A DNA stretch of 64,000 nt from Myxococcota bacterium (GTDB lineage Bacteria > Myxococcota_A > UBA9160 > UBA4427): assembly GCA_965250285.1 (NCBI GenBank), contig OZ252299.1:4224001-4288000 (forward strand), written 5' to 3'. The stretch's first letter is position 1. Every line of letters starts with the position of its first letter. The notes below the pieces were generated by a model. That model searched no databases. It saw only the letters and a list, made by a program, of their open reading frames with translations, and had not been told where the DNA came from. Shown piece by piece: positions 1 to 64,000 of the stretch. The position numbers were made by a program, and so were the translations under genes.

Positions 1-408
1 CTCGTGCGCGCCGTCGCAGAACGGCTTGTTCTGCGAAGCACCGCAGCGGCAGAGCGCAGCGCGAAACGCGAGTGAGGGCTGGTCTGCGCCGGCGCCCTCG
101 ACGTCGAGCTCACCCTCGAGGTAGAGCGGCCCGTTGTTCGCGACGTTCACCGTGTTGCGCGGCGCCGGTGTCTCACCTTCGACGTCGGTCTTGTGGTCGA
201 TCGACAGCGCGCCGGTCGGGCAGCGAGAGACGACATCGATGACTTCGTCGAGGCCCACGAGATCGGGCTGACACCAGGGCTTGCGCCCGCCCTCGAAGAG
301 CTCGTTCGCGGCGCGGCCACACTCACCGACGTGAATGCAGAGCCGCCCGTCCCAGACGACGTCCGCCTCATTGCCCTCATACCGAACCTTCTGATCTTCG
401 TCGGCCAC
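1..408 (-). CDS. CDGSH iron-sulfur domain protein with N-terminal divergent 4Fe-4S (Fer4_19-like) domain; runs off the window edge
   Basis: Not in the ORF track. Hand translation from GTG at 408 (GGAGG upstream) gives MADEDQKVRYEG..LCIHVGEC..KPWCQPD..RCPTGAL..NGPLYL..ALCRCGASQNKPFCDGAHE, with the CxC..KPFCDGxH CDGSH motif. Confidence 0.85.
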   Translation of the reverse strand, partial: MADEDQKVRYEGNEADVVWDGRLCIHVGECGRAANELFEGGRKPWCQPDLVGLDEVIDVVSRCPTGALSIDHKTDVEGETPAPRNTVNVANNGPLYLEGELDVEGAGADQPSLAFRAALCRCGASQNKPFCDGAHE

Positions 409-565
409 TTTGCCCTCCTCCTGCGCATTGGCTGTTTCGCTGGGATGCCGGGCCGGCCATCGGGATCCGGCGGCGTGCTGGTCCCGGCCCAGCGAAGCCG
501 CTACCCCTCCCGGACAGCCCATGGCGCGGTCGCTTCGACCGCCGCACGAACGATAGGAGTCCCCC

Positions 566-1792
566 TTGATGATCGTCGAGCCCGAGGCCGTCGGCCTCTC
601 GAAGACCCGACTGCAGCGCATCGTCCAGCACCTCGACGAGCGCTATGTGCAGCCGGGCAAGATCCCTGGCTGCCTGACGCTCGTATCGCGTCGGGGCGAG
701 GTCGCGTTTCTCGAGGCCCAGGGTCTGATGGATCGCGAGCGCGAGAAGCCGATGGGCGAAGACACCCTGTTTCGCATCTACTCGATGACGAAGCCGGTCA
801 CCTCGGTCGCGCTCATGATGCTGATGGAGGAGGCCGGGTTCGACCTGAACACGCCGGTCTCGAAGTTCATCCCCGAGTTCAAGGGGCTGCGGGTCTACGC
901 CCAGGGCACCTACCCGAACTTCGTGACGACGAAGCCCGAGCGCGAGATGAACATCAAGGACATCCTGACGCACATGTCGGGCCTCACCTATGGCTTCATG
1001 TACCGCACCAACGTCGATGCCGCGTACCGCCGCTCGAAGATCGGCAACGTCGAGCACCGCGAGGGGCTGACGCTCGAAGACTTCTGCTCGACCCTCGCGA
1101 CGCTGCCCCTCGAGTTCTCACCGGGCACTGCATGGAACTACTCGGTCTCGACCGACGTGTGTGGACGCGTCGTCGAGGTCGTCTCGGGTCAGCCCCTCGA
1201 CGTCTTCATGCGCGAGCGCATCTTCGAGCCCCTCGGCATGACCGACACGTTCTTCGAGGTGCCTGAAGGCAAGCTCGAACGATTCGCCGCGTGCTACGAG
1301 CGCAACCGAAAGAAGGAGCTGCGCCTCCAGGACGACCCCGAGACCAGCGCGTACCGAAGCGTGTCGTTCTTCTCGGGCGGGGGCGGCCTCGTCTCCACGA
1401 TCCACGACTACCACCGCTTCTGTCAGATGCTGCTGCGGGGCGGCGAGCTCGACGGCGAGCGGCTCCTCGGTCGCAAGACGATCGAGCTCATGACGACGAA
1501 TCACTTGCCGAACGGCGGCAGCCTCGTCGATCACTCGGTGGGCCTCTTCGCCGAGGTCTCGTTCGAGGGCACGGGCTTCGGCCTCGGCTTCTCGATCAAC
1601 GGGGGACCGGGCGCCACCAGTCAGATGGGCAGTGCGGGCGAGTATGCGTGGGGCGGCGCGGCCAGCACGATCTTCTGGATCGACCCGAAAGAAGAGCTGA
1701 TCGTCGTCTTCATGACCCAGCTCATGCCGTCGCGGACGTTCGACTTTCGGGGGCAGCTGAAGAATCTCGTCTACTCGTCGATCGTCGACTGA
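566..1792 (+). CDS. Serine hydrolase, beta-lactamase/class C-like family (esterase-type)
   Basis: FRIYSMTKP (SxxK), LTHMSGL, PGTAWNYS, WGGAAST motifs; start may be ATG 569. Confidence 0.9.
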   Translation: MMIVEPEAVGLSKTRLQRIVQHLDERYVQPGKIPGCLTLVSRRGEVAFLEAQGLMDREREKPMGEDTLFRIYSMTKPVTSVALMMLMEEAGFDLNTPVSKFIPEFKGLRVYAQGTYPNFVTTKPEREMNIKDILTHMSGLTYGFMYRTNVDAAYRRSKIGNVEHREGLTLEDFCSTLATLPLEFSPGTAWNYSVSTDVCGRVVEVVSGQPLDVFMRERIFEPLGMTDTFFEVPEGKLERFAACYERNRKKELRLQDDPETSAYRSVSFFSGGGGLVSTIHDYHRFCQMLLRGGELDGERLLGRKTIELMTTNHLPNGGSLVDHSVGLFAEVSFEGTGFGLGFSINGGPGATSQMGSAGEYAWGGAASTIFWIDPKEELIVVFMTQLMPSRTFDFRGQLKNLVYSSIVD

Positions 1793-1831
1793 GTCGACGC
1801 GGCCCGGGCGGCACACCGGGCGACCCGAGCT

Positions 1832-2485
1832 TCAGAACCGCAGAACGACCTGCGCACCGAAGGTGAGAAAGCGCATGTCGCCGAGGCTCCCCGTCGGCAT
1901 CACGTAGGCGACCTCGCTCGACAAGGCGAGATGCTTCGTCAGATAGAAGTCGAGGCCGCCACCGAAGCGACCGGCGAACGCGACTTCGTTGTCGTCGAAG
2001 CCGGCGCCACCACAATCCATCGACGCTCCGCCGAGGTCGCGGCAAGCGAGATTCGCCCACAGGAAGCCCGCGCCACCGGTCACAAAGGGCTGCAGTCGCC
2101 CGCCGATCGGATACAGGCGCAGGTTGGTGAAACCGAGCAGCGTCTTCGCGTCGATCGAGCTCGCATCGTCGTTCGACAGCTCGAAGCCGTTCACGGTGTA
2201 GTCGAATGCGAGGTCGAGCGAAGCGAAGCGGTTCCAGCGCGTGCCGAGCCGGCCGCCGACGAGGAGCGCATTGCTGACGTCGTGACCGCGCGGGTCGAGA
2301 TCGCCGTGAAAGGTCTCGAACGCGCCACCGACACCCACGGCCGCGTAGCTGCCCGAGCGGCCGAACGGTGACTCGGCACGCGCGGCCGCGGCGCCGAGAA
2401 CGAGCACGACGAGCAGCAGCACGAAGCGCAGCCGGACGGCAGCCGGCGAAGAGATCCACTCGAGCAACGAAGACGAAGAACGCAT
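1832..2485 (-). CDS. Outer-membrane beta-barrel (OmpA/porin-like 8-stranded) protein
   Basis: Signal peptide ending AARA, alternating beta strands, QPFVTGGAG, C-terminal Phe (VVLRF); start approximate. Confidence 0.75.
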   Translation of the reverse strand: MRSSSSLLEWISSPAAVRLRFVLLLVVLVLGAAAARAESPFGRSGSYAAVGVGGAFETFHGDLDPRGHDVSNALLVGGRLGTRWNRFASLDLAFDYTVNGFELSNDDASSIDAKTLLGFTNLRLYPIGGRLQPFVTGGAGFLWANLACRDLGGASMDCGGAGFDDNEVAFAGRFGGGLDFYLTKHLALSSEVAYVMPTGSLGDMRFLTFGAQVVLRF

Positions 2486-2684
2486 GAGCTCCCCCCGACC
2501 GCCCTCGCCCGGCCCGCCGATGGCGGGACGCGAAGGCGGCACCGATGTCTCACGACTCGGTGCTGGGAGCCAGGCGAACTGCGGTGGGTTCCACCCTGTG
2601 GAGCGGATCGCCGACGGCGAGCATGCTCGACGCCCTCTGCGGCGTCAGGCGCGTTTCAGCGCCCCGCGGAGTCGAGGTCGGGCG

Positions 2685-3581
2685 TCAGCGCGACGGCGGC
2701 GGGGCGATCAAGTCGCGCTGCAGACCAACGAGATCGCTCACTTTCTCGACGATCGCGGTGTCGGCGTCACGCCGCATGACCACCAGAGCCGACGTGCACA
2801 GCGTCTCGAGCTTCTTCGGGCGCCATCCGCCTTCGAGCTTCAGGTTGCGCTTGCGATACACGAGGGTGCCGTCGCCGATCGGCTCGAGCAGCGCTGCGTC
2901 GGTGACGGGCATGAGGTCGACGCGCTCGTTCTCGAGCACGGCGCGCAGCATCTTGTGCTGGAGGTTCTGCGGGTCGGTGACCCAGACGACGGCGTCGAAC
3001 TGGCCGACGGCGAGCTGGTTCACCGCGAGCGTGCCGTACTGCGGATCGGTCTCGTTGCCCGCGAGCGCGGGATCGAGCTGGGAGAGCCAGCGCCACGAGG
3101 CGGCGGCGCCGCTCTCACTCGGCCCCACCGCGATGTCGAGCGGGGTGCCGCCCGGCGGCGAGCGCAAATCGTCGAACGTCTTCACCGCGCCATCGACCCG
3201 GTACGCAACGAAGAGACATTCATCGGCGAGTCGGCCGATGACCTGCAGATCAGCGGTCTCACCCGCGCGGTAGGCTCCTGCGAATACATCGGCCTGTACG
3301 AACGCGATGTCGGCTCGCGACTCGTTCAACGTCACGATGTTCTGCGCCGAGCCCTCGCTCTCCCGAAACAACACGTCGGTGCCGCGCAGCAACGAGGCGA
3401 GGTTCTTGCCGTAGACGGTGCGGTACGTGCCGCCCTCGGGCCCACTGGCGAGCCAGAGCACCTCCTCGCCGCTCGGCTGTGCGAGCGCGGGCGATGCCAG
3501 GGCTGCACACGCGCAGGCGGCGGCGGCGAGCGGGACCAGGGAACGAACGAAGCGGGTGATGCGCGCGGGCGATTCGGACAT
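2685..3581 (-). CDS. TAXI-family (TRAP-associated) solute-binding protein
   Basis: Signal peptide (ALA-Q), ASGPEGGTY, SEGSAQNI, ADIAFVQAD, AVGPSESGA. Confidence 0.8.
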   Translation of the reverse strand: MSESPARITRFVRSLVPLAAAACACAALASPALAQPSGEEVLWLASGPEGGTYRTVYGKNLASLLRGTDVLFRESEGSAQNIVTLNESRADIAFVQADVFAGAYRAGETADLQVIGRLADECLFVAYRVDGAVKTFDDLRSPPGGTPLDIAVGPSESGAAASWRWLSQLDPALAGNETDPQYGTLAVNQLAVGQFDAVVWVTDPQNLQHKMLRAVLENERVDLMPVTDAALLEPIGDGTLVYRKRNLKLEGGWRPKKLETLCTSALVVMRRDADTAIVEKVSDLVGLQRDLIAPPPSR

Positions 3582-3665
3582 GCCCGGATGATATCCCGAG
3601 CCTGCCGGCTCGGAATGGCCGCACCACGAGGGCGAGTTCGGGGCGTGCGGGCCCTCTGAGCGGAC

Positions 3666-3869
3666 CTAGTTCAGGCGGCCTCGCCAGATCTGAGCCACCT
3701 CGCGCACGGCCTCGGCGGCCGATCCGCACGCGCGGCGGTCGACCTCGCCCGGCCCCTCGTCCTCGACCACGTAGACGTCGGCGCGCTGTGCGTCGCGATG
3801 GATGCGCAGCGTGCGGCCTCGGCCGGGATCGCGGAGTCGGACGCCAAAGGCGAAGGGGCGGGTGGCCAT
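3666..3869 (-). CDS. Small hypothetical protein (67 aa)
   Basis: ATG 3869 with GGAG upstream; fills the intergenic gap with protein-like composition. Confidence 0.5.
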   Translation of the reverse strand: MATRPFAFGVRLRDPGRGRTLRIHRDAQRADVYVVEDEGPGEVDRRACGSAAEAVREVAQIWRGRLN

Positions 3870-4008
3870 GTGCGGTCTCCTGGCCGCTGCGGGCGGAAGG
3901 CCCGTGGCGGCATGCCCTCCTCTCTTCGGCACGGCGGCCCCGCTCCTGTAGGAAAAGTTCAACCGCGGCGGATCGCCCCCGCCCCTCTACGTGGCTAGGC
4001 TCCGGCTC

Positions 4009-4680
4009 ATGACGACCCTCCTCGACCTCGACCCCGACCAGCTGCTCTCCACCACGCGCGCGGTGCGCCGCCGCCTCGACTACGACCGCGATGTCCCGGT
4101 CGAGCTCGTCCGCGAGTGCATCGAGATCGCCGTTCAGGCGCCGAGCGGCTCGAATGCGCGCGGTTGGCACTTCGTCGCCGTCGGAGATCCCGAGAAGAAG
4201 AAGGCCATCGGCGATCTCTACAAGCAGGGCTTTGCGGCCTACCGCGACATGCCGGTCTCGGCGCATGCGCTGGCGCAGCAGACCGAGGGATCGGATCGAA
4301 AGACGATGGACGCCGTCGTCGACTCGGCCGAGGCGCTCGCCGAGAACATGCACCGCGCACCCTGGCTGGTCATTCCGTGCGTCACCGGGCGTGCGCCGGC
4401 CATCGAGGGCCCCTTCGGTGACATCGGCCGCGCATCGATCTACGGCTCGGTGTTGCCGGCGTTCTGGAGCTTCATGCTGGCGGCGCGTGCGCGCGGGCTC
4501 GGCACCGCCTGGACGACGATCCATCTGCTCTTCGAGAAGGACGTCGCAGGCCTGCTCGGCATCCCCTACGACGAGGTCATGCAGTGCGCGCTCACGCCGC
4601 TCGCGTTCTCGATCGGCACCGACTTCAAACCGGCGAAGGGGCGCGACGTCGACGGCGTGCTGCACGTCGACGGCTGGTAG
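4009..4680 (+). CDS. Nitroreductase family protein
   Basis: TTRAVRRRLD, QAPSGSNARGWHF, ARARGLGTAWTT. Confidence 0.9.
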   Translation: MTTLLDLDPDQLLSTTRAVRRRLDYDRDVPVELVRECIEIAVQAPSGSNARGWHFVAVGDPEKKKAIGDLYKQGFAAYRDMPVSAHALAQQTEGSDRKTMDAVVDSAEALAENMHRAPWLVIPCVTGRAPAIEGPFGDIGRASIYGSVLPAFWSFMLAARARGLGTAWTTIHLLFEKDVAGLLGIPYDEVMQCALTPLAFSIGTDFKPAKGRDVDGVLHVDGW

Positions 4681-4996
4681 CGTCGCGCGACGCGGTGATC
4701 CGGCCCAGGCCGAGGTGGTGCGGGTTTCGACCGATGGCCGCATGGGCAAAAGGCCTGAAACACGCGTTCGAGGCCGCGGCTCACCGCGATCGAGGGGCCG
4801 TCTCAGCGCGAATTCCCACCCGATTCGGCAATCGTTCTTCCATCCGAAACCACCCGGCGGGTAGGATGCGCGTATCTGGACGCACCCGTGCCCGGCTCGC
4901 TCGCCCGCGAGTCGAACCGTTTCTCACGCGCGCGCCTTGATTCGAGCTGCGACCCGCCCTTCTCGGCCGGCGGCTGCGGCGCTAAAGGAGAAGCTC

Positions 4997-7900
4997 GTGC
5001 TCGCCTCGCACCGCGTCCACGCCTGCGTCCTGGCCCTGGTCGCCGGCGTGTTGCTCCTCGGCGGGCTCGCCGCGCCCGCAGCCGCTCAGCCGAGCTACGT
5101 CAACTTCGACAGCGGTCCGGTGCGACCGATCGCCGCCTCCCCCGACGGCAGCCAGATCTTCGTCACGAACATCCCCGACAACCGGCTCGAGATCTTCGAC
5201 GTCGCGGGCGGCAGTCTGGTGCACGTCGATTCGGTACCCGTCGGCCTCGAGCCCGTCGCCGTCGCCGCGCGCACGAACACCGAGGTCTGGGTGGTGAACC
5301 ACCTCTCGGACAGCGTATCGATCGTCGACCTCTCGGCGAACCCGCCGCGCGTCGCACGCACCTTGATCGTTGGCGACGAACCGCGCGACATCGTCTTCGC
5401 GGGCACCGGCGGGAACCGGGCCTTCATCACCACCGCCCATCGGGGTCAGCACCGCACCGATCCGTCGATCAGCGGCGTGACCGGCGCCGGCGACCCGCAG
5501 CTCACCACCGAGGGCATTGGCCGAGCCGACGTCTGGGTGTTCGATGCGACCGACCTGGGCGCCACGCTCGGCGGCACCCCCGACGCGATCGTCAGCTTCT
5601 TCGCCGACACGCCGCGGGCCCTCGCAGTCAGCCCCGACGGCAACACGGTCTACGCCGCCGCGTTCCACTCGGGCAATCAGTCGACGGTCATCAACGAAGA
5701 AGACGTCACGAACGGCTTCGGCGCCAACGGGGTGCCGGGCCCCAACGACAACGCCGATGGCGTGAGCGCGCCCGAGGTCGGCGTCATCGTGAAGTGGAAC
5801 GGGGCTCAGTGGGTCGATGGCGATGGCGCGAACCGAAGCAGCGATGTGAACATCGATCTGCCCGACCACGACGTGTTCTCGATCAACGCGAACACGCTCG
5901 CCTCGAACTCGATCGTCGAGTTCGATCACGTCGGCACGATCCTCTTCAACATGGCCGTGAACCCGGTGAACGGCAACGTGTACGTCACGAATACGGAGCT
6001 CCCGAACCACATCCTGTTCGAGGGACCGGGCGTTCACGGGGGTTCCACCGTCCAGGGCCACCTCTCCGAGTCGCGCATCACGGTCATCGACCCGTCGGGC
6101 CCCAGCGTGACGCCCCGCCACCTCAACTCGCACATCGACTACGGCGCGCTGCACACCGACGCGGGCGCCGACCATGCCGCGATCGAAGCGCAAAAGGCCC
6201 ACACGCTGGCAACGCCGCTTCAGCCCGTCGTCTCGGCCGACGGCTCCAAGCTCTACGTCGCTGCGTTCGGCTCGGGTCGAGTCGGCGTGTTCGATACGGC
6301 CGCGATCGAATCGGGGAGCTTCGACCCCACGACCGCGAGCGCCGACTACATCTCGACCGGGGGCGGCCCTTCGGGCCTGATCCTCGACGAGGCGAACGAC
6401 CGCATCTACGTGCTGACGCGGTTCGCGAATCAGGTCGAGGTCTTCGACGCCACCACCGGCAGCCCCGTCGCGACGCTCCCGCTGCCGAGCCCCGAACCGG
6501 CTTCGGTCGTCGAAGGCAGGCCCTTTCTCTACGACGCGGACGCGACGTCGGGCAACGGCGAAGCATCCTGCTCGAGCTGCCACATCTTCGGCGACCTCGA
6601 CAGCCTGGCCTGGAACCTCGGCGACCCCGACGCCGCCGTCACTCAGAACACGAACCCGATCGGGCCAGTGTCGTCGCTCGGCAACCAGCTGCACCCGATG
6701 AAGGGGCCGATGACCACGCAGACGCTGCGCGGCATGTCCACGCATGGGGCGCTGCATTGGCGAGGCGATCGCGTCGACGGCTTCTTCGGGATCGACCCAT
6801 GCAACGAGCCGACCGGGGCCGAGTGCGACGAGGATCTCTCGTTTCGCAACTTCATCGTGGCCTTCGAGGGCCTGGTCGGGATGGACGGCACGATCAGCAG
6901 CAGCGAGATGCAGGCCTTTGCCGACTTCACGCTCGGCAGCGGTGCTGCGACGGGGTTGATGCTGCCGCCGAACCCCGTCCGCAACCTCGACAATAGCCTC
7001 ACCGCGTTCGAGCAGGCCGGGTCGGATTTCTTCTTCGATCAGACGAGTGACATCGTGGCCACCTGCGACGGCTGCCACACGCTCGACCCCGCTCAGGGCT
7101 TCTTCGCCGCGAACGGCGAACGCACCTTCGAGGCCGAGCCGCAGGAGTTCAAGGTCGCGCACATGCGCAACATGTACGCCAAGATCGGCATGTTCGGCGA
7201 CTCGGGCTCGAACGACCTCGGCGACCAGGTGCGGGGCTTCGGCTTTCTTCACGACGGCAGCATCGGCTCGATCAAGCGATTCCTCGAGAACCCGCTCTTC
7301 GGCACGAACAACACGCAGGAGCTGCAGCTCGAGGCGTTCTCGATGGCGTTTCCGACCGATCTGGCGCCGATCGTCGGGCAGCAGGTGACACTCGACGCGT
7401 CGGATCTCGCCAGCGTCAACGGACGGATCCAGCTGATGATCGACCGGTGCAGCACCATCTACGACACGCTGGTGATGGGCGGCGCCGTGCCCGAGTGCGA
7501 CCTCGTCGTGAAGGGAACCGTCGGCGGCGTCGAACGCGGCTGGCTGAAGCTCGCGGGGAGCACCTTCCAGGACGATACCGGTGCGACGATCGGCGACGCC
7601 GACCTGCGAGACCTCGCCACGACGCTCGGCGAGGGCCCGCTCACGTACACGGCTGCACCGCCCGGTTCCGGTCAGCGGATGGGGATCGACCGCGACCTCG
7701 ACGGGGATCTCGACGGCGTCGACAATTGTCCGTCGGTCGCGAATCCCGACCAGACCGACACCGACGGCGACGGCACCGGCGACGCGTGCGACGTCGCGTC
7801 TTCGGACGGGGATCTCGACGGCGTCCCCGACGCCACCGACAACTGCCCGAGCGACCCGAACCCGGGGCAGGAGGACTTCGACGGCGACGGCCTCGGTGAC

Positions 7901-8200
7901 GCGTGCGACCCCGACGACGACAACGACGGTCTCCTCGACACCGTCGAAACCGACACGGGCACGTTCAACGGCGCCGGCGACACCGGTACCGACCCGTTCG
8001 ACGCCGACAGCGACGGCGATGGCTGGAACGACGGCGACGAGGTGACGGCGGGGACCGACCCCAACGATGGCCTCGACTTCCCCAGCGCCGTCCCGGTGCC
8101 GCTCCTGCCGGCGTTCGGCCCGGCGCTGCTCGCGGTCGCGTTGGCGGCGGGCGCCGTCACGGGGTTGAGACGACGACGGTCTCGCTCGGGGCTGGGCTGA
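4997..8200 (+). CDS. Secreted YVTN/YncE beta-propeller + di-heme cytochrome c domain + thrombospondin type-3 repeats + C-terminal sorting tail
   Basis: GTG start after AAGGAG; signal peptide; IFVTN/VWVVN/VYVTN blades; CSSCH and CDGCH heme motifs; DGDGxGDACD repeats; VPVP-hydrophobic-RRRR tail. Confidence 0.85.
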   Translation: MLASHRVHACVLALVAGVLLLGGLAAPAAAQPSYVNFDSGPVRPIAASPDGSQIFVTNIPDNRLEIFDVAGGSLVHVDSVPVGLEPVAVAARTNTEVWVVNHLSDSVSIVDLSANPPRVARTLIVGDEPRDIVFAGTGGNRAFITTAHRGQHRTDPSISGVTGAGDPQLTTEGIGRADVWVFDATDLGATLGGTPDAIVSFFADTPRALAVSPDGNTVYAAAFHSGNQSTVINEEDVTNGFGANGVPGPNDNADGVSAPEVGVIVKWNGAQWVDGDGANRSSDVNIDLPDHDVFSINANTLASNSIVEFDHVGTILFNMAVNPVNGNVYVTNTELPNHILFEGPGVHGGSTVQGHLSESRITVIDPSGPSVTPRHLNSHIDYGALHTDAGADHAAIEAQKAHTLATPLQPVVSADGSKLYVAAFGSGRVGVFDTAAIESGSFDPTTASADYISTGGGPSGLILDEANDRIYVLTRFANQVEVFDATTGSPVATLPLPSPEPASVVEGRPFLYDADATSGNGEASCSSCHIFGDLDSLAWNLGDPDAAVTQNTNPIGPVSSLGNQLHPMKGPMTTQTLRGMSTHGALHWRGDRVDGFFGIDPCNEPTGAECDEDLSFRNFIVAFEGLVGMDGTISSSEMQAFADFTLGSGAATGLMLPPNPVRNLDNSLTAFEQAGSDFFFDQTSDIVATCDGCHTLDPAQGFFAANGERTFEAEPQEFKVAHMRNMYAKIGMFGDSGSNDLGDQVRGFGFLHDGSIGSIKRFLENPLFGTNNTQELQLEAFSMAFPTDLAPIVGQQVTLDASDLASVNGRIQLMIDRCSTIYDTLVMGGAVPECDLVVKGTVGGVERGWLKLAGSTFQDDTGATIGDADLRDLATTLGEGPLTYTAAPPGSGQRMGIDRDLDGDLDGVDNCPSVANPDQTDTDGDGTGDACDVASSDGDLDGVPDATDNCPSDPNPGQEDFDGDGLGDACDPDDDNDGLLDTVETDTGTFNGAGDTGTDPFDADSDGDGWNDGDEVTAGTDPNDGLDFPSAVPVPLLPAFGPALLAVALAAGAVTGLRRRRSRSGLG
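7687..8075 (+). repeat. Coding thrombospondin type-3 (Ca2+-binding) repeats
   Basis: DRDLDGDLDGVDNCP..NPDQTDTDGDGTGDACD / DGDLDGVPDATDNCP..NPGQEDFDGDGLGDACD / DSDGDGWNDGDE. Confidence 0.8.
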
Positions 8201-8272
8201 AGCGCGCGCGATCCGAATCGGCGCCGACCCGGAGCGCGCCCGGCGACGCCGAAGCCTCCGCGGCGCGAGCCG

Positions 8273-8812
8273 CTAGTCGACCTCGATGGCGAAGCGCCGA
8301 ACGGGGAAGTGGGCGTCCTCGGTCGTCTCGACGTTGACGACGTAGCGCCCGGGCTGCCGGAGAGCGTCCGCCGGCACATCGATCCGCACCCGATCGCGCG
8401 CGCCGCTTGGCGGCAGACTCCGCATCTCGAACCCGGGCCGCCCGATCGGCAACAGGTGCACGGCGCGCGGCTCATCACTCGTCAGCGGCACCGGGATCTC
8501 GAGTTCGAAACGCACCGCACCGTCGCCGCGTGCTTCGACCGCGGCCTGGTCGAGATGCACGGTGGCACCGGGTGGGACCGCAACGACGCCGTCGATCGAT
8601 CCGCGCACTTCGAGGATGGGCGCTCGATCCATGGGCTCGGCCGACGTCACCGGAACGGCATCGATCAGGGGCTCGCCGTCGATGCTTCGTCGCACCGTGC
8701 CCGTTTCGCCCTGACCCCACCACAACGCCACGGCAGCCGCCGCAAGCGCTAGGCCGCACGCGGCGAGCAGTGATGCGCGCTTCTTTCCCCTTCGCGATGC
8801 GGTCCCGACCAT
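8273..8812 (-). CDS. Hypothetical protein with N-terminal membrane anchor and beta-rich C-terminal domain
   Basis: Basic N-terminus, hydrophobic helix, PGRYVVNVE. Confidence 0.6.
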   Translation of the reverse strand: MVGTASRRGKKRASLLAACGLALAAAAVALWWGQGETGTVRRSIDGEPLIDAVPVTSAEPMDRAPILEVRGSIDGVVAVPPGATVHLDQAAVEARGDGAVRFELEIPVPLTSDEPRAVHLLPIGRPGFEMRSLPPSGARDRVRIDVPADALRQPGRYVVNVETTEDAHFPVRRFAIEVD

Positions 8813-8850
8813 GACGGCAGTCTACCTCGCCGCGACGCTATGTTTTCGAG

Positions 8851-9711
8851 ATGGGCTCTGCAGCAGCAGCCGATCGCCACCTGACGGGTTGGCGCGAACG
8901 CGTCCGGGTGGTCATCTTCGAGGCCGATACCCGCACCGGCCGGGCCTTCGACATCGGCCTGCTCGTGCTCATCGTCTTCTCGGTCGCCCTCGTCATGATC
9001 GAGAGCATGGGCGACGTGCGCGAAGACTACGCGTGGCAGCTTCGCGGTCTCGAGTGGCTCGTCACCATCCTCTTCACGATCGAGTACGCGCTGCGACTCG
9101 CCTGCACGCCGATGCCATGGAGCTATGCCCGCTCTTTCTTTGGCATCGTCGATCTTCTGGCGATCCTCCCGACCTACCTCAGCCTGCTCTTCCCGGGCGC
9201 CCACTCGATGATGGTGATCCGAGGCCTGCGCCTCTTGCGGATCGCGCGGGTGTTCAAGCTGGGTCGGTTCCTCAGCGAAGGCAACGTCCTGCGCCGCGCG
9301 ATCTGGTCGAGTCGACGCAAGGTCACCGTGTTCATCGGCGCCGTGCTGATCTGCGTCACGATCATCGGCTCTGCGATGTATCTCGTCGAAGGCGAGGAGA
9401 ACGGCTTCACCAACATCCCGGTGTCGATCTACTGGGCCATCGTCACGATGACGACGGTGGGCTACGGCGACATTGCGCCGCAGACTGCGCTCGGCAAGCT
9501 GATCGCCGCGGGCGTCATGGTGCTCGGCTACGGGATCATCGCCGTGCCGACGGGGATCGTCACCGCCGAGATCGTCGAATCGGTCACGCAGAACCGGGTC
9601 GTCACGACGCGCAGCTGCCCAGCGTGCTTGAGCGAGGGCCACCTGTACGAAAGCCGCTTCTGCAGGGATTGTGGGGCGCCGCTCCCCAAGCCGACGCCGC
9701 CCGAGGTCTAG
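8851..9711 (+). CDS. Voltage-gated-type potassium channel (ion transporter, 6TM)
   Basis: S4 IRGLRLLRIARVFK, selectivity filter TTVGYGD, C-terminal CxxC..CxxC. Confidence 0.92.
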   Translation: MGSAAAADRHLTGWRERVRVVIFEADTRTGRAFDIGLLVLIVFSVALVMIESMGDVREDYAWQLRGLEWLVTILFTIEYALRLACTPMPWSYARSFFGIVDLLAILPTYLSLLFPGAHSMMVIRGLRLLRIARVFKLGRFLSEGNVLRRAIWSSRRKVTVFIGAVLICVTIIGSAMYLVEGEENGFTNIPVSIYWAIVTMTTVGYGDIAPQTALGKLIAAGVMVLGYGIIAVPTGIVTAEIVESVTQNRVVTTRSCPACLSEGHLYESRFCRDCGAPLPKPTPPEV

Positions 9712-9725
9712 CTCGACTTGCGGCC

Positions 9726-10667
9726 CTATTCGGCGGCGCGGGGACGAAAGTACAGGTTGATCTTGTCGACCTTCAGGTACTTCTCGATCGGTTCGTAGCC
9801 GTTGGCCTCGAAGTAGGCGCGCACAGCGTCATACTGGCGCGTCTCGATACAGACGAGATCGGGGCGGAAGCGCTTGATGTCGAAGCCCGCGAGGGCGCCG
9901 AGCTCGGCGCCCTCGATGTCGATCGAAAGGAAGTCGACCTTCTCGATGCCCTGCTCATCGAAGATGCTGTCGAGCGTCGACGTCTCGACCTCGATCGTCT
10001 TCTTGACGCCGCCGACCCAGCCCTCGATGACCTCTTTGTCGAGACTCGCGAAGACGCCTGAGACGTGCAGTTCGAGCACCTCGCCGTCCTTGTCCGACAC
10101 CGCCGCGTGCACGAACGTCGCGTCGGGGCGCTCGCGCGCCCAGGCCTTGCCGTAGTGCTCCATGACGTCGACGGCGACGCCCGTCCAACCGAGGCGCTTC
10201 TCGAGGTAGTACGTCGTGCTGCCTTTGTTCGGCAGATACGCGCCGATATCGGCGAAGACGCCCCCTTCGCGATCGCCGAAGAAGTCACGAATCACCAACT
10301 CTTCGAAGCCTTGTGACGAAACCGGCTCGGCGTCGGCCAGCTCGGGCGACAGCACATCGCGAAAGTCGAGATCGGGGCGCACCGAGTTCGGCATCAGGGT
10401 GAAGAACTCGGTGCGGTTCGCGTAGAGCGCCTTCTGCTCGTCGGTGAGCGGGTCGAATCGCAGCTCGGTCCCCGAATCCGGCGCGGGGTCGGCCGTCGCG
10501 TCGACGCCGGCGACCTCTTCGGTGACCACCGTCGCCGCCGGCTCGACCGGGGGCGATCCATCGGTTGCCGTCGAGCCGCTCTGTGGCTCGCAGGCAACCA
10601 GAAACAACGGGAGCAGCGCAAGCACGGCCGGCTGGAGGGTGGATCGAATGAACTCGAAGATCGGCAT
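9726..10667 (-). CDS. FkbM-family SAM-dependent methyltransferase with lipoprotein-like N-terminus
   Basis: SQGFEE, FADIGA, STTYYLEKRLGWTGVAVD, DFLSIDIEGAE; LFLVA-C lipobox-like segment. Confidence 0.8.
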   Translation of the reverse strand: MPIFEFIRSTLQPAVLALLPLFLVACEPQSGSTATDGSPPVEPAATVVTEEVAGVDATADPAPDSGTELRFDPLTDEQKALYANRTEFFTLMPNSVRPDLDFRDVLSPELADAEPVSSQGFEELVIRDFFGDREGGVFADIGAYLPNKGSTTYYLEKRLGWTGVAVDVMEHYGKAWARERPDATFVHAAVSDKDGEVLELHVSGVFASLDKEVIEGWVGGVKKTIEVETSTLDSIFDEQGIEKVDFLSIDIEGAELGALAGFDIKRFRPDLVCIETRQYDAVRAYFEANGYEPIEKYLKVDKINLYFRPRAAE

Positions 10668-10803
10668 CCGCTGATTGTACAAGGCCTCGCGATCACGGGC
10701 CGCGATCGAGGCGGGGTCGAACGGTCCGTGCGCGCCGCCGGCAATGTGCGAGCTTCTTGCGCATGACGGCTTCCACGCGACGCGCCGTTCGGCTGATCCC
10801 GCG

Positions 10804-12180
10804 ATGAGCGAACCGGATCCTGGCGCTCCGAGCCTGCACCGCTACATCGGGCTTCGCTCCGCCATTGCCCTCGTCATCGCGAACGTGATCGGGGCCGGCA
10901 TCTTCACCACGACCGGTTTTCAGGCCGCTGATCTGGGCCACCCCGGCTACATCTTTGCGCTGTGGATCGTCGGCGGCGTGCTCGCGCTCTGCGGGGCGCT
11001 CTGTTACGCCGAGCTGGGCGCCGCCACGCCGGGCGCCGGCGGCGAGTACGTCTACCTGAGGGACACCTACGGCGGCGCGTTTGGCTTCATGAGCGCCATC
11101 GTCTCGCTGATCGCGGGCTTCTCGGCGCCGATCGCCGCCGCCGCCAAGGCCGTCGTGCGATACCTCGTGCACTTCTTCCCTGCGCTCGACGACGCCGGCA
11201 CAGGCGCGATCGGCATCACAACGGCCGACGTCGTGGCCCTGGTCCTCGTCTGGACGCTGATCGCCGCGCAACTTCGGGGCGCGCGGGCGGGGATGAAGCT
11301 CGGCGACTGGCTGACCGTCTTCAAGGTCGTCGGTCTCGTCGGCATCATCGTCGCAGCGGTGGCTGTGGGCCGCGGCAGCCTCTCGAACCTCACCGAGATC
11401 GGCGCGGTCTACGAAGGCCTCGGCGCGACGGCGAAGTACGAGGCGCTCGGCACGTCGCTCGTGTTCGTCATGTTCTGCTACTCGGGCTGGAACGCGTCGG
11501 CCTACGTCGCCAGCGAGTTCGAGAACCCCCAGCGCGATCTGCCCCGCGGCCTGCTCCTCGGCACCGGCTTCGTCGTGCTGCTGTACCTCGCGATCAACGC
11601 CGTCTACTTCTACGGCGCGCCGGTCGATGAACTCGCGGGTAAGGTCGAGGTCGGCCTGGTGGCGGCCCGTGCCCTCTTTGGCGGCGCGGGCACGAATGTG
11701 GTGGTGATCGTCCTGCTCGTCTCGCTGGTGGCATCGGCGTCGGCCATGACGATCGCGGGTCCCCGCGTCTACTACGCGCTCGGCAGCGACTATCCGTTCT
11801 TCGGCTTCCTCGCGCGCACCAACCCTCGCACGGGTGCGCCGGTGACGGCCCTCCTCGTTCAAGGCGTCGTCACCTCGGCGATCCTGCTGCTCGGGCGAGT
11901 CGATCAGATCCAGCAGTACTCGGGCTTCACGCTCAGTGTCTTCGCGAGCCTCGCGGTGTCGTGCGTCATCGTGCAGCGCGTCCGCAGACCCGAGCTGCCG
12001 CGACCGTTTCGCGTCTTCGCATACCCGTTGACGCCGTTGCTCTTTCTGAGCGTCTCGATCTGGATGATGTACTGGGCGTTGCGCGGACGTCCGCTCGAGT
12101 CGCTGCTCGGCATGGCCACGGTCGCCTTCGGCGGTCTGCTGTTCTTCGCCACGAACCGTCGCGGGGCCGATCGCGCGTAG
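10804..12180 (+). CDS. APC-family amino acid permease
   Basis: IGAGIF, YAELGA..PGAGGEYVYL, YSGWN, PRPFRV; about 12 TM segments. Confidence 0.9.
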   Translation: MSEPDPGAPSLHRYIGLRSAIALVIANVIGAGIFTTTGFQAADLGHPGYIFALWIVGGVLALCGALCYAELGAATPGAGGEYVYLRDTYGGAFGFMSAIVSLIAGFSAPIAAAAKAVVRYLVHFFPALDDAGTGAIGITTADVVALVLVWTLIAAQLRGARAGMKLGDWLTVFKVVGLVGIIVAAVAVGRGSLSNLTEIGAVYEGLGATAKYEALGTSLVFVMFCYSGWNASAYVASEFENPQRDLPRGLLLGTGFVVLLYLAINAVYFYGAPVDELAGKVEVGLVAARALFGGAGTNVVVIVLLVSLVASASAMTIAGPRVYYALGSDYPFFGFLARTNPRTGAPVTALLVQGVVTSAILLLGRVDQIQQYSGFTLSVFASLAVSCVIVQRVRRPELPRPFRVFAYPLTPLLFLSVSIWMMYWALRGRPLESLLGMATVAFGGLLFFATNRRGADRA

Positions 12181-12213
12181 CCGCAGCGTGGGAGCGCAGC
12201 GCCGGTCGCGCCC

Positions 12214-14217
12214 TCAGAGCGGCTCGGCGCGCGCCTTCTCCTCGTACCATCCCTGCAGTACGTCGAACGCCATCTTGCGGTCGCCGTCGTCCGACACGAG
12301 GCCCTTGAGATTGCGGTAGTCCTGTACGCCCTGGTACATGCGCAACGGCGCTCTGAAATCCTTGAGGATCCAGGGCGATACCCCGGCCAACCCCTGCTGG
12401 TTCTCGAAGAACTCGAGCTGCTTCTCGTAGACGAGCGCCTGGTATTCCTCACTGAAGACGGCGAGGTCCTCGGCGTCGGCGCGCAGGCCCTGCTTGGCGC
12501 CCGCTCCGGTCTCGCTGATCACGAAGGGCTTGCTGCCGGGGTGCCCGATGCGGATGCGGTCGATGTGGTCGAGCATCACGCGCCGCGCGTGGTGACTGCT
12601 GAAGGGCGTGACCGCAGCCAGGCCACCCGAGTAGTACCAGCCGAAGTACTCGTTCAACGCCGGAACGTCCACCGTGTCATAGAGCGGGTCGTGCACCGGG
12701 TACACCCACTCGTCGCGCTCGATCCCGACCAGCGCCGGCAGATACGAGGAGAGGAAGAACTCGGCCAGCTCGCGCGGGTCGGTGATGAGCGCAGCCGTGA
12801 CGAGCCGGGTGTCATCGAGGCCGCGTACGTGATCGGCCATCGCGCCGAGAAATCGGTTGCGCGCCTCTCCCTCAGGCGTCTCGTTCGCGATGCTCCAGAG
12901 CACGACCGAAGCACGGTTCTGATCGCGTTCGATCATTTCGCGCATCTGTTGCTTTGCGATGGCGAGGGTGTCGTCGTTCTCGAAGTCGACGGCCCAGTAG
13001 ACGGGGATCTCGGCCCACACGAGCAGCCCGAGCTCGTCGGCCAGCCGCGTCATGTGCTGGGGATGCGTGTAGTGCGCGAGGCGCACGAAGTTGCAGCCCA
13101 GATCGCGGGCATGGGCGAGCAGCTCGTCCGCCTGCTCGGCGTCGTGCACACGGCCCTCGCCATGCAGCGCCTCGTCGTGGATCGAGATGCCGCGCAGAAA
13201 GATGGGCTCGCCGTTCAGCCAGATCTCGTCGCCGCGGGTCTCGACGGTCCGAAAGCCGATGCGATCGGCGACGACGTCGCGCCAGCGCTCGGTCGCGGCC
13301 TCGACGACGTAGAGCCGCGGTGTGTCGGGTGACCAGCGCTCGGGGGCCGAGGCGACCCGCACCTCGCCGCGGCCTTCTTCGTCGGTCTCGATGCCGACGT
13401 CGATGCCGAGCTCGCGGATGCGCAGTCGCGCGCCGGCGCCACGCTCGGGCCCGGCGAGCTTCACCCGGGCCCGGATCTCGCTCGGATCGGCGGGATCGAG
13501 ACCGACCTCGAACGACTCGACGTGCGTCTCGGGCACGTCGATGATGAGCACATCGCGCGTGATGCCGCCGTAGTTGAGCCAGTCGGTCATCGGCGTCGGC
13601 ACGTCTTCGTCGCGCATCCGATTGTCGACGCGCACGACGAGCAGATTCTCGCCGTCGCGCAGCCGGTCGGTCACGTCCCAGTTGAACGGAGTGAACCCTC
13701 CGACGTGGCGGCCGACCAGCTCGCCGTTCAGGTACACCGCCGCTTCGTAGTTCGCGGCACCGAACCACAAGAAGCTGCGATCGCCGGGCGGCGTCTCGTG
13801 CGTGAACGTGGTCTTGTACCAGACGATGCCCTGGTAGAAGACGAGTCGGGGATCCTGGCTGTTCCAATCGCCGGGCACGTCGAGCTCGAGACCGTTCTCG
13901 AACGAGAACTCGGCGAGGTCGCTGGGCGTCGCCGGCTCCATCGCCCGGGGCGCGATGCCAGCCAGATCGCCGCGCCCGTACGGATCGATGACCGCCTGCC
14001 AGCGGCCGCCGAGGCTGACGTGATCGCGTGCGTAGACGTCCTGGATCGTCGGGTCGCCGCTGTGGGCGCTGCGCTCACCGATCGAGCGCTGGTGGTCGAC
14101 GATCTCCTTCATCTCGTTCGGCCAATCGCCGAACCAGACCCAGCCCGTGAACGCGAGCATCGCTGCCCCGAGCACGAAGAGGACACCACCGAGCAGGAGG
14201 AACACCGCGCTCTTCAT
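12214..14217 (-). CDS. Glycoside hydrolase family 2, beta-glucuronidase-like, N-terminally membrane-anchored
   Basis: HVGGFTPF, DWLNYGGITRDV, RLAHY, WSIANE (acid/base), ISETGA (nucleophile), NLKG (NxKG uronidase motif). Confidence 0.88.
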   Translation of the reverse strand: MKSAVFLLLGGVLFVLGAAMLAFTGWVWFGDWPNEMKEIVDHQRSIGERSAHSGDPTIQDVYARDHVSLGGRWQAVIDPYGRGDLAGIAPRAMEPATPSDLAEFSFENGLELDVPGDWNSQDPRLVFYQGIVWYKTTFTHETPPGDRSFLWFGAANYEAAVYLNGELVGRHVGGFTPFNWDVTDRLRDGENLLVVRVDNRMRDEDVPTPMTDWLNYGGITRDVLIIDVPETHVESFEVGLDPADPSEIRARVKLAGPERGAGARLRIRELGIDVGIETDEEGRGEVRVASAPERWSPDTPRLYVVEAATERWRDVVADRIGFRTVETRGDEIWLNGEPIFLRGISIHDEALHGEGRVHDAEQADELLAHARDLGCNFVRLAHYTHPQHMTRLADELGLLVWAEIPVYWAVDFENDDTLAIAKQQMREMIERDQNRASVVLWSIANETPEGEARNRFLGAMADHVRGLDDTRLVTAALITDPRELAEFFLSSYLPALVGIERDEWVYPVHDPLYDTVDVPALNEYFGWYYSGGLAAVTPFSSHHARRVMLDHIDRIRIGHPGSKPFVISETGAGAKQGLRADAEDLAVFSEEYQALVYEKQLEFFENQQGLAGVSPWILKDFRAPLRMYQGVQDYRNLKGLVSDDGDRKMAFDVLQGWYEEKARAEPL

Positions 14218-14241
14218 CTGGACTCCGTCGAGACGCCCGTC

Positions 14242-14652
14242 TCACGCCTTCGGCGCGAGCACCATCTGCGTCTGGGTGACCAGCGCAACGAGCTTGCCGT
14301 CGTCGCGCTCGATGCGGGTCTGAAACACGATGGTCGAGCGACCCACGTGCAGCGGCGTCGCCACCGCGACGACCTTGCCGCCTTCGACCCCGGCCGAGAA
14401 GAAGTTGGTCTTCGATTCGAGGGTCGTCGTCCCGTGCCCGGGCGGCAGATTCAGGAACGCGCCGAAGGCGCCCAGCGAATCGGCGATGCCCATGAGCGCG
14501 CCGCCGTGCATTCGGCCTGGGAGCGTGCAGAGATCACGCGTCACCTCGATCTCGGCGCGCAGCTCGTCCTTCGACGCATCGAGCATGCGAATGCCGAGCT
14601 TCTCGGGGAAGAAGCCCTTCATCGCATTCTGCACATCATCGGCCGTCGCCAT
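14242..14652 (-). CDS. PaaI-family thioesterase (hotdog fold)
   Basis: MHGGALMGIAD, TTTLESKTNFF, HVGRST. Confidence 0.88.
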   Translation of the reverse strand: MATADDVQNAMKGFFPEKLGIRMLDASKDELRAEIEVTRDLCTLPGRMHGGALMGIADSLGAFGAFLNLPPGHGTTTLESKTNFFSAGVEGGKVVAVATPLHVGRSTIVFQTRIERDDGKLVALVTQTQMVLAPKA

Positions 14653-14657
14653 CGGCG

Positions 14658-15518
14658 TCACCCCTCCCGCTCGGCATCGAGCTTCTCCCACACCATGTCG
14701 GGCTCGACGTCGACGCCCAGTAGCGTGCGGGGGTGTTTGCGATCGACGTGCCCCATCACGTTGCGGTAGATCGAGTAGCCGATCAGCTCTTGGAGTCGCG
14801 CGGGGTAGCCCGCGACGACCTCGGGCGACGTGCCGAGCATCAGGTTCTGCTGCTGACGGCACCACCCGGCGACGAACTGGATCGAGAGACCGAAGCGCTC
14901 CTCCTGCTCGGTCGAGTTGGTCCCGCCCCCGTGCCACGTCGATCCGTGCAGCACGACGGCGCTGCCCGCCGGCATCTCGACCGGAATCGCCTCGTGCCGG
15001 TCACCCGGCTTCGGCATCGACTCGAAGCGATGCGAGCCGGGCACGACCAGCGTCGCGCCGTTCTCGGCGGTGAACGGCGAGAGCGCCCACAAGGTCGTCA
15101 CGAGCGTGGCGGGATGCGGCCGCGGCAGCGAGATCATCCCGTCGTCGGCGTGCAGCAGCTGCGCCGTCTCACCGGGCCACAGGTGCATCGACGTCGTGCC
15201 CGAGAGCAGATAGCCCTCGCCCAGGATCGCCTCGACGATCTCGTCCATTCGGTCGTGCAGCACCAGATCGCGGAACGCTTCGCTGCGCGAGATCAAATTG
15301 AAGATGCGACGGGTTCGAAAGCCCTCGAAGTCGTTTTGACCGAATGCCACGTCGTGCTCGCGCTCGACCCGGCGCACCTCGTCGATCAGCGCGGCACAGG
15401 CCTGCGAATCGAGGAGCCCCGTGACCACGGCGAAGCCGCGGGCCTCGACCGCCTCGGCGACGCCGGCGCCGAGGCCAGCGCCCCCGGCCGGCAGCGGATT
15501 ACCCAGTTCGGTCGACAT
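14658..15518 (-). CDS. Phytanoyl-CoA dioxygenase (PhyH) family 2OG/Fe(II) oxygenase
   Basis: PGETAQLLHAD (HxD), NGATLVVPGSH, WHGGG, RQQQN. Confidence 0.88.
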   Translation of the reverse strand: MSTELGNPLPAGGAGLGAGVAEAVEARGFAVVTGLLDSQACAALIDEVRRVEREHDVAFGQNDFEGFRTRRIFNLISRSEAFRDLVLHDRMDEIVEAILGEGYLLSGTTSMHLWPGETAQLLHADDGMISLPRPHPATLVTTLWALSPFTAENGATLVVPGSHRFESMPKPGDRHEAIPVEMPAGSAVVLHGSTWHGGGTNSTEQEERFGLSIQFVAGWCRQQQNLMLGTSPEVVAGYPARLQELIGYSIYRNVMGHVDRKHPRTLLGVDVEPDMVWEKLDAEREG

Positions 15519-15535
15519 TCGCTAAGGCTAGCCCC

Positions 15536-16345
15536 ATGCCCCCCTCCTCGTCAGACACGCACCGCGACGAGACGCTGCTCGACAATGCGGTGTGGCACGC
15601 CCTCAAGGGCCCGCTGGCCCGCTGCGCCGACACCGCGTCGACGCCGACGGCCGTGCGCTTCGATCCCGAGATCAACCTCTTCGCCGCCGCAGAGCGCGCG
15701 GATGACGCAGGCTGGGCGAGCCTGGCCGAGATGGTGGGCATCGGCGGCTTCGCCGTGCTCTTCCGCGATGCGATCGCGCCGCCGCCGGCCGGCTGGCAGG
15801 AGCACTACCGAACGAGCTGCTTCCAGATGGTCGCCGGCGAGCTGCCGGCGCGACCGGCGCTCGACTGCACCACGCTCGGCCCGCGCGACGCGGCCGAGAT
15901 GCTCGAGCTGGCGCAGCTGACCGAGCCCGGCCCCTTCTTCATTCGCACTGGCGAGCAGGGCCGCTACGTCGGTGTCCGGCGCGCCGGTCGACTCGTGGCC
16001 ATGGCGGGCGAGCGCTTTCGCGTGCCCGGCTATGTCGAGGTCAGCGCCGTCTGCACGCACCCCGACACGCGCGGTGAGGGCCTCGGCGGCGCGCTCACCC
16101 TCGAGATCGCGCACGGCATTCGTGCGCGCGGCGACGAGGCCTTCCTGCATCTGCTCGACACCAACGAGACCGCGCACCGCCTGTACCTGAAGCTCGGCTT
16201 CCACGATCGGCGCATGACCGAGGTCGTCGCCGCGCAGTGGCACGACGACGGGCTCCCTTGCGACACCGAACGCGAGGCGGGAGACGAGGCGGCGATCGGT
16301 GCGCTGCCCCACCCGGGCGGCCCCGACCGTGAGAAGACCGGGTGA
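15536..16345 (+). CDS. GNAT acetyltransferase (FR47-like)
   Basis: LDNAVWHAL, MAGER, EVSAVCTHPDTRGEG, LYLKLGF. Confidence 0.88.
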   Translation: MPPSSSDTHRDETLLDNAVWHALKGPLARCADTASTPTAVRFDPEINLFAAAERADDAGWASLAEMVGIGGFAVLFRDAIAPPPAGWQEHYRTSCFQMVAGELPARPALDCTTLGPRDAAEMLELAQLTEPGPFFIRTGEQGRYVGVRRAGRLVAMAGERFRVPGYVEVSAVCTHPDTRGEGLGGALTLEIAHGIRARGDEAFLHLLDTNETAHRLYLKLGFHDRRMTEVVAAQWHDDGLPCDTEREAGDEAAIGALPHPGGPDREKTG

Positions 16346-16812
16346 GACCCGTGTCGCTCGTGGTCGGCGGGTTCCTCGCCGCCGTCCTCTGGTTCGACCT
16401 GATGTTCGACGTGCAGGTGTTCGGCCAGCCTCCGGGCCCGCTCGACGCAGCGGTGCTCGACTCGATCGCGAGCTACTACCAGCGCGTCGTGATCGACGCG
16501 TCACCGATGGGCCGACTCGTCGGGCTCATGATGGGGATCGGCTGGCTCAGCGTCGGCTTCCAGCTGCGACGCCGCGAGCTCGTCGGCGCAACCGGGTGGA
16601 CGACGGCCGCGCTGCTCTTCGCGCCGACGACGCTCGCTGCTCTGCGCGTCGTCCCCAACGCGGCCCGCCTCGCCGGGCGCGCCGACGCGGTCGAGGTGCA
16701 GAGCGAGCTCGCGCGCACGATCGCCTGGGATCATGTCGTGTGCCTCGGCGCGATTGTCGCATTCGTCGCGCTGCAGCTCTGGACGGGCCGCGCCCCGGCG
16801 CGCGCACGTTGA
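16342..16812 (+). CDS. Hypothetical 4-TM membrane protein
   Basis: GTGA overlap with the GNAT stop; four hydrophobic segments; GFLAAVLWFDLMFDVQV. Confidence 0.7.
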   Translation: MRPVSLVVGGFLAAVLWFDLMFDVQVFGQPPGPLDAAVLDSIASYYQRVVIDASPMGRLVGLMMGIGWLSVGFQLRRRELVGATGWTTAALLFAPTTLAALRVVPNAARLAGRADAVEVQSELARTIAWDHVVCLGAIVAFVALQLWTGRAPARAR

Positions 16813-16920
16813 GATCGAGATCACCGACCGCGTCGCGAAAGCGTGCCGCTGAGATCATCACCCCCGGCCGCGCCCCGGCGCGCGCACACTGAGATCAGCC
16901 CCACCCGGTCGCGCCCCGGC
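16786..16920. repeat. Degenerate tandem repeat, 40-bp period, about 3.5 units
   Basis: TGAGATC at 16810, 16850 and 16890; GGCCGCGCCCCGGCGCGCGCAC exact at 16786 and 16866; partial fourth unit at about 16907. Confidence 0.75.
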
Positions 16921-16930
16921 AGCGGGCCTC

Positions 16931-16972
16931 GAAACGACGAAGGGCGCCCCGGCTCGCACCGGGACGCCCCTC
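16931..16972 (-). terminator. Probable intrinsic terminator of hppA
   Basis: Minus-strand 14-bp stem GAGGGGCGTCCCGG/CCGGGGCGCCCTTC with G-U pairs, followed by GTCGTTTC, 20 nt after the hppA stop. Confidence 0.6.
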
Positions 16973-16992
16973 GATTCGACGCAGGCTCGTGC

Positions 16993-19092
16993 TCAGAGCG
17001 TGGCGATCAGCGGCGCCACGAGCAGCGAGACGACGCTCATCACCTTGATCAGGATCGAGACGCCGGGGCCCGACGTGTCCTTGAAGGGATCACCCACCGT
17101 GTCGCCGATGACGGCCGCCTTGTGCGCATCGGAACCCTTCGCATGGCCCTCGAGGCCGCCGGCCTCGATGTGCTTCTTGGCGTTGTCCCAGGCGCCACCT
17201 GCGTTCGCCATGAAGAGCGAGAGCGAAGCGCCCACCGCCACGGCGCCCGCGAGCAGACCAGCCAGCGCCTCGGCACCGAGCACGAAGCCGGTCAGCACCG
17301 GCGCGATGATGGCGACGCAGCCGGGCAGCACCATCTGGCGTAGCGCGGCGAGGGTCGCGATGTCGACGATGACCTTGCCCTCGGGCTCGGCGTTGCCCTC
17401 GCGCAGACCGGGGATCTCGTTGAACTGGCGGATGATCTCCTGGATGATCGCCTGGGCCGCCTTGCCCACCGCGATCATGGTCGACGCGCCCACCGCGTAG
17501 GGCAGACACGCGCCGATCAGGATGCCGACGAGGATGCGCGCGTCATCGAGGCGGGCGTCCATCGGTGCGATGCCCGCGGCCTCGCGCACGTGGTTCACCT
17601 CGAGGATGAACGCGCCGAAGAGCGAAAGCACGGTGAGGGTCGCCGAGCCGATGGCGTAGCCCTTGCCGATGGCCGCCGTCGTGTTGCCGACCGCGTCGAG
17701 CTCATCGGTGATCGCCCGCACCTCGGGGCCGAGCTCGCTCATCTCGCTGATGCCGCCCGCGTTGTCCGCGATCGGTCCGTAGGCGTCGACGGTCATCACG
17801 ATTGCGGTGCCGGCGAGCATGCCGACGGCGCCGAGGGCGATGCCGTAGAGGCCCATGCCCTCGGGCATGACCATGTTGCAGACGAAGCCGATCACGGCGA
17901 CGACGGCGAGGGACGCCACCGTGCTCTCCATGCCGACGGCGAGGCCCGAGATGATGCCCGTGCCGGCGCCGGTGGTGTTGGCGTCGGCCACGCGCTCGAT
18001 CGGGCCCCAAGCAGTGTAGTACTCGGTGATCAGGCCGATGGCCGCGCCGCCGATGGCGCCGGCGGCGATGGCGGCCGTCACGACCTGCGAGACGCCGAGC
18101 ATCGGCATGATGATCGCCGACACGACTGTGATGATGAGACTCGGCACGACCAGCGCGGCGCGCAGCACGACCGAGGGCGCGCTGTTCTTGAGCGCGCGTG
18201 CGATGAAGATGCAGACGATCGAGACGGCGAGACCCACGCCGGCGAGGAACACCGGCAGGGTCACGGCGAGGAACTTCGCCTCGTCGGCCGTCTGGCCGCC
18301 CGTGAAGAGGCTCTCGATGTGCGAGGTGTTCGCGGTCAGGCCGATGGCCATGGCCGCGACGATCGCCGCGACGAGAGATTCGTAGATGTCGGCGCCCATG
18401 CCCGCCACGTCGCCGACGTTGTCACCCACGTTGTCGGCGATGCCGCCGGGGTTGCGCGGATCGTCCTCGGGGATGCCCTCGACGACCTTCCCCGCGATGT
18501 CCGAGCCGACGTCCGCGGCCTTGGTGTAGATACCACCGCCGATGCGCGCGAAGAGCGCGATCGACGACGCACCCACCGCGAAGCTGTGGAGGATCGTCGC
18601 GAGGTGCGGATCGTCGATGAAGACGTAGTAGAGGCCGCCGAGGCCGAGCAGCGCACCGGCCGCCACGAAGAGGCCCATCACGGCGCCGCCGTCGAGGGCG
18701 GTGAGCAGCGCGTTCGGCTTCGAGCCCTCGCGCGCCGCCTGGCTGGTGCGCACGTTCGCGTACGTCGCGGCCTTCATGCCGACGAAGCCCGCGAGTAGCG
18801 AGAGGAAGGCGCCGAGCACGAAGCACAGGCCCGCCAGCAGGCCTGTGCCCTGAAGGCTCTGGAATGCGAAGAAGAGCGCGATGAAGACGGCGACGGTGTA
18901 GGCAGCGAGCACCTTGTACTCGCGCACGAGGAACGCCATCGCGCCCTCACGGATGTACTGACCGATCAGGTTCATCGTATCCGTGCCCTCGGGCAGGCCC
19001 TTGACACGGAAGTAGAAGAAGCCGGCCAACCCCAGCGCGGCAATGCTCGCGAGAATCGGCGCGAGCGTGAGTTGCGCGTTCAGATCACTCAT
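16993..19092 (-). CDS. hppA: Membrane-bound ion-translocating pyrophosphatase, K+-dependent (likely Na+-pumping)
   Basis: [64 protein letters not shown]. Confidence 0.96.
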
Positions 19093-19217
19093 CGATCGTT
19101 CGTCCTGTCCAGCTGTGCCGCGACCGGCCCGTGCGTGGCCCGGATGCTTTCGGGCGACGCGGAGTCATGCAGCCGATTCGAGGCGTCGACACACCGACCG
19201 GGGGGCCCGGTGCGCGG

Positions 19218-19412
19218 TTGACTTGGCGCGTGAGCTCGCAGGGCGAGCCCGATGCGATTGATTTGGTGCACGAACTCACAACGCGAGCTCGATGCGATTG
19301 ACTTGGCGCGTGAGCTCGCGACTCGAGCTCGATGCATTCACATGGTGCGTGAGCCCGCGACGCGAACTCGATCTTGCCAGGATGTTCGAACTCACCGAGC
19401 GAGCTCGACCAT
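19218..19412. repeat. Degenerate tandem repeat, about 40-bp period, 5 units, each with a GAGCTCGC-N3-GCGAGCTC-like palindrome (REP-like)
   Basis: Units start at 19218, 19258, 19298, 19337 and 19374; TTGACTTGGCGCGTGAGCTCGC exact at 19218 and 19298; CGATGCGATTGA twice. Confidence 0.85.
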
Positions 19413-19743
19413 GACACGGAGGCAGTCGCTCGCCCGAGCGAACCCGGTCCATCGGCCACCTTCCCCCTGGGGCCAAGGTGCGAGAGATCCTGCCTGGACG
19501 GGTGTTTAGCGAGTTCGGCGTCGCTCCGAAAGCGGGCCGACCGCCTCGCCCCGTTGCATCTGGACAAGCGCTGGGGCCCGCGACCGATTCTGTATCCTGA
19601 CCGCTCCGCGCGCATCGGATTTACGATCGGAGGTGCTGAGAAGGCACCTAGCGCCGCTTGGCGGGCCGAATACACCACGGCAGGCCGCCGTTCGAGCCCT
19701 TCCGCGGGCCCGATGAGAACCGAGATCAGGAGCCGCACGCCCA

Positions 19744-20202
19744 ATGGCCAGCCCCACCGCAGCACCGAGCATCGACCCGACGGGCGTCGCCAGCGACCGC
19801 CTCGAGGGTCACCCGCTGCTGCTCTTCGACGGGGTCTGCAACTTCTGCCACTGGGCGGTGCAGTTCATCATCGCCCGTGACCCCGACGCCCAGTTCCGGT
19901 TCGCCTCGCTGCAGTCCGAGACCGGCCGCGAGGTGCTGCGCAGCGCGGGCCTGCCGGGTGACGTCACGACGATGATCCTGGTCGAGCCCGACGGTCGCGT
20001 CTCGTCGCGCAGCAGCGGCGCGCTTCGGGTCGCCATGCGCATGGGGGGGCTGTGGCCGGCGCTCGGCGTGCTGCTGCTGGTGCCCAGCTTCCTGCGCGAT
20101 CCCGTCTACGAGCTGATCGCGCGCAACCGCTATCGCTGGTTTGGTCAGAAGGACAGCTGCCCGATGCCCGACCCCGCGCTCGCCGATCGCTTTCTCGACT
20201 GA
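19744..20202 (+). CDS. DCC-family (DUF393) thiol-disulfide oxidoreductase
   Basis: LLFDGVCNFC, FASLQSE, RDPVYELIARNRYRWFG..C. Confidence 0.92.
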   Translation: MASPTAAPSIDPTGVASDRLEGHPLLLFDGVCNFCHWAVQFIIARDPDAQFRFASLQSETGREVLRSAGLPGDVTTMILVEPDGRVSSRSSGALRVAMRMGGLWPALGVLLLVPSFLRDPVYELIARNRYRWFGQKDSCPMPDPALADRFLD

Positions 20203-20264
20203 GAGCCGACGCGCCGCGATGGGTCGCACCTGGCACTCGGCGCGACCCCGCCGAGGTCGACGCG

Positions 20265-21446
20265 CTAGCGCGGATCGAGCGGCAGCGTCATCCACCCGTG
20301 CAGGATGCCGATCGGGATGCGCTGCCCCCGGTCGTCGCGCACGCGCACGTCGGGCAGCAGCTGCACGAGCGCCTCTAGACCGATACGCGCTTCGAGCCGC
20401 GCGAGATGCGAGCCGAGGCAGTAGTGAATGCCGTGCCCGAAGGCGACGTGATCTTGACGACGTCGGTCGAGGTCGATCTCGTCGGGTCGTTCGAAGTGAC
20501 GCGGGTCGCGGTTGGCCGCGGCGAACATCACCATCAACACGTCGCCTTCGCGAATGGTTCGGCCGTGCAGCTCGACGTCGGTGGTCGCAATGCGCGCCAA
20601 CCCGTTCACGGGCGACTCGAGTCGCAGCAGCTCGTTCACCAGCTTCGGGATCCGGCTCGGTTCGTCGCGCACGAGCCCCTGCAAGTCGGGGCGCGCCTGC
20701 AGACACAGCGCCGCATTCGAGAGCAGATTGGTCGTCGTCTCGTTGCCCGCCGCCCAGAGCAGCTGGCACAGCCCCACGAGCTCAGCGGGCGAGAGCGGGT
20801 TCTCGTCGTGCTCCGATGCGTCGATCAGCGCCGAGAAAAGGTCGTCCCGGCGGTCACTTCGACGCATCTCGATCAGCTCTGCGAGCGCGTTCGCCATTTC
20901 TCGCATGACCGTCGGGATCGAGTCGCTGCCGACCTCGGCGGCGCCGACGACGCTCGAGGTCGCATTCCACAAGAGCAGCCGCTCCTGCATCTCTTTCGGG
21001 ATGCCGAGCATTTCGGCGATCACGTTGACCGGAAACGGGCTCGTGAAGTGGCGCACGAGGTCGACGGGCTCGCCGTCGGCGAGCCGCGCGCGCAGCTCGC
21101 TCGCGAGGCCGGCCGCGATCTCGCGCAGGCGATCCTCTCGCTCGGCCGTGACGCGCGGCGTGAAGGCGGTGCTCAGAATGCGTCGCAGGCGATCGTGATG
21201 CGGCGGGTCGTCCTGGATCAGCGGCTGCCGTGGGATCCCCGCTTCGGCAAACCGTCCCGTCGCACCCCCCTTCGAAGAGAAGCGCTCGGGGTCGTGCAGC
21301 ACTCGGATCACATCGTCGTATCGCGTGATCATCCACAGCTGATCGGTCTCGTTGTAGTACACGGGCGCTTCGTCGCGGAGCATGGCCCAGACGGCGTAGG
21401 GATCGGCGACGTAGGCAGGCTCGTGAAGGTGGAACGTCGGCAGCAT
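20265..21446 (-). CDS. Cytochrome P450
   Basis: DPPHHDRLR, AGNETT I-helix, ELLR (ExxR), FGHGIHYCLG heme-Cys. Confidence 0.95.
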   Translation of the reverse strand: MLPTFHLHEPAYVADPYAVWAMLRDEAPVYYNETDQLWMITRYDDVIRVLHDPERFSSKGGATGRFAEAGIPRQPLIQDDPPHHDRLRRILSTAFTPRVTAEREDRLREIAAGLASELRARLADGEPVDLVRHFTSPFPVNVIAEMLGIPKEMQERLLLWNATSSVVGAAEVGSDSIPTVMREMANALAELIEMRRSDRRDDLFSALIDASEHDENPLSPAELVGLCQLLWAAGNETTTNLLSNAALCLQARPDLQGLVRDEPSRIPKLVNELLRLESPVNGLARIATTDVELHGRTIREGDVLMVMFAAANRDPRHFERPDEIDLDRRRQDHVAFGHGIHYCLGSHLARLEARIGLEALVQLLPDVRVRDDRGQRIPIGILHGWMTLPLDPR

Positions 21447-21478
21447 CGCGATGAAACCTCCGCTGCGCCGCCCGCGCC

Positions 21479-22072
21479 TCAGCTCGGGTCGGCGAGATAG
21501 AGCGAGACGAGCGTCTCGAGATCGTCACGGCGTGACTCGGGCGGGATCCAGCTGGCGACCAGATAGCCGAACACGCTCGTCAGAAAGAGGATGGTGGCCT
21601 GACCGGGCTCGAGACCCACGCGCAACTCACCGCAACGCGCAGCCTCGGTGAAGCGTCGCCCGAGCTCGGTCACGAGCGGAAACGGTTGCGACGCGAGCAC
21701 GCCCTCGTTCGAGCGCCGGGCAAACACGCCGGTCATTTCTCGAAACAACGCCGGGTCGCCGAGCTTCGTCTCGCACTCGATCATGCCTTCGACGAAGGCC
21801 GCCATCGCAACCGCGAGCGCCCCGGTCGGGCGAATGCGATCGACGATCCCGACCTCCATGCTCCACTGCAGATCGAGCAGCACGTGATCCTTGGTCGGGT
21901 AGTGGAAGTAGAAGCTCGGCCGCGAGACACCGGCGCGCTTCGCGATCGCCGCGACGCTCGCGCGGGCGAAACCCACGCGCTTGAACTCGTCGATCGCCGC
22001 GACGAACACGCGGCGGCGCGTCGCCTCGCGCTGCTGCTCGCGGGCGGATGGGGTGCGGAGCGGCAGATCCAT
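21479..22072 (-). CDS. TetR/AcrR transcriptional regulator
   Basis: IAKRAGVSRPSFYFHYPTKD helix-turn-helix. Confidence 0.92.
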   Translation of the reverse strand: MDLPLRTPSAREQQREATRRRVFVAAIDEFKRVGFARASVAAIAKRAGVSRPSFYFHYPTKDHVLLDLQWSMEVGIVDRIRPTGALAVAMAAFVEGMIECETKLGDPALFREMTGVFARRSNEGVLASQPFPLVTELGRRFTEAARCGELRVGLEPGQATILFLTSVFGYLVASWIPPESRRDDLETLVSLYLADPS

Positions 22073-22093
22073 GTCGCCAGCCTGCCTCTTCGA

Positions 22094-22127
22094 TTTACAA
22101 TCGTCAACGAAATCAGACGAACGTCAG
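22094..22127. promoter_or_regulatory. Possible TetR operator/promoter: two imperfect palindromes 20 bp apart
   Basis: TTTACAATCGTCAA and CAGACGAACGTCAG in an AT-richer patch just upstream of the tetR start. Confidence 0.3.
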
Positions 22128-22188
22128 CCAAATGAGCACAGCGAAGCCTCGACGGGTTCCCTTGGGGGAACCCTGTCTCAGCTCGCGT

Positions 22189-23418
<1,230 letters not shown>

Positions 23419-23499
23419 CTCGAGTCTCCTCCGGTCCGCGGCGGGTCGCCGGGGCGAACGAGACCTATAGCCCAGGGTCGGGGGCCGCTGGATGTCGGG

Positions 23500-24285
23500 T
23501 CAGCCCCGCCTCCGGCGGGCCCGCCAGGCGCCGCTGCCGGCGATCGCCAGCCCGAGCGCGGCCCCGCCCGGCCATGCGGCGACGGGCACCTCGAGCGGGG
23601 GGCCGATGACCATGTAGTCGCCGGGGCCGTGAAGCGTCTCGCCTTCGGCCGCCGCCTCGAGCTCGATCGCGAGCGTGGTCGGGCCGGTCGAGATCCACTG
23701 GGCTTGATCCGTCCACACACCGCCAGTCTCGGCTTCGTCCGAGCGCTCATCGGCCGTCTCGTCTTCGACGCCACCGGGAGACCACTGCGCATGGTCGGCG
23801 ATCGTGTTGCCATTGCCGAAGCTGACGGGTGAGAAGTAGAGCTGGATCCCGTAGGCGCCCGAATCGAAGGGCAGCGCGAAGGTGCCGAGCGAAGACACGT
23901 CGATGCGCTGGGGATCGCCCGGAGGCGCGTCGTCGAGCGTGTGGATGAAGAGCGCGTCGCCGGGCCCGAGATCGATGCCATTCAGACCGATCGCCGAGGA
24001 GTAGCGGCGGATCTGGTCTTCGTCGTGCGTGCAGAATCGCCAACCATCGAGCGACTCCGTCGCGTCGCCGAAGTTGCGAAGCTCGATCACGCCGGTCGTG
24101 AAGTCGAACGAACGCATCTGGACGTCCCGCGGCGCGGCCCCGGCGGTCGACGCCAGGGTCAGGAGGGCCAGCGCCTGTGCCACGATGATCCCGAGCCGGG
24201 GCAGGTCGATGGGCGACGGCGCACGAATGGGGTGTCGCGGCCGCAGGGCCGGAAGGGCTCGGACCGCCGGGGCGAGAGAGGGCAT
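23500..24285 (-). CDS. Secreted lamin-tail-domain-like protein with C-terminal VP-hydrophobic-RRRR sorting tail
   Basis: AGGAG upstream; signal-like segment ending AGA; IELRNFGDATESLDGWRFC; tail EVPVAAWPGGAALGLAIAGSGAWRARRRRG. Confidence 0.65.
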   Translation of the reverse strand: MPSLAPAVRALPALRPRHPIRAPSPIDLPRLGIIVAQALALLTLASTAGAAPRDVQMRSFDFTTGVIELRNFGDATESLDGWRFCTHDEDQIRRYSSAIGLNGIDLGPGDALFIHTLDDAPPGDPQRIDVSSLGTFALPFDSGAYGIQLYFSPVSFGNGNTIADHAQWSPGGVEDETADERSDEAETGGVWTDQAQWISTGPTTLAIELEAAAEGETLHGPGDYMVIGPPLEVPVAAWPGGAALGLAIAGSGAWRARRRRG

Positions 24286-24660
24286 CGAACGCGTCTCCTG
24301 AGTCGCGCCGCCGGGGGCGCCCGGTGCGCGTTGCGCTTCGATGCGTGCCGCCGGACTTCGCTCCCGAATTTTTCGGTTCGATTCGACGAAATCGATCGCC
24401 CGTCGGCATCGAAGCCGTCGAGCGTCGGTCGGGGAGCGGTGCCCCTCGCGGGGACTCAGATCCCAGCTCGGGCGGGCCGATGATCGGTCCGATGACGCAG
24501 CAGGTGAGGTGAGCCGGGCTACACTGCTCAGACTCCCCGAAAGCTCGCCGAGCGACGCACCCGGAGCGCTCGGCCCACATCACTTCGATCGGCGGAGCGC
24601 CGAGAAATTCATCTGTCCGGGCGCGCCGCGCCCGGTCACGAACGGCACAGGCACACTCTC

Positions 24661-26427
24661 ATGGCCGCCAGCTCGCCCACATCGCAGCTTCGCTCTCTCC
24701 TCGGGCGCCTTGCTCCGCATCTGCGCGAGAACCGCCGCCTCTATCTCGGCGGCTCGATCTTCCTCGTGCTCAGCACGGTCACCACCCTCGCCTATCCGCA
24801 GATCGCCCGCATCGTCGTCGACGAGGCGGTGCTCGGGGGTGAACTCGAGCGCCTCAATCCGCTCGCGTTCCTGATGCTCGGCATCCTCGTCGTCGAAGGT
24901 TTTGCGCTCTGGCTCTTCCTGCTGCTCTTCGGCATCGCGGCCCGCAACACCGCCGAGTCGATACGCGAGGAGCTGGTCGAGCATTTCGTCGAGCAGGAGA
25001 TCGCGTTCTTCGACAAGGAGAGTGCGAGTGATCTGATGGCGCGACTGGTGAGCGACGTCGCCGTCGTGCGCGATCTCGTCGGCAGAGCGATGCCCGAGGC
25101 CGTTCGACAGGTCTTCTTCTTGATCGGTGGCCTGGTGCTGGTGATCGAAGCCTCGCCGCTGCTGGCGGCGACGATCGGGCTCGTCTGGCCGCCGGTGTAC
25201 TTCGGCACCGCGCGGCTCAGTGAGAAGGTCCGAGGCGCGGGCAGGGAGGTCCAATCGGCCGAGAGCGACATTGCCAGCGCCGCGCTCGAGAGCCTGGAGG
25301 GGATTCGCACGGTGCGCGCCTACGGGCGCGAGCGCAGCGAGAGTCAGCGCTTCCGGCGCTTCGTGCAGGCGAAGTTTCAGAGCTCGACGCGCGGCATCAA
25401 GGCCCAGTCGATCCTCGAGGGCTTCTCGAAGGTGGCCACCGAGTCGAGTCTGATCCTCGGCCTCTGGCTCGGCGGCTGGCTGATCGCACGCGATCAGCTC
25501 ACGACCGGCGCCCTCGTCTCGTTCATCCTCTACGCCGGTCTCGTCGCTCGATCGACCAAGAACCTCTCGAACTTCTACGCGGTCGTCGCGCGGACGCACG
25601 GCACGACCGAGCGCATCTTCTCGTATCTCGACCGCGAGACGCGCATGCCGATCGAAGGTGGTGAGCGCCTCGACCCCTTGCGAGGCGAGATCAGCTTCGA
25701 GAACGTGCACTTCTACTACGGCGAGCGCGGCGACGACGAATTCCCGCACGGCCTCGAAGGCATCGACCTGAACATCGACCGGGGCGAGGAGATCGCGATC
25801 GTCGGCGCCTCGGGCTCGGGGAAGAGCACGCTGATGCGCCTCGCCGTGCGCTTCTACGACCCCGACGAGGGCGTGGTGCGACTCGACGGCCACGACATTC
25901 GCACGCTCGACCCGGGCTGGCTCCGACGCAACGTGACCTTCGTCGCCCAGGATTCGTCGCTCTTCTCGCGGACGATCGACGAGAATCTGCGCTTCGGTCG
26001 CGAAGACGCCGAGCCCGAAGAGGTCGCCGCCGCGATCGAGGCGGCCGGCGCGCGCACGCTGATCGCATCGCAGCCCGACGGGCTCGAGACGAACGTCGGC
26101 GACCACGGCTCGCGGCTCTCGGGCGGTCAGCGCCAGCGCATCGCGCTCGCGCGCGCGCTTCTCTGCGAAGCGCCGGTGCTGATTCTAGACGAGGCGACGA
26201 GCGCGCTCGATTCGGAGAGCGAGTCGCACATCAAGGAGTCGCTGCGCAAGCTGTCGTATCGCCCGACCGTGATCTGGATCGCACACCGTCTGTCGACGGT
26301 GGTCGACGTCGGCCGGGTGATCGTCGTCGATCGCGGCCGTATCGTCGCCGATGGCTCGCACTCGCAGCTGATTCAGACGTCGCCGGTCTATCGCGACCTG
26401 GTCGAGACCCAGCTCGTCAGCGAGTAG
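24661..26427 (+). CDS. ABC exporter, fused permease/ATP-binding (MsbA-like)
   Basis: 6 TM segments, GASGSGKST, LSGGQRQR, ILDEATSALD, IAHRLST. Confidence 0.93.
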   Translation: MAASSPTSQLRSLLGRLAPHLRENRRLYLGGSIFLVLSTVTTLAYPQIARIVVDEAVLGGELERLNPLAFLMLGILVVEGFALWLFLLLFGIAARNTAESIREELVEHFVEQEIAFFDKESASDLMARLVSDVAVVRDLVGRAMPEAVRQVFFLIGGLVLVIEASPLLAATIGLVWPPVYFGTARLSEKVRGAGREVQSAESDIASAALESLEGIRTVRAYGRERSESQRFRRFVQAKFQSSTRGIKAQSILEGFSKVATESSLILGLWLGGWLIARDQLTTGALVSFILYAGLVARSTKNLSNFYAVVARTHGTTERIFSYLDRETRMPIEGGERLDPLRGEISFENVHFYYGERGDDEFPHGLEGIDLNIDRGEEIAIVGASGSGKSTLMRLAVRFYDPDEGVVRLDGHDIRTLDPGWLRRNVTFVAQDSSLFSRTIDENLRFGREDAEPEEVAAAIEAAGARTLIASQPDGLETNVGDHGSRLSGGQRQRIALARALLCEAPVLILDEATSALDSESESHIKESLRKLSYRPTVIWIAHRLSTVVDVGRVIVVDRGRIVADGSHSQLIQTSPVYRDLVETQLVSE

Positions 26428-26492
26428 CCACCCCGCTTCGCCGAGCCGGCGCGGCGCAGCGAAGCGATCGGGCGTGATATCGTCGCGGCCTC

Positions 26493-28280
26493 ATGCGATC
26501 GGCTCTGACCATCCCCCATCTCATCCTCTCGAGGCCGTCGCGGTGCGCCGCGGGCGCGCTTGCGCTGCTGCTCGCCGTCGGTCTACTCGCAGCGCCGTGC
26601 GGCTGGGCGCAGGCCGCAGACGCGAAAGACGAGCCGCTCCTCGGGCAGCTGCTGCCCGAGGACGAGAGCGAGGACGGCGAAGCATCCACGCCCAATGCGG
26701 GCCGCAAGGCGCGCAGCCTCGCCTCGATCCTGCAGTCGCAGGGCGCGCTGGCGTCGGAGCTCGCCGAGCTGCAGGCCCGGCTCGAGACCGAGGCGGCTCG
26801 GGGCCGCGAGGCCGTCATTCGCGAAGAGATCGGCGAGATCTCGGCCAAGATCGAGGCGCTCGACTACAGCTTCAGCGAGCTCGCCGCCGAGATCGACCCG
26901 AACGATTTCACCGACGACGAAGAACAGGCGCGCCTCGACCTCGGGGGCGAGATCCGCGAGCTACTGGGCCCGCTGATCGGCGAACTCAAGCGGGCGACGA
27001 GTCGCCCACGCGAGATCGATCGACTGCGCACCGAGATCGACCGCACCGAAGAGCAGCTCGAGCTGATCGCGACCGGGCTCGGCAACCTGGCCGTGCTGAC
27101 CGCGGGCGTGCAGGATCCGAGCCTGCGGGCCGCGCTCGAGCAGGAGCGCACCGACTGGGTCGCCCTGAACCTCGAGCTCGCGACCCGCTACGAGATCGAC
27201 CGCCAGCGACTCGACCAGATGCTGTCCGAGCAGACCTCGTTCGGCGAGGCGCTCGAGAGCGTCTTCCAGCTCTTCTTCAAGAGCCGCGGTCGCAACCTGA
27301 TCCTCGCGCTCGGCGCGACGATCCTCTTCATGCTGCTGCTGCGCCGACTGCAGGCGCAGGCGCTGCAGACGAGCGCCATGCAGCGCCGCGGCGACTCGCT
27401 GCTGCCCCGCATCCTGAACTTGCTCTTCGTGGTGTTCATGGGCATCGGCGGGGTGCTCGTCTTTCTCCTCGTCCTGTACTTCTTCGGCGACTGGGTGCTG
27501 CTCGTGCTGGTGCTGCTGGTCGTCTTCGGCGCACTGTGGGCGTCGAAGCAGGCGATCCCTCGCTTCTGGACCCAGGCGACGCTGCTGCTGAACCTCGGCC
27601 CGGTGCGTGAGGGCGAGCGCATCCAGATCGACGGACTGCCGTGGCGGATCGAGCAGCTCAACTTCTACACCGACCTCGTCAACGATCGTCTGACGGGGGG
27701 CAAGCTGCGGCTGCCGATCGGCGATCTGACCGACGCGCGGTCGCGCGAGTGGGACGAGGCTGAACCCTGGTTTCCGTGCGAAGAGGGCGACTGGGTCGTG
27801 CTCTCCGACGACACGTTCGGCCAGATCGACGTGCAGACACCCGAGCAGGTGGTGCTACGCCTGATGGGCGGGGCGGTTCGGACGCTCCCGACCGCGACGT
27901 TCCTCGAGGCCCGGCCCACGAACCTCTCGCAGGGGTTCACGGCCAAGAAGGTCTTCGGCCTCGACTATGCCCACATCGGCATCGTCACCGAAGAGATCCC
28001 TCGACTGCTCCAGACGTTCGTCCGGGACGGACTTCAGCAGACGCCCGTCGCCGAGTGGGTCGAAGACGTCGAGGTCTTCTTCGACGACGCCGCTGCCTCG
28101 TCGGTCAACGTACGCGTCATCGCGACGATCGCGGGGGGAGGCGCTTCGTTCTACAAGATCGTGCCGCGCATGATCGCCAAGCTCTGCGTCGACGCCTGCA
28201 ACGCCTACGGCTGGCAGATCCCGTTCGCGCAGCTCACGGTGCATCGGGCCGACCTGCCCACCGACGGCGGCGACGCCTGA
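26493..28280 (+). CDS. MscS-like mechanosensitive channel protein with large periplasmic coiled-coil
   Basis: Signal peptide, long coiled coil, TM helices, GPVREGERIQIDG beta domain, C-terminal FGLDY..GWQIPFAQLTVH; start uncertain. Confidence 0.72.
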   Translation: MRSALTIPHLILSRPSRCAAGALALLLAVGLLAAPCGWAQAADAKDEPLLGQLLPEDESEDGEASTPNAGRKARSLASILQSQGALASELAELQARLETEAARGREAVIREEIGEISAKIEALDYSFSELAAEIDPNDFTDDEEQARLDLGGEIRELLGPLIGELKRATSRPREIDRLRTEIDRTEEQLELIATGLGNLAVLTAGVQDPSLRAALEQERTDWVALNLELATRYEIDRQRLDQMLSEQTSFGEALESVFQLFFKSRGRNLILALGATILFMLLLRRLQAQALQTSAMQRRGDSLLPRILNLLFVVFMGIGGVLVFLLVLYFFGDWVLLVLVLLVVFGALWASKQAIPRFWTQATLLLNLGPVREGERIQIDGLPWRIEQLNFYTDLVNDRLTGGKLRLPIGDLTDARSREWDEAEPWFPCEEGDWVVLSDDTFGQIDVQTPEQVVLRLMGGAVRTLPTATFLEARPTNLSQGFTAKKVFGLDYAHIGIVTEEIPRLLQTFVRDGLQQTPVAEWVEDVEVFFDDAAASSVNVRVIATIAGGGASFYKIVPRMIAKLCVDACNAYGWQIPFAQLTVHRADLPTDGGDA

Positions 28281-28304
28281 CTCCGACGTCGAACCCGAGC
28301 CCCG

Positions 28305-28352
28305 AAAAGAGAAAGGGCGGGTGGAGCCTCGGCTCCACCCGCCCTTCGCTTT
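28305..28352 (-). terminator. Intrinsic terminator between convergent genes, possibly bidirectional
   Basis: 16-bp inverted repeat AAGGGCGGGTGGAGCC/GGCTCCACCCGCCCTT; minus-strand tail TCTCTTTT. Confidence 0.8.
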
Positions 28353-28370
28353 GTCGTCTTGCCGACGGGC

Positions 28371-28883
28371 CTAGAGGATCTGGGCCAGCTCCGGCGACAC
28401 GTGCCGGGCAGCGGTGTCCATCAGGATGTTGCCCTGCTCGTCCTGGAAGAAGATGCCGTGCTCGTCCTTCGAGATGATGAGCGTCCGCGTTGTGCCCTCG
28501 GGCGAGGTCAGAACGGCGGTGATGGTGTCATCGAGCTCGTGAGTCATCGTGACCTGGGTGCCGTCTTCGGTCGTGAACGACTTCGTGCTGCCGACGTCGT
28601 CCTGCGCGGCGCCCGGCGTCACGGCCGGCTGACCACTGACCGGATTCTCGCCGGTCCAGAACTCCATCGAGTTCACGACCAGCATGTCACCCATGCCCGC
28701 GAAGGGATAGACCGGGATGATGTAGAGGCCGAGGAAGAGGAACCAACGCTCCCAACGGCCGTCGACGGTCTCGAGGTTCCACTCGCGCACCTTGCCCGTG
28801 AGGGCAAATTTGCCGATGCAGGCGGTGCTGAACGAGGCAATCAGTGCGAGCGCCATGGTCAGGGCGACGAGTCTCTTCTTCAT
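28371..28883 (-). CDS. DUF3332-like lipoprotein
   Basis: MKKR..FSTA-CIGKFALT..WN..IIPVY..DMLVVNSMEFWTGENPV; AGGAG RBS. Confidence 0.8.
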   Translation of the reverse strand: MKKRLVALTMALALIASFSTACIGKFALTGKVREWNLETVDGRWERWFLFLGLYIIPVYPFAGMGDMLVVNSMEFWTGENPVSGQPAVTPGAAQDDVGSTKSFTTEDGTQVTMTHELDDTITAVLTSPEGTTRTLIISKDEHGIFFQDEQGNILMDTAARHVSPELAQIL

Positions 28884-29163
28884 CTGAATCACTGCTCCTG
28901 TCGAGCGCGCCGGCGTGCGGCGCCTCCTTCCCCCTGCCATCGCGCCGGTCGACGGGCTTGCCCCGCACCCGATCACGCGCTGGCCCGCCCGACACGACCC
29001 CCGCGGCCATGTGGGTGATTCGGGATCAGCCAAATCGTACGCGTCGGACCATACACGCTGGCGCATGGCCGTGCATCGGGCAGATTTCCCCACGACTCGC
29101 GATATTCGATCTTCGGTCGAGATGCCCGTTCGCACGGGCGCCGGGTGGGCCGTGCTTCGGCGC

Positions 29164-30432
29164 TCAGCCCCGCGACTGCGCCTGCTCGAAGCGCGCGCGC
29201 TGGAACGTGATGCAGGTCGAGTCGGCGGGGATCTCGTCGAGCTCGGTCGAGACCAGCTCGGGCGTGATGCCGAGGGCGTTCGCTGCCGGCCTCAGCTTTT
29301 CTAGATCGAATCCGTACAGATTCGCCGCGTTCTCCCCCAGCATCATGCGCACCTCGTGCTCGGTCACGTCCGAGAATGCGAAGCGCATGTTCTCGCGCGA
29401 GTAGGGGTAGCAGCCTTCGTAGTGCGGGTAGTCGTTGCCCCAGAGGATCCGATCGAGCCCGACCGTGTCGCGGCCCTTGATGTCGCGGGGGCCTGGGAAG
29501 CTCGCGCCGTACCAGCAGTTTCGCTTCGCGTAGAAGCTCGGCGGCTCCTTGAGCGCGGGATCCTTGCTGGTGTCGATCTCGCCGATCGCGCCGGCCTTCC
29601 ACGCCATGTACATGGCGTCCATCTGACGCATCAAGCCCGGCGCCCAGGCCGAGCCCGACTCGGTCAGGATGAACCGCAGGTTCGGGAAGCGTTCGAAGAC
29701 GCCCCCCATGATCAGCGTCGTGTACCCGCGCTGAACATAGAAGGGCATCTCCATGGCCCAGAGCGCCTTCGAGCCCTGGTGCTCGCCGTACTCGGGCGAG
29801 CCCTGGCCCGAGTGCTGATTCATGACCAGCGCGTGATCCTGGATCACGGCCCAGAGTCGATCGTAGTCGGGGTGGTTGAGCGGCTTGAGCCAGTGTTCGC
29901 TCGGCGACGGCAGGGGCAGCAGCACCCCCCCGCGCAGCCCGTGCTCAGCGATCCACTGCACGTCTTCGATCGCGTCGTCGATGTCGTTCAGGTGAATCAG
30001 GCCGATGCCCGCCCGCCGATCGGGCTGCTCGGCGCAAAACTCGGCGAGCCAGCGGTTGTGTGCGCGGGTGCCCGCCAGGGCATGCTCGTACTCGTCGGGT
30101 CGAGGCGGCGGCGAGACGTGGAAGGCGCTCTTGTAGAAGGGCGGGACCGTGTTCGGGTAGATGACCTCGCCGACGACGCCGTCGCTCTCGAGGTCGTTCA
30201 TGCGGAGATCCGAATCCCAGTTCTTCAGCTTCTTCGAGCCGACATGCTTCTTCGCCGGGTTCTTGTAGCCGCCGCGCCAGGCGTCGAAGTCATCGCGATA
30301 CTTTGGGTCGAGGTAGTCGCGGTAGCTGTCGATCGATGCGCCCGCGTGCGTGTCGGCGGTGATGCAGACGTAGGGTGCGTTCTCACCGGTCGGCGTGGGC
30401 GTCGTCGAATGCGGGGTCGGGGCGGCGGACAC
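29164..30432 (-). CDS. Amidohydrolase family (Amidohydro_2) protein
   Basis: ITADTHAG, DGVVGEVIYPN, HNRWLAEFC, GVFERFPNL, WGNDYPHYEG. Confidence 0.9.
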   Translation of the reverse strand: MSAAPTPHSTTPTPTGENAPYVCITADTHAGASIDSYRDYLDPKYRDDFDAWRGGYKNPAKKHVGSKKLKNWDSDLRMNDLESDGVVGEVIYPNTVPPFYKSAFHVSPPPRPDEYEHALAGTRAHNRWLAEFCAEQPDRRAGIGLIHLNDIDDAIEDVQWIAEHGLRGGVLLPLPSPSEHWLKPLNHPDYDRLWAVIQDHALVMNQHSGQGSPEYGEHQGSKALWAMEMPFYVQRGYTTLIMGGVFERFPNLRFILTESGSAWAPGLMRQMDAMYMAWKAGAIGEIDTSKDPALKEPPSFYAKRNCWYGASFPGPRDIKGRDTVGLDRILWGNDYPHYEGCYPYSRENMRFAFSDVTEHEVRMMLGENAANLYGFDLEKLRPAANALGITPELVSTELDEIPADSTCITFQRARFEQAQSRG

Positions 30433-30596
30433 GGTGGCTCTCCTGCTCGGTGGGCGCGATCCGGTCGAGATTCTACCCCGACGATCCGGCGGCCGGGCAG
30501 CCGCGCCCCGGCGTGCCGTACGACTTCGAGAGAAGTCTTCGCCATACAGTCGACGTCACCGAGGTGCGTGTCGCCGAGACGGCCATCTCGCGCCGT

Positions 30597-31499
30597 TCAG
30601 CGCCCGAACCCGGCCGCGTTCAGCGCACGCACCAGCCCCTCGGGAGTGTCGGGCGAGCCCATCAGCAGCGCCGGCGTGCAGATCGTCGCGACGCTCTCGC
30701 GCTCGCCATCGCTCACCTTGAGGGTTCGCGGCAGGTAGACATCCGTGTCACCGGCGAGGATCGAGAAGAGGCGCTCGTCCTCGACGTCGAGCAGACCGAG
30801 ATCGTCATTGGCCTGCACCGCCTTCAACATCACGTGCTTCGCGTTCTTCGGATCGGTGATCCAGGCGACGGCGTCGAGTCCGCCGTTCGCGAGCTTCACG
30901 AGCGCGGCTTCGCCGTCGGTGTAGTCGACCCCGGCGTTCGACTGTTCGGGCAGCACGCTCGCCAAGTGGATCCAGGTCTCGGCCATGCCGCCCTCCTCGG
31001 GACCGACGCCGACGAGCGCCTCGCGATCCCCGACGTTGCGCGCGAGATCGTCGAACGAGTCGATCGGCGACCCCTCGAGGTACGCGACGAAAACGCACTC
31101 CTCGGCGAGCAGCGCGATGATGTCGAGGGGCGCGAAGACCGTCGGCTCTTCGGCGATGCGACTCGCGAACACGTCGCCCTGCGCCAGTGCGAGCTCGACC
31201 TCTCCTTCGGAGAGCAGATCGAGGTTCTCGGTCGAGCCGGCCGTGGGGCGGGACGTGATCTTCCACGACACCACGCGGGCATCGATCTCTTCGCCATAGC
31301 GTTCATAGCTGCCACCGGCGACGCCGCTCGCGATCGTCACCTCGCTGATCACCGTCTCGCTCTCGGTCGGCTCCGCAACGGCTGCCTCGGGCGGCGGGGC
31401 TGCCTCGGGCGGCGGCGTGGTCGGCTGATCTCCACACGCGACGAAACCGAGAACGAACACACAGATGAGAACGATCGGGCGGCGAAGAACGAAGGGCAT
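30597..31499 (-). CDS. TAXI-family solute-binding lipoprotein
   Basis: FVA-C lipobox, IASGVAGGSY, TAGSTENL, LALAQGD, GVGPEEGG. Confidence 0.78.
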   Translation of the reverse strand: MPFVLRRPIVLICVFVLGFVACGDQPTTPPPEAAPPPEAAVAEPTESETVISEVTIASGVAGGSYERYGEEIDARVVSWKITSRPTAGSTENLDLLSEGEVELALAQGDVFASRIAEEPTVFAPLDIIALLAEECVFVAYLEGSPIDSFDDLARNVGDREALVGVGPEEGGMAETWIHLASVLPEQSNAGVDYTDGEAALVKLANGGLDAVAWITDPKNAKHVMLKAVQANDDLGLLDVEDERLFSILAGDTDVYLPRTLKVSDGERESVATICTPALLMGSPDTPEGLVRALNAAGFGR

Positions 31500-31686
31500 G
31501 CGAAACCTCGTCTGGATGGAGCGCAGCGCTCGAAGGGGCGCCGCGCTCGATTGAACACGGCACTCGATGGGGGCTGCGCTCGGTCGCACGCGGCGCTCGC
31601 CCACCGAGTCCGCGCGGTATGTCGCTGCTCGGTTCGGTCGCTCGATGCTAGCTTGTGTCCCCGGGGCCCGGGGTGACCCCGTCGGC

Positions 31687-31980
31687 ATGCTCGAGCCATC
31701 GACTGACCGACCGCCTGCACGCGCCCTCGATGTACCCGACCCACGAGCCCAACCGTTGCCGACGCACCCCACCCAACAGGCCGAAGAGGCGATCCGACGC
31801 ATCGCGGCCGACGCGCGCGTCCCTCTGCCGCCGGCGCGGCCGGTGCCGGGCGAGTGCTGCGATCGCGGCTGCGATCCGTGTGTCTGGGACTACTGGCGGC
31901 GGGGCCTCGAGCGCTGGGCCGATCGCCATGGGTTGACGGACCAGGTCGCGCGGGTGCTCGCACAGGACGCCGAGCGCTGA
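31687..31980 (+). CDS. Small stand-alone oxidoreductase-like domain (Oxidored-like) protein
   Basis: PPARPVPGECCDRGCDPCVWDYW..LERW; start uncertain. Confidence 0.75.
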   Translation: MLEPSTDRPPARALDVPDPRAQPLPTHPTQQAEEAIRRIAADARVPLPPARPVPGECCDRGCDPCVWDYWRRGLERWADRHGLTDQVARVLAQDAER

Positions 31981-31990
31981 GACCGGACGC

Positions 31991-33499
31991 TCAACCGCGC
32001 GCCTTCGGTTCGGCGGCGACGATCTCCTGCGCACGTGCTTCGACGCGCGTCCCCTCGAAGAACCCGGGATTGAGTCGCGTATAGAAGCGGATCGGGTTGT
32101 CGCAGACGAACGCACGGAAGTCGTCGTCGTCGATCAGCTCTTTCTCGACCAGCTCGTAGGCTTCGGGCAGGATCTCGCCCATGTCGCGGACATCCCAGTG
32201 ACCCATGTCCGAGCTGAACATCGCATTGAGTCGCATGCCGAGGGCGTTGAAGCGACGGTCGAACGCGAGCGCCACACCCGGGTCGTCGGCCTCGCAGCCG
32301 AAGAAGAATGCGTCGACGAAGCGCGCTTCGAAGTCCCCCTCATGCTCGATGCCGCAAGCCTCCCACTCGTCGAGAAACGGGGGCTCGGGCTCGAGCTTCG
32401 CGAGCGCATCGGCGAGCCCCGGTACGTCGGCATGAAAATGAGCGTCACCGTACGCAGCGAAGAGCTCGACGATCAGGTCGAGATCGAGGCGCTTCGGGTC
32501 GAGGTGTGAGATCGACTCGCAATTGCGCTTCTCCCAGTGGCCGACGATGTCGGCGAAGAGCTGACACGCCCACGATACGCCCCCCTCGAGCAGCCCGAAG
32601 CCGAGCTCGGGGAACCGCTTCGTGACGCCCCCCATGAAGAGCGCACGACACTGCGCCTCCATGCTCGCACCGAACGATCCGATGTGGTTCGCCATGTAGT
32701 TCGAGACCGATCGCCGGCTGCCCCAGCCCATGCCGGGCGTGTGTGATGCAGGCACGACACCGAGCTCGACGCAACGCCGCCAGAACGGATCGTAGTCGTG
32801 GGCGCTGTCGAGCGAGAGACAGTCGAGCCACTCCCCCGACCCGGATCCCCACGTGGGCAGCTTCGGATCGCGCGGCCCCGCGGCGCCCGTGATCGGGCGA
32901 TGGACGAGACCGTTGATCATGATCGCCTTCAGCCCGAGTTCGCCCACGGCATGCTCGAGTTCGGCGATCGCCTCGTCGGGGGTGTTCATCGGAATGTGCG
33001 CCGCCGGCGTCATCCGGTCGGCATAGGGCGCATAGACCTCGGCGTTGAACGCATTGAGCGCGCGACACGCGACCTGGCGCACCTCGTCGTCGCGGATCGC
33101 CGTGGTGGTGAGCGTGCGGCTCCCATAGAGGACCGCGAAATCGAGACCGAGGTCGTCGAGCCGCTCGTACATCAGCTTGGGGATGTGCGACGTCGCCCGG
33201 TCGAGGCTGTTCGCCGCGGGCAGCGACCACCAGGACGGCCGAGTCGCCCAGTTCGCACGCCGCTCTTCCCAACTGAGGCGACTCCACGGCCGCAGCACCA
33301 TCTCGTCGAAGTCCATGCCGCCCGAGCGGCGAAACTTCTCGGCGAGGTCACCGCCGCCGATCTGCTTCACGTAGTCTTCGAAGAAGGGCAAGAAGACCGG
33401 CGCCGTCTCGATGATGTGACCGTCGGCGTCGACGACCGGGTGGCCGAGCTTCGCGCGCAGACGGCCCGCGGGCGTGTCTCCGGTGCCGATCTTCATCAC
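31991..33499 (-). CDS. Amidohydrolase family (Amidohydro_2) protein
   Basis: VVDADGHIIE, YDPFWRRCVELG, GGVTKRFPEL, FFFGCEADD, FSSDMGHWD. Confidence 0.88.
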   Translation of the reverse strand: MMKIGTGDTPAGRLRAKLGHPVVDADGHIIETAPVFLPFFEDYVKQIGGGDLAEKFRRSGGMDFDEMVLRPWSRLSWEERRANWATRPSWWSLPAANSLDRATSHIPKLMYERLDDLGLDFAVLYGSRTLTTTAIRDDEVRQVACRALNAFNAEVYAPYADRMTPAAHIPMNTPDEAIAELEHAVGELGLKAIMINGLVHRPITGAAGPRDPKLPTWGSGSGEWLDCLSLDSAHDYDPFWRRCVELGVVPASHTPGMGWGSRRSVSNYMANHIGSFGASMEAQCRALFMGGVTKRFPELGFGLLEGGVSWACQLFADIVGHWEKRNCESISHLDPKRLDLDLIVELFAAYGDAHFHADVPGLADALAKLEPEPPFLDEWEACGIEHEGDFEARFVDAFFFGCEADDPGVALAFDRRFNALGMRLNAMFSSDMGHWDVRDMGEILPEAYELVEKELIDDDDFRAFVCDNPIRFYTRLNPGFFEGTRVEARAQEIVAAEPKARG

Positions 33500-34038
33500 G
33501 GTGCACCTTCTCGTGTCTCGTGAGACGCCGCTCGCAGTCGCGCCGCCTCCGCCCGGACCTGGGGCAAGACGTCGGCCACGGCCGCGCGGTCGATGAGATC
33601 AGCCACGTCGGCCGCCCCGGCGCGCATCAGGAGCGCAGGAAGCCGACGCTCGATGCTCTCGAGCGCGAACTCGACCGGATCGCCCATGGCCACCGGATCC
33701 ATATGAAGCATCTCGTTCGTGTGCGCACGCCACGAGATGTAGTGGTAGTGCGGGTCTTCGAGAAAGCAGTCGAAGCGCAGCAGCTCGCGCTCCTCTCCAT
33801 CCTGATTCGCGCAGACGTGGATCGCGACCCCGCGATCGTCGAGGTCGGTCGTTTGACCTCGCTCGTCCCCACGCGCCGACTCGAGCTGCGCGGCCGCGAC
33901 GATGGCGTCGTCGAGGCGTCGGTACTCGACGCCGAGACGCAGCCCCCCCGCGTCGAACCACGTCGTGTGCGCCTCGATCGGTGGAATCGGCATGACGCTG
34001 TAACGAGTGATGTGGTCGGCCATCTTCACCCAGGACAC
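33496..34038 (-). CDS. Conserved hypothetical protein (RFDCF..PHYHY motif)
   Basis: Stop overlaps the amidohydrolase start; DRGVAIHV..ELLRFDCFLEDPHYHY. Confidence 0.7.
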   Translation of the reverse strand: MSWVKMADHITRYSVMPIPPIEAHTTWFDAGGLRLGVEYRRLDDAIVAAAQLESARGDERGQTTDLDDRGVAIHVCANQDGEERELLRFDCFLEDPHYHYISWRAHTNEMLHMDPVAMGDPVEFALESIERRLPALLMRAGAADVADLIDRAAVADVLPQVRAEAARLRAASHETREGAP

Positions 34039-34050
34039 ACGCAGCGCGCG

Positions 34051-35508
34051 TCAACGCTCGACGGTGAGCACGCGCACCATGCTCGTACTGCCCGACTCAC
34101 GCTCGACGCCGTGGGTCACGACGAGCAGGTCGCCGAGCTGGATGAACCCGAGCTCGCGCCCCCGCTCGATCGCGAAGGCGAGCAGCTCCGTATCCGATCG
34201 ACCCTCTGGCGCACGCATGCCGATCACGCCCCAGTTCATCGCGAGGCGGCGAACGACCTCGGCATGCGGCGTGACCGCCAGGATCGGGCACGAAGGTCGA
34301 AACTTCGAGATCGACCGGCTGGTGAAGCCCGACTCGGTGAGGGTGACGATGGCCGCGGCGCCGAGTCGATTCGCCATGCCGATCGCACCGTGGCTCACGG
34401 CATCGGTGACCTTCTCTTCGGCGGCCTCGACGTGCTGCTGCAGATGTCCGTACTCGCCCAGCGATGCCTCGGCCGAGAGCGCCAGTGCCGCCATCGTGCG
34501 CACCGATTCGACCGGGTGCCGGCCGCTCGCCGTCTCGCCCGAGAGCATCACGGCCGACGTGCCGTCGAAGATCGCGTTCGCCACGTCGCTCACCTCGGCG
34601 CGCGTCGGCGTGGGGTTGCGCTCCATCGAGTCGAGCATCTGGGTGGCCGTGATGACCGGCTTCCCGTTCTGCACCGTCTCGTGGATGATCTGCTTCTGGA
34701 CGACCGGCACGTCCTGCAGCGGCACTTCGACCCCGAGATCGCCGCGCGCGACCATCGTGCCGTCGGCCGCGCGGATGATCTCGTCGAGATTGTCGACGCC
34801 TTCTCGGCTCTCGATCTTCGCGATGATCGGGATCTGCGCCCCTGCCTCGTCGAGCAGCGCGCGAATCGCGTGGACGTCGGAGGCGCCGCGCACGAACGAC
34901 GCAGCGATGTAGTCGATGCCCTGCTCGAGGGCGAACGAGATGTCGAGACGATCCTGTTCGGTCATCTCTTCGCGAGGCAGGCGCAGGTCGGGCACGTTGA
35001 TGCCCTTCAGGTCGCCGAGGGTGCCGCCGCGGACGACCTCACAGCGCACCCGCTCACTCGTGACTTCGCGCGCGATCAGCTCGATCTGGCCGTCGTCGAC
35101 GAGCACGCGCGTCCCTTCGACGACATGGTCGAAGAACGAGGGATGGGTGATCGACACACCCGTCGCATCGCCGAGCCGGTCGACGGGACGAAGCTCGAAC
35201 GAGGCCCCGACCTCGAGCTCGGCCTTGCCTCCCTCGAGTCGACGCGTCCGGATCTCGGGGCCCCGGGTATCGATGAGGGTCGCGACCGGCCAGCCCGCGT
35301 CGGCGGCAGCCGAACGAATCCGCTCGAGTCTCCGGTGATGCTCCTCGTGCGTGCCGTGCGAGAAGTTGAGACGCGCGACGTTCATGCCCGCCTCGATCAT
35401 CGACTTGATGATGGCGGGATCATCCGAAGCCGGACCGATCGTCGCGACGATCTTCGTCTTTCGCAGTGCGGCTCGATTCAAGCCTTCGTCCCCTCGCTCG
35501 ATGCGCAC
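34051..35508 (-). CDS. pyk: Pyruvate kinase
   Basis: KTKIVATIGPAS, ARLNFSHG, GPEIRT, AKIE, MVARGDLGVE, ATQMLDSM, PTRAEVSDVANA; start may be TTG 35481. Confidence 0.97.
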   Translation of the reverse strand: MRIERGDEGLNRAALRKTKIVATIGPASDDPAIIKSMIEAGMNVARLNFSHGTHEEHHRRLERIRSAAADAGWPVATLIDTRGPEIRTRRLEGGKAELEVGASFELRPVDRLGDATGVSITHPSFFDHVVEGTRVLVDDGQIELIAREVTSERVRCEVVRGGTLGDLKGINVPDLRLPREEMTEQDRLDISFALEQGIDYIAASFVRGASDVHAIRALLDEAGAQIPIIAKIESREGVDNLDEIIRAADGTMVARGDLGVEVPLQDVPVVQKQIIHETVQNGKPVITATQMLDSMERNPTPTRAEVSDVANAIFDGTSAVMLSGETASGRHPVESVRTMAALALSAEASLGEYGHLQQHVEAAEEKVTDAVSHGAIGMANRLGAAAIVTLTESGFTSRSISKFRPSCPILAVTPHAEVVRRLAMNWGVIGMRAPEGRSDTELLAFAIERGRELGFIQLGDLLVVTHGVERESGSTSMVRVLTVER

Positions 35509-35547
35509 CGCAGAGGATAACGCCCGCGCGCGCTCTGGGGACCGGGC

Positions 35548-36582
35548 CTACTCGAGATCGCCGATTCGGCAGAGCTGCTTGCCGAGGTTCTTGCCCTCGA
35601 AGAGTCGGTTGAGGCAGGCGGGCACGTTCTCGAAGCCCTCCTGCACGTCGACCTCGGCGACGAGCTCGCCCGCGGCGGCCCACTGCCCCATGTCGGCGAT
35701 CGCCTCGGGCGTGCGCGAGATGTAGTCCATCACGATGAAGCCCTCCATGCGGCACCGCCGGATGACGAGCTCCATGATGTTGCTCGGCCCGGGTCGCGGC
35801 GTCTCCTCGTTGTAGCCCGAGATGCCTCCGCAGAGCACGATCCGGCCGCCCTGAGCCATGTTGACCAGCGCCGAGTTCAGGATGTCGCCGCCGACGTTGT
35901 CGAAGAAGACGTCGATGCCCTTGGGACATTCCTCGCGCATCCGCCGCCCGACGTTTTCGCTCTTGTAGTCGATCGCGGCATCGAGCTTGGCCTGCTCGAT
36001 GAGCCACTTGCACTTCTCGGGACCACCGGCGATCCCGACGACCTTCGAAGCCCCTTTGATGCGAGCAATCTGTGCAGCCACCGAGCCCGTCGCGCCCGCC
36101 GCACCGGACACCAGCACGACGTCCCCTTCCTTCGGCTGCCCGACGTCGAGCAGGCCGAAGTAGGCGGTGAAACCGGTGATGCCGAAGATCGAGAGCATCT
36201 GCTCGGGCGTGGCCCCCGGCGGCAGCTTCGTCGCGGTCCCGAACATCGTCGGGCGCTCGAGGTCGACCACCGCGTACTCCTGCCAGCCGGCCATGCCCGA
36301 CACGATGTCGCCCACTGCGAGCTTGGGCGACGCGCTCTCGATCACCTGGCCGACGGTCGCTGCCCGCATGACCTCGCCGATGCCGACGGGCGGGATGTAG
36401 CTCGGACGATCGTCGAGCCAACCGCGCATCGCGGGATCGAACGCGACGAGCAGCGTCTTGACCAGCACCTGACCGTCTTCGAGCGCGGGCGTCTGCTCTT
36501 CGATCAGATCGAAGTTCGCCTGGCTGACCATGCCCTTCGGTCGGCTCTTGAGGACCCATTTGCGGTTGGTTCGAGATGCCAT
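35548..36582 (-). CDS. NADP-dependent oxidoreductase (MDR, CurA/prostaglandin reductase-like)
   Basis: DPAMRGW, GFTAYFGL, VSGAAGATGS, FFDNVGG, GKNLGK. Confidence 0.92.
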   Translation of the reverse strand: MASRTNRKWVLKSRPKGMVSQANFDLIEEQTPALEDGQVLVKTLLVAFDPAMRGWLDDRPSYIPPVGIGEVMRAATVGQVIESASPKLAVGDIVSGMAGWQEYAVVDLERPTMFGTATKLPPGATPEQMLSIFGITGFTAYFGLLDVGQPKEGDVVLVSGAAGATGSVAAQIARIKGASKVVGIAGGPEKCKWLIEQAKLDAAIDYKSENVGRRMREECPKGIDVFFDNVGGDILNSALVNMAQGGRIVLCGGISGYNEETPRPGPSNIMELVIRRCRMEGFIVMDYISRTPEAIADMGQWAAAGELVAEVDVQEGFENVPACLNRLFEGKNLGKQLCRIGDLE

Positions 36583-36804
36583 CGGTGCGGCCTCCAGCAC
36601 GCTGCGAACGGGGCAGCGCGCGGTCGGGGGGTGAGATCGAGACGTGCGAGCCTATCGCATCGAAGGCACGGGGCGGCGCTTGCCCGGCTTCAGCCCGGGC
36701 CGATCCCCCCCACCCGCCGGGTGTCGCCGCCGGATATACTCGCCGGGTCGAGGTGCAGGCCCATCGACGCCGCATTCGCGCTGCTCGCGCACCGGGACCC
36801 GCCG

Positions 36805-39369
36805 ATGATCGCTCGCTCCATCCTGATCCGTACCGTGCTCGCCGCCGCGCTCCTCGGAGCGTGGGCCGCGACCGCGGCCGACCCGGCGCCGACCGACCCG
36901 CCGGTCGACGAGGCCGCGCTGGGCGAGGCCGAAGCGGCTCGCGCCGACCTCGAGGGCGCGACGGCCATCGAAGCATTGCCCGCGGAGGGCGCCGCCTCTG
37001 CGTCCGCCTCTGCCCCCGCCCCCGCGCCCGCCCTCGCGCCCGCCCCCGCCCCCGATGGCGCGGAGGCCGCCGGAGCCGCCCCGAAGGCCGACGACGCCAC
37101 GGCCGAGACCGATGATCCCACCGCGATCGACCCCGCGGCCCTCTACGGCGTCCAGGCCGACGAGGTCAGCAGCTGGCGGCGGCGGGTCGACGCCCTCGAG
37201 CTCGGCCTGGCCACCGGCCAGCACGGTCCGGCCGACGTGAACGCGCTCTACGGCGAGCTCTCGGCCGAGCTCTGGCCGATGCAGGAGGAGGTGCACGACG
37301 CGATCCACGCCGACGCGTCCGACCTCATCGAGCGACATGCTGCACTCGCCGAGCTCTACGGGCTTCGCAGCCGCCTCTTTCCGCTGCTCTCGCGCGACCT
37401 CTACTTCAAGCTCACGGGTCTGAGCGCGCTCGGCCGCGCCGAGGCCGGGCGCGAGCTCGACTACTTCTCGGCCAACATCGAGTACCAGCAGCACATCTTC
37501 GAGGGCGGCCTCTTTCACCTCTGGTCGGCCTTCGAGGCCGAGCCATTCACCGCGCTCTGGCGCGCGTTCCAGATCGTCCTCGCATGCGTCGCGTTCCGCT
37601 GGTGGCGGCGGTGGGCGAAGCGCGGCATCCCCGACATGCGGACACGCCTCGTCTCGAGCCGGCCGCGCACCGCCAGCGCGCTGCGACGCGCGCGCGTCCT
37701 CTGGTACGTCGATCGCGTGCGCCGCCCGCTCGAGTGGCTGGCCCTGCTCTGGCTCGTCGCGGGGTGGATGCAGCCGCCCGGCTTCGAAGAGGTCTCGACG
37801 CTCGTCCAGACGATCGTGAAATGGCTGTTCATCGGGACCGCCACCGTGCTGCTGATCGATGCGCGGGCTGCACGCCACGCGCGACGCTCGAAGTCGGACA
37901 CGAACCGGCTGCGCATGCGCTCGCTGCGCCTCGTTGGCTACGGCGGCGTGCTCTTCGGGCTCGCGCTCGATCTCACCGATCGCTACGCGGGCACCGGCGT
38001 GATGCACGCCTGGGTCGTGCGCGCCGGGCTCACGCTCGCGCTGCCAATGCTCCTGCTGCTGCTCCACTGGTGGAGGCAGCCGATCTTCGATCGCCTCGAG
38101 GAGCGCGCCAGCGGGTCGGATCAGGCCCAGCGCCTGCTCGCCCGCCGATCGGGGTTCGGGAGCTACACCGCGGCCATGCTCGCCGGGCTCTATCTGCTTC
38201 GCGACTCCACGCTTCAGGTCATCGTGCGCGTGCTCTCGGGCTACGAGGTGGGCCGTCGCATCGTGGCGCAGCTCGTCCGCCGCGAGGTCGCCAGGGAGGG
38301 CGAGCACGAGTCGCGCCCCGACGAGACGCCGATCGCCGACGAGATCATCCTGCCGCTCATCGCCGCTCGCCAGGTGCGCATCGACGAGATCGCCAAGACC
38401 GAGCTCGGTCTGATGTACGCGTCGATCACGGCCCGCGCCGGGGGCGCGTGGGCCGTGATCGGCGAGCGCGGCGCAGGCAAGACGATCTTCCTCGAACGAC
38501 TGGCCGAGCGCTTCGACGGCGGCATGCGGATCGTGCGATGCCCCGTCGGCGGGTACGAAGCGCTCGAGCGGGCGATCGCCGAGGCATTCGAGATCGAGCC
38601 CGGCGAAGGCTTCGCCGCGCGCCTCGATGGTGCCCTCGAGAAGGAAGGGGTCATCGCGATCGGGCTCGACGATCTGCATCGACTGCCGCGGCCCTGGCTC
38701 GGCGGCCAGCGCGGGCTGGGTCACCTCGCCGATCTGATCGGGCAGCTCGATCAAGACGTCGATTGGATCTTCTCGTTCGACCGCAACGCGTGGCGCTACA
38801 CGATGCTGGCCGGGGGCGAGAGCGCGCTGCTGCACGATGCGATCGAGCTGCCCGCGTGGACCGAAGAGCAGCTGGCCGAGCTGGTCGACCGAAGGGCCGA
38901 CGCGATCGAGCTCGAGCCCGACTACGAGCAGATGGTGCTGCCGCGCCAGCTCGACGCGGGTGAGCACGACGACGACGAGCAGCGCAACCGATTCGGCTAT
39001 GCGCGCATCCTCTGGGAGCTGGCAGACGGCAACCCCGAGGTCTCGCTCTATCTCTTTGCCGAGAGCCTCCGGCGCCGGCCCGATGGCAACGTGATCCTGC
39101 GGCTCCCCCAGCTCTCGTCGCCCGACTCCCTCGTGAATGCGCACCACGACGCCATGCTCGTGCTGCGCGGTCTGGTCCAGTGTGACGTCGCCTCGGCCGA
39201 AGACCTCGCGCGCGGGCTGCAGATGACGGTCGAGCGGGTCGAGCAGGTGCTGAGCTTCTGCGGACAGAACGGCTGGGTCACGACCGAGTACGGTGGCTAC
39301 CGGGTTTCATGGCGCTGGTTCCGATCGGTCACGCGCGCCCTGGTTCGCCAGAACCTGATGACCCGGTGA
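36805..39369 (+). CDS. Large membrane protein with C-terminal P-loop NTPase (AAA-like) and probable winged-helix domain
   Basis: Signal peptide, Ala/Pro linker, about 6 TM segments, Walker A GERGAGKT, Walker B IGLDD, ADGNP motif. Confidence 0.8.
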   Translation: MIARSILIRTVLAAALLGAWAATAADPAPTDPPVDEAALGEAEAARADLEGATAIEALPAEGAASASASAPAPAPALAPAPAPDGAEAAGAAPKADDATAETDDPTAIDPAALYGVQADEVSSWRRRVDALELGLATGQHGPADVNALYGELSAELWPMQEEVHDAIHADASDLIERHAALAELYGLRSRLFPLLSRDLYFKLTGLSALGRAEAGRELDYFSANIEYQQHIFEGGLFHLWSAFEAEPFTALWRAFQIVLACVAFRWWRRWAKRGIPDMRTRLVSSRPRTASALRRARVLWYVDRVRRPLEWLALLWLVAGWMQPPGFEEVSTLVQTIVKWLFIGTATVLLIDARAARHARRSKSDTNRLRMRSLRLVGYGGVLFGLALDLTDRYAGTGVMHAWVVRAGLTLALPMLLLLLHWWRQPIFDRLEERASGSDQAQRLLARRSGFGSYTAAMLAGLYLLRDSTLQVIVRVLSGYEVGRRIVAQLVRREVAREGEHESRPDETPIADEIILPLIAARQVRIDEIAKTELGLMYASITARAGGAWAVIGERGAGKTIFLERLAERFDGGMRIVRCPVGGYEALERAIAEAFEIEPGEGFAARLDGALEKEGVIAIGLDDLHRLPRPWLGGQRGLGHLADLIGQLDQDVDWIFSFDRNAWRYTMLAGGESALLHDAIELPAWTEEQLAELVDRRADAIELEPDYEQMVLPRQLDAGEHDDDEQRNRFGYARILWELADGNPEVSLYLFAESLRRRPDGNVILRLPQLSSPDSLVNAHHDAMLVLRGLVQCDVASAEDLARGLQMTVERVEQVLSFCGQNGWVTTEYGGYRVSWRWFRSVTRALVRQNLMTR

Positions 39370-39401
39370 GCCGGTCGACCCAAGCGATGCGGAGGATCCT
39401 C

Positions 39402-40361
39402 ATGAAGCCCGCCCAACGAAGACTGCCCGAGCGCCTCACCCTCGCCTTCGCGCTTGCCCTCGCACTTACCCTCTCGACTGCCGCCTCGGCACAGGATCCG
39501 ACTGAGGCCGTTCAGTCGGTCACGACGCTCGCGAACATGGTTCGCTGGGGCGGGCTGCTCGCTTCGCTCGTTGTGATCGCGGCGGCCTCGCTCCTGCTGT
39601 CGTTCCTCGACCGCATTGCTTCGGGGCTTGGGGGTTCGTTCGCCGAGTACCGGCTCACGATCCAGAAGGTCGCGGCGTTCACCCGCTTCGGCGTCTACTT
39701 CGTGACGATTCTCATCGTCGTGATGCTCTCGTTTCGCATCAGCCGCGAGGTGCTCGCGATCCTCGGCGGTACCGCGGCCGTTGCCATCGGCTTCGCAATG
39801 AAGGATCTCGTCAGCTCGATCGTCGCCGGTGTGATGATCATGTTCGATCGCCCCTTCCAGGTCGGCGACCGCGTGAGCTTTGGCGGGCAGTACGGCGACA
39901 TCCTGAACATCGGCCTGCGTTCGGTGAAGCTGCGCACGCTCGACGACTCGATCGTGACGATCCCGAACAACCTCTTCCTGAACGAAGTCACGTCGTGCGG
40001 CAACTACGGCGTCGCCCACATGCAGATCGTCGTCGACTTTCTGATCGACGCCGACGCCGACGCGACGCGGGCCCGCAACATCGTGCGAGAGGCCGCCGCC
40101 ACCAGCCGCTACATCCACCTTCAGAGCCCGCTCGTCGTGCTGGTGAATCAGGTGGTCGAAGGCAGCTACGTCGCCATTCGAGTTCGGCTCAAGGTCTACG
40201 TGCTCGACACGCAGCACGAGAAGAGCTTCGAGACCGACGTCACCCTTCGCGTACTCGACGCCTTCCGCGCCGAGGGCATCCGACCGCCCGCCGTACTGCA
40301 CCGAGGTCGCGACGAAGACCTGCCGCCCGCGGCGCTTCGGGCGGTCGAAACCGGCGGCTAG
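39402..40361 (+). CDS. Small-conductance mechanosensitive channel (MscS family)
   Basis: AIGFAMKD..AG, RPFQVGDRV, IGLRSVKLRTLD, TIPN; GGAGG RBS; alternative GTG at 39366 overlaps the upstream stop. Confidence 0.9.
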   Translation: MKPAQRRLPERLTLAFALALALTLSTAASAQDPTEAVQSVTTLANMVRWGGLLASLVVIAAASLLLSFLDRIASGLGGSFAEYRLTIQKVAAFTRFGVYFVTILIVVMLSFRISREVLAILGGTAAVAIGFAMKDLVSSIVAGVMIMFDRPFQVGDRVSFGGQYGDILNIGLRSVKLRTLDDSIVTIPNNLFLNEVTSCGNYGVAHMQIVVDFLIDADADATRARNIVREAAATSRYIHLQSPLVVLVNQVVEGSYVAIRVRLKVYVLDTQHEKSFETDVTLRVLDAFRAEGIRPPAVLHRGRDEDLPPAALRAVETGG

Positions 40362-40390
40362 ACACGGCGAAGAGCGCGGGCGCCGCTGCG

Positions 40391-41191
40391 CTACTTGCGA
40401 AACTGCTTGAAGTCGGGGTCGCGCTTCTGCATGAACGCGGTGACCGCCTCGATGTTCTCGGGCGACCCGGCGAGCCGCATCATCTCGGCGTCTTCGATCT
40501 CGCGCGCATCGGCGATGTTCTGCAGATGGGTGCGCTGCAGCGTGCGTTTGATCGCGACGAGCGACGACACCGGCCAGCGCGCGATCTCGCGCGCCTTCTC
40601 GAGCATCGCCGGGAGCGCTTCGCCCTGGGGCAGCACGCGGGCCACGATGCCGAGGTCGAGCGCACGCGGGGCATCGATCCATTCGGCGGTGAACATGATC
40701 TCGTTGGCCCGCTGGCGACCGATGTTCATCTGCAGCACGTAGCTGCTCGCGATCTCGGGAACGAGACCGAGATTCGCGAACGGCAACCGCATGCGCAGCC
40801 CTTCGCCCGCGTAGGCGAAGTCAGCCGCCATGGCGATGGTCGCACCACCACCGATGGCGACGCCTTCGACCGCCGCGAGCAACGGCTTCGCGCACGCAAA
40901 GATCGAGTCGACGCACGCGAAGAACCCGCTCGGCTTGCCGTCGGCGCGCGGCTCGGGGGGCGCACCGCCGAACGAGCCGAGATCGACCCCCGACGAGAAG
41001 ATCCCGCCCGCGCCGGTCAGGACGACGACGGCCACGCGCGGGTCGGCGCTCGCTTCGTCGAGCGCACTCGCGAGCTGATCCCACTCCTGGTCCCGAAACG
41101 CGTTCTTCTTGTCGGGGCGGTTCAACGTGAGGAGCAGCACGCCCTCGTCGTCGAGCTCACGCAGCAGGGTGGGGGCGTCTTCGGTGGTCAT
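40391..41191 (-). CDS. Enoyl-CoA hydratase/isomerase (crotonase) family
   Basis: LNRPDKKNA, FSSGVDL, KPLLAAVEGVAIGGG, PFANLGLVPE. Confidence 0.92.
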   Translation of the reverse strand: MTTEDAPTLLRELDDEGVLLLTLNRPDKKNAFRDQEWDQLASALDEASADPRVAVVVLTGAGGIFSSGVDLGSFGGAPPEPRADGKPSGFFACVDSIFACAKPLLAAVEGVAIGGGATIAMAADFAYAGEGLRMRLPFANLGLVPEIASSYVLQMNIGRQRANEIMFTAEWIDAPRALDLGIVARVLPQGEALPAMLEKAREIARWPVSSLVAIKRTLQRTHLQNIADAREIEDAEMMRLAGSPENIEAVTAFMQKRDPDFKQFRK

Positions 41192-42315
41192 GGAGTCTTC
41201 GGTCCTCTGAGCGATCCATCGCTCTCGCGCGGCTTCATCACTTCGTCGGCCACCGGCTCGCTCGCCGAGTCGTCTTCGGGGTCGACCGCAGCGTCGCTCT
41301 CTCGGTCGGCCTTGCGGCCCTTCGCCTCTTCTTCGTCGATGTCGACGATGTCGTCGCCAGTGTAGCCGCACGCCTGCTTGGGCTCTTCGAGTAGCTTCTT
41401 CGCGAAGTAGATCTCACGGCGCGCATCTTCGGTCGCGGGGACGAGCGCGATCGTCTCTTCGAGCACGACGCGACCCTCGGCGAGGTGATCCTTCTTCTTC
41501 TTCGATGTCCCGATGCACAAGAGCTGCGTCCCCAGCTCAACCTGGTAGTCGAGCCGGTTCGGATGCAGCTCGAGCGCTTTGCGGCTGTGCTCGAGCGCCT
41601 TCCACTTGTCGCCGCGCACACCCACGAGCCACTTCATCAAGAAGAAGTCGGGGACCAGCCGATTGAAGATCGCGCTCGAGTAGTAGAGGTTGCCGAGGCT
41701 CGAGTTGTCCGCCGAATCCTGATGCGTGGGCTGCAGCTCGAATGCGCGCTCGAGCAGCTCGTTCATCTCGGGCAGCACGCGCACCGCGTCGACGATGCCT
41801 CCGGTGGTCAAGACGCGACCCTTGGCGATGAACTTCCACAGCATGCACTCGCCGCAGTTCGGGTCACGCTCGATCGCGAGCTCGAGCAGCGACTCGGCGC
41901 GCTTGAACCGAATGAGCTTCTCCTCCTTCTCTTCGAGAGGCAGCTGCTCGCTCGACAGCCACAGCGCGCGGGCGGCGCGCCAGTGGCCGGCGGGATTGCC
42001 CGACGGCGACTCGGCGACGCGCTCGAAGTACTCGCTCGCGCGCTCGAGGTCGCGGGCGATCGCATACTCATCGCGCCCCTCGTCGTCGGTCAGCACGCGC
42101 AGCTCGATCTCGGTCGCCTGGTTCCAGTAGCGCTCGACGTCTTCGGGGCTGAGCTCGTCGGGGGGCGCCTCGATGACGGGCGGCGGGCGGAGATCGCGCG
42201 GCTCATCGTCGGCCGTCGCGGACCCGACAGCGAGCGCGGCGACCGCCACCACCAACATGGGGCGCGCCCACACTGCAGCCCTGCTCTTCGCAGCGACTCG
42301 CCGGATCTCCCTCAT
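41188..42315 (-). CDS. Exported TPR-like helical-repeat protein
   Basis: Signal-like segment; AIERDPN, AFELQP, ALELHPN TPR ends; 4-bp overlap with the crotonase; start uncertain. Confidence 0.65.
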   Translation of the reverse strand: MREIRRVAAKSRAAVWARPMLVVAVAALAVGSATADDEPRDLRPPPVIEAPPDELSPEDVERYWNQATEIELRVLTDDEGRDEYAIARDLERASEYFERVAESPSGNPAGHWRAARALWLSSEQLPLEEKEEKLIRFKRAESLLELAIERDPNCGECMLWKFIAKGRVLTTGGIVDAVRVLPEMNELLERAFELQPTHQDSADNSSLGNLYYSSAIFNRLVPDFFLMKWLVGVRGDKWKALEHSRKALELHPNRLDYQVELGTQLLCIGTSKKKKDHLAEGRVVLEETIALVPATEDARREIYFAKKLLEEPKQACGYTGDDIVDIDEEEAKGRKADRESDAAVDPEDDSASEPVADEVMKPRESDGSLRGPKTP

Positions 42316-42437
42316 CTCGCCGCTTCTCCTCATTCGATCGCCATGAAGCCCGACCGGGAGGGGGTCGGCGGCCCCCGATGGTTCCACGAATCGGCCCCCC
42401 TGCGCCATGCCCCGATCGATTCGGTCGTGATCCGAAG

Positions 42438-43211
42438 TCAGACGGTTCGGCCTCGACTCGCGCGTTCGGCCTCGACCAGCGTCTGAGCACGGCGATAGCT
42501 ATCGAGGTTGCCGATGTCGTGGCGCTCGCCGCGCATCGCATGATGAAAGATCGGCGCGCGCGAAACGCACCACGCGACGAGTGATCCGGGCGCATCCGCG
42601 TTGGGTTGGGCTTCGAGCAATCGCGGGATCTCGGCCAGCGCATCGTCTTGCCAGAGATAGAAGGGCGGACAGACGCGGTCGCCCGGCGGCTCGTCGGCCT
42701 TCTCGACGAATTCGACCAGGCGGCCGTCGCTCGGGTCGATCACCGCGACCCCGCTGCGCTGGCGCGCCGCGAGGTCGGGCTCGACGTAGGTCAGAACGAG
42801 GTTGCGCGGTCGTCCACGAAAGTCGTCGACGAAGGCACCGAGGTCGAAGCGCACCAGATTGTCGGCTGCGGCGACGAAGAGCGGCCCAGTCAGCTCGGCA
42901 CGTTCGATCGCGAGCTGCAGGTCACCCAGCGCACCGAGCCGGGTGTCGTTGGTTTGGGCGCCATCGTCGATGATCTCGAGCTCGGCGCGCGGCCACTGGC
43001 CCCGCGCGCGCGCCCACCACGCCTCGAAGTCGGCCGCGAAGCGTCCGTTGCTGACGAGGACGAACTCGCGCAGCCCGGCGTCGCGCACGCATCGATCCAT
43101 GAGATCGTCGAGCAGGGGGCGCCCACCGACGTCGAGCAGCGGTTTCGCCTGATGTTCGGTCAGCGGGTGCAGTCGAGTCGCGAAGCCGGCACACAGAAGA
43201 ACGGCCTTCAT
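42438..43211 (-). CDS. Sugar-1-phosphate nucleotidyltransferase (NTP_transferase)
   Basis: LLCAGFATRLHPLT..KPLLDV, AADN, FVEK, DAPG, DIGN. Confidence 0.9.
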   Translation of the reverse strand: MKAVLLCAGFATRLHPLTEHQAKPLLDVGGRPLLDDLMDRCVRDAGLREFVLVSNGRFAADFEAWWARARGQWPRAELEIIDDGAQTNDTRLGALGDLQLAIERAELTGPLFVAAADNLVRFDLGAFVDDFRGRPRNLVLTYVEPDLAARQRSGVAVIDPSDGRLVEFVEKADEPPGDRVCPPFYLWQDDALAEIPRLLEAQPNADAPGSLVAWCVSRAPIFHHAMRGERHDIGNLDSYRRAQTLVEAERASRGRTV

Positions 43212-44449
43212 GAAAAGGCTCCGGCGGCCGATCGCTCGACGCGCACGCCGTCATCACTCGCCACGACGAAGACGCGGGCACGCGCCTCGAGCTCGGGAAA
43301 GGCATGCACGAACGCCGCCCGCACCGACTCGACGGCAGCGTCGGCCCGCGCCGGTTCGACGAGGGCGATCGAGCAGCCGCCAAAGCCCGCTCCGCTGAAG
43401 CGGGCCCCGTAGACACCGGGCGTGTCGACGAGGATCGACTGCAGCAAAGCGAGCTCGCGGGAGCCCGTCTCGTACTGGTGCAGTGAGCTCTCGCAGGATG
43501 CCTTCATGCGCTCGCCGAATCGCACCAGATCACCGCGTCCCCAGTCTTCGAGGCCCGCATGCACTCGGGCGCGCTCGCCAAAGAAGTGCTGGGCCCGGCG
43601 GGCGAGCTCGGCCGGGATCGAGTCGACATGGCGCTCGAACACGGCGTCGTCGAGGTCGCCGAGCCGAGGCCGTCGGTCGACGGGCGGAGCGAGCTTGGCG
43701 GCTTCGAAGAGCGCCTCGGCCGCGCGGTGGCACTCTTCGACACGGTCGTTGAAGCCGGAGGACGCCAGTCGCCGCTCGATGCCCGTGAACGCGACCAGCA
43801 CGCGGGGCATCTCGACGCCTTCGCCCAGCGCGTGCGACGCCCAGGTCTCGGTGGCCGAATCGATGAAGAGCAGCTCATTGCGTCTCGCCCCTTCGATCGA
43901 AGCCGGGTCGAGGATCCCCGACGCCACGCCGACGATCTCGTTCTCGACGCGGCGCGAGAGGGCGACCCGTTCGTGGGGCGTGAGCGCGACCTCGTTGGCG
44001 TCCGCAAAGGCCGTCAGGTACGCGAGCAGCACCGAGGCCGACGAGCTGAGACCGCTGCCGGGCAACGTGCCCGCGAGGCGACCGACGAGCCCGACCGTGG
44101 CCGACTCGGCGCGAGCGCGAAAAAGCGCGGCGGCACCGCATGCGTAGACACCCCAGTGCGGCCCGTGCGCGCGCGGGTCGACGGCCGAGAGATCGAACTC
44201 GACCGGGCCTTCGAAGTCGGCGCTCGTGAGCGAGACGCGGCCATCCCGAGTCGGCACGTAGGCCAGCAGCGTGTGCGCGTCGATCGCCATGCCGAGCATC
44301 GAACCGCCCTGATGGTCGACGTGCGCGCCGATCGGACAGACGCGGTAGGGCGAGACGACGACGCGAACGTCTTCCTCGGAGACACCCGCCCTCTCCGCCA
44401 CGTCGCCGACGAGCCGCGCGCGCTGCGAAGCCCCCGCTGCGGAGGTCAT
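43208..44449 (-). CDS. GHMP sugar kinase, galacturonokinase-like
   Basis: PYRVCPIGAHVDHQGG, PGSGLSSSA, GILD, YGARFSGAGFGG; ATG overlaps the upstream TGA. Confidence 0.88.
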   Translation of the reverse strand: MTSAAGASQRARLVGDVAERAGVSEEDVRVVVSPYRVCPIGAHVDHQGGSMLGMAIDAHTLLAYVPTRDGRVSLTSADFEGPVEFDLSAVDPRAHGPHWGVYACGAAALFRARAESATVGLVGRLAGTLPGSGLSSSASVLLAYLTAFADANEVALTPHERVALSRRVENEIVGVASGILDPASIEGARRNELLFIDSATETWASHALGEGVEMPRVLVAFTGIERRLASSGFNDRVEECHRAAEALFEAAKLAPPVDRRPRLGDLDDAVFERHVDSIPAELARRAQHFFGERARVHAGLEDWGRGDLVRFGERMKASCESSLHQYETGSRELALLQSILVDTPGVYGARFSGAGFGGCSIALVEPARADAAVESVRAAFVHAFPELEARARVFVVASDDGVRVERSAAGAFS

Positions 44450-45963
44450 CAAGCGCTCCGCGAACTCGACTCGAGCGCGGGTTCGGCGCTGGCCGCGTCT
44501 CGGGCCGGGCCGCCGGTCAACGCCGGCGACTTCGCCAGGTGCCTCGCGAAACCGTTCATCACCGCGAGATGCGCCCACGCCTGAGTCGATTGATACAGGC
44601 GCCAGGGCAGCGCCGGCGGGTAGTCGTGAATCGCCGCGAGCAGCGCGCGACCGCCGAGCACCTCGCGCAGCTCGAAGCGCGCCTCGCCGCTGTGACCGCG
44701 CCGCAGCAGCCGGCCGGCGACGATGTCCATCACGAGCCGGTCTTCGGTGCTGCGTTCGGGCAGGCTGCGCAGCACGATCATCGGGCCCCGGATGCCGGTG
44801 ATACCGAGGTGAGCATCGCCATTGTCGAGCACCCGCACGCGAATCAGCGGTCGCCAGAACGTCGGCAAGAAGCGAACGTACTCGGCGGCCGCCCAGGCCG
44901 CCGTTCGACCGGCCGGCAGCGGCAGGCGCTGGACCGAACGCACGCGGCGCGAGGCCTTCAGCTGAGCCCGCGAGCGCGCGTCGAGCCGAATGCTCGAGGT
45001 CGGCTCCTGCGGCAGCCGGGCCTCGTCGACCGCACCCTCGACGGCCTCCTCGAAGCTGAGCGCCCCGTCGGCGATCTCGTCCTGCAGAGGATTCGGCTCG
45101 GCGATGAGGTCGTGCTGCAGCGACCGAACGAGCGGCGCCACGAGCGTGGCCGGCGCCTTGCCGAAGAACATCACCCAGAGCGTCGAGAGCCTCGGCGAGA
45201 AGAGCGAGACGTTCAGCATGTAGAGCCGCCGGTTCAGCACGCCAGCCACTGCGTCCATCATCTCGCGATACGTCAGGACGGTGGCGCCTCCGATGTCGAA
45301 GGCCCCCGTGAAGCGGTCGGGCTCGGCCAAGGCACATCCGACTGCGCGCACCACGTCGGCGAGTGCGATCGGGTGTGACCGCGAATCGGTCCAGCTCGGC
45401 AACACCATGAAGGGCAGACGACGCACGAGATTGAGCAGGATCCAGAGCGACGGCCCACCCGGGCCGACGATCAGACCGGCGCGCAAGGCAGTGACGGGCA
45501 CGCCGCGACTGCCGAGCGCCTCGGCGACCTCCGCGCGGCTGCGCAGATGCGGCGAGGCCGCCGAGCCCTTCGGGAGGAGACCGCCGACGTACACGATCTG
45601 ACGCACGCCGGCTTTGGCCGCAGCCCGGGCGAAGTTGTCGGCCAGGAGCAGATCGAGATCCGAGAAGCTGCCCTGCACGAGCCGCGCGCTCGGCTGCATC
45701 GAGTGCACGAGGTAGATCGCACGGTCGGCGCCTTCGAGGGCCTGCTCGAGCTCCTGCAGCCGAAACAGATCTGCGGCGCGCCACTCGACGCCCGGCGGCG
45801 AGTCTTTCGGCGGCGTCTCGGATCGCGACAGGCCGATCAGGTGATAGCGGTCGCCCAGCGCTTCGAGCAGCGCGCGGCCGACGAAGCCGCGTGCGCCGGC
45901 GACGACCAGCGTCTCTTTCTCGGGAGGCGCGGCCGCGCCCTCGATGGAACCCGTCGCCGTCAT
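44449..45963 (-). CDS. Atypical SDR / NAD(P)-binding protein (YbjT-like)
   Basis: VAGARGFVG, YLVHSM, SPHLRSRAEV, LRAGLIVG, PIALADV. Confidence 0.8.
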   Translation of the reverse strand: MTATGSIEGAAAPPEKETLVVAGARGFVGRALLEALGDRYHLIGLSRSETPPKDSPPGVEWRAADLFRLQELEQALEGADRAIYLVHSMQPSARLVQGSFSDLDLLLADNFARAAAKAGVRQIVYVGGLLPKGSAASPHLRSRAEVAEALGSRGVPVTALRAGLIVGPGGPSLWILLNLVRRLPFMVLPSWTDSRSHPIALADVVRAVGCALAEPDRFTGAFDIGGATVLTYREMMDAVAGVLNRRLYMLNVSLFSPRLSTLWVMFFGKAPATLVAPLVRSLQHDLIAEPNPLQDEIADGALSFEEAVEGAVDEARLPQEPTSSIRLDARSRAQLKASRRVRSVQRLPLPAGRTAAWAAAEYVRFLPTFWRPLIRVRVLDNGDAHLGITGIRGPMIVLRSLPERSTEDRLVMDIVAGRLLRRGHSGEARFELREVLGGRALLAAIHDYPPALPWRLYQSTQAWAHLAVMNGFARHLAKSPALTGGPARDAASAEPALESSSRSA

Positions 45964-45988
45964 CGGGCGGTTGCCTCGAAGAGCCGGC

Positions 45989-46747
45989 TCAATCTTCGAG
46001 CACGCTCGGGTCGCGGCGAATCTCGCGCCGCGCCATCGCCTCGAAGAGGAACGGGAAGCCGTTGCCGTCGATCATCGCGCCGGTGCGATCGGCGATCTCG
46101 CTCGGCATGGGGTGCCCGCCACCGAGCGCCTCCATGTGCCAGGCCTGCCGGCACCGCCATTCGAGGGTCAGGCAGCGCAGATGGGCCTGGCGCAGATCGC
46201 GCGCCACGATGAAGACCCCGTGATTCGCGAGCAGGGCCCACTTGTGGTCGCCGAGCGCCGTCACCGCCGCGTTCGACTCGTCGTCGTCGTCGACCGTGCC
46301 ACCGTACTCGTCGAACACCGCGATGTCGCCGTCGACCTGGGCCGACGTCTGATCGTAGATCGGCGGCACGCGACGCGCGTTGGCCCACAGCGTGCCGTAG
46401 CGACTGTGGTTGTGAATGATCACCTTCACGTCCGCGCGTGCTTCGTGCACGGCGAGATGCAGGCCGATCGCCGGGGTGACGTTCCAGTCGCCCTCGAGCA
46501 CCTTGCCCTCGCGGTCGACACGCAGCACGTCACCGGCCGTGATCTCGTCCCACGCGAGCTCCCAGGGATTCACCAGCAGCGTGCCATCCGGTTGGAGCAC
46601 CGTGATGTGGCCCGCGATGTGGTCGTCGTACCCTTCCTGAAAGAGCATGCGACACATCAACGCGACTTCGGCGCGGGGCGAGAGCTCGGGCAGCAGCGGA
46701 TAGCGCCCGGGGCGCGGAGCCAGCTGCTTCATCAGATCATCGGTCAT
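45989..46747 (-). CDS. Class II aldolase/adducin family protein
   Basis: AGHIT, LHLAVH, IIHNHS, LLANHG; AGGAGG RBS. Confidence 0.9.
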   Translation of the reverse strand: MTDDLMKQLAPRPGRYPLLPELSPRAEVALMCRMLFQEGYDDHIAGHITVLQPDGTLLVNPWELAWDEITAGDVLRVDREGKVLEGDWNVTPAIGLHLAVHEARADVKVIIHNHSRYGTLWANARRVPPIYDQTSAQVDGDIAVFDEYGGTVDDDDESNAAVTALGDHKWALLANHGVFIVARDLRQAHLRCLTLEWRCRQAWHMEALGGGHPMPSEIADRTGAMIDGNGFPFLFEAMARREIRRDPSVLED

Positions 46748-46804
46748 GACGACCTCCTTGTGAGACGCGCTCGCGCGCGAGCTGCAAAGACGCAACGTCG
46801 CCGA

Positions 46805-48022
46805 TCAGGGCAGGCAGACCTTGGGCAGCGGGTGCTTGTAGAGCTTCGACGCGTTCTCGTGCGCGATCATCCGAATCTCTTCGTCGGGCAGCTCGTGCAG
46901 CACGTCGTACATCACCTGCTGCGTGTCGGGCCACGTGCCGTCGCCGTGCGGGTAGTCGGATTCGAACAGGATGTTCTCGACCCCGATTCGATGCCGGGTA
47001 CACACGGTCGATGCGTCTTCGATCATGCAGAACCAGAAGTTGCGCTTCAGCACCTCGGTCGGACCGAGGTCCTTGTCGGGCCAGCCGCTGCCGTAGCCCG
47101 ATCGGCTCATGATGTTGTCGAGGCGATCCATCAGCATGGCCACCCAGCCGATGCCGCCCTCACTCATCGCGATCTTGAGCTCGGGATAGCGCGCGGGCCA
47201 GCCGCTCCACAGCCACTCGGCGCACGCTTCGACCGCCATCGGCCCGAACATCGTCGCCCCGAGCTCGAGCATGGGCGCACCGGCCGGCATCGCCGGAAAG
47301 CCCGACGCGCCGATGTGCAGGTTCAGCACCGTCTCGGTCTCGGCACACGCGCGAACGATCGGCTCCCAGCAGGCGTCGAATACCGGCGGGTAGCCGAGCT
47401 TGTGCGGCTGTTCGGGGAACGTCACGGCGGTGAAGCCGCGCTTGGCGTTGCGGCGGATCTCCTCGGCGCCCTTCTCGGGATCGGACAGGAACGTGATGCC
47501 CAGCGGAACGATGCGGTCGGGATACTTCTGGTACCACTCTTCGAAGAGCCAGTCGTTCCAGGCCCGCATCGAGGCGAGGCCGAGCTCGGGATCCTTCGCC
47601 TCACTGAAGAGCGTGCCGCCGAAGCCGGTCACGCCCGACGGGAAGTTCACCGACGCGTACACGCCGTTGATGTCCATATCCTTGATGCGAGCGTCGATGT
47701 CGTAGCAACCGGGGCGCATCTCTTCGTAGCGCGCGGGCTCGAAGCGATGGTCTTCTTGATCGCGACCGGCCACGCACATGAAGCCCACCTGAAAGTAGGG
47801 CTGCCCCTCGAACGACCAGACCTGGTGGCCTTCTTCGGTCTCGACGACGTGGGGCGCGAGATCACCGAACTTCGCCGGCATGCGCCCCTCGAAGACGTCG
47901 GGCGGCTCCATCAGGTGATCGTCGACCGAGATCAGCGTGTAGTGCACCTGGCGCGGGTCGGGATCGGGAAGCAGCGGCTTCGTCACGGGGCGCTTGATGC
48001 CGAGTTTGATGACGCGGGGCAT
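46805..48022 (-). CDS. Amidohydrolase family (Amidohydro_2) protein
   Basis: ISVDDHLMEP, DARIKDMD, RAWNDW, LNLHIG, FESDYPHGD. Confidence 0.9.
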   Translation of the reverse strand: MPRVIKLGIKRPVTKPLLPDPDPRQVHYTLISVDDHLMEPPDVFEGRMPAKFGDLAPHVVETEEGHQVWSFEGQPYFQVGFMCVAGRDQEDHRFEPARYEEMRPGCYDIDARIKDMDINGVYASVNFPSGVTGFGGTLFSEAKDPELGLASMRAWNDWLFEEWYQKYPDRIVPLGITFLSDPEKGAEEIRRNAKRGFTAVTFPEQPHKLGYPPVFDACWEPIVRACAETETVLNLHIGASGFPAMPAGAPMLELGATMFGPMAVEACAEWLWSGWPARYPELKIAMSEGGIGWVAMLMDRLDNIMSRSGYGSGWPDKDLGPTEVLKRNFWFCMIEDASTVCTRHRIGVENILFESDYPHGDGTWPDTQQVMYDVLHELPDEEIRMIAHENASKLYKHPLPKVCLP

Positions 48023-48289
48023 GGGGGTCTCCTTCGTGTCGCGCTGGATCGGGGCGCGCGCATCTTGCTGCGAACGAAGAATCGGGCATCGGGCAGGGCC
48101 ATCTCGGCGTCACGCCGTTGCGCCGCCCGGGCGCCCGTTCATACGTCGATTCTAGCCGAGGCCCGCGCTCTGCGGGACGCCGCGCCACGCCCTACCGTGT
48201 GCGCTCGGTCTCGCGCGAGCCCCGTCGGACCTGGACGCCGCGAGCCCCCTGACCTGGTGAGACACCCCGAGCGACATGAGAAGAGCCGA

Positions 48290-49558
48290 GTGAACGAGTA
48301 CGACCGCACCCACATCTGGCATCCCTATACGTCGATCGTCGATCCGCTGCCGACCTACGAGGTGGCGAGCGCTTCCGGGGTCCGCATTCGGCTCGCCGAC
48401 GGGAGAGAGCTCGTCGACGGCATGTCGTCGTGGTGGTGCGCGATCCACGGCTACAACCACCCCGTGCTGAACGAGGCGCTGCGTGCGCAGAGCGAGCGGT
48501 TCAGTCACGTGATGTTCGGCGGCTTCACGCACGCACCGGGCGTCGAGCTCGCCCGTCGGCTGGTCGACCTGACGCCCGAAGGCCTCGAGTACGTCTTCTT
48601 CAGCGACTCGGGCTCGGTGGCCGTCGAGGTCGCCCTCAAGATGGTCATTCAGTACCAGCACGCGCTCGGTCGGCCCGAGAAGCATCGCCTGCTCACGATC
48701 CGGGGCGGCTATCACGGCGACACGTTCGGCGCGATGTCGGTGTGTGACCCGGTGACCGGCATGCACGGCCTCTTCACGGGCACCCTGCCCCAGCAGCACT
48801 TCGCCCCCAAACCGCTGACCCGCTTCGGCGAGCCCGGGGCCGAGGCCGACCTCGAAGCCCTCGAAGCCGAGCTGTCGGCGCATCACGCATCGATCGCCGC
48901 GTTGATCCTCGAACCCATCGTTCAGGGGGCCGGGGGGATGTGGTTCTACTCGGCCGACTATCTGCGCGGCGCAGCCGAGCTCTGCCGTCGGTACGACGTG
49001 CTCTTCGTCTTCGACGAGATCGCGACGGGTTTCGGCCGCACGGGCGCGCTCTTCGCCGCCGAGCACGCCGGGGTCTCGCCCGACATCATGTGCGTCGGCA
49101 AGGCGATCACCGGCGGCGTGATGAGCTTCGCCGCCACCATCGCGAACGACCTCGTGCGCGACGGGCTGTCGACGGACGGCGGCGTGCTGATGCACGGCCC
49201 CACGTTCATGGGCAACGCCCTCGCCTGCAGCGTGGCTACGGCCAGCCTCGACCTGCTGATGCAGGGCGACTGGCGAGGCAATACGGCGCGCATCGAGGCG
49301 CGGCTGCGTGCGGGGCTCGAGCGCTACCGCAACCACGACGCCGTGGCCGACGTGCGATGCCTGGGCGCGATCGGCGTCGTCGAAACGAATCGACCGGTGC
49401 AGGTCGCCGAGATGCAGCGCGTCTTCATCGAACGCGGGGCCTGGATTCGGCCCTTCGACCACCTGGTCTACCTGATGCCGCCGTACGTGACCGAGGACGC
49501 CGATCTCGACCTGCTCTGCGACGCGATCGGGCCGGGCCTCGACGTGCTGCTCGACTGA
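48290..49558 (+). CDS. bioA: Adenosylmethionine-8-amino-7-oxononanoate aminotransferase
   Basis: HIWHPYT, DGMSSWW, SGSVAVEVALK, GYHGDT, DEIATGFGRTG, GKAITGG, HGPTFMGN, YLMPPY. Confidence 0.95.
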   Translation: MNEYDRTHIWHPYTSIVDPLPTYEVASASGVRIRLADGRELVDGMSSWWCAIHGYNHPVLNEALRAQSERFSHVMFGGFTHAPGVELARRLVDLTPEGLEYVFFSDSGSVAVEVALKMVIQYQHALGRPEKHRLLTIRGGYHGDTFGAMSVCDPVTGMHGLFTGTLPQQHFAPKPLTRFGEPGAEADLEALEAELSAHHASIAALILEPIVQGAGGMWFYSADYLRGAAELCRRYDVLFVFDEIATGFGRTGALFAAEHAGVSPDIMCVGKAITGGVMSFAATIANDLVRDGLSTDGGVLMHGPTFMGNALACSVATASLDLLMQGDWRGNTARIEARLRAGLERYRNHDAVADVRCLGAIGVVETNRPVQVAEMQRVFIERGAWIRPFDHLVYLMPPYVTEDADLDLLCDAIGPGLDVLLD

Positions 49559-49590
49559 AGCGCGCAGGCCGGTTCGCCACCGGCGCAGGC

Positions 49591-50841
49591 TCAGACGGTG
49601 TACTTGCCCGGCGAGCCGTCGGTCGGGTAGCTCGGCTGGACGAGCCCGCGCTTGATGCCGGCCATGCTGCGCACCATTTGATCGCGGATCGGCGGCACCG
49701 CCTTCGCCACGGCGAAGCCCGCGCGGCGGAAGGCTCCGAGCCCGGGCACCGACGACTGGAAGAGGTGCGTGACCCAGCGCGTGGCGAGCGAGTAGTAGTG
49801 CACGTGGTGCTTGCGCATGCGGGTGTACTGCGCGAGCGCGGCATCGACGTCTTCGGCGTGTTCGATGGCGTAGGCCAGCGCCCAGGCGTCGCACAGCGCC
49901 AGGTTCACACCGTTGCCGAGCTGGGGCGTCATCGCGTGCGCGGCATCGCCGATCACGACCGCGCGATCCTTGTGCCACGCCTTCATCGTGACGTCCCAGT
50001 AGCCCGCGTACATCCAGTCGTCGATCGTCTTGATGTGCGAGAGCGACGCGTCGAGCCGCGGCAGGTACTGCAGGATCTCGTCGGCGATCGCCTCGACGCC
50101 ACGGGCCAACTCGGCCTGGTGGCGATCGGCCCGCACGCTCCAGAAGAGCGACACCAGCCGATCGTGGCGCTCGCCGTGGGGCGGGATCCCCGTCGGCAGC
50201 ACGCCGAGCATCTTTTCGGTGCCCCGCACCACCTGGTGCAGGAACCCGCCGAAGCGGCCCCGCTCGTCGGGCACGACCGCCCAGAGCGCGCCCCACTTGT
50301 GCTCGACCGCGCGGTGAGGCAGGCCCAGCCACTCGCGCGCTTCGCTGCGCGACCCGTTCGAGAACACGACGAGATCGAAAGGCCCTTCTTCGCCGTGCTC
50401 GGTGTCGAGAATGCGCTTGCCGCCGCGCAGGCCGACACCGGTGACCTCGACGCCCGTCCGCAGCTCGGCCCCGGCGTCTTCCATGGCCTGCACGAGAAAG
50501 TGAAGGAACGTCGGGCGGTACATGCCGACCCCGAAGAGGCCGTCGCGCAGCATGTCGTACTCGAGCGAGATCATCGGCCGCCTTCGACCGGGTCGAATGA
50601 AGCGGTCGATGCGGAGCGAATCGATCACGCCGCCGTGCGCGATCACCTCTTCGCGCACGCCGATCTGGTCGAGCACCCAGAGCCCGGTCGGCTGGATGAC
50701 GAAGCCGGTGCCCACTGGCAACAGCTCGGGCGCGCGTTCGTAGAGCGTCACCTCGTGTCCCTGGCGCGCGAGGAGCGTTGCGAGCAGCGGGCCTGCGCTG
50801 CCACATCCGACGACACCCACGCGGTACTTCGAATTGCTCAT
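49591..50841 (-). CDS. FAD-dependent monooxygenase/oxidoreductase
   Basis: VVGCGSAG, YER, IGDAAHAMTPQLGNGVN. Confidence 0.9.
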   Translation of the reverse strand: MSNSKYRVGVVGCGSAGPLLATLLARQGHEVTLYERAPELLPVGTGFVIQPTGLWVLDQIGVREEVIAHGGVIDSLRIDRFIRPGRRRPMISLEYDMLRDGLFGVGMYRPTFLHFLVQAMEDAGAELRTGVEVTGVGLRGGKRILDTEHGEEGPFDLVVFSNGSRSEAREWLGLPHRAVEHKWGALWAVVPDERGRFGGFLHQVVRGTEKMLGVLPTGIPPHGERHDRLVSLFWSVRADRHQAELARGVEAIADEILQYLPRLDASLSHIKTIDDWMYAGYWDVTMKAWHKDRAVVIGDAAHAMTPQLGNGVNLALCDAWALAYAIEHAEDVDAALAQYTRMRKHHVHYYSLATRWVTHLFQSSVPGLGAFRRAGFAVAKAVPPIRDQMVRSMAGIKRGLVQPSYPTDGSPGKYTV

Positions 50842-50899
50842 GTCTCGACTCACTTTCACACACCGAACACTCGAGATGCGCGCGCCATCGCGCGCCGAC

Positions 50900-53128
50900 T
50901 CATCCGGCTCTTGCTGTTTTTGCTGCCTTGGCTGCCTGGGCCCCTTGGGCTTCGGGGGCCGCCTGCGCGGCCGGCAGGCCGACTCTCTCGCACTGCACCG
51001 CGATGCCCGTCAGCCGCGCCATCCCCGACAGCGGCTCGAGCGACGCAGCACCATCCCGTGCGATCTCGTTGAAGTTCTGGCCCGCGGTCTCGCGCGCAAC
51101 GCTCAGCCCGGTCGCGTTCTGGTGCCCCCATCCGTGGGGCAGCGAGACCGTGCCGGGCATCATCTCGTCGGTCACGTGAACCGGCACCTCGATCTCACCC
51201 ACGTCGGTGCTCAGGCGGCACGGGTCGCCGTCGGCCAGGCCGCGCGCGTCGGCGTCGCTCGGATGCATCGCCAGTCGATTCTCGCCCCCGCCGCGCACGA
51301 AGCGCGCGACGTTGTTCATCCACGAGTTGTGCGACGTCTTCTCGCGCCGTGACACCAGCCGCAGCTGATCGGCCGTGGCGCGTTCCTGCTCGAAGGCGGC
51401 GTCGAGCCCTGCGGCCGCCTCGACGAGACGCCGTGGCGCGAGCACCACCTTGCCGTGGTCGGTGAGCACGCCCCGGCCGAGGAAGCGCCCGGCCTGCGGC
51501 GGCGCCAGCGGCAGACCATGCGGATGGCGCCGGATCTCGTGGAACGACCGGCCGTAGAACCACGCCAGTCCGCGATACCCCATCCGCGAGAGCGCTCGAC
51601 GCCAGCGCAGCGATCGCCCATCGGGTCCGCCGACCACGAACGAGGCGATCCACTGCACGATCTTCCAGCCGAGCAGCGGCGCACCGCAGGCGCGGCCCAG
51701 CTGCGTGAAGATCCACCATTCGTCGCGGGCCTCGCCGAGCGGCGGCACCACTGCTTCGGCGTACTGCATGTACGGCGTCGGCTGATAGCCGTTGATGCCG
51801 AGCGGCATGTCGTCACGCTCGAGGAACGACGTCGCGGGCAGCACGTAGTCGGCGAGCTCGCCGGTCTCGTTTCGAAAGAGGTCGATCGTGACCAGCAGGT
51901 CGAGCTTCGAGAGCGCCGCGCGCATGCGCCTCGAGTTCGGCGCAGCCAGCGCCGGGTTGCCCGCCGACACGAAGAGCGCGCGCAGCTGCCCACGCCCGCG
52001 GGTCTCGATCTCTTCGGGGATCAGCCCGATCGCCTCGCACTCGAACACGCTGCGGATGCCTCCGATGCGCGAGCGCGTGTAGCGGAGCCGGCTGCCGTGC
52101 GGATACGTCGACCGCGCCGCCTGGGTCATCGGCCTCGGGACGAGCAGCCCGCCCTTGCGATCGACGTTGTCGGTCACCAGGTTGATCACGTTGGCGAGCC
52201 AGCTGCAGAGCGAGCCGTGGGCGCCCTGATTCACGCCGGTCGACAGATAGATCGCGGCGCCGTCGGCCTCGCGAAACCGGCGCACGAGCGCGCGCAGCGC
52301 GTCGGCCGGCACCCGGGTCACGGCTTCGGTGCGCTCGGCCGGCCAGGGCTCGAGCACCTCGCGCAGCTCGGCCGCACCGATGCAGGCCTCGTCGACGCGC
52401 ACCGGAATCGCGCGACGCAGCAGCAGCTCGCGCGCGAATGACAGCAGAAAGAAGACATCGGTGCCCGGTCGAATGAAGTGCTGCTCACCGACCAGGTCGG
52501 CACTCTCGGTGCGGCGCGGGTTCAGGAAGGCGACGAAGCCGCCCCGATCTTCGATGGCCTTCAGTCGCTCGCGGATGCGCGGTGCGTTGATGAAGGTCAT
52601 GTTCGAGACGACCGGGTTCGCGCCGATGAAGATCATGCCGTTCGTGTGATCGATGTCGGGCACCGGCTGGATCATCGGCGACCCGTACATCTCTTCGCTC
52701 GCGACGAACTTGTTGTTGCAGTCGAGCGAGGCCGACGTGTAGATGTGCGTCGTGCCGAGGCCGGTCGAGAACGCCTTCGAGAACACGAGGTGAAGCGGCG
52801 AGAAGGGGGTCGGATTGCCTGCGTAGATGCCGAGGCAATCCGAGCCGTACTTGCGCTTCAGTCCCTTGACCCGCTCGCCGATCTCCTTCAGCGCCTGGGC
52901 CCACGAGATCTCGACGAACGCGTCTCCCACCCGCTTGAGCGGCGTTTCGACGCGGTCGGGAGAGTGATGCACCTCTTGGTACTGAGTGCCCTTCACGCAC
53001 GCGAAGCCCCGACTCACCACGTGGTCGGGATCGGGCTTGATCCGCGTGACCTGCTCGCCCTCGACTTCGACGAGCAACCCGCAGCTGGCCTCGCAGATTC
53101 GGCAGAAGGTGGGGTGTGTCTCGCTCAA
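50900..53128 (-). CDS. Molybdopterin-dependent oxidoreductase, cytoplasmic, with N-terminal 4Fe-4S
   Basis: CRICEASC..C, GANPVVSN, ADYVLPATSFLE, MHPSDA, LPHGWG; no Tat signal. Confidence 0.9.
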   Translation of the reverse strand: MSETHPTFCRICEASCGLLVEVEGEQVTRIKPDPDHVVSRGFACVKGTQYQEVHHSPDRVETPLKRVGDAFVEISWAQALKEIGERVKGLKRKYGSDCLGIYAGNPTPFSPLHLVFSKAFSTGLGTTHIYTSASLDCNNKFVASEEMYGSPMIQPVPDIDHTNGMIFIGANPVVSNMTFINAPRIRERLKAIEDRGGFVAFLNPRRTESADLVGEQHFIRPGTDVFFLLSFARELLLRRAIPVRVDEACIGAAELREVLEPWPAERTEAVTRVPADALRALVRRFREADGAAIYLSTGVNQGAHGSLCSWLANVINLVTDNVDRKGGLLVPRPMTQAARSTYPHGSRLRYTRSRIGGIRSVFECEAIGLIPEEIETRGRGQLRALFVSAGNPALAAPNSRRMRAALSKLDLLVTIDLFRNETGELADYVLPATSFLERDDMPLGINGYQPTPYMQYAEAVVPPLGEARDEWWIFTQLGRACGAPLLGWKIVQWIASFVVGGPDGRSLRWRRALSRMGYRGLAWFYGRSFHEIRRHPHGLPLAPPQAGRFLGRGVLTDHGKVVLAPRRLVEAAAGLDAAFEQERATADQLRLVSRREKTSHNSWMNNVARFVRGGGENRLAMHPSDADARGLADGDPCRLSTDVGEIEVPVHVTDEMMPGTVSLPHGWGHQNATGLSVARETAGQNFNEIARDGAASLEPLSGMARLTGIAVQCERVGLPAAQAAPEAQGAQAAKAAKTARAG

Positions 53129-53191
53129 GAGGCGTTCGCTTCCATCTCGCTCACGGCGACGGGGAAGCCACAGAGTAGCCGGTACGGTCGC

Positions 53192-54583
53192 TCAGCGACC
53201 GATGCCGCCGGGAGAGCGACCCAGCTCGAAGGCGAGGGCCGACGCCAAATCTGGACGCGTGAAGCGATAGCCCGCGCCCTCGAGCGCGGCAGGCCGCACG
53301 AACGCGCCTCTCAGCAGCATCTCGTCGGCCATCTCACCGAGCGCGAGGCGCATCGCAAAACCGGGCGCCGGCAACACGGCGGGGCGCCGCAAGACGCGAC
53401 CCAGGGTGTGCCCGAACTCGCGGCTCGACACGCTGCCCGGCGCGGTCGCATTCACCGGGCCTTCGACGTCGTTTCGCTGCAGCGCGAAGTGGATCGCGTA
53501 CACCAGATCGTCGAGACCGATCCACGACAGTCCCTGACGGCCGTGCCCGACGGGCCCCCCGAGTCCCAGCTGAAACAGCGGCAGCTGTGTCGCGAGCGCG
53601 CCGCCCGACGCGGTCAGTACGATGCCGATGCGCAGGTTCACGACCCGTGTCGAGGTCGCCGCCAGGCCCTCGGTCGCCCCCTCCCACTCGCGGCAGACGT
53701 CGGCCAGGAAGCCGTCGCCCGGTGCGGCCTTCTCGTCGACCTCGCCCTCGGGTCGATCGCCGTAGAAGCCCACCGCCGAAGCCGAGATCAGCGTTGCGGG
53801 CGGCCGTTTCATCGCGGCGAGCGTGTCGCAGAGCAGGCGCGTGCCCGCGACCCGGCTCTCCCGGATCGCGCGCTTCTTGGCCGCCGTCCAGCGCAGGCTC
53901 GCGATCGACTCGCCTGCGAGGTGCACCACGGCGTCGACGCCCTCGAGACCGGCGGCGTCGATTCGACCCGCCGAGGGATCCCAACCGACGTCGGTCGACC
54001 CGGGCCGCGGGCGGCGGACGATGCGCGTCACGCGGTGACCGGCCACCGACAGAAAGCCCTCGAGGCTGCGGCCCACGACACCGGTCGCGCCGGTGATCGC
54101 GACGTGCAGCGGCTCACCACCGTACCGGGCGATCTGCGCGAGGTCTTCGAACATGCGCTCGTGTCGAAAGCGGAACATGCGCTCGAGGGTGTGGCGCGCG
54201 AACGCGCCACCGAACGTCTGGCCGAGCCAGCCGAGGGGCAGCGCGTAGTCGATGTGGTCTTCGAGCACCGAGCGGTCGGGCTGGCCAGGCAGCTCGAGGC
54301 AGCCATGTCGATGAGTCCAGCGCGCGAACGGGCCCGAGGCCTGGTCGTCGGTAAACCCGCGCGGGGGCTCGTAGTCGCGGTGCACGGCCACCCAACGGAC
54401 ACCAACGACCGGCGGCCCCATGCGCAGCACGACCTGGTCGCCATTCTGGATGCCGCCGGGCTCGAGCACGCTGACCGTCTGGAACGGCGGCAGCATGCGC
54501 TGCAGCGCGCCGGGGCGCGTGTGGTAGTCGAAGAGCCGCTCCTGTGAGACCGGCATCTCGCTGCGATGAACGAATGTGGGCAA
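53192..54583 (-). CDS. TIGR01777-family NAD-dependent oxidoreductase with N-terminal SRPBCC domain
   Basis: FTDDQASGPFARWTHRH, FRFRH, ITGATGVVG, HLAGE, SASAVGFYG, LGLGGPVG; TTG start. Confidence 0.88.
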   Translation of the reverse strand: MPTFVHRSEMPVSQERLFDYHTRPGALQRMLPPFQTVSVLEPGGIQNGDQVVLRMGPPVVGVRWVAVHRDYEPPRGFTDDQASGPFARWTHRHGCLELPGQPDRSVLEDHIDYALPLGWLGQTFGGAFARHTLERMFRFRHERMFEDLAQIARYGGEPLHVAITGATGVVGRSLEGFLSVAGHRVTRIVRRPRPGSTDVGWDPSAGRIDAAGLEGVDAVVHLAGESIASLRWTAAKKRAIRESRVAGTRLLCDTLAAMKRPPATLISASAVGFYGDRPEGEVDEKAAPGDGFLADVCREWEGATEGLAATSTRVVNLRIGIVLTASGGALATQLPLFQLGLGGPVGHGRQGLSWIGLDDLVYAIHFALQRNDVEGPVNATAPGSVSSREFGHTLGRVLRRPAVLPAPGFAMRLALGEMADEMLLRGAFVRPAALEGAGYRFTRPDLASALAFELGRSPGGIGR

Positions 54584-54866
54584 AGCGAGCTCCCTCCGGG
54601 CAGGCCGCCGGCCGGGGCAAGCCCCCGTCCGTATGCGGGCCACGCGACGCGCGGGCGACAGATTCCCGCGATTTTCTGCGCAACCCCAGCGGACCGTACC
54701 GGTTCGACGTCTCGAACTGGGATGCCGCAAAGCCTGCGGCGAAGCCTCGATTCGGGCCGAGATTCGGCTCGCGAGGCGAGACGGGCCCTGGCCCGTCGAG
54801 GGGCGTCGCGCCGCGCCCCACGGACGGCGCGCAGAATCGGGACAAACCCGAAGAGGAGTCCAACCG

Positions 54867-55748
54867 ATGAGGAACCTTTCGATCCTGCTGCTGCTGCCGC
54901 TCGGTCTCGCCCTGTCGATCGGCGGTACGGGCTGCACCGAGGCGAGCAACGCCGCCGGGCCCTCGGCCGACTTGATCGACGATGCGGCCGCCATGGCTGC
55001 CCTCGCCGACGGCGACGGCGAAGATCTGAGCACCGCGATGGCCGCCATGAGCATGGACGATGCCGTCATGGAAGACGTCGACGTCGAGCTGCTCGAAGAG
55101 GACGACATGGCGCGCGCGTGCCGCTTCATCGACTTTCGCCGCCGCGTGATCGCCGAGTACGACACCGACGAAGACGGCGAGCTCGATCGCGACGAGCGCT
55201 ACGCGCTGCGCGACGACCTGGCTGCCCCGCCCTTCCGACTGCGCAAGCACGGGCGGCACTACCGGCTGAAGCGCCTCAAGTGGATCTACGACGCCGACGA
55301 CTCGGGCGCCCTCGACCCGGCCGAGCGCGACGAGCTGCGGGGCGACCTCGAGCTGCGCTGCATGAACCGCGAGGCGTGGCTCATCGAGCGATACGACGAG
55401 AACGGGGACGGCGAGCTCGACGACGACGAGTTCGGCGATGCGGTCGACGCCCTCGTCGAACGTCGCCAGACGCGCCGCGCTGCGTTCGTCGACCAATACG
55501 ATGAGAACGAAGATGGCCGGGTCGACTATTTCGAGCGTGTCCAGGCGCGCATCGATCGGCTCGAGCGCATCCTCGACCGACACGACGCCGCGATCGACGA
55601 GTACGACGTCGACGGGGACGGCACGCTGTCGACCGACGAGCGCGCGCCGTTGCGTGAGAAGCTCAAGGCGCGTGTCCGCGGTGAGCACTTCGGCGACGAC
55701 CCGCTTGGCGACGGAGAGGACGACGACAGCGAGGAGTCGGTCGAGTAG
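54867..55748 (+). CDS. EF-hand repeat lipoprotein
   Basis: GAGGAG RBS; lipobox-like GTG-C; five 12-residue loops DTDEDGELDRDE, DADDSGALDPAE, DENGDGELDDDE, DENEDGRVDYFE, DVDGDGTLSTDE. Confidence 0.82.
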   Translation: MRNLSILLLLPLGLALSIGGTGCTEASNAAGPSADLIDDAAAMAALADGDGEDLSTAMAAMSMDDAVMEDVDVELLEEDDMARACRFIDFRRRVIAEYDTDEDGELDRDERYALRDDLAAPPFRLRKHGRHYRLKRLKWIYDADDSGALDPAERDELRGDLELRCMNREAWLIERYDENGDGELDDDEFGDAVDALVERRQTRRAAFVDQYDENEDGRVDYFERVQARIDRLERILDRHDAAIDEYDVDGDGTLSTDERAPLREKLKARVRGEHFGDDPLGDGEDDDSEESVE

Positions 55749-55775
55749 GCGCGAGCCCACATCATGGCGAAACCG

Positions 55776-55810
55776 AACGCCCCGAGACCGCGCGTCTCGG
55801 GGCGTTTCTG
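55776..55810 (+). terminator. Probable intrinsic terminator
   Basis: 13-bp stem AACGCCCCGAGAC/GTCTCGGGGCGTT with short U tail, after the EF-hand gene. Confidence 0.6.
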
Positions 55811-55882
55811 CTGCACCTCGTTACAGCCAAGGGTGATCCGCGAAGGGCGGCAGGCCCTTCGCCCTGCGCCTAGACTGCGGCC

Positions 55883-56806
55883 ATGATCGTACGCAACGGA
55901 AGCGGGCTGAAGGCCGCGCTGCGCATGCTCTTCGTGAAGAACTGGCTCGTGATCGTCGTCGTGCTGGCGCTCGAGGCGGCCGCCCTCGAGCTGCACCGAA
56001 CGCTCCCGGCGCTGAAGTCGAATGCATTCTCCGAGGCTGGCGTTGCGGTGCTCGCGGGCACGGTCGGCGTCTTCCTTGCCTTTCGATTCAACGAGGCGTA
56101 CGGCCGCTGGTGGGAGGCGCGCATCCTCTGGGGTGGCATGGTCAACTCGAGCCGAACGTTCGCGCGCCAGGTGCTCTCCTATGTCGCGACGACGCCCGAG
56201 GCTGCGGCACTGCGGCGCGAGCTGGTGATGAGCCAGGTCGCGTACATCAACGCCCTGCGCTGCTCATTGCGGGGAGAAGACGCGATGGAGGCGGCGGCGC
56301 CCTTCCTCGGCGAAGCCGCGCGCGAAGAGCTCGAGGGCTCGAAGAATCTGCCGACCCAGATCATCGCGCGCCAGAATCGACTGCTGTCGCAGATGACGCG
56401 CGACGATGTCGCCGCTGCGATCACGCTCTCGCGATTCGACGCCACGCTGAGCGAGCTGACGAACCTGCAGGGCGGCATGGAGCGCATCAAGAACACGGCG
56501 TTCCCCGATCGAGTGATCTTCGTGTCGCGCATGCTCGTGTGGGTGGTCGCGCTGCTCGTGTGCCTCGCCTTCATCGACCCGATCGAGGTCGTCTACGTGC
56601 TCGAATTCTTCGCCGTGTTGATGATCGTGCTGAGCTTCAAGCTCGTGGTGCAGCTTGGTGAAGAGTTGAACGACCCCTTCGAGAATCGGGCCAACGACAC
56701 ACCGATGACCGCGCTCTGTCGAGTGATCGAGATCGACCTGCGGCAGATGCTCGGCGAGACCGATCTGCCCGAGCCGATTCAGCCCGAGAACGGCATCCTG
56801 ATGTAG
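55883..56806 (+). CDS. Bestrophin-family ion channel
   Basis: FLAFRFNEAYGRWWEARILWG, ERIKNT, LNDPFE, IEIDLRQML. Confidence 0.92.
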   Translation: MIVRNGSGLKAALRMLFVKNWLVIVVVLALEAAALELHRTLPALKSNAFSEAGVAVLAGTVGVFLAFRFNEAYGRWWEARILWGGMVNSSRTFARQVLSYVATTPEAAALRRELVMSQVAYINALRCSLRGEDAMEAAAPFLGEAAREELEGSKNLPTQIIARQNRLLSQMTRDDVAAAITLSRFDATLSELTNLQGGMERIKNTAFPDRVIFVSRMLVWVVALLVCLAFIDPIEVVYVLEFFAVLMIVLSFKLVVQLGEELNDPFENRANDTPMTALCRVIEIDLRQMLGETDLPEPIQPENGILM

Positions 56807-56837
56807 GCCGCGCGGGCCGCCTGGCGGCCGCTGCACC

Positions 56838-58394
56838 TCAAGAGAAGTCGAGCAGCTCGTGGGCGCCGAGCAGGCGTTCCTGAATCGGAATGCCGACCGG
56901 GCAGCTCCCCATGCAGGGTGCCGCGCAGCCGGCGCAGGCCGACGCGTTCGGCTGAAGCTTCGCGTAGCCCTCGAGCGCCTGTCGCTCAGACCGGTAGTCC
57001 TCGAAGTACATGCGGTGCCGCAGGACGTCGGGGATCGGCACGCCCTCGGGACACGCCTCGAGGCAAGCGCCGCAATGCGGCGCGCAGTAGGTGCCCACGA
57101 TCTGTCGGTCGTAGCGCTCGAGCACCGCCAGATCGGCAGGCGTCATTCCCTTGCCCGACGCATACAGGTACTCGTCGACGTGCTGCATCTCGTAGAACGA
57201 GATGATCGACGCGGACACGTTCGGGTTCGACGCGACCCACTTGAGGGCGGCCTGGGCATACGAGCCGCGGTCCTCTTCGAAGCCGGCCAGGTTGCGATGG
57301 CGAGCGCCCTTGAGCGTCTTCATCGCGACGACGCCCATGTCCTGCTCGTTGCGCGCGCGGGCGATCACGTCGTCGAGGTGCGACCAGATGCCGTGGTGGT
57401 AGGCGAGCATCATCACGTCGAAGCGACCGCTGTCGATCGCCGCGTTCGCGACGCTCTCGAGCCTGGGCGTATGGGAAGAGAAGCCGAGAAAGCGTGCCTT
57501 GCCCTCGGCCTTCAGCTCGTCGAAGGCCGTGTGCACGTTGGGGTCGAGCAAACGGTCGACCTCGTCACACGAGTGGATGTGGATCAGATCGACGTAGTCG
57601 GTCCCGAGTCGCTGCAGCGACTCCTCGATGACCTGCTTGTACTTCGGCACGGGCGTACCGGGCGGCAGGTGCCCGAGCGGTGTACAGAACTTGGTCGCGA
57701 GGAAGAACTGGTCGCGCGGTACGTCGCGGATCGCCTGCCCCACGAGCTGCTCGCTGCCCGCCTCGGAGTAGTCGGGGGACGTGTCGATGTAGTTGACGCC
57801 GCGGTCGAGAGCGAGGCGCACGATGTCGGCGCCCTTCTCGCCCCGGAGCGGCCCGGTGCCGACGACGATGTCCGAGATCGGCCACTCGGTGCGGCCCAAC
57901 CGCCCGTAGTGTTCGACGCGGCTGCCCTTCCAGTGCTCTTCCCACGTCGGGTGCGTCTCGGGCACCACCTTGCCGAAGATCTCTGTCCCGGTCTCCTGCC
58001 AGCCCCCGGCTCCCGTCCCGACGCCACGGCCCGCGCGCGCGAAGATGCCGCCGACGCCGGCGACGACCGAGCCCAACGCGGTCCCGGCGCCCACGAGGAA
58101 GAGTCGGCGTCCGGCGACGCCCCCGACCTCGCCCCGGTCTCGGGCGTCGGCCCGCACCGCGCGCAGCGCGAGGTAGACGCCCGCGGCCGCGATCAAGAGG
58201 ATCGTCCCGAAGCCGAGCACGATCCCGCCCACCGCCTTCGGGACGCCGGGCGCGAGCTTCTGGGAGAGCTCGCCGCCCGGGAACGCCGAGGGGTCGAGAC
58301 CGACCGCGGTGAGGTAGATCCACTCGCCGGCGAAGGTCAGCCCGGCGATTAGCGACGCGAGAATCGTGACGAACACGGCGATCCGGGTCTTCAT
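56838..58394 (-). CDS. Aldo/keto reductase with C-terminal 4Fe-4S dicluster-like domain and N-terminal membrane segments
   Basis: GVNYIDTSPDY, LATK, SLQRLGTDYVD..IH, GFSSH, AMKTL; CAPHCGACLEACP..CAGCAAPCMGSCP. Confidence 0.88.
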   Translation of the reverse strand: MKTRIAVFVTILASLIAGLTFAGEWIYLTAVGLDPSAFPGGELSQKLAPGVPKAVGGIVLGFGTILLIAAAGVYLALRAVRADARDRGEVGGVAGRRLFLVGAGTALGSVVAGVGGIFARAGRGVGTGAGGWQETGTEIFGKVVPETHPTWEEHWKGSRVEHYGRLGRTEWPISDIVVGTGPLRGEKGADIVRLALDRGVNYIDTSPDYSEAGSEQLVGQAIRDVPRDQFFLATKFCTPLGHLPPGTPVPKYKQVIEESLQRLGTDYVDLIHIHSCDEVDRLLDPNVHTAFDELKAEGKARFLGFSSHTPRLESVANAAIDSGRFDVMMLAYHHGIWSHLDDVIARARNEQDMGVVAMKTLKGARHRNLAGFEEDRGSYAQAALKWVASNPNVSASIISFYEMQHVDEYLYASGKGMTPADLAVLERYDRQIVGTYCAPHCGACLEACPEGVPIPDVLRHRMYFEDYRSERQALEGYAKLQPNASACAGCAAPCMGSCPVGIPIQERLLGAHELLDFS

Positions 58395-58538
58395 GCAGGC
58401 GCTCCCCTCTGCGTTGGCGACCCGAGCATAAGTCAGGCAACGCACGAGAGCGCCCGCAGGCGCCGATTCGGTGCGGTTCGGGCGGGGCGAGCCGACCCCG
58501 GGTCGGGCCTCTGCGGCCAGATGGCGTACTCTCGGGGC

Positions 58539-59039
58539 ATGGAACGTTGGTCGATCCACCTGCACAAAGAAGATTTCAAGTTCTCGGCCGCGCACTTTCT
58601 GATCTTTCCCGACGGATCGAAAGAGCGGCTGCACGGACACAATTATCGGGTGGCCGTCGAGCTCGAGGGGCCGGTCGGCGACGACGGGATCGTGCTCGAC
58701 TTCAAGGAGGTCAAGCCCGAGATCCGATCGCTGTGCAATGCGCTCGACGAGTACTGGCTGGTGCCGGGCGAGCATCCCGAGGTGAAGGTCGACCAGCGCG
58801 ACGACGGCCACACCGAGGTCGTCTATCGCGAGTGTCGCTACCTCGCCCCGACCGACGAGGTCGTCGTGCTGCCGATCGCGAACACGTCCTCAGAGCTGTT
58901 CGCGGCGTGGATGGCCCGCGAGCTCGATCGCCGACTCAGCGGGCGCTTCGGCGCTGACAGCATCTCACGGCTTCGCGTCTCGATCGAAGAGACGGCGGGC
59001 CAGCACGGCGCCTTCGAGATCGATCACGGCGACGCGTGA
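58539..59039 (+). CDS. queD: 6-carboxytetrahydropterin synthase (PTPS/QueD family)
   Basis: FSAAHF, ERLHGHNY, LDF, NTSSE, IEET. Confidence 0.8.
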   Translation: MERWSIHLHKEDFKFSAAHFLIFPDGSKERLHGHNYRVAVELEGPVGDDGIVLDFKEVKPEIRSLCNALDEYWLVPGEHPEVKVDQRDDGHTEVVYRECRYLAPTDEVVVLPIANTSSELFAAWMARELDRRLSGRFGADSISRLRVSIEETAGQHGAFEIDHGDA

Positions 59040-59060
59040 CCGACGGCCGACTCGCTCGGC

Positions 59061-59753
59061 TCATGCCTGGCTCATCCCCTGGGCGAGCGCTGCGTAGAGC
59101 GAGAGCGACGCCATGATCAACATGACGTGAAAGAAGTCGTGGTAGCAGAAGCGCCCGGGCCAGAACCGGGGACGCTCCCATACGAAGACCGCGAAGCCGA
59201 CCACGTAGAAGATCAACGCCGCCCCGAGCAGCTGCATCGGCGTGCCCGGGAAGTGGTCCGCGAACGCCTGGAGCAGCGGCACCGCCATCAGCGCCTGGGC
59301 GAATTGAACCGGCATCGACCAGGTGACCGGCACGTTCGGCCACCAGATCTTCTGCGCGACACCCGGAATGGCCACACACCACACGCCGGCCACGACCACG
59401 TCGTTCCAGCCGCCGGCGTCGACGACCAGCGCAAGAGCCGTCGCCGTCCCGGCGACCTTGAAGTAGATCATCGCGTGATCGGCCCGCTGCCAGCGGGCCT
59501 TGTTGCGCGGGGTCCAGTCGATGCCGTGATAGAGCGCGCTGACCGTGAAGAGTGCGGTCTGCGTGAGCGGCAGGACGACGAGCGCAGAAGAGAAACGGGA
59601 CGTCGCGTGGGGCCACGATAGGATCGCCGTCAGCGCGCCGAGCGAGAGCGCCACACCGAGCAGATCGAGCCCGAGTCGAACGGGGTTCCTGAGCCTCCAA
59701 CCCGCGAAGGTCGGTGCAGTCGAAGTCAGCAAGCTCGGCCTCGATGCCTCCAT
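59061..59753 (-). CDS. Hemolysin III / PAQR family membrane protein
   Basis: SALYH, RADHAMIY, YHDFFH; 7 TM segments. Confidence 0.88.
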   Translation of the reverse strand: MEASRPSLLTSTAPTFAGWRLRNPVRLGLDLLGVALSLGALTAILSWPHATSRFSSALVVLPLTQTALFTVSALYHGIDWTPRNKARWQRADHAMIYFKVAGTATALALVVDAGGWNDVVVAGVWCVAIPGVAQKIWWPNVPVTWSMPVQFAQALMAVPLLQAFADHFPGTPMQLLGAALIFYVVGFAVFVWERPRFWPGRFCYHDFFHVMLIMASLSLYAALAQGMSQA

Positions 59754-60013
59754 GGGGGAGCAACGAGATCATCGCCCCCACGCGTGCCAGCTCGATGACC
59801 GGCAGGTTCGATCTCGGTTGAGCCTGCGTGCAAAGCGCGCGCGACTTCATGAAGCGCGCGCGGGTTTCGCCAAGACGACGCATGGCGCTCACGCGTTCGT
59901 CACCGGGCCTGACGATGCTGTTGAGTTGGGGGGCCTGACTCGAATCGGAGCGGGGCCAGCGAAGGCGCACCGCCGTGCCAGTGCACGTGGTCGCCGCAGT
60001 TCGGAGAGAGGGC

Positions 60014-61585
60014 ATGCCCGACTACGACGTCATCGTCGTCGGCTCTGGGGCGGGCGCCGGCGCGGCGGCATCGGCCCTGGCCGACGCAGGCGTGCGTACG
60101 CTGGTCGTCGAGCGGGGCGAGCGACTTGCCGACACACGCTTGCTTCAGGACGAGCAGCGCATGCTGATCGATCGCGTCGCGTCGGACGACCGTCCCATCA
60201 CGATCGACGGCGAACGGGTGCGACCCCTGATCGGGGGGACGCCCGGCGGCAGCACGAGCCTCTACGGCGCTGCGCTGATCAGGCCGTCGCCCGAGGACTT
60301 CGTGCCCGGTCGTCACTACGGCCCGCGCGTCCCGCGCGCGGTCTGGGACTGGCCGTTCCAGTACGAAGATCTCGCGCCCTACTACGACCGGGCCGAAGAC
60401 CTGTTTCGCGTCTGTGGCGACGCCGCAGCCGTACCGCCCCACCTCGGCCGGCGTCCTTGCCCGTACGTTGCGCCGACCCCGCCGCTCGATCCATTCAATG
60501 CACGCTTGCGCGCAGCGCTTCGCCGCGAGGGCACGCGTCCGTTTGCGTTGCCCCTCGCCATCGACTTCGACCGCTGCCTGCGGTGTCCGACGTGCCCAGG
60601 CTACGGCTGCCCGACGGGCGCACGCACATCGACCGACACCACGCTGCTGCGTCCGCGCGCCGAGAAGCACGAGCTCGACCTGTGGACGGGGGTCGAGGCC
60701 CTCGAGCTCATCCAGCGTGGCGGGCGCGTACGCGGACTGCGCGTGCGCCAGCGACGCACCGGCCACGTGCATGAAGTGTCGGCAGAGCACTTCCTGCTGG
60801 GTGCAGGCGCGCTCGGCACACCGGTGCTCCTCGAGCGCTCGCGACTCGCGGAGCGCAGCGGTCAGCTGGGACGAAACCACATGTGCCACATCGGCGCTGT
60901 GGCGATCGCCGTGTGGCGCCGTTCGATCGGCGCCGACGAGACCTTTCTCAAGCGACTGGGGCTCACCGACTTCTACTTCGGCACCGAGTCGCTGCGCGAG
61001 AAGATGGGGCTGGCGCAGTCGATCCCCGTGCCCGGCCCACGCTCGATCGAGAAGCAGCTCGGGGTGCGACTGCCCCGCGCCGCGACCGAGTGGGCACATC
61101 GGCGCAGCCTGCTGATGACCGGCACGGTCGAAGACCTGCCGCGCCCGGGCAACCGTGTGCAGGCGACCGACGACGGCGGCCTCGCGCTGCGCCGCCGCTT
61201 CGGTCGGTATGACGTACAGCGGGCGAAGGTGCTCGCGGGTCGGCTGGCCAAGCTGCTGCGCCGATCGGGTGCCGCGATCGCCCTGCCCCACGTCGCGTCG
61301 AACGACCGCGATCATCTGGCGCATCAAGTAGGAACGTGCCGCGCGGGCCACGACCCGACCACCTCGGTGGTCGACCGTGATGGCGTCGTGCACGGCGAAG
61401 AGAACGTGCGCGTCGTCGATGGCAGCGTCTTCCCGACCTCACTCGGTGTCGGCCCTGCGCTCACGATCGCCGCTCACGCGCTGCGTGTGGCGGACACCCT
61501 GATCGAACCGCCTGTCGGCCACCGCATCGTGCGCCGACCGGGCGACCGCCGGCCTCATCCCCCGCACCAGGGAGACGCTTCATGA
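60014..61585 (+). CDS. GMC-family FAD oxidoreductase
   Basis: VVGSGAGAG, GGSTSLYGA, CLRCPTCPGYGC, LGRNHMCH, HQVGTCR, VVDGSVFPTS..PALT. Confidence 0.9.
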   Translation: MPDYDVIVVGSGAGAGAAASALADAGVRTLVVERGERLADTRLLQDEQRMLIDRVASDDRPITIDGERVRPLIGGTPGGSTSLYGAALIRPSPEDFVPGRHYGPRVPRAVWDWPFQYEDLAPYYDRAEDLFRVCGDAAAVPPHLGRRPCPYVAPTPPLDPFNARLRAALRREGTRPFALPLAIDFDRCLRCPTCPGYGCPTGARTSTDTTLLRPRAEKHELDLWTGVEALELIQRGGRVRGLRVRQRRTGHVHEVSAEHFLLGAGALGTPVLLERSRLAERSGQLGRNHMCHIGAVAIAVWRRSIGADETFLKRLGLTDFYFGTESLREKMGLAQSIPVPGPRSIEKQLGVRLPRAATEWAHRRSLLMTGTVEDLPRPGNRVQATDDGGLALRRRFGRYDVQRAKVLAGRLAKLLRRSGAAIALPHVASNDRDHLAHQVGTCRAGHDPTTSVVDRDGVVHGEENVRVVDGSVFPTSLGVGPALTIAAHALRVADTLIEPPVGHRIVRRPGDRRPHPPHQGDAS

Positions 61586-62358
61586 CGAAAGTCGCCATCA
61601 CCGGCATCACGGGCAGCCTCGGCGCCGCCCTCGGCTCGTTCTATCTCGACCGCGGCGCGACCGTGGTCGGCGTCGGTCGCAAGGCGAACGCCGGCCTCGA
61701 CGTCTGCAGCGAGCCGATCGCCAACGCGCAACGAAGTCGCGAGGATGCGAGGAAGCTGCTCGATCTGGACGCCGACCTGATCCTGCTGTCGGCGGGCCAG
61801 ATCGAAGAGGAGGTCGGCCGGGCCGGCCTGCCCCTGCCCGAGGTCGCCGATTCGATTCACACGATCAACGCGCAGTTTCCGCAGTGGGTGGCGCTCGAGG
61901 CCGCCGAGCGCGAATGGGATCATCCCGTCGACATCGTCGCCATCGGCTCGATCGCCGACGGCAGCCCATCGGTGTTCGGCCCCGTCTACCACGCTTCGAA
62001 GGCGTCGCTGCATCAGTTCGTGACCGGCACCGGGCCGATCATCCACTCGGCCAACCCGAACGTGAGGCTGCGTCTGTACCGACCCGGGGTCATTCAGGGG
62101 CCGCTCTCGTGGTCACCCACCGTGCGGCTGAACGAGCGCGGGCGACGGATTCGTGCGAGGCGCTGCGAGGCGGCGCCGCGGGCCGAGGCCGTGGCGGCCC
62201 GCGTCGTTCAGTTCGTCGACCGGGACCGCTGGGTCGGCAGCGACCGCGAGCCGCTCTCGTTCCGTTTTCTCAAGCTCTTCTTCGGTCTCGCCCCCGAGCT
62301 CTACTACCGCCTGCAGATCCAGGCGTGGAAGCGCGGCAGCAAGTTCACCGGCGAGTGA
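61582..62358 (+). CDS. Short-chain dehydrogenase/reductase
   Basis: ITGITGSLG, GSIA, YHASK, RPG; ATGA overlap with the GMC gene. Confidence 0.82.
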   Translation: MTKVAITGITGSLGAALGSFYLDRGATVVGVGRKANAGLDVCSEPIANAQRSREDARKLLDLDADLILLSAGQIEEEVGRAGLPLPEVADSIHTINAQFPQWVALEAAEREWDHPVDIVAIGSIADGSPSVFGPVYHASKASLHQFVTGTGPIIHSANPNVRLRLYRPGVIQGPLSWSPTVRLNERGRRIRARRCEAAPRAEAVAARVVQFVDRDRWVGSDREPLSFRFLKLFFGLAPELYYRLQIQAWKRGSKFTGE

Positions 62359-62400
62359 TCGATCGAGCCCCACCTGCGGCGCGACGCGATCGCCCCGCGA

Positions 62401-63561
62401 TCAGCCGACGAGCACCCGTGACAGGCGACCGACCAGGCCGGGTCGGTTCGCGATGACCATGGCCTTTCGGTACTGCTGAAGCAGATTTCCTGTCTCGACA
62501 TCCCAGGTGCCCTCTTCAGCGAACTTCCTCGCCTGCACCGCCAGGTGTCGCCGCTGACCGTCCTGGCGAAGCAGCAGCGAAGCCGCTTCGCCATAGGCGC
62601 CGGGCGTGTCTGGATCGACCAGCAGGCCGTTGTCGCCGTGGCGCACGAGGTCGGGGATGCCGCCTGCCGCGGCCGCTACGACGGGCGTGCCCGCACTCAT
62701 CGCCTCGAGCACCACGAACCCGAGGGTCTCGGTCGTCGACGGCATGACGAAGAGATCGGCGCTCGCGAAGGCCGCCGCGAGATCATCGCCGCGCAGGAAC
62801 CCGGTGAAGACCGTGCGATCGGGGTCGAACGTCTTCTCGAGCGACTCGCGCGCCGGGCCGTCGCCGACGATGCAGACGCGTGCCTCGGGTGCGGCATCGA
62901 GCACCTCTTGCAGTCGATCGATCTTCTTTTCGGGCGAGACGCGGCCCGCATACATGACGATCGGGCCATCGGGCCGGCCGCCGCTCATGCGCATGCGCAT
63001 CTCGACCGAACGCTTGCCGGGATGGAAGCGCTCGGTGTCGACGCCCCCGCGCCAGAGCCCCACCTCGTTGATGCCGTTGTCGATCAGCTCACGGCGCGTG
63101 AAGCTCGACGGGCACAGGTTGACGTGGGCGCGATTGTGGACGGCTCGCATCACGGGCCAGACCGCGGGCGCGAGCCAGTCGAGGCCGTAGCCCGGCAGGT
63201 AGCGCGGCAGATCGGTGTGGTACGAAGCGACGATGGGCACCCCGAGGCTCTTGGCCGCGGCCGTCGCCCAGAGCCCGAGGCAGACCGGACCGACGATATG
63301 GACGACGCTCGGGCCGAAGCGCCACAGCTCGTAGAGGATGCGCGGATCGGGCGCTGAGACCTGCAGCCCTGGGTACGGCGTGAAGGGCACGCCCGGGATC
63401 CCGACGACTCTGGCCCCGTGCAGCTCTTCGACGCTGCCCTCGGGCGCGATGACCAGCACCTCGTGGCCGCGCTCCGTCATGCACTTGATCGTGCGGTCGA
63501 GCCTGTTCGTGATGCCGTCGATCTTCGGAAGGAAGACCTCGGTGACGATGGCGATCTTCAT
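62401..63561 (-). CDS. GT4 glycosyltransferase, SqdX/MgtA-like glycolipid synthase
   Basis: MKIAIVTEVFLPKIDGI, VASYHT, RGGVDTERFHP, PSTTETLGFVVLEAM, GGIPD. Confidence 0.88.
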   Translation of the reverse strand: MKIAIVTEVFLPKIDGITNRLDRTIKCMTERGHEVLVIAPEGSVEELHGARVVGIPGVPFTPYPGLQVSAPDPRILYELWRFGPSVVHIVGPVCLGLWATAAAKSLGVPIVASYHTDLPRYLPGYGLDWLAPAVWPVMRAVHNRAHVNLCPSSFTRRELIDNGINEVGLWRGGVDTERFHPGKRSVEMRMRMSGGRPDGPIVMYAGRVSPEKKIDRLQEVLDAAPEARVCIVGDGPARESLEKTFDPDRTVFTGFLRGDDLAAAFASADLFVMPSTTETLGFVVLEAMSAGTPVVAAAAGGIPDLVRHGDNGLLVDPDTPGAYGEAASLLLRQDGQRRHLAVQARKFAEEGTWDVETGNLLQQYRKAMVIANRPGLVGRLSRVLVG

Positions 63562-63746
63562 ACGTCCTCCTCTCACCCCGCGGCGGAGACTACGGACGCA
63601 TCGACACGGCGCTGTATCTGGACGCGCACGATTCGGCAACGCTCGTGGCACACCTGCGCCAAGAGCGGTGGGCATTCGTGGGCAGGTCGAGGGCCCGCAC
63701 GTCACAGATGTGTGACGATCGACGCCTACGTGAAGTCAGGAGCGGT

Positions 63747-64000
63747 TCAGCGTGGCTTCGGCTGCGTTTCGGTGAAGCGCCACACGACGAGCTCGCCATC
63801 GTCGTGGTTCGGGGGTCCGAGCAGCTGAGTGAGCTGTTCGATGACGCGCGGCCCGACGGCCGGCAGGTCGCGACCGTAGACGCGATGCCGCTCCATCAAC
63901 GCACGACCCGAGTCTGCAAGCGGCGCGGAATAGACGTCGGCCCAGTAGCGCTCGACCTCATCGGCGATGTCACGATGCACGATGAGCGCGTCGATGCCCT
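63747..64000 (-). CDS. C-terminal fragment of a hypothetical protein entering from beyond the window
   Basis: Frame stays open to the window edge: GIDALIVHRD..LLGPPNHDDGELVVWRF. Confidence 0.55.
   Translation of the reverse strand, partial: GIDALIVHRDIADEVERYWADVYSAPLADSGRALMERHRVYGRDLPAVGPRVIEQLTQLLGPPNHDDGELVVWRFTETQPKPR

What the first reader, a model, noticed from the sequence alone, without database searches (positions are those of the whole stretch)
42438..44449. Plant-type galacturonokinase-like kinase coupled to a nucleotidyltransferase: candidate bacterial uronic-acid salvage module
Seen: the GHMP kinase has PYRVCPIGAHVDHQGG where classical galactokinases have PGRVNLIGEHTDY. Its stop overlaps the start of an NTP_transferase gene (43208-43211). 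Knowledge, from recall: Arabidopsis galacturonokinase has PYRICPLGAHIDHQGG and PGVYGARFSGAG, and the Glu-to-Ala change is linked to accepting a C6 carboxylate. Inference: the pair may convert GalA or another uronate to sugar-1-P and then NDP-uronate. That salvage route is known in plants, whereas bacteria normally catabolise uronates by isomerase or oxidative pathways.
Basis: partly seen in the sequence, partly recalled or inferred. Interest (0 to 1): 0.75.

Follow-up and report, generated by a model that had tools for sequence, protein, structure and literature searches.

The report
Bacterial uronic-acid salvage gene pair
Two overlapping genes encode a bacterial member of the plant galacturonate-kinase family and a sugar-activating enzyme, which likely work together to turn free galacturonic (perhaps also glucuronic) acid into a nucleotide-sugar building block for surface polysaccharides, a route for which I found tests only in plants and fish.

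Summary
Confirmed: a 413-aa GHMP kinase (44449-43208, minus) overlaps by ATGA a 257-aa nucleotidyltransferase (43211-42438). The kinase falls with tea-plant galacturonokinase and outside galactokinases (100/100); the genome has a separate true GalK. The family is bacterial and widespread, with plant enzymes nested inside it, so 'plant-type' is a loose label. The transferase family accompanies the kinase in 56 of 80 genome loci. In gut Bacteroidota and Clostridia the pair sits beside a UDP-glucuronate-4-epimerase-like gene (39 of 80), often among capsule genes. A sister clade of the transferase is adjacent or fused to glucuronokinase-like kinases. Best reading (0.68): uronate to uronate-1-phosphate to UDP-uronate. 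The window enzyme has Phe where plants have Tyr, which by recall could admit glucuronate. Against: no assay; 26 of 44 clostridial transferases have no such kinase; Planctomycetota kinases lack the transferase; the probable zebrafish relative of the transferase was almost inactive. JGI labels already call bacterial copies galacturonokinase, and this scan noted the same pair on other genomes before. I found no bacterial test in the papers searched. New variant of a known kind.

The parts
43208..44449 (-). Galacturonokinase-family GHMP kinase, 413 aa. Keeps catalytic Arg36 and Asp181; Ala42, His46 and Gln47 as in the plant enzyme; Phe233 where the tea enzyme has Tyr263
42438..43211 (-). Sugar-1-phosphate nucleotidyltransferase, 257 aa, GalU/RmlA fold but a separate family; start overlaps the kinase stop by 4 bases
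44449..45963 (-). Atypical SDR / NAD(P)-binding protein, 504 aa, whose stop overlaps the kinase start by one base. Probably co-transcribed, but next to the kinase only in the same-genus genome, so not counted as part of the conserved module

Best explanation
The kinase likely phosphorylates a free hexuronic acid, D-galacturonate and possibly also D-glucuronate, at C1 with ATP, and the overlapping transferase likely converts that sugar-1-phosphate with a nucleoside triphosphate (inferred to be UTP) into UDP-uronate for cell-surface glycans. Shown: gene layout, family membership, conserved pairing and uronate-related neighbours. Inferred: the substrates, the nucleotide, and the use of the product. 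In this genome uptake would be through a TRAP transporter encoded elsewhere (C1:1165496-1168247), and a Uge-like epimerase (C1:5982290) would interconvert UDP-GalA and UDP-GlcA.
For: Kinase: 39% identity and 246 bits to Camellia galacturonokinase, against 139-177 bits to 9 canonical-motif GalKs. In a 41-row tree, 10 GalKs form one side at 100/100 and the window kinase lies on the other with the plant enzymes. It scores 167 on TIGR00131 (cut-off 226.65), as does the tea enzyme (166.5), while the genome's other kinase passes at 295. Ala42, His46 and Gln47 occur in 118 of 119 top homologues. Pairing: the transferase family lies within the locus in 56 of 80 GTDB loci and 48 of 80 metagenome loci (40 of the 49 with at least 1 kb downstream). 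It is found in the same 4 of 201 Bacteroidales genomes as the kinase and in all 18 of 200 Clostridia that have the kinase, 17 on the same contig within about 1.2 kb. Uronate context: an epimerase-like gene lies in 39 of 80 loci and Ugd in 11 of 80. That epimerase is in 14 of 18 clostridial kinase carriers against 5 of 46 non-carriers (kin are not independent). GH28 lies in 2 of 80 loci and TRAP DctP in 4 of 80. Of 57 longer transferase homologues, 33 carry the epimerase domain, 5 Ugd, 6 a GHMP kinase and 3 an aldose 1-epimerase. A transferase clade of 19 rows (SH-aLRT 95) holds all 16 rows adjacent or fused to a second kinase type, whose nearest Atlas cluster is named putative glucuronokinase. 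The window transferase is in a 12-row clade, all kinase-adjacent. The own genome has no UxaC or UxuA match, so the isomerase route for catabolism was not found (95% complete).
Against: No activity was measured. 26 of 44 clostridial genomes with the transferase have no kinase of this family, and only 2 of 43 stand-alone genomes had a strong glucuronokinase-like match, 4 more an intermediate one, so the transferase family is not confined to uronate kinases. The kinase lacks the transferase in 0 of 6 Planctomycetota loci having it and within 1.5 kb in 3 of 6 related carriers (G025, G031, G039). The epimerase link is confined to Bacteroidota, Bacillota and one spirochaete; it is absent from loci of the window's own clade and was not found in pair-carrying G017 or G023. 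The own genome has no GH28 match, so the source of uronate is unclear. The zebrafish pyrophosphorylase domain, a probable relative, gave only a trace of UDP-GlcA after 70 h (PMC3938481). The epimerase and TRAP ligand assignments rest partly on recall.
Confidence: 0.68

Rival explanations
1. Same two-step chemistry, but the window clade's real substrate is another C6-altered sugar (an aminouronate, D-fucose, L-arabinose or a 6-sulfo sugar), or the nucleotide is not uridine.
For: The window clade (12 rows, 100/96) is separate from the plant-containing clade. It has Phe233 (106 of 119 top homologues) and Pro182 where plants have Tyr and Gln, and it has no epimerase neighbour. Identity to the only labelled plant enzyme is 39%.
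Against: The whole C6-binding signature (Ala42, His43, Asp45, His46, Gln47) equals the plant one. Phe233 also occurs in clostridial enzymes that sit beside the epimerase (L045, L066, L075). Members of the clade lie beside TRAP transporters (L116, L231, L245).
Confidence: 0.15
2. The kinase is a uronate kinase, but the transferase is a broad sugar-1-phosphate uridylyltransferase (a stand-in for GalU or plant USP) or a poor enzyme; the pair mainly recycles uronate from the cell's own glycan or nucleotide-sugar turnover rather than scavenging it.
For: Stand-alone transferases are common. The own genome has no GalU over cut-off and no GalT, and no GH28.
Against: Kinase-adjacent and stand-alone transferases mostly form different clades. 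The own genome has a UDPGP-family enzyme (PF01704) that could supply UDP-glucose. GH28 and TRAP neighbours point to outside supply in some lineages.
Confidence: 0.12
3. It is an ordinary second galactokinase with a Gal-1-P uridylyltransferase, bypassing the missing GalT.
For: GalK fold (TM about 0.84 to L. lactis GalK); best NCBIfam matches are GalK models; no GalT match in the genome.
Against: Below every GalK cut-off; outside the GalK clade at 100/100; the Glu of the GalK GEHTDY motif is Ala; a true GalK exists elsewhere.
Confidence: 0.05

Closest known systems
Plant galacturonokinase GalAK (Arabidopsis At3g10700, EC 2.7.1.44) followed by UDP-sugar pyrophosphorylase USP/SLOPPY
   Same: Same kinase family and sugar-binding signature; same proposed two-step route to UDP-GalA (PMC8636097 passages).
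   Different: Bacterial; the second step would use a 257-aa GalU/RmlA-fold enzyme, not the USP family; genes are translationally coupled; Phe replaces the plant Tyr (233 vs 263 in the tea enzyme).
Zebrafish glucuronokinase / putative pyrophosphorylase DrGKUP (PMC3938481)
   Same: A uronate kinase joined to a roughly 260-aa nucleotidyltransferase. The paper's prokaryotic relatives of that domain come from Prevotella, Alistipes, Sphaerochaeta, Clostridia and haloarchaea, the same groups, and three of the same haloarchaeal species, that P0002 retrieves.
   Different: The kinase here is GalAK-type, not GlcAK-type, and the genes are separate. I could not obtain the zebrafish sequence, so kinship of the transferase domains was not tested by alignment. 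The zebrafish domain was nearly inactive in vitro.
Classical galactokinase GalK (L. lactis 1PIE, human GALK1; TIGR00131)
   Same: Fold, ATP motif, catalytic Arg and Asp.
   Different: GEHTDY becomes GAHVDH; Tyr becomes Phe at 233; below the cut-off; separate clade; paired with a pyrophosphorylase rather than GalT.
Bacteroides fragilis Fkp fucose salvage (recalled, no call)
   Same: Kinase plus pyrophosphorylase feeding an outside sugar into capsule synthesis; the gut copies of this pair lie among capsule genes.
   Different: Different sugar, nucleotide and protein families; Fkp is one fused protein.

Membership tests
Galacturonokinase (GalAK) family | Groups with plant GalAK and apart from GalK | tested here: met
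   31 rows with the Camellia enzyme against 10 GalKs, 100/100. The plant reference is database-labelled, not the assayed Arabidopsis protein.
Galacturonokinase (GalAK) family | PYR.CP.GAH.DHQ sugar-binding signature with Ala in place of the GalK Glu | tested here: met
Galacturonokinase (GalAK) family | Tyr at the C4-hydroxyl position (Arabidopsis Tyr250; its role is recalled from Yang et al. 2009, paper not held) | tested here: not met
   Phe233 aligns with Camellia Tyr263. By recall Y250F keeps activity and admits GlcA, so this lowers strict GalA specificity, not family membership.
Galacturonokinase (GalAK) family | Phosphorylates D-galacturonate | not testable with these tools
   Needs an assay
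Galactokinase GalK (TIGR00131 and PRK equivalogs) | Score above the curated cut-off and GEHTDY motif | tested here: not met
   167 vs 226.65 and below all 5 GalK cut-offs; motif is GAHVDH
GalU / RmlA / GlgC / GDP-Man pyrophosphorylase equivalogs | Score above a curated NCBIfam cut-off | tested here: not met
   0 of 18 matched families pass; separate clade from RmlA and GalU, SH-aLRT 98
Sugar-1-phosphate nucleotidyltransferase superfamily (PF00483) | Fold and catalytic residues (G-x-x-T-R, Lys23, Asp117, Glu170-Lys171, Asp232) | tested here: met
   TM 0.74-0.84 to GalU and RmlA structures at 17-25% identity
Family of the DrGKUP pyrophosphorylase domain | Sequence kinship to the zebrafish domain | tested here: inconclusive
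   No animal sequence was retrieved; only taxon overlap and bacterial fusions to glucuronokinase-like kinases
Plant USP / UDPGP family (PF01704) | PF01704 match | tested here: not met
   P0002 matches only PF00483 and PF12804; the genome's single PF01704 match is elsewhere

The most novel reading that the evidence does not exclude
One uncharacterised bacterial nucleotidyltransferase family is the dedicated uronate-1-phosphate uridylyltransferase, serving both galacturonokinase and glucuronokinase. It is the working counterpart of the near-silent zebrafish domain. Gut Prevotella and Clostridia use the pair to build dietary pectin sugar directly into their capsules. The window's clade is a natural Tyr-to-Phe dual GalA/GlcA kinase, and plants took their GalAK from a PVC-related bacterium.
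Probability: 0.3. Interest if true: 0.75.

Novelty: new variant of a known kind. Interest (0 to 1): 0.55.

Why it matters
Bacteria are usually taken to make UDP-GlcA and UDP-GalA only from UDP-glucose and to burn free uronates (established knowledge). A kinase plus pyrophosphorylase route would give them a direct salvage path, and in gut bacteria a link from pectin to capsule composition. It offers small soluble candidates to settle whether the DrGKUP-type pyrophosphorylase is a real enzyme, a positive control that the zebrafish paper said was missing. It also offers enzymes for one-pot UDP-uronate synthesis, and it places plant GalAK inside a bacterial family.

Tried and rejected
Yang et al. 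2009 (DOI and PMC2755877) and a recalled TRAP structure paper were not held; A41E, Y250F and the ligands of 4N8Y, 4N91, 4OVR, 4MIJ and 4N17 are therefore recall. Paper searches with no bacterial characterisation in their listings: (2 papers; 3; 0; 25 of 70 listed; 8, all plant; 25 of 3,202 listed; 0; 0; swamped by unrelated papers) and 111 were uninformative on novelty. The library lacks most subscription journals; supplements were not opened. Searches for the zebrafish-type fusion among longer proteins returned only bacterial or unnamed fusions. The upstream SDR and downstream 366-aa unknown protein were rejected as module parts: among 227 loci they match only the own and same-genus genomes. 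No sigma-70 promoter was found and terminator-like sites were at chance level (4 vs 3.3). No RNA holder listed. Kinase-transferase fusions P0351 and P0356 are singletons lacking the transferase N-terminus and were treated as probable assembly chimeras. The apparent break in the G017 kinase is an assembly gap. No complex prediction was run, since binding is not claimed. Six weaker Planctomycetota kinase hits (259-330 bits) were not checked for the motif.

Full report
Observation. Both genes are real and at the stated places. The kinase (P0001, 413 aa, 44449-43208 minus) and the nucleotidyltransferase (P0002, 257 aa, 43211-42438) overlap by ATGA. An atypical SDR gene ends on the kinase start codon, but among 227 loci it accompanies the kinase only in the same-genus genome G001, so it is not part of the conserved unit. 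Contigs of three runs from one study show no differences over the listed pieces. The genome's named nearest relatives are Myxococcota MAGs.

The kinase. AlphaFold gives a GalK fold (pLDDT 92.6; TM about 0.84 to L. lactis GalK). Against L. lactis GalK the catalytic Arg and Asp are kept (Arg36, Asp181), the Glu of GEHTDY is Ala42 and its Tyr is His46 (residue roles are established knowledge). The protein is below all five GalK cut-offs, while a second kinase of the genome passes TIGR00131 at 295 bits. A profile search returned plant sequences, one labelled Camellia sinensis galacturonokinase (P0165). P0001 matches it at 39% and 246 bits, against 139-177 bits for 9 canonical-motif GalKs. In a careful tree of 41 rows chosen from the 129, the 10 GalKs are split from the other 31 at 100/100. 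The streptophyte enzymes are sister to Planctomycetota, Verrucomicrobiota and Latescibacterota sequences (99/96), and the window kinase sits in a different clade with Myxococcota, Desulfobacterota-type, Chloroflexota and Acidobacteriota sequences (100/96). With the root on GalK, plant GalAK is nested in a bacterial family; no AU test was run. The GalK rows were defined by motif, not by assay. The family is large: about 3,200 stored stretches estimated in the GTDB collection, and JGI already names members galacturonokinase or galactokinase/galacturonokinase.

One difference matters. The window enzyme has Phe233 where the tea enzyme has Tyr263; Phe is in 106 of 119 top homologues but only 16 of 80 GTDB loci. 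I recall from Yang et al. 2009 that Arabidopsis A41E abolishes activity and Y250F admits glucuronate. The paper is not held and no held paper repeats this, so it is a lead only.

The transferase. It has a GalU/RmlA fold (pLDDT 96, TM 0.74-0.84 at 17-25% identity) with the catalytic residues invariant in 24 aligned members, but passes none of 18 matched NCBIfam models and forms its own clade against RmlA and GalU (SH-aLRT 98, quick tree). An invariant Asn88 lies five residues before the conserved Gly, where RmlA has its base-reading Gln (role recalled), which suggests a pyrimidine nucleotide; UTP is inferred.

Pairing. In 80 GTDB loci fetched by kinase motifs, 56 hold this transferase family; 5 more have another nucleotidyltransferase directly downstream (L007, L016, L048, L055, L078). 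In 80 metagenome loci 48 do. Because the scan patterns include the Ala motif, its conservation in those loci is built in; the pairing is not. Even samples of genomes: Bacteroidales 4 of 201 for each gene, the same four, adjacent or nearly so; Clostridia 18 of 200 with the kinase, all with the transferase; each count includes the centre genome. In the own phylum the kinase is rare (2 of 151 at E 1e-75; 6 of 40 close relatives), so the module is patchy and accessory.

What the neighbours say. An extended SDR lies in 39 of 80 loci and UDP-glucose dehydrogenase in 11, all in Bacteroidota, Bacillota and one spirochaete, often among glycosyltransferase, Wzy and export genes. The SDR's best solved relatives are 5U4Q (E 6e-111, filed as a dTDP-glucose dehydratase) and 6ZL6. 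Reading it as a Uge-type UDP-glucuronate 4-epimerase is my recall of those entries and motifs; PMC11282780 passages describe Uge's reaction. At genome level it is in 14 of 18 clostridial kinase carriers and 5 of 46 others. It is fused to the transferase in 33 of 57 longer homologues, including clusters of 47 and 38 members; many other fusions are singletons and may be artefacts. A second signal is independent of capsule loci: a sister clade of the transferase lies next to, or fused with, a different GHMP kinase (ARVGLLGNPSD motif) in 5 of the 11 own-phylum genomes with the transferase and in Planctomycetota. The Atlas's nearest clusters for that kinase are 'putative Glucuronokinase' and one whose commonest taxon is Streptophyta (automatic names). 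L007 and L237 hold both kinase types around a GalU-like gene. So two different uronate-type kinases recruit the same transferase family. In the window's clade the pair is followed by TRAP genes in L116, L231 and L245, and the own genome has a 58% identical DctP with DctM at C1:1165496-1168247; its top PDB matches are, by recall, glucuronate or galacturonate binders.

The zebrafish link. PMC3938481 (abstract passage, sections 21, 25, 26 read) describes a glucuronokinase fused to a 260-aa nucleotidyltransferase whose prokaryotic relatives are from Prevotella, Alistipes, Sphaerochaeta, Clostridia and haloarchaea. P0002 retrieves proteins from Natronorubrum bangense, Halopiger xanaduensis and Natrinema pellirubrum, all named in that tree (accessions not matched). 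The domain gave only a trace of UDP-GlcA in 70 h. This supports the product and warns that activity may be hard to show.

The host genome. No match for UxaC, UxuA, GalT or GH28, and no GalU over cut-off (95% complete). It has a UDPGP-family enzyme, a Uge-like epimerase at 51% to the gut one and Ugd-like genes. UxaC was also not found in 5 of 5 related carriers, whereas 4 of 5 distant carriers have a strong one. An imported uronate here would have no isomerase route, which fits activation for glycan synthesis.

Against. The transferase stands alone in 26 of 44 Clostridia and in many Planctomycetota, mostly with no glucuronokinase-like gene (2 strong and 4 intermediate of 43), and its holders less often have GalU (9 of 44 vs 11 of 20), so part of the family may be a general pyrophosphorylase. 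The kinase stands without it in Planctomycetota, where a Gfo/Idh/MocA-type gene is the common neighbour (6 of 80 loci), and in 3 of 6 related carriers. The epimerase link does not extend to the window's clade. Nothing was assayed.

Verdict. It works like plant GalAK plus USP, and the kinase is a member of the GalAK family by tree and signature, with a Tyr-to-Phe change. The transferase is not a USP, GalU or RmlA member. I found no bacterial characterisation in the searches listed under Tried and rejected, but database names anticipate the kinase's function, and three earlier notes of this scan describe the same or the sister pair on other genomes; they are not independent support. New variant of a known kind; interest 0.55.

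Noticed in passing
L119-L123, L201, L205-L208, L210, L211; proteins P0305, P0306, P0354, P0355, P0358: Glucuronokinase-like kinases adjacent or fused to the sister clade of this transferase in Myxococcota-related and Planctomycetota genomes.
   Followed up: partly
L007:5923-9459 and L237: One cluster holds a GalAK-type kinase, a GalU-like gene and a glucuronokinase-like kinase; L007 also has a TRAP DctP match upstream.
   Followed up: partly
L173-L182, L192-L204: A stand-alone clade of the transferase family in Clostridia and Planctomycetota, in the latter often just before pilM-like genes; holders often lack GalU. Possible unrecognised housekeeping pyrophosphorylase.
   Followed up: partly
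L018, L025, L026, L065, L068, L077: In Planctomycetota and Verrucomicrobiota the kinase lacks the transferase and lies beside a roughly 390-aa Gfo/Idh/MocA-like gene, with GH28 or TRAP genes nearby; these are also the closest bacterial relatives of plant GalAK.
   Followed up: no
P0216, P0252, P0255: A small branch keeps the family's PYR..HQ frame but has Glu at the Ala42 position, a possible intermediate or reverted specificity.
   Followed up: no
L228:10538-14826: A Lactococcus garvieae plasmid exopolysaccharide cluster carries epimerase, kinase (annotated as two hypothetical ORFs), transferase and nucleotide-sugar dehydrogenase in a row.
   Followed up: no
G000:C1:1698199-1699110 (L111): The genome has a UDPGP-family (PF01704) pyrophosphorylase but no GalU over cut-off and no GalT, although it keeps a true GalK.
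   Followed up: partly
window 41188-42288 (-): Downstream 366-aa protein with a hydrophobic N-terminus and no Pfam or NCBIfam match; also follows the pair in the same-genus genome.
   Followed up: no
window 29164-33499 and 45989-48022 (-): Three Amidohydro_2 genes and a class II aldolase-family gene flank the region, with pyruvate kinase, a BioA-like aminotransferase and a bestrophin-like gene; no link to the pair was found.
   Followed up: no
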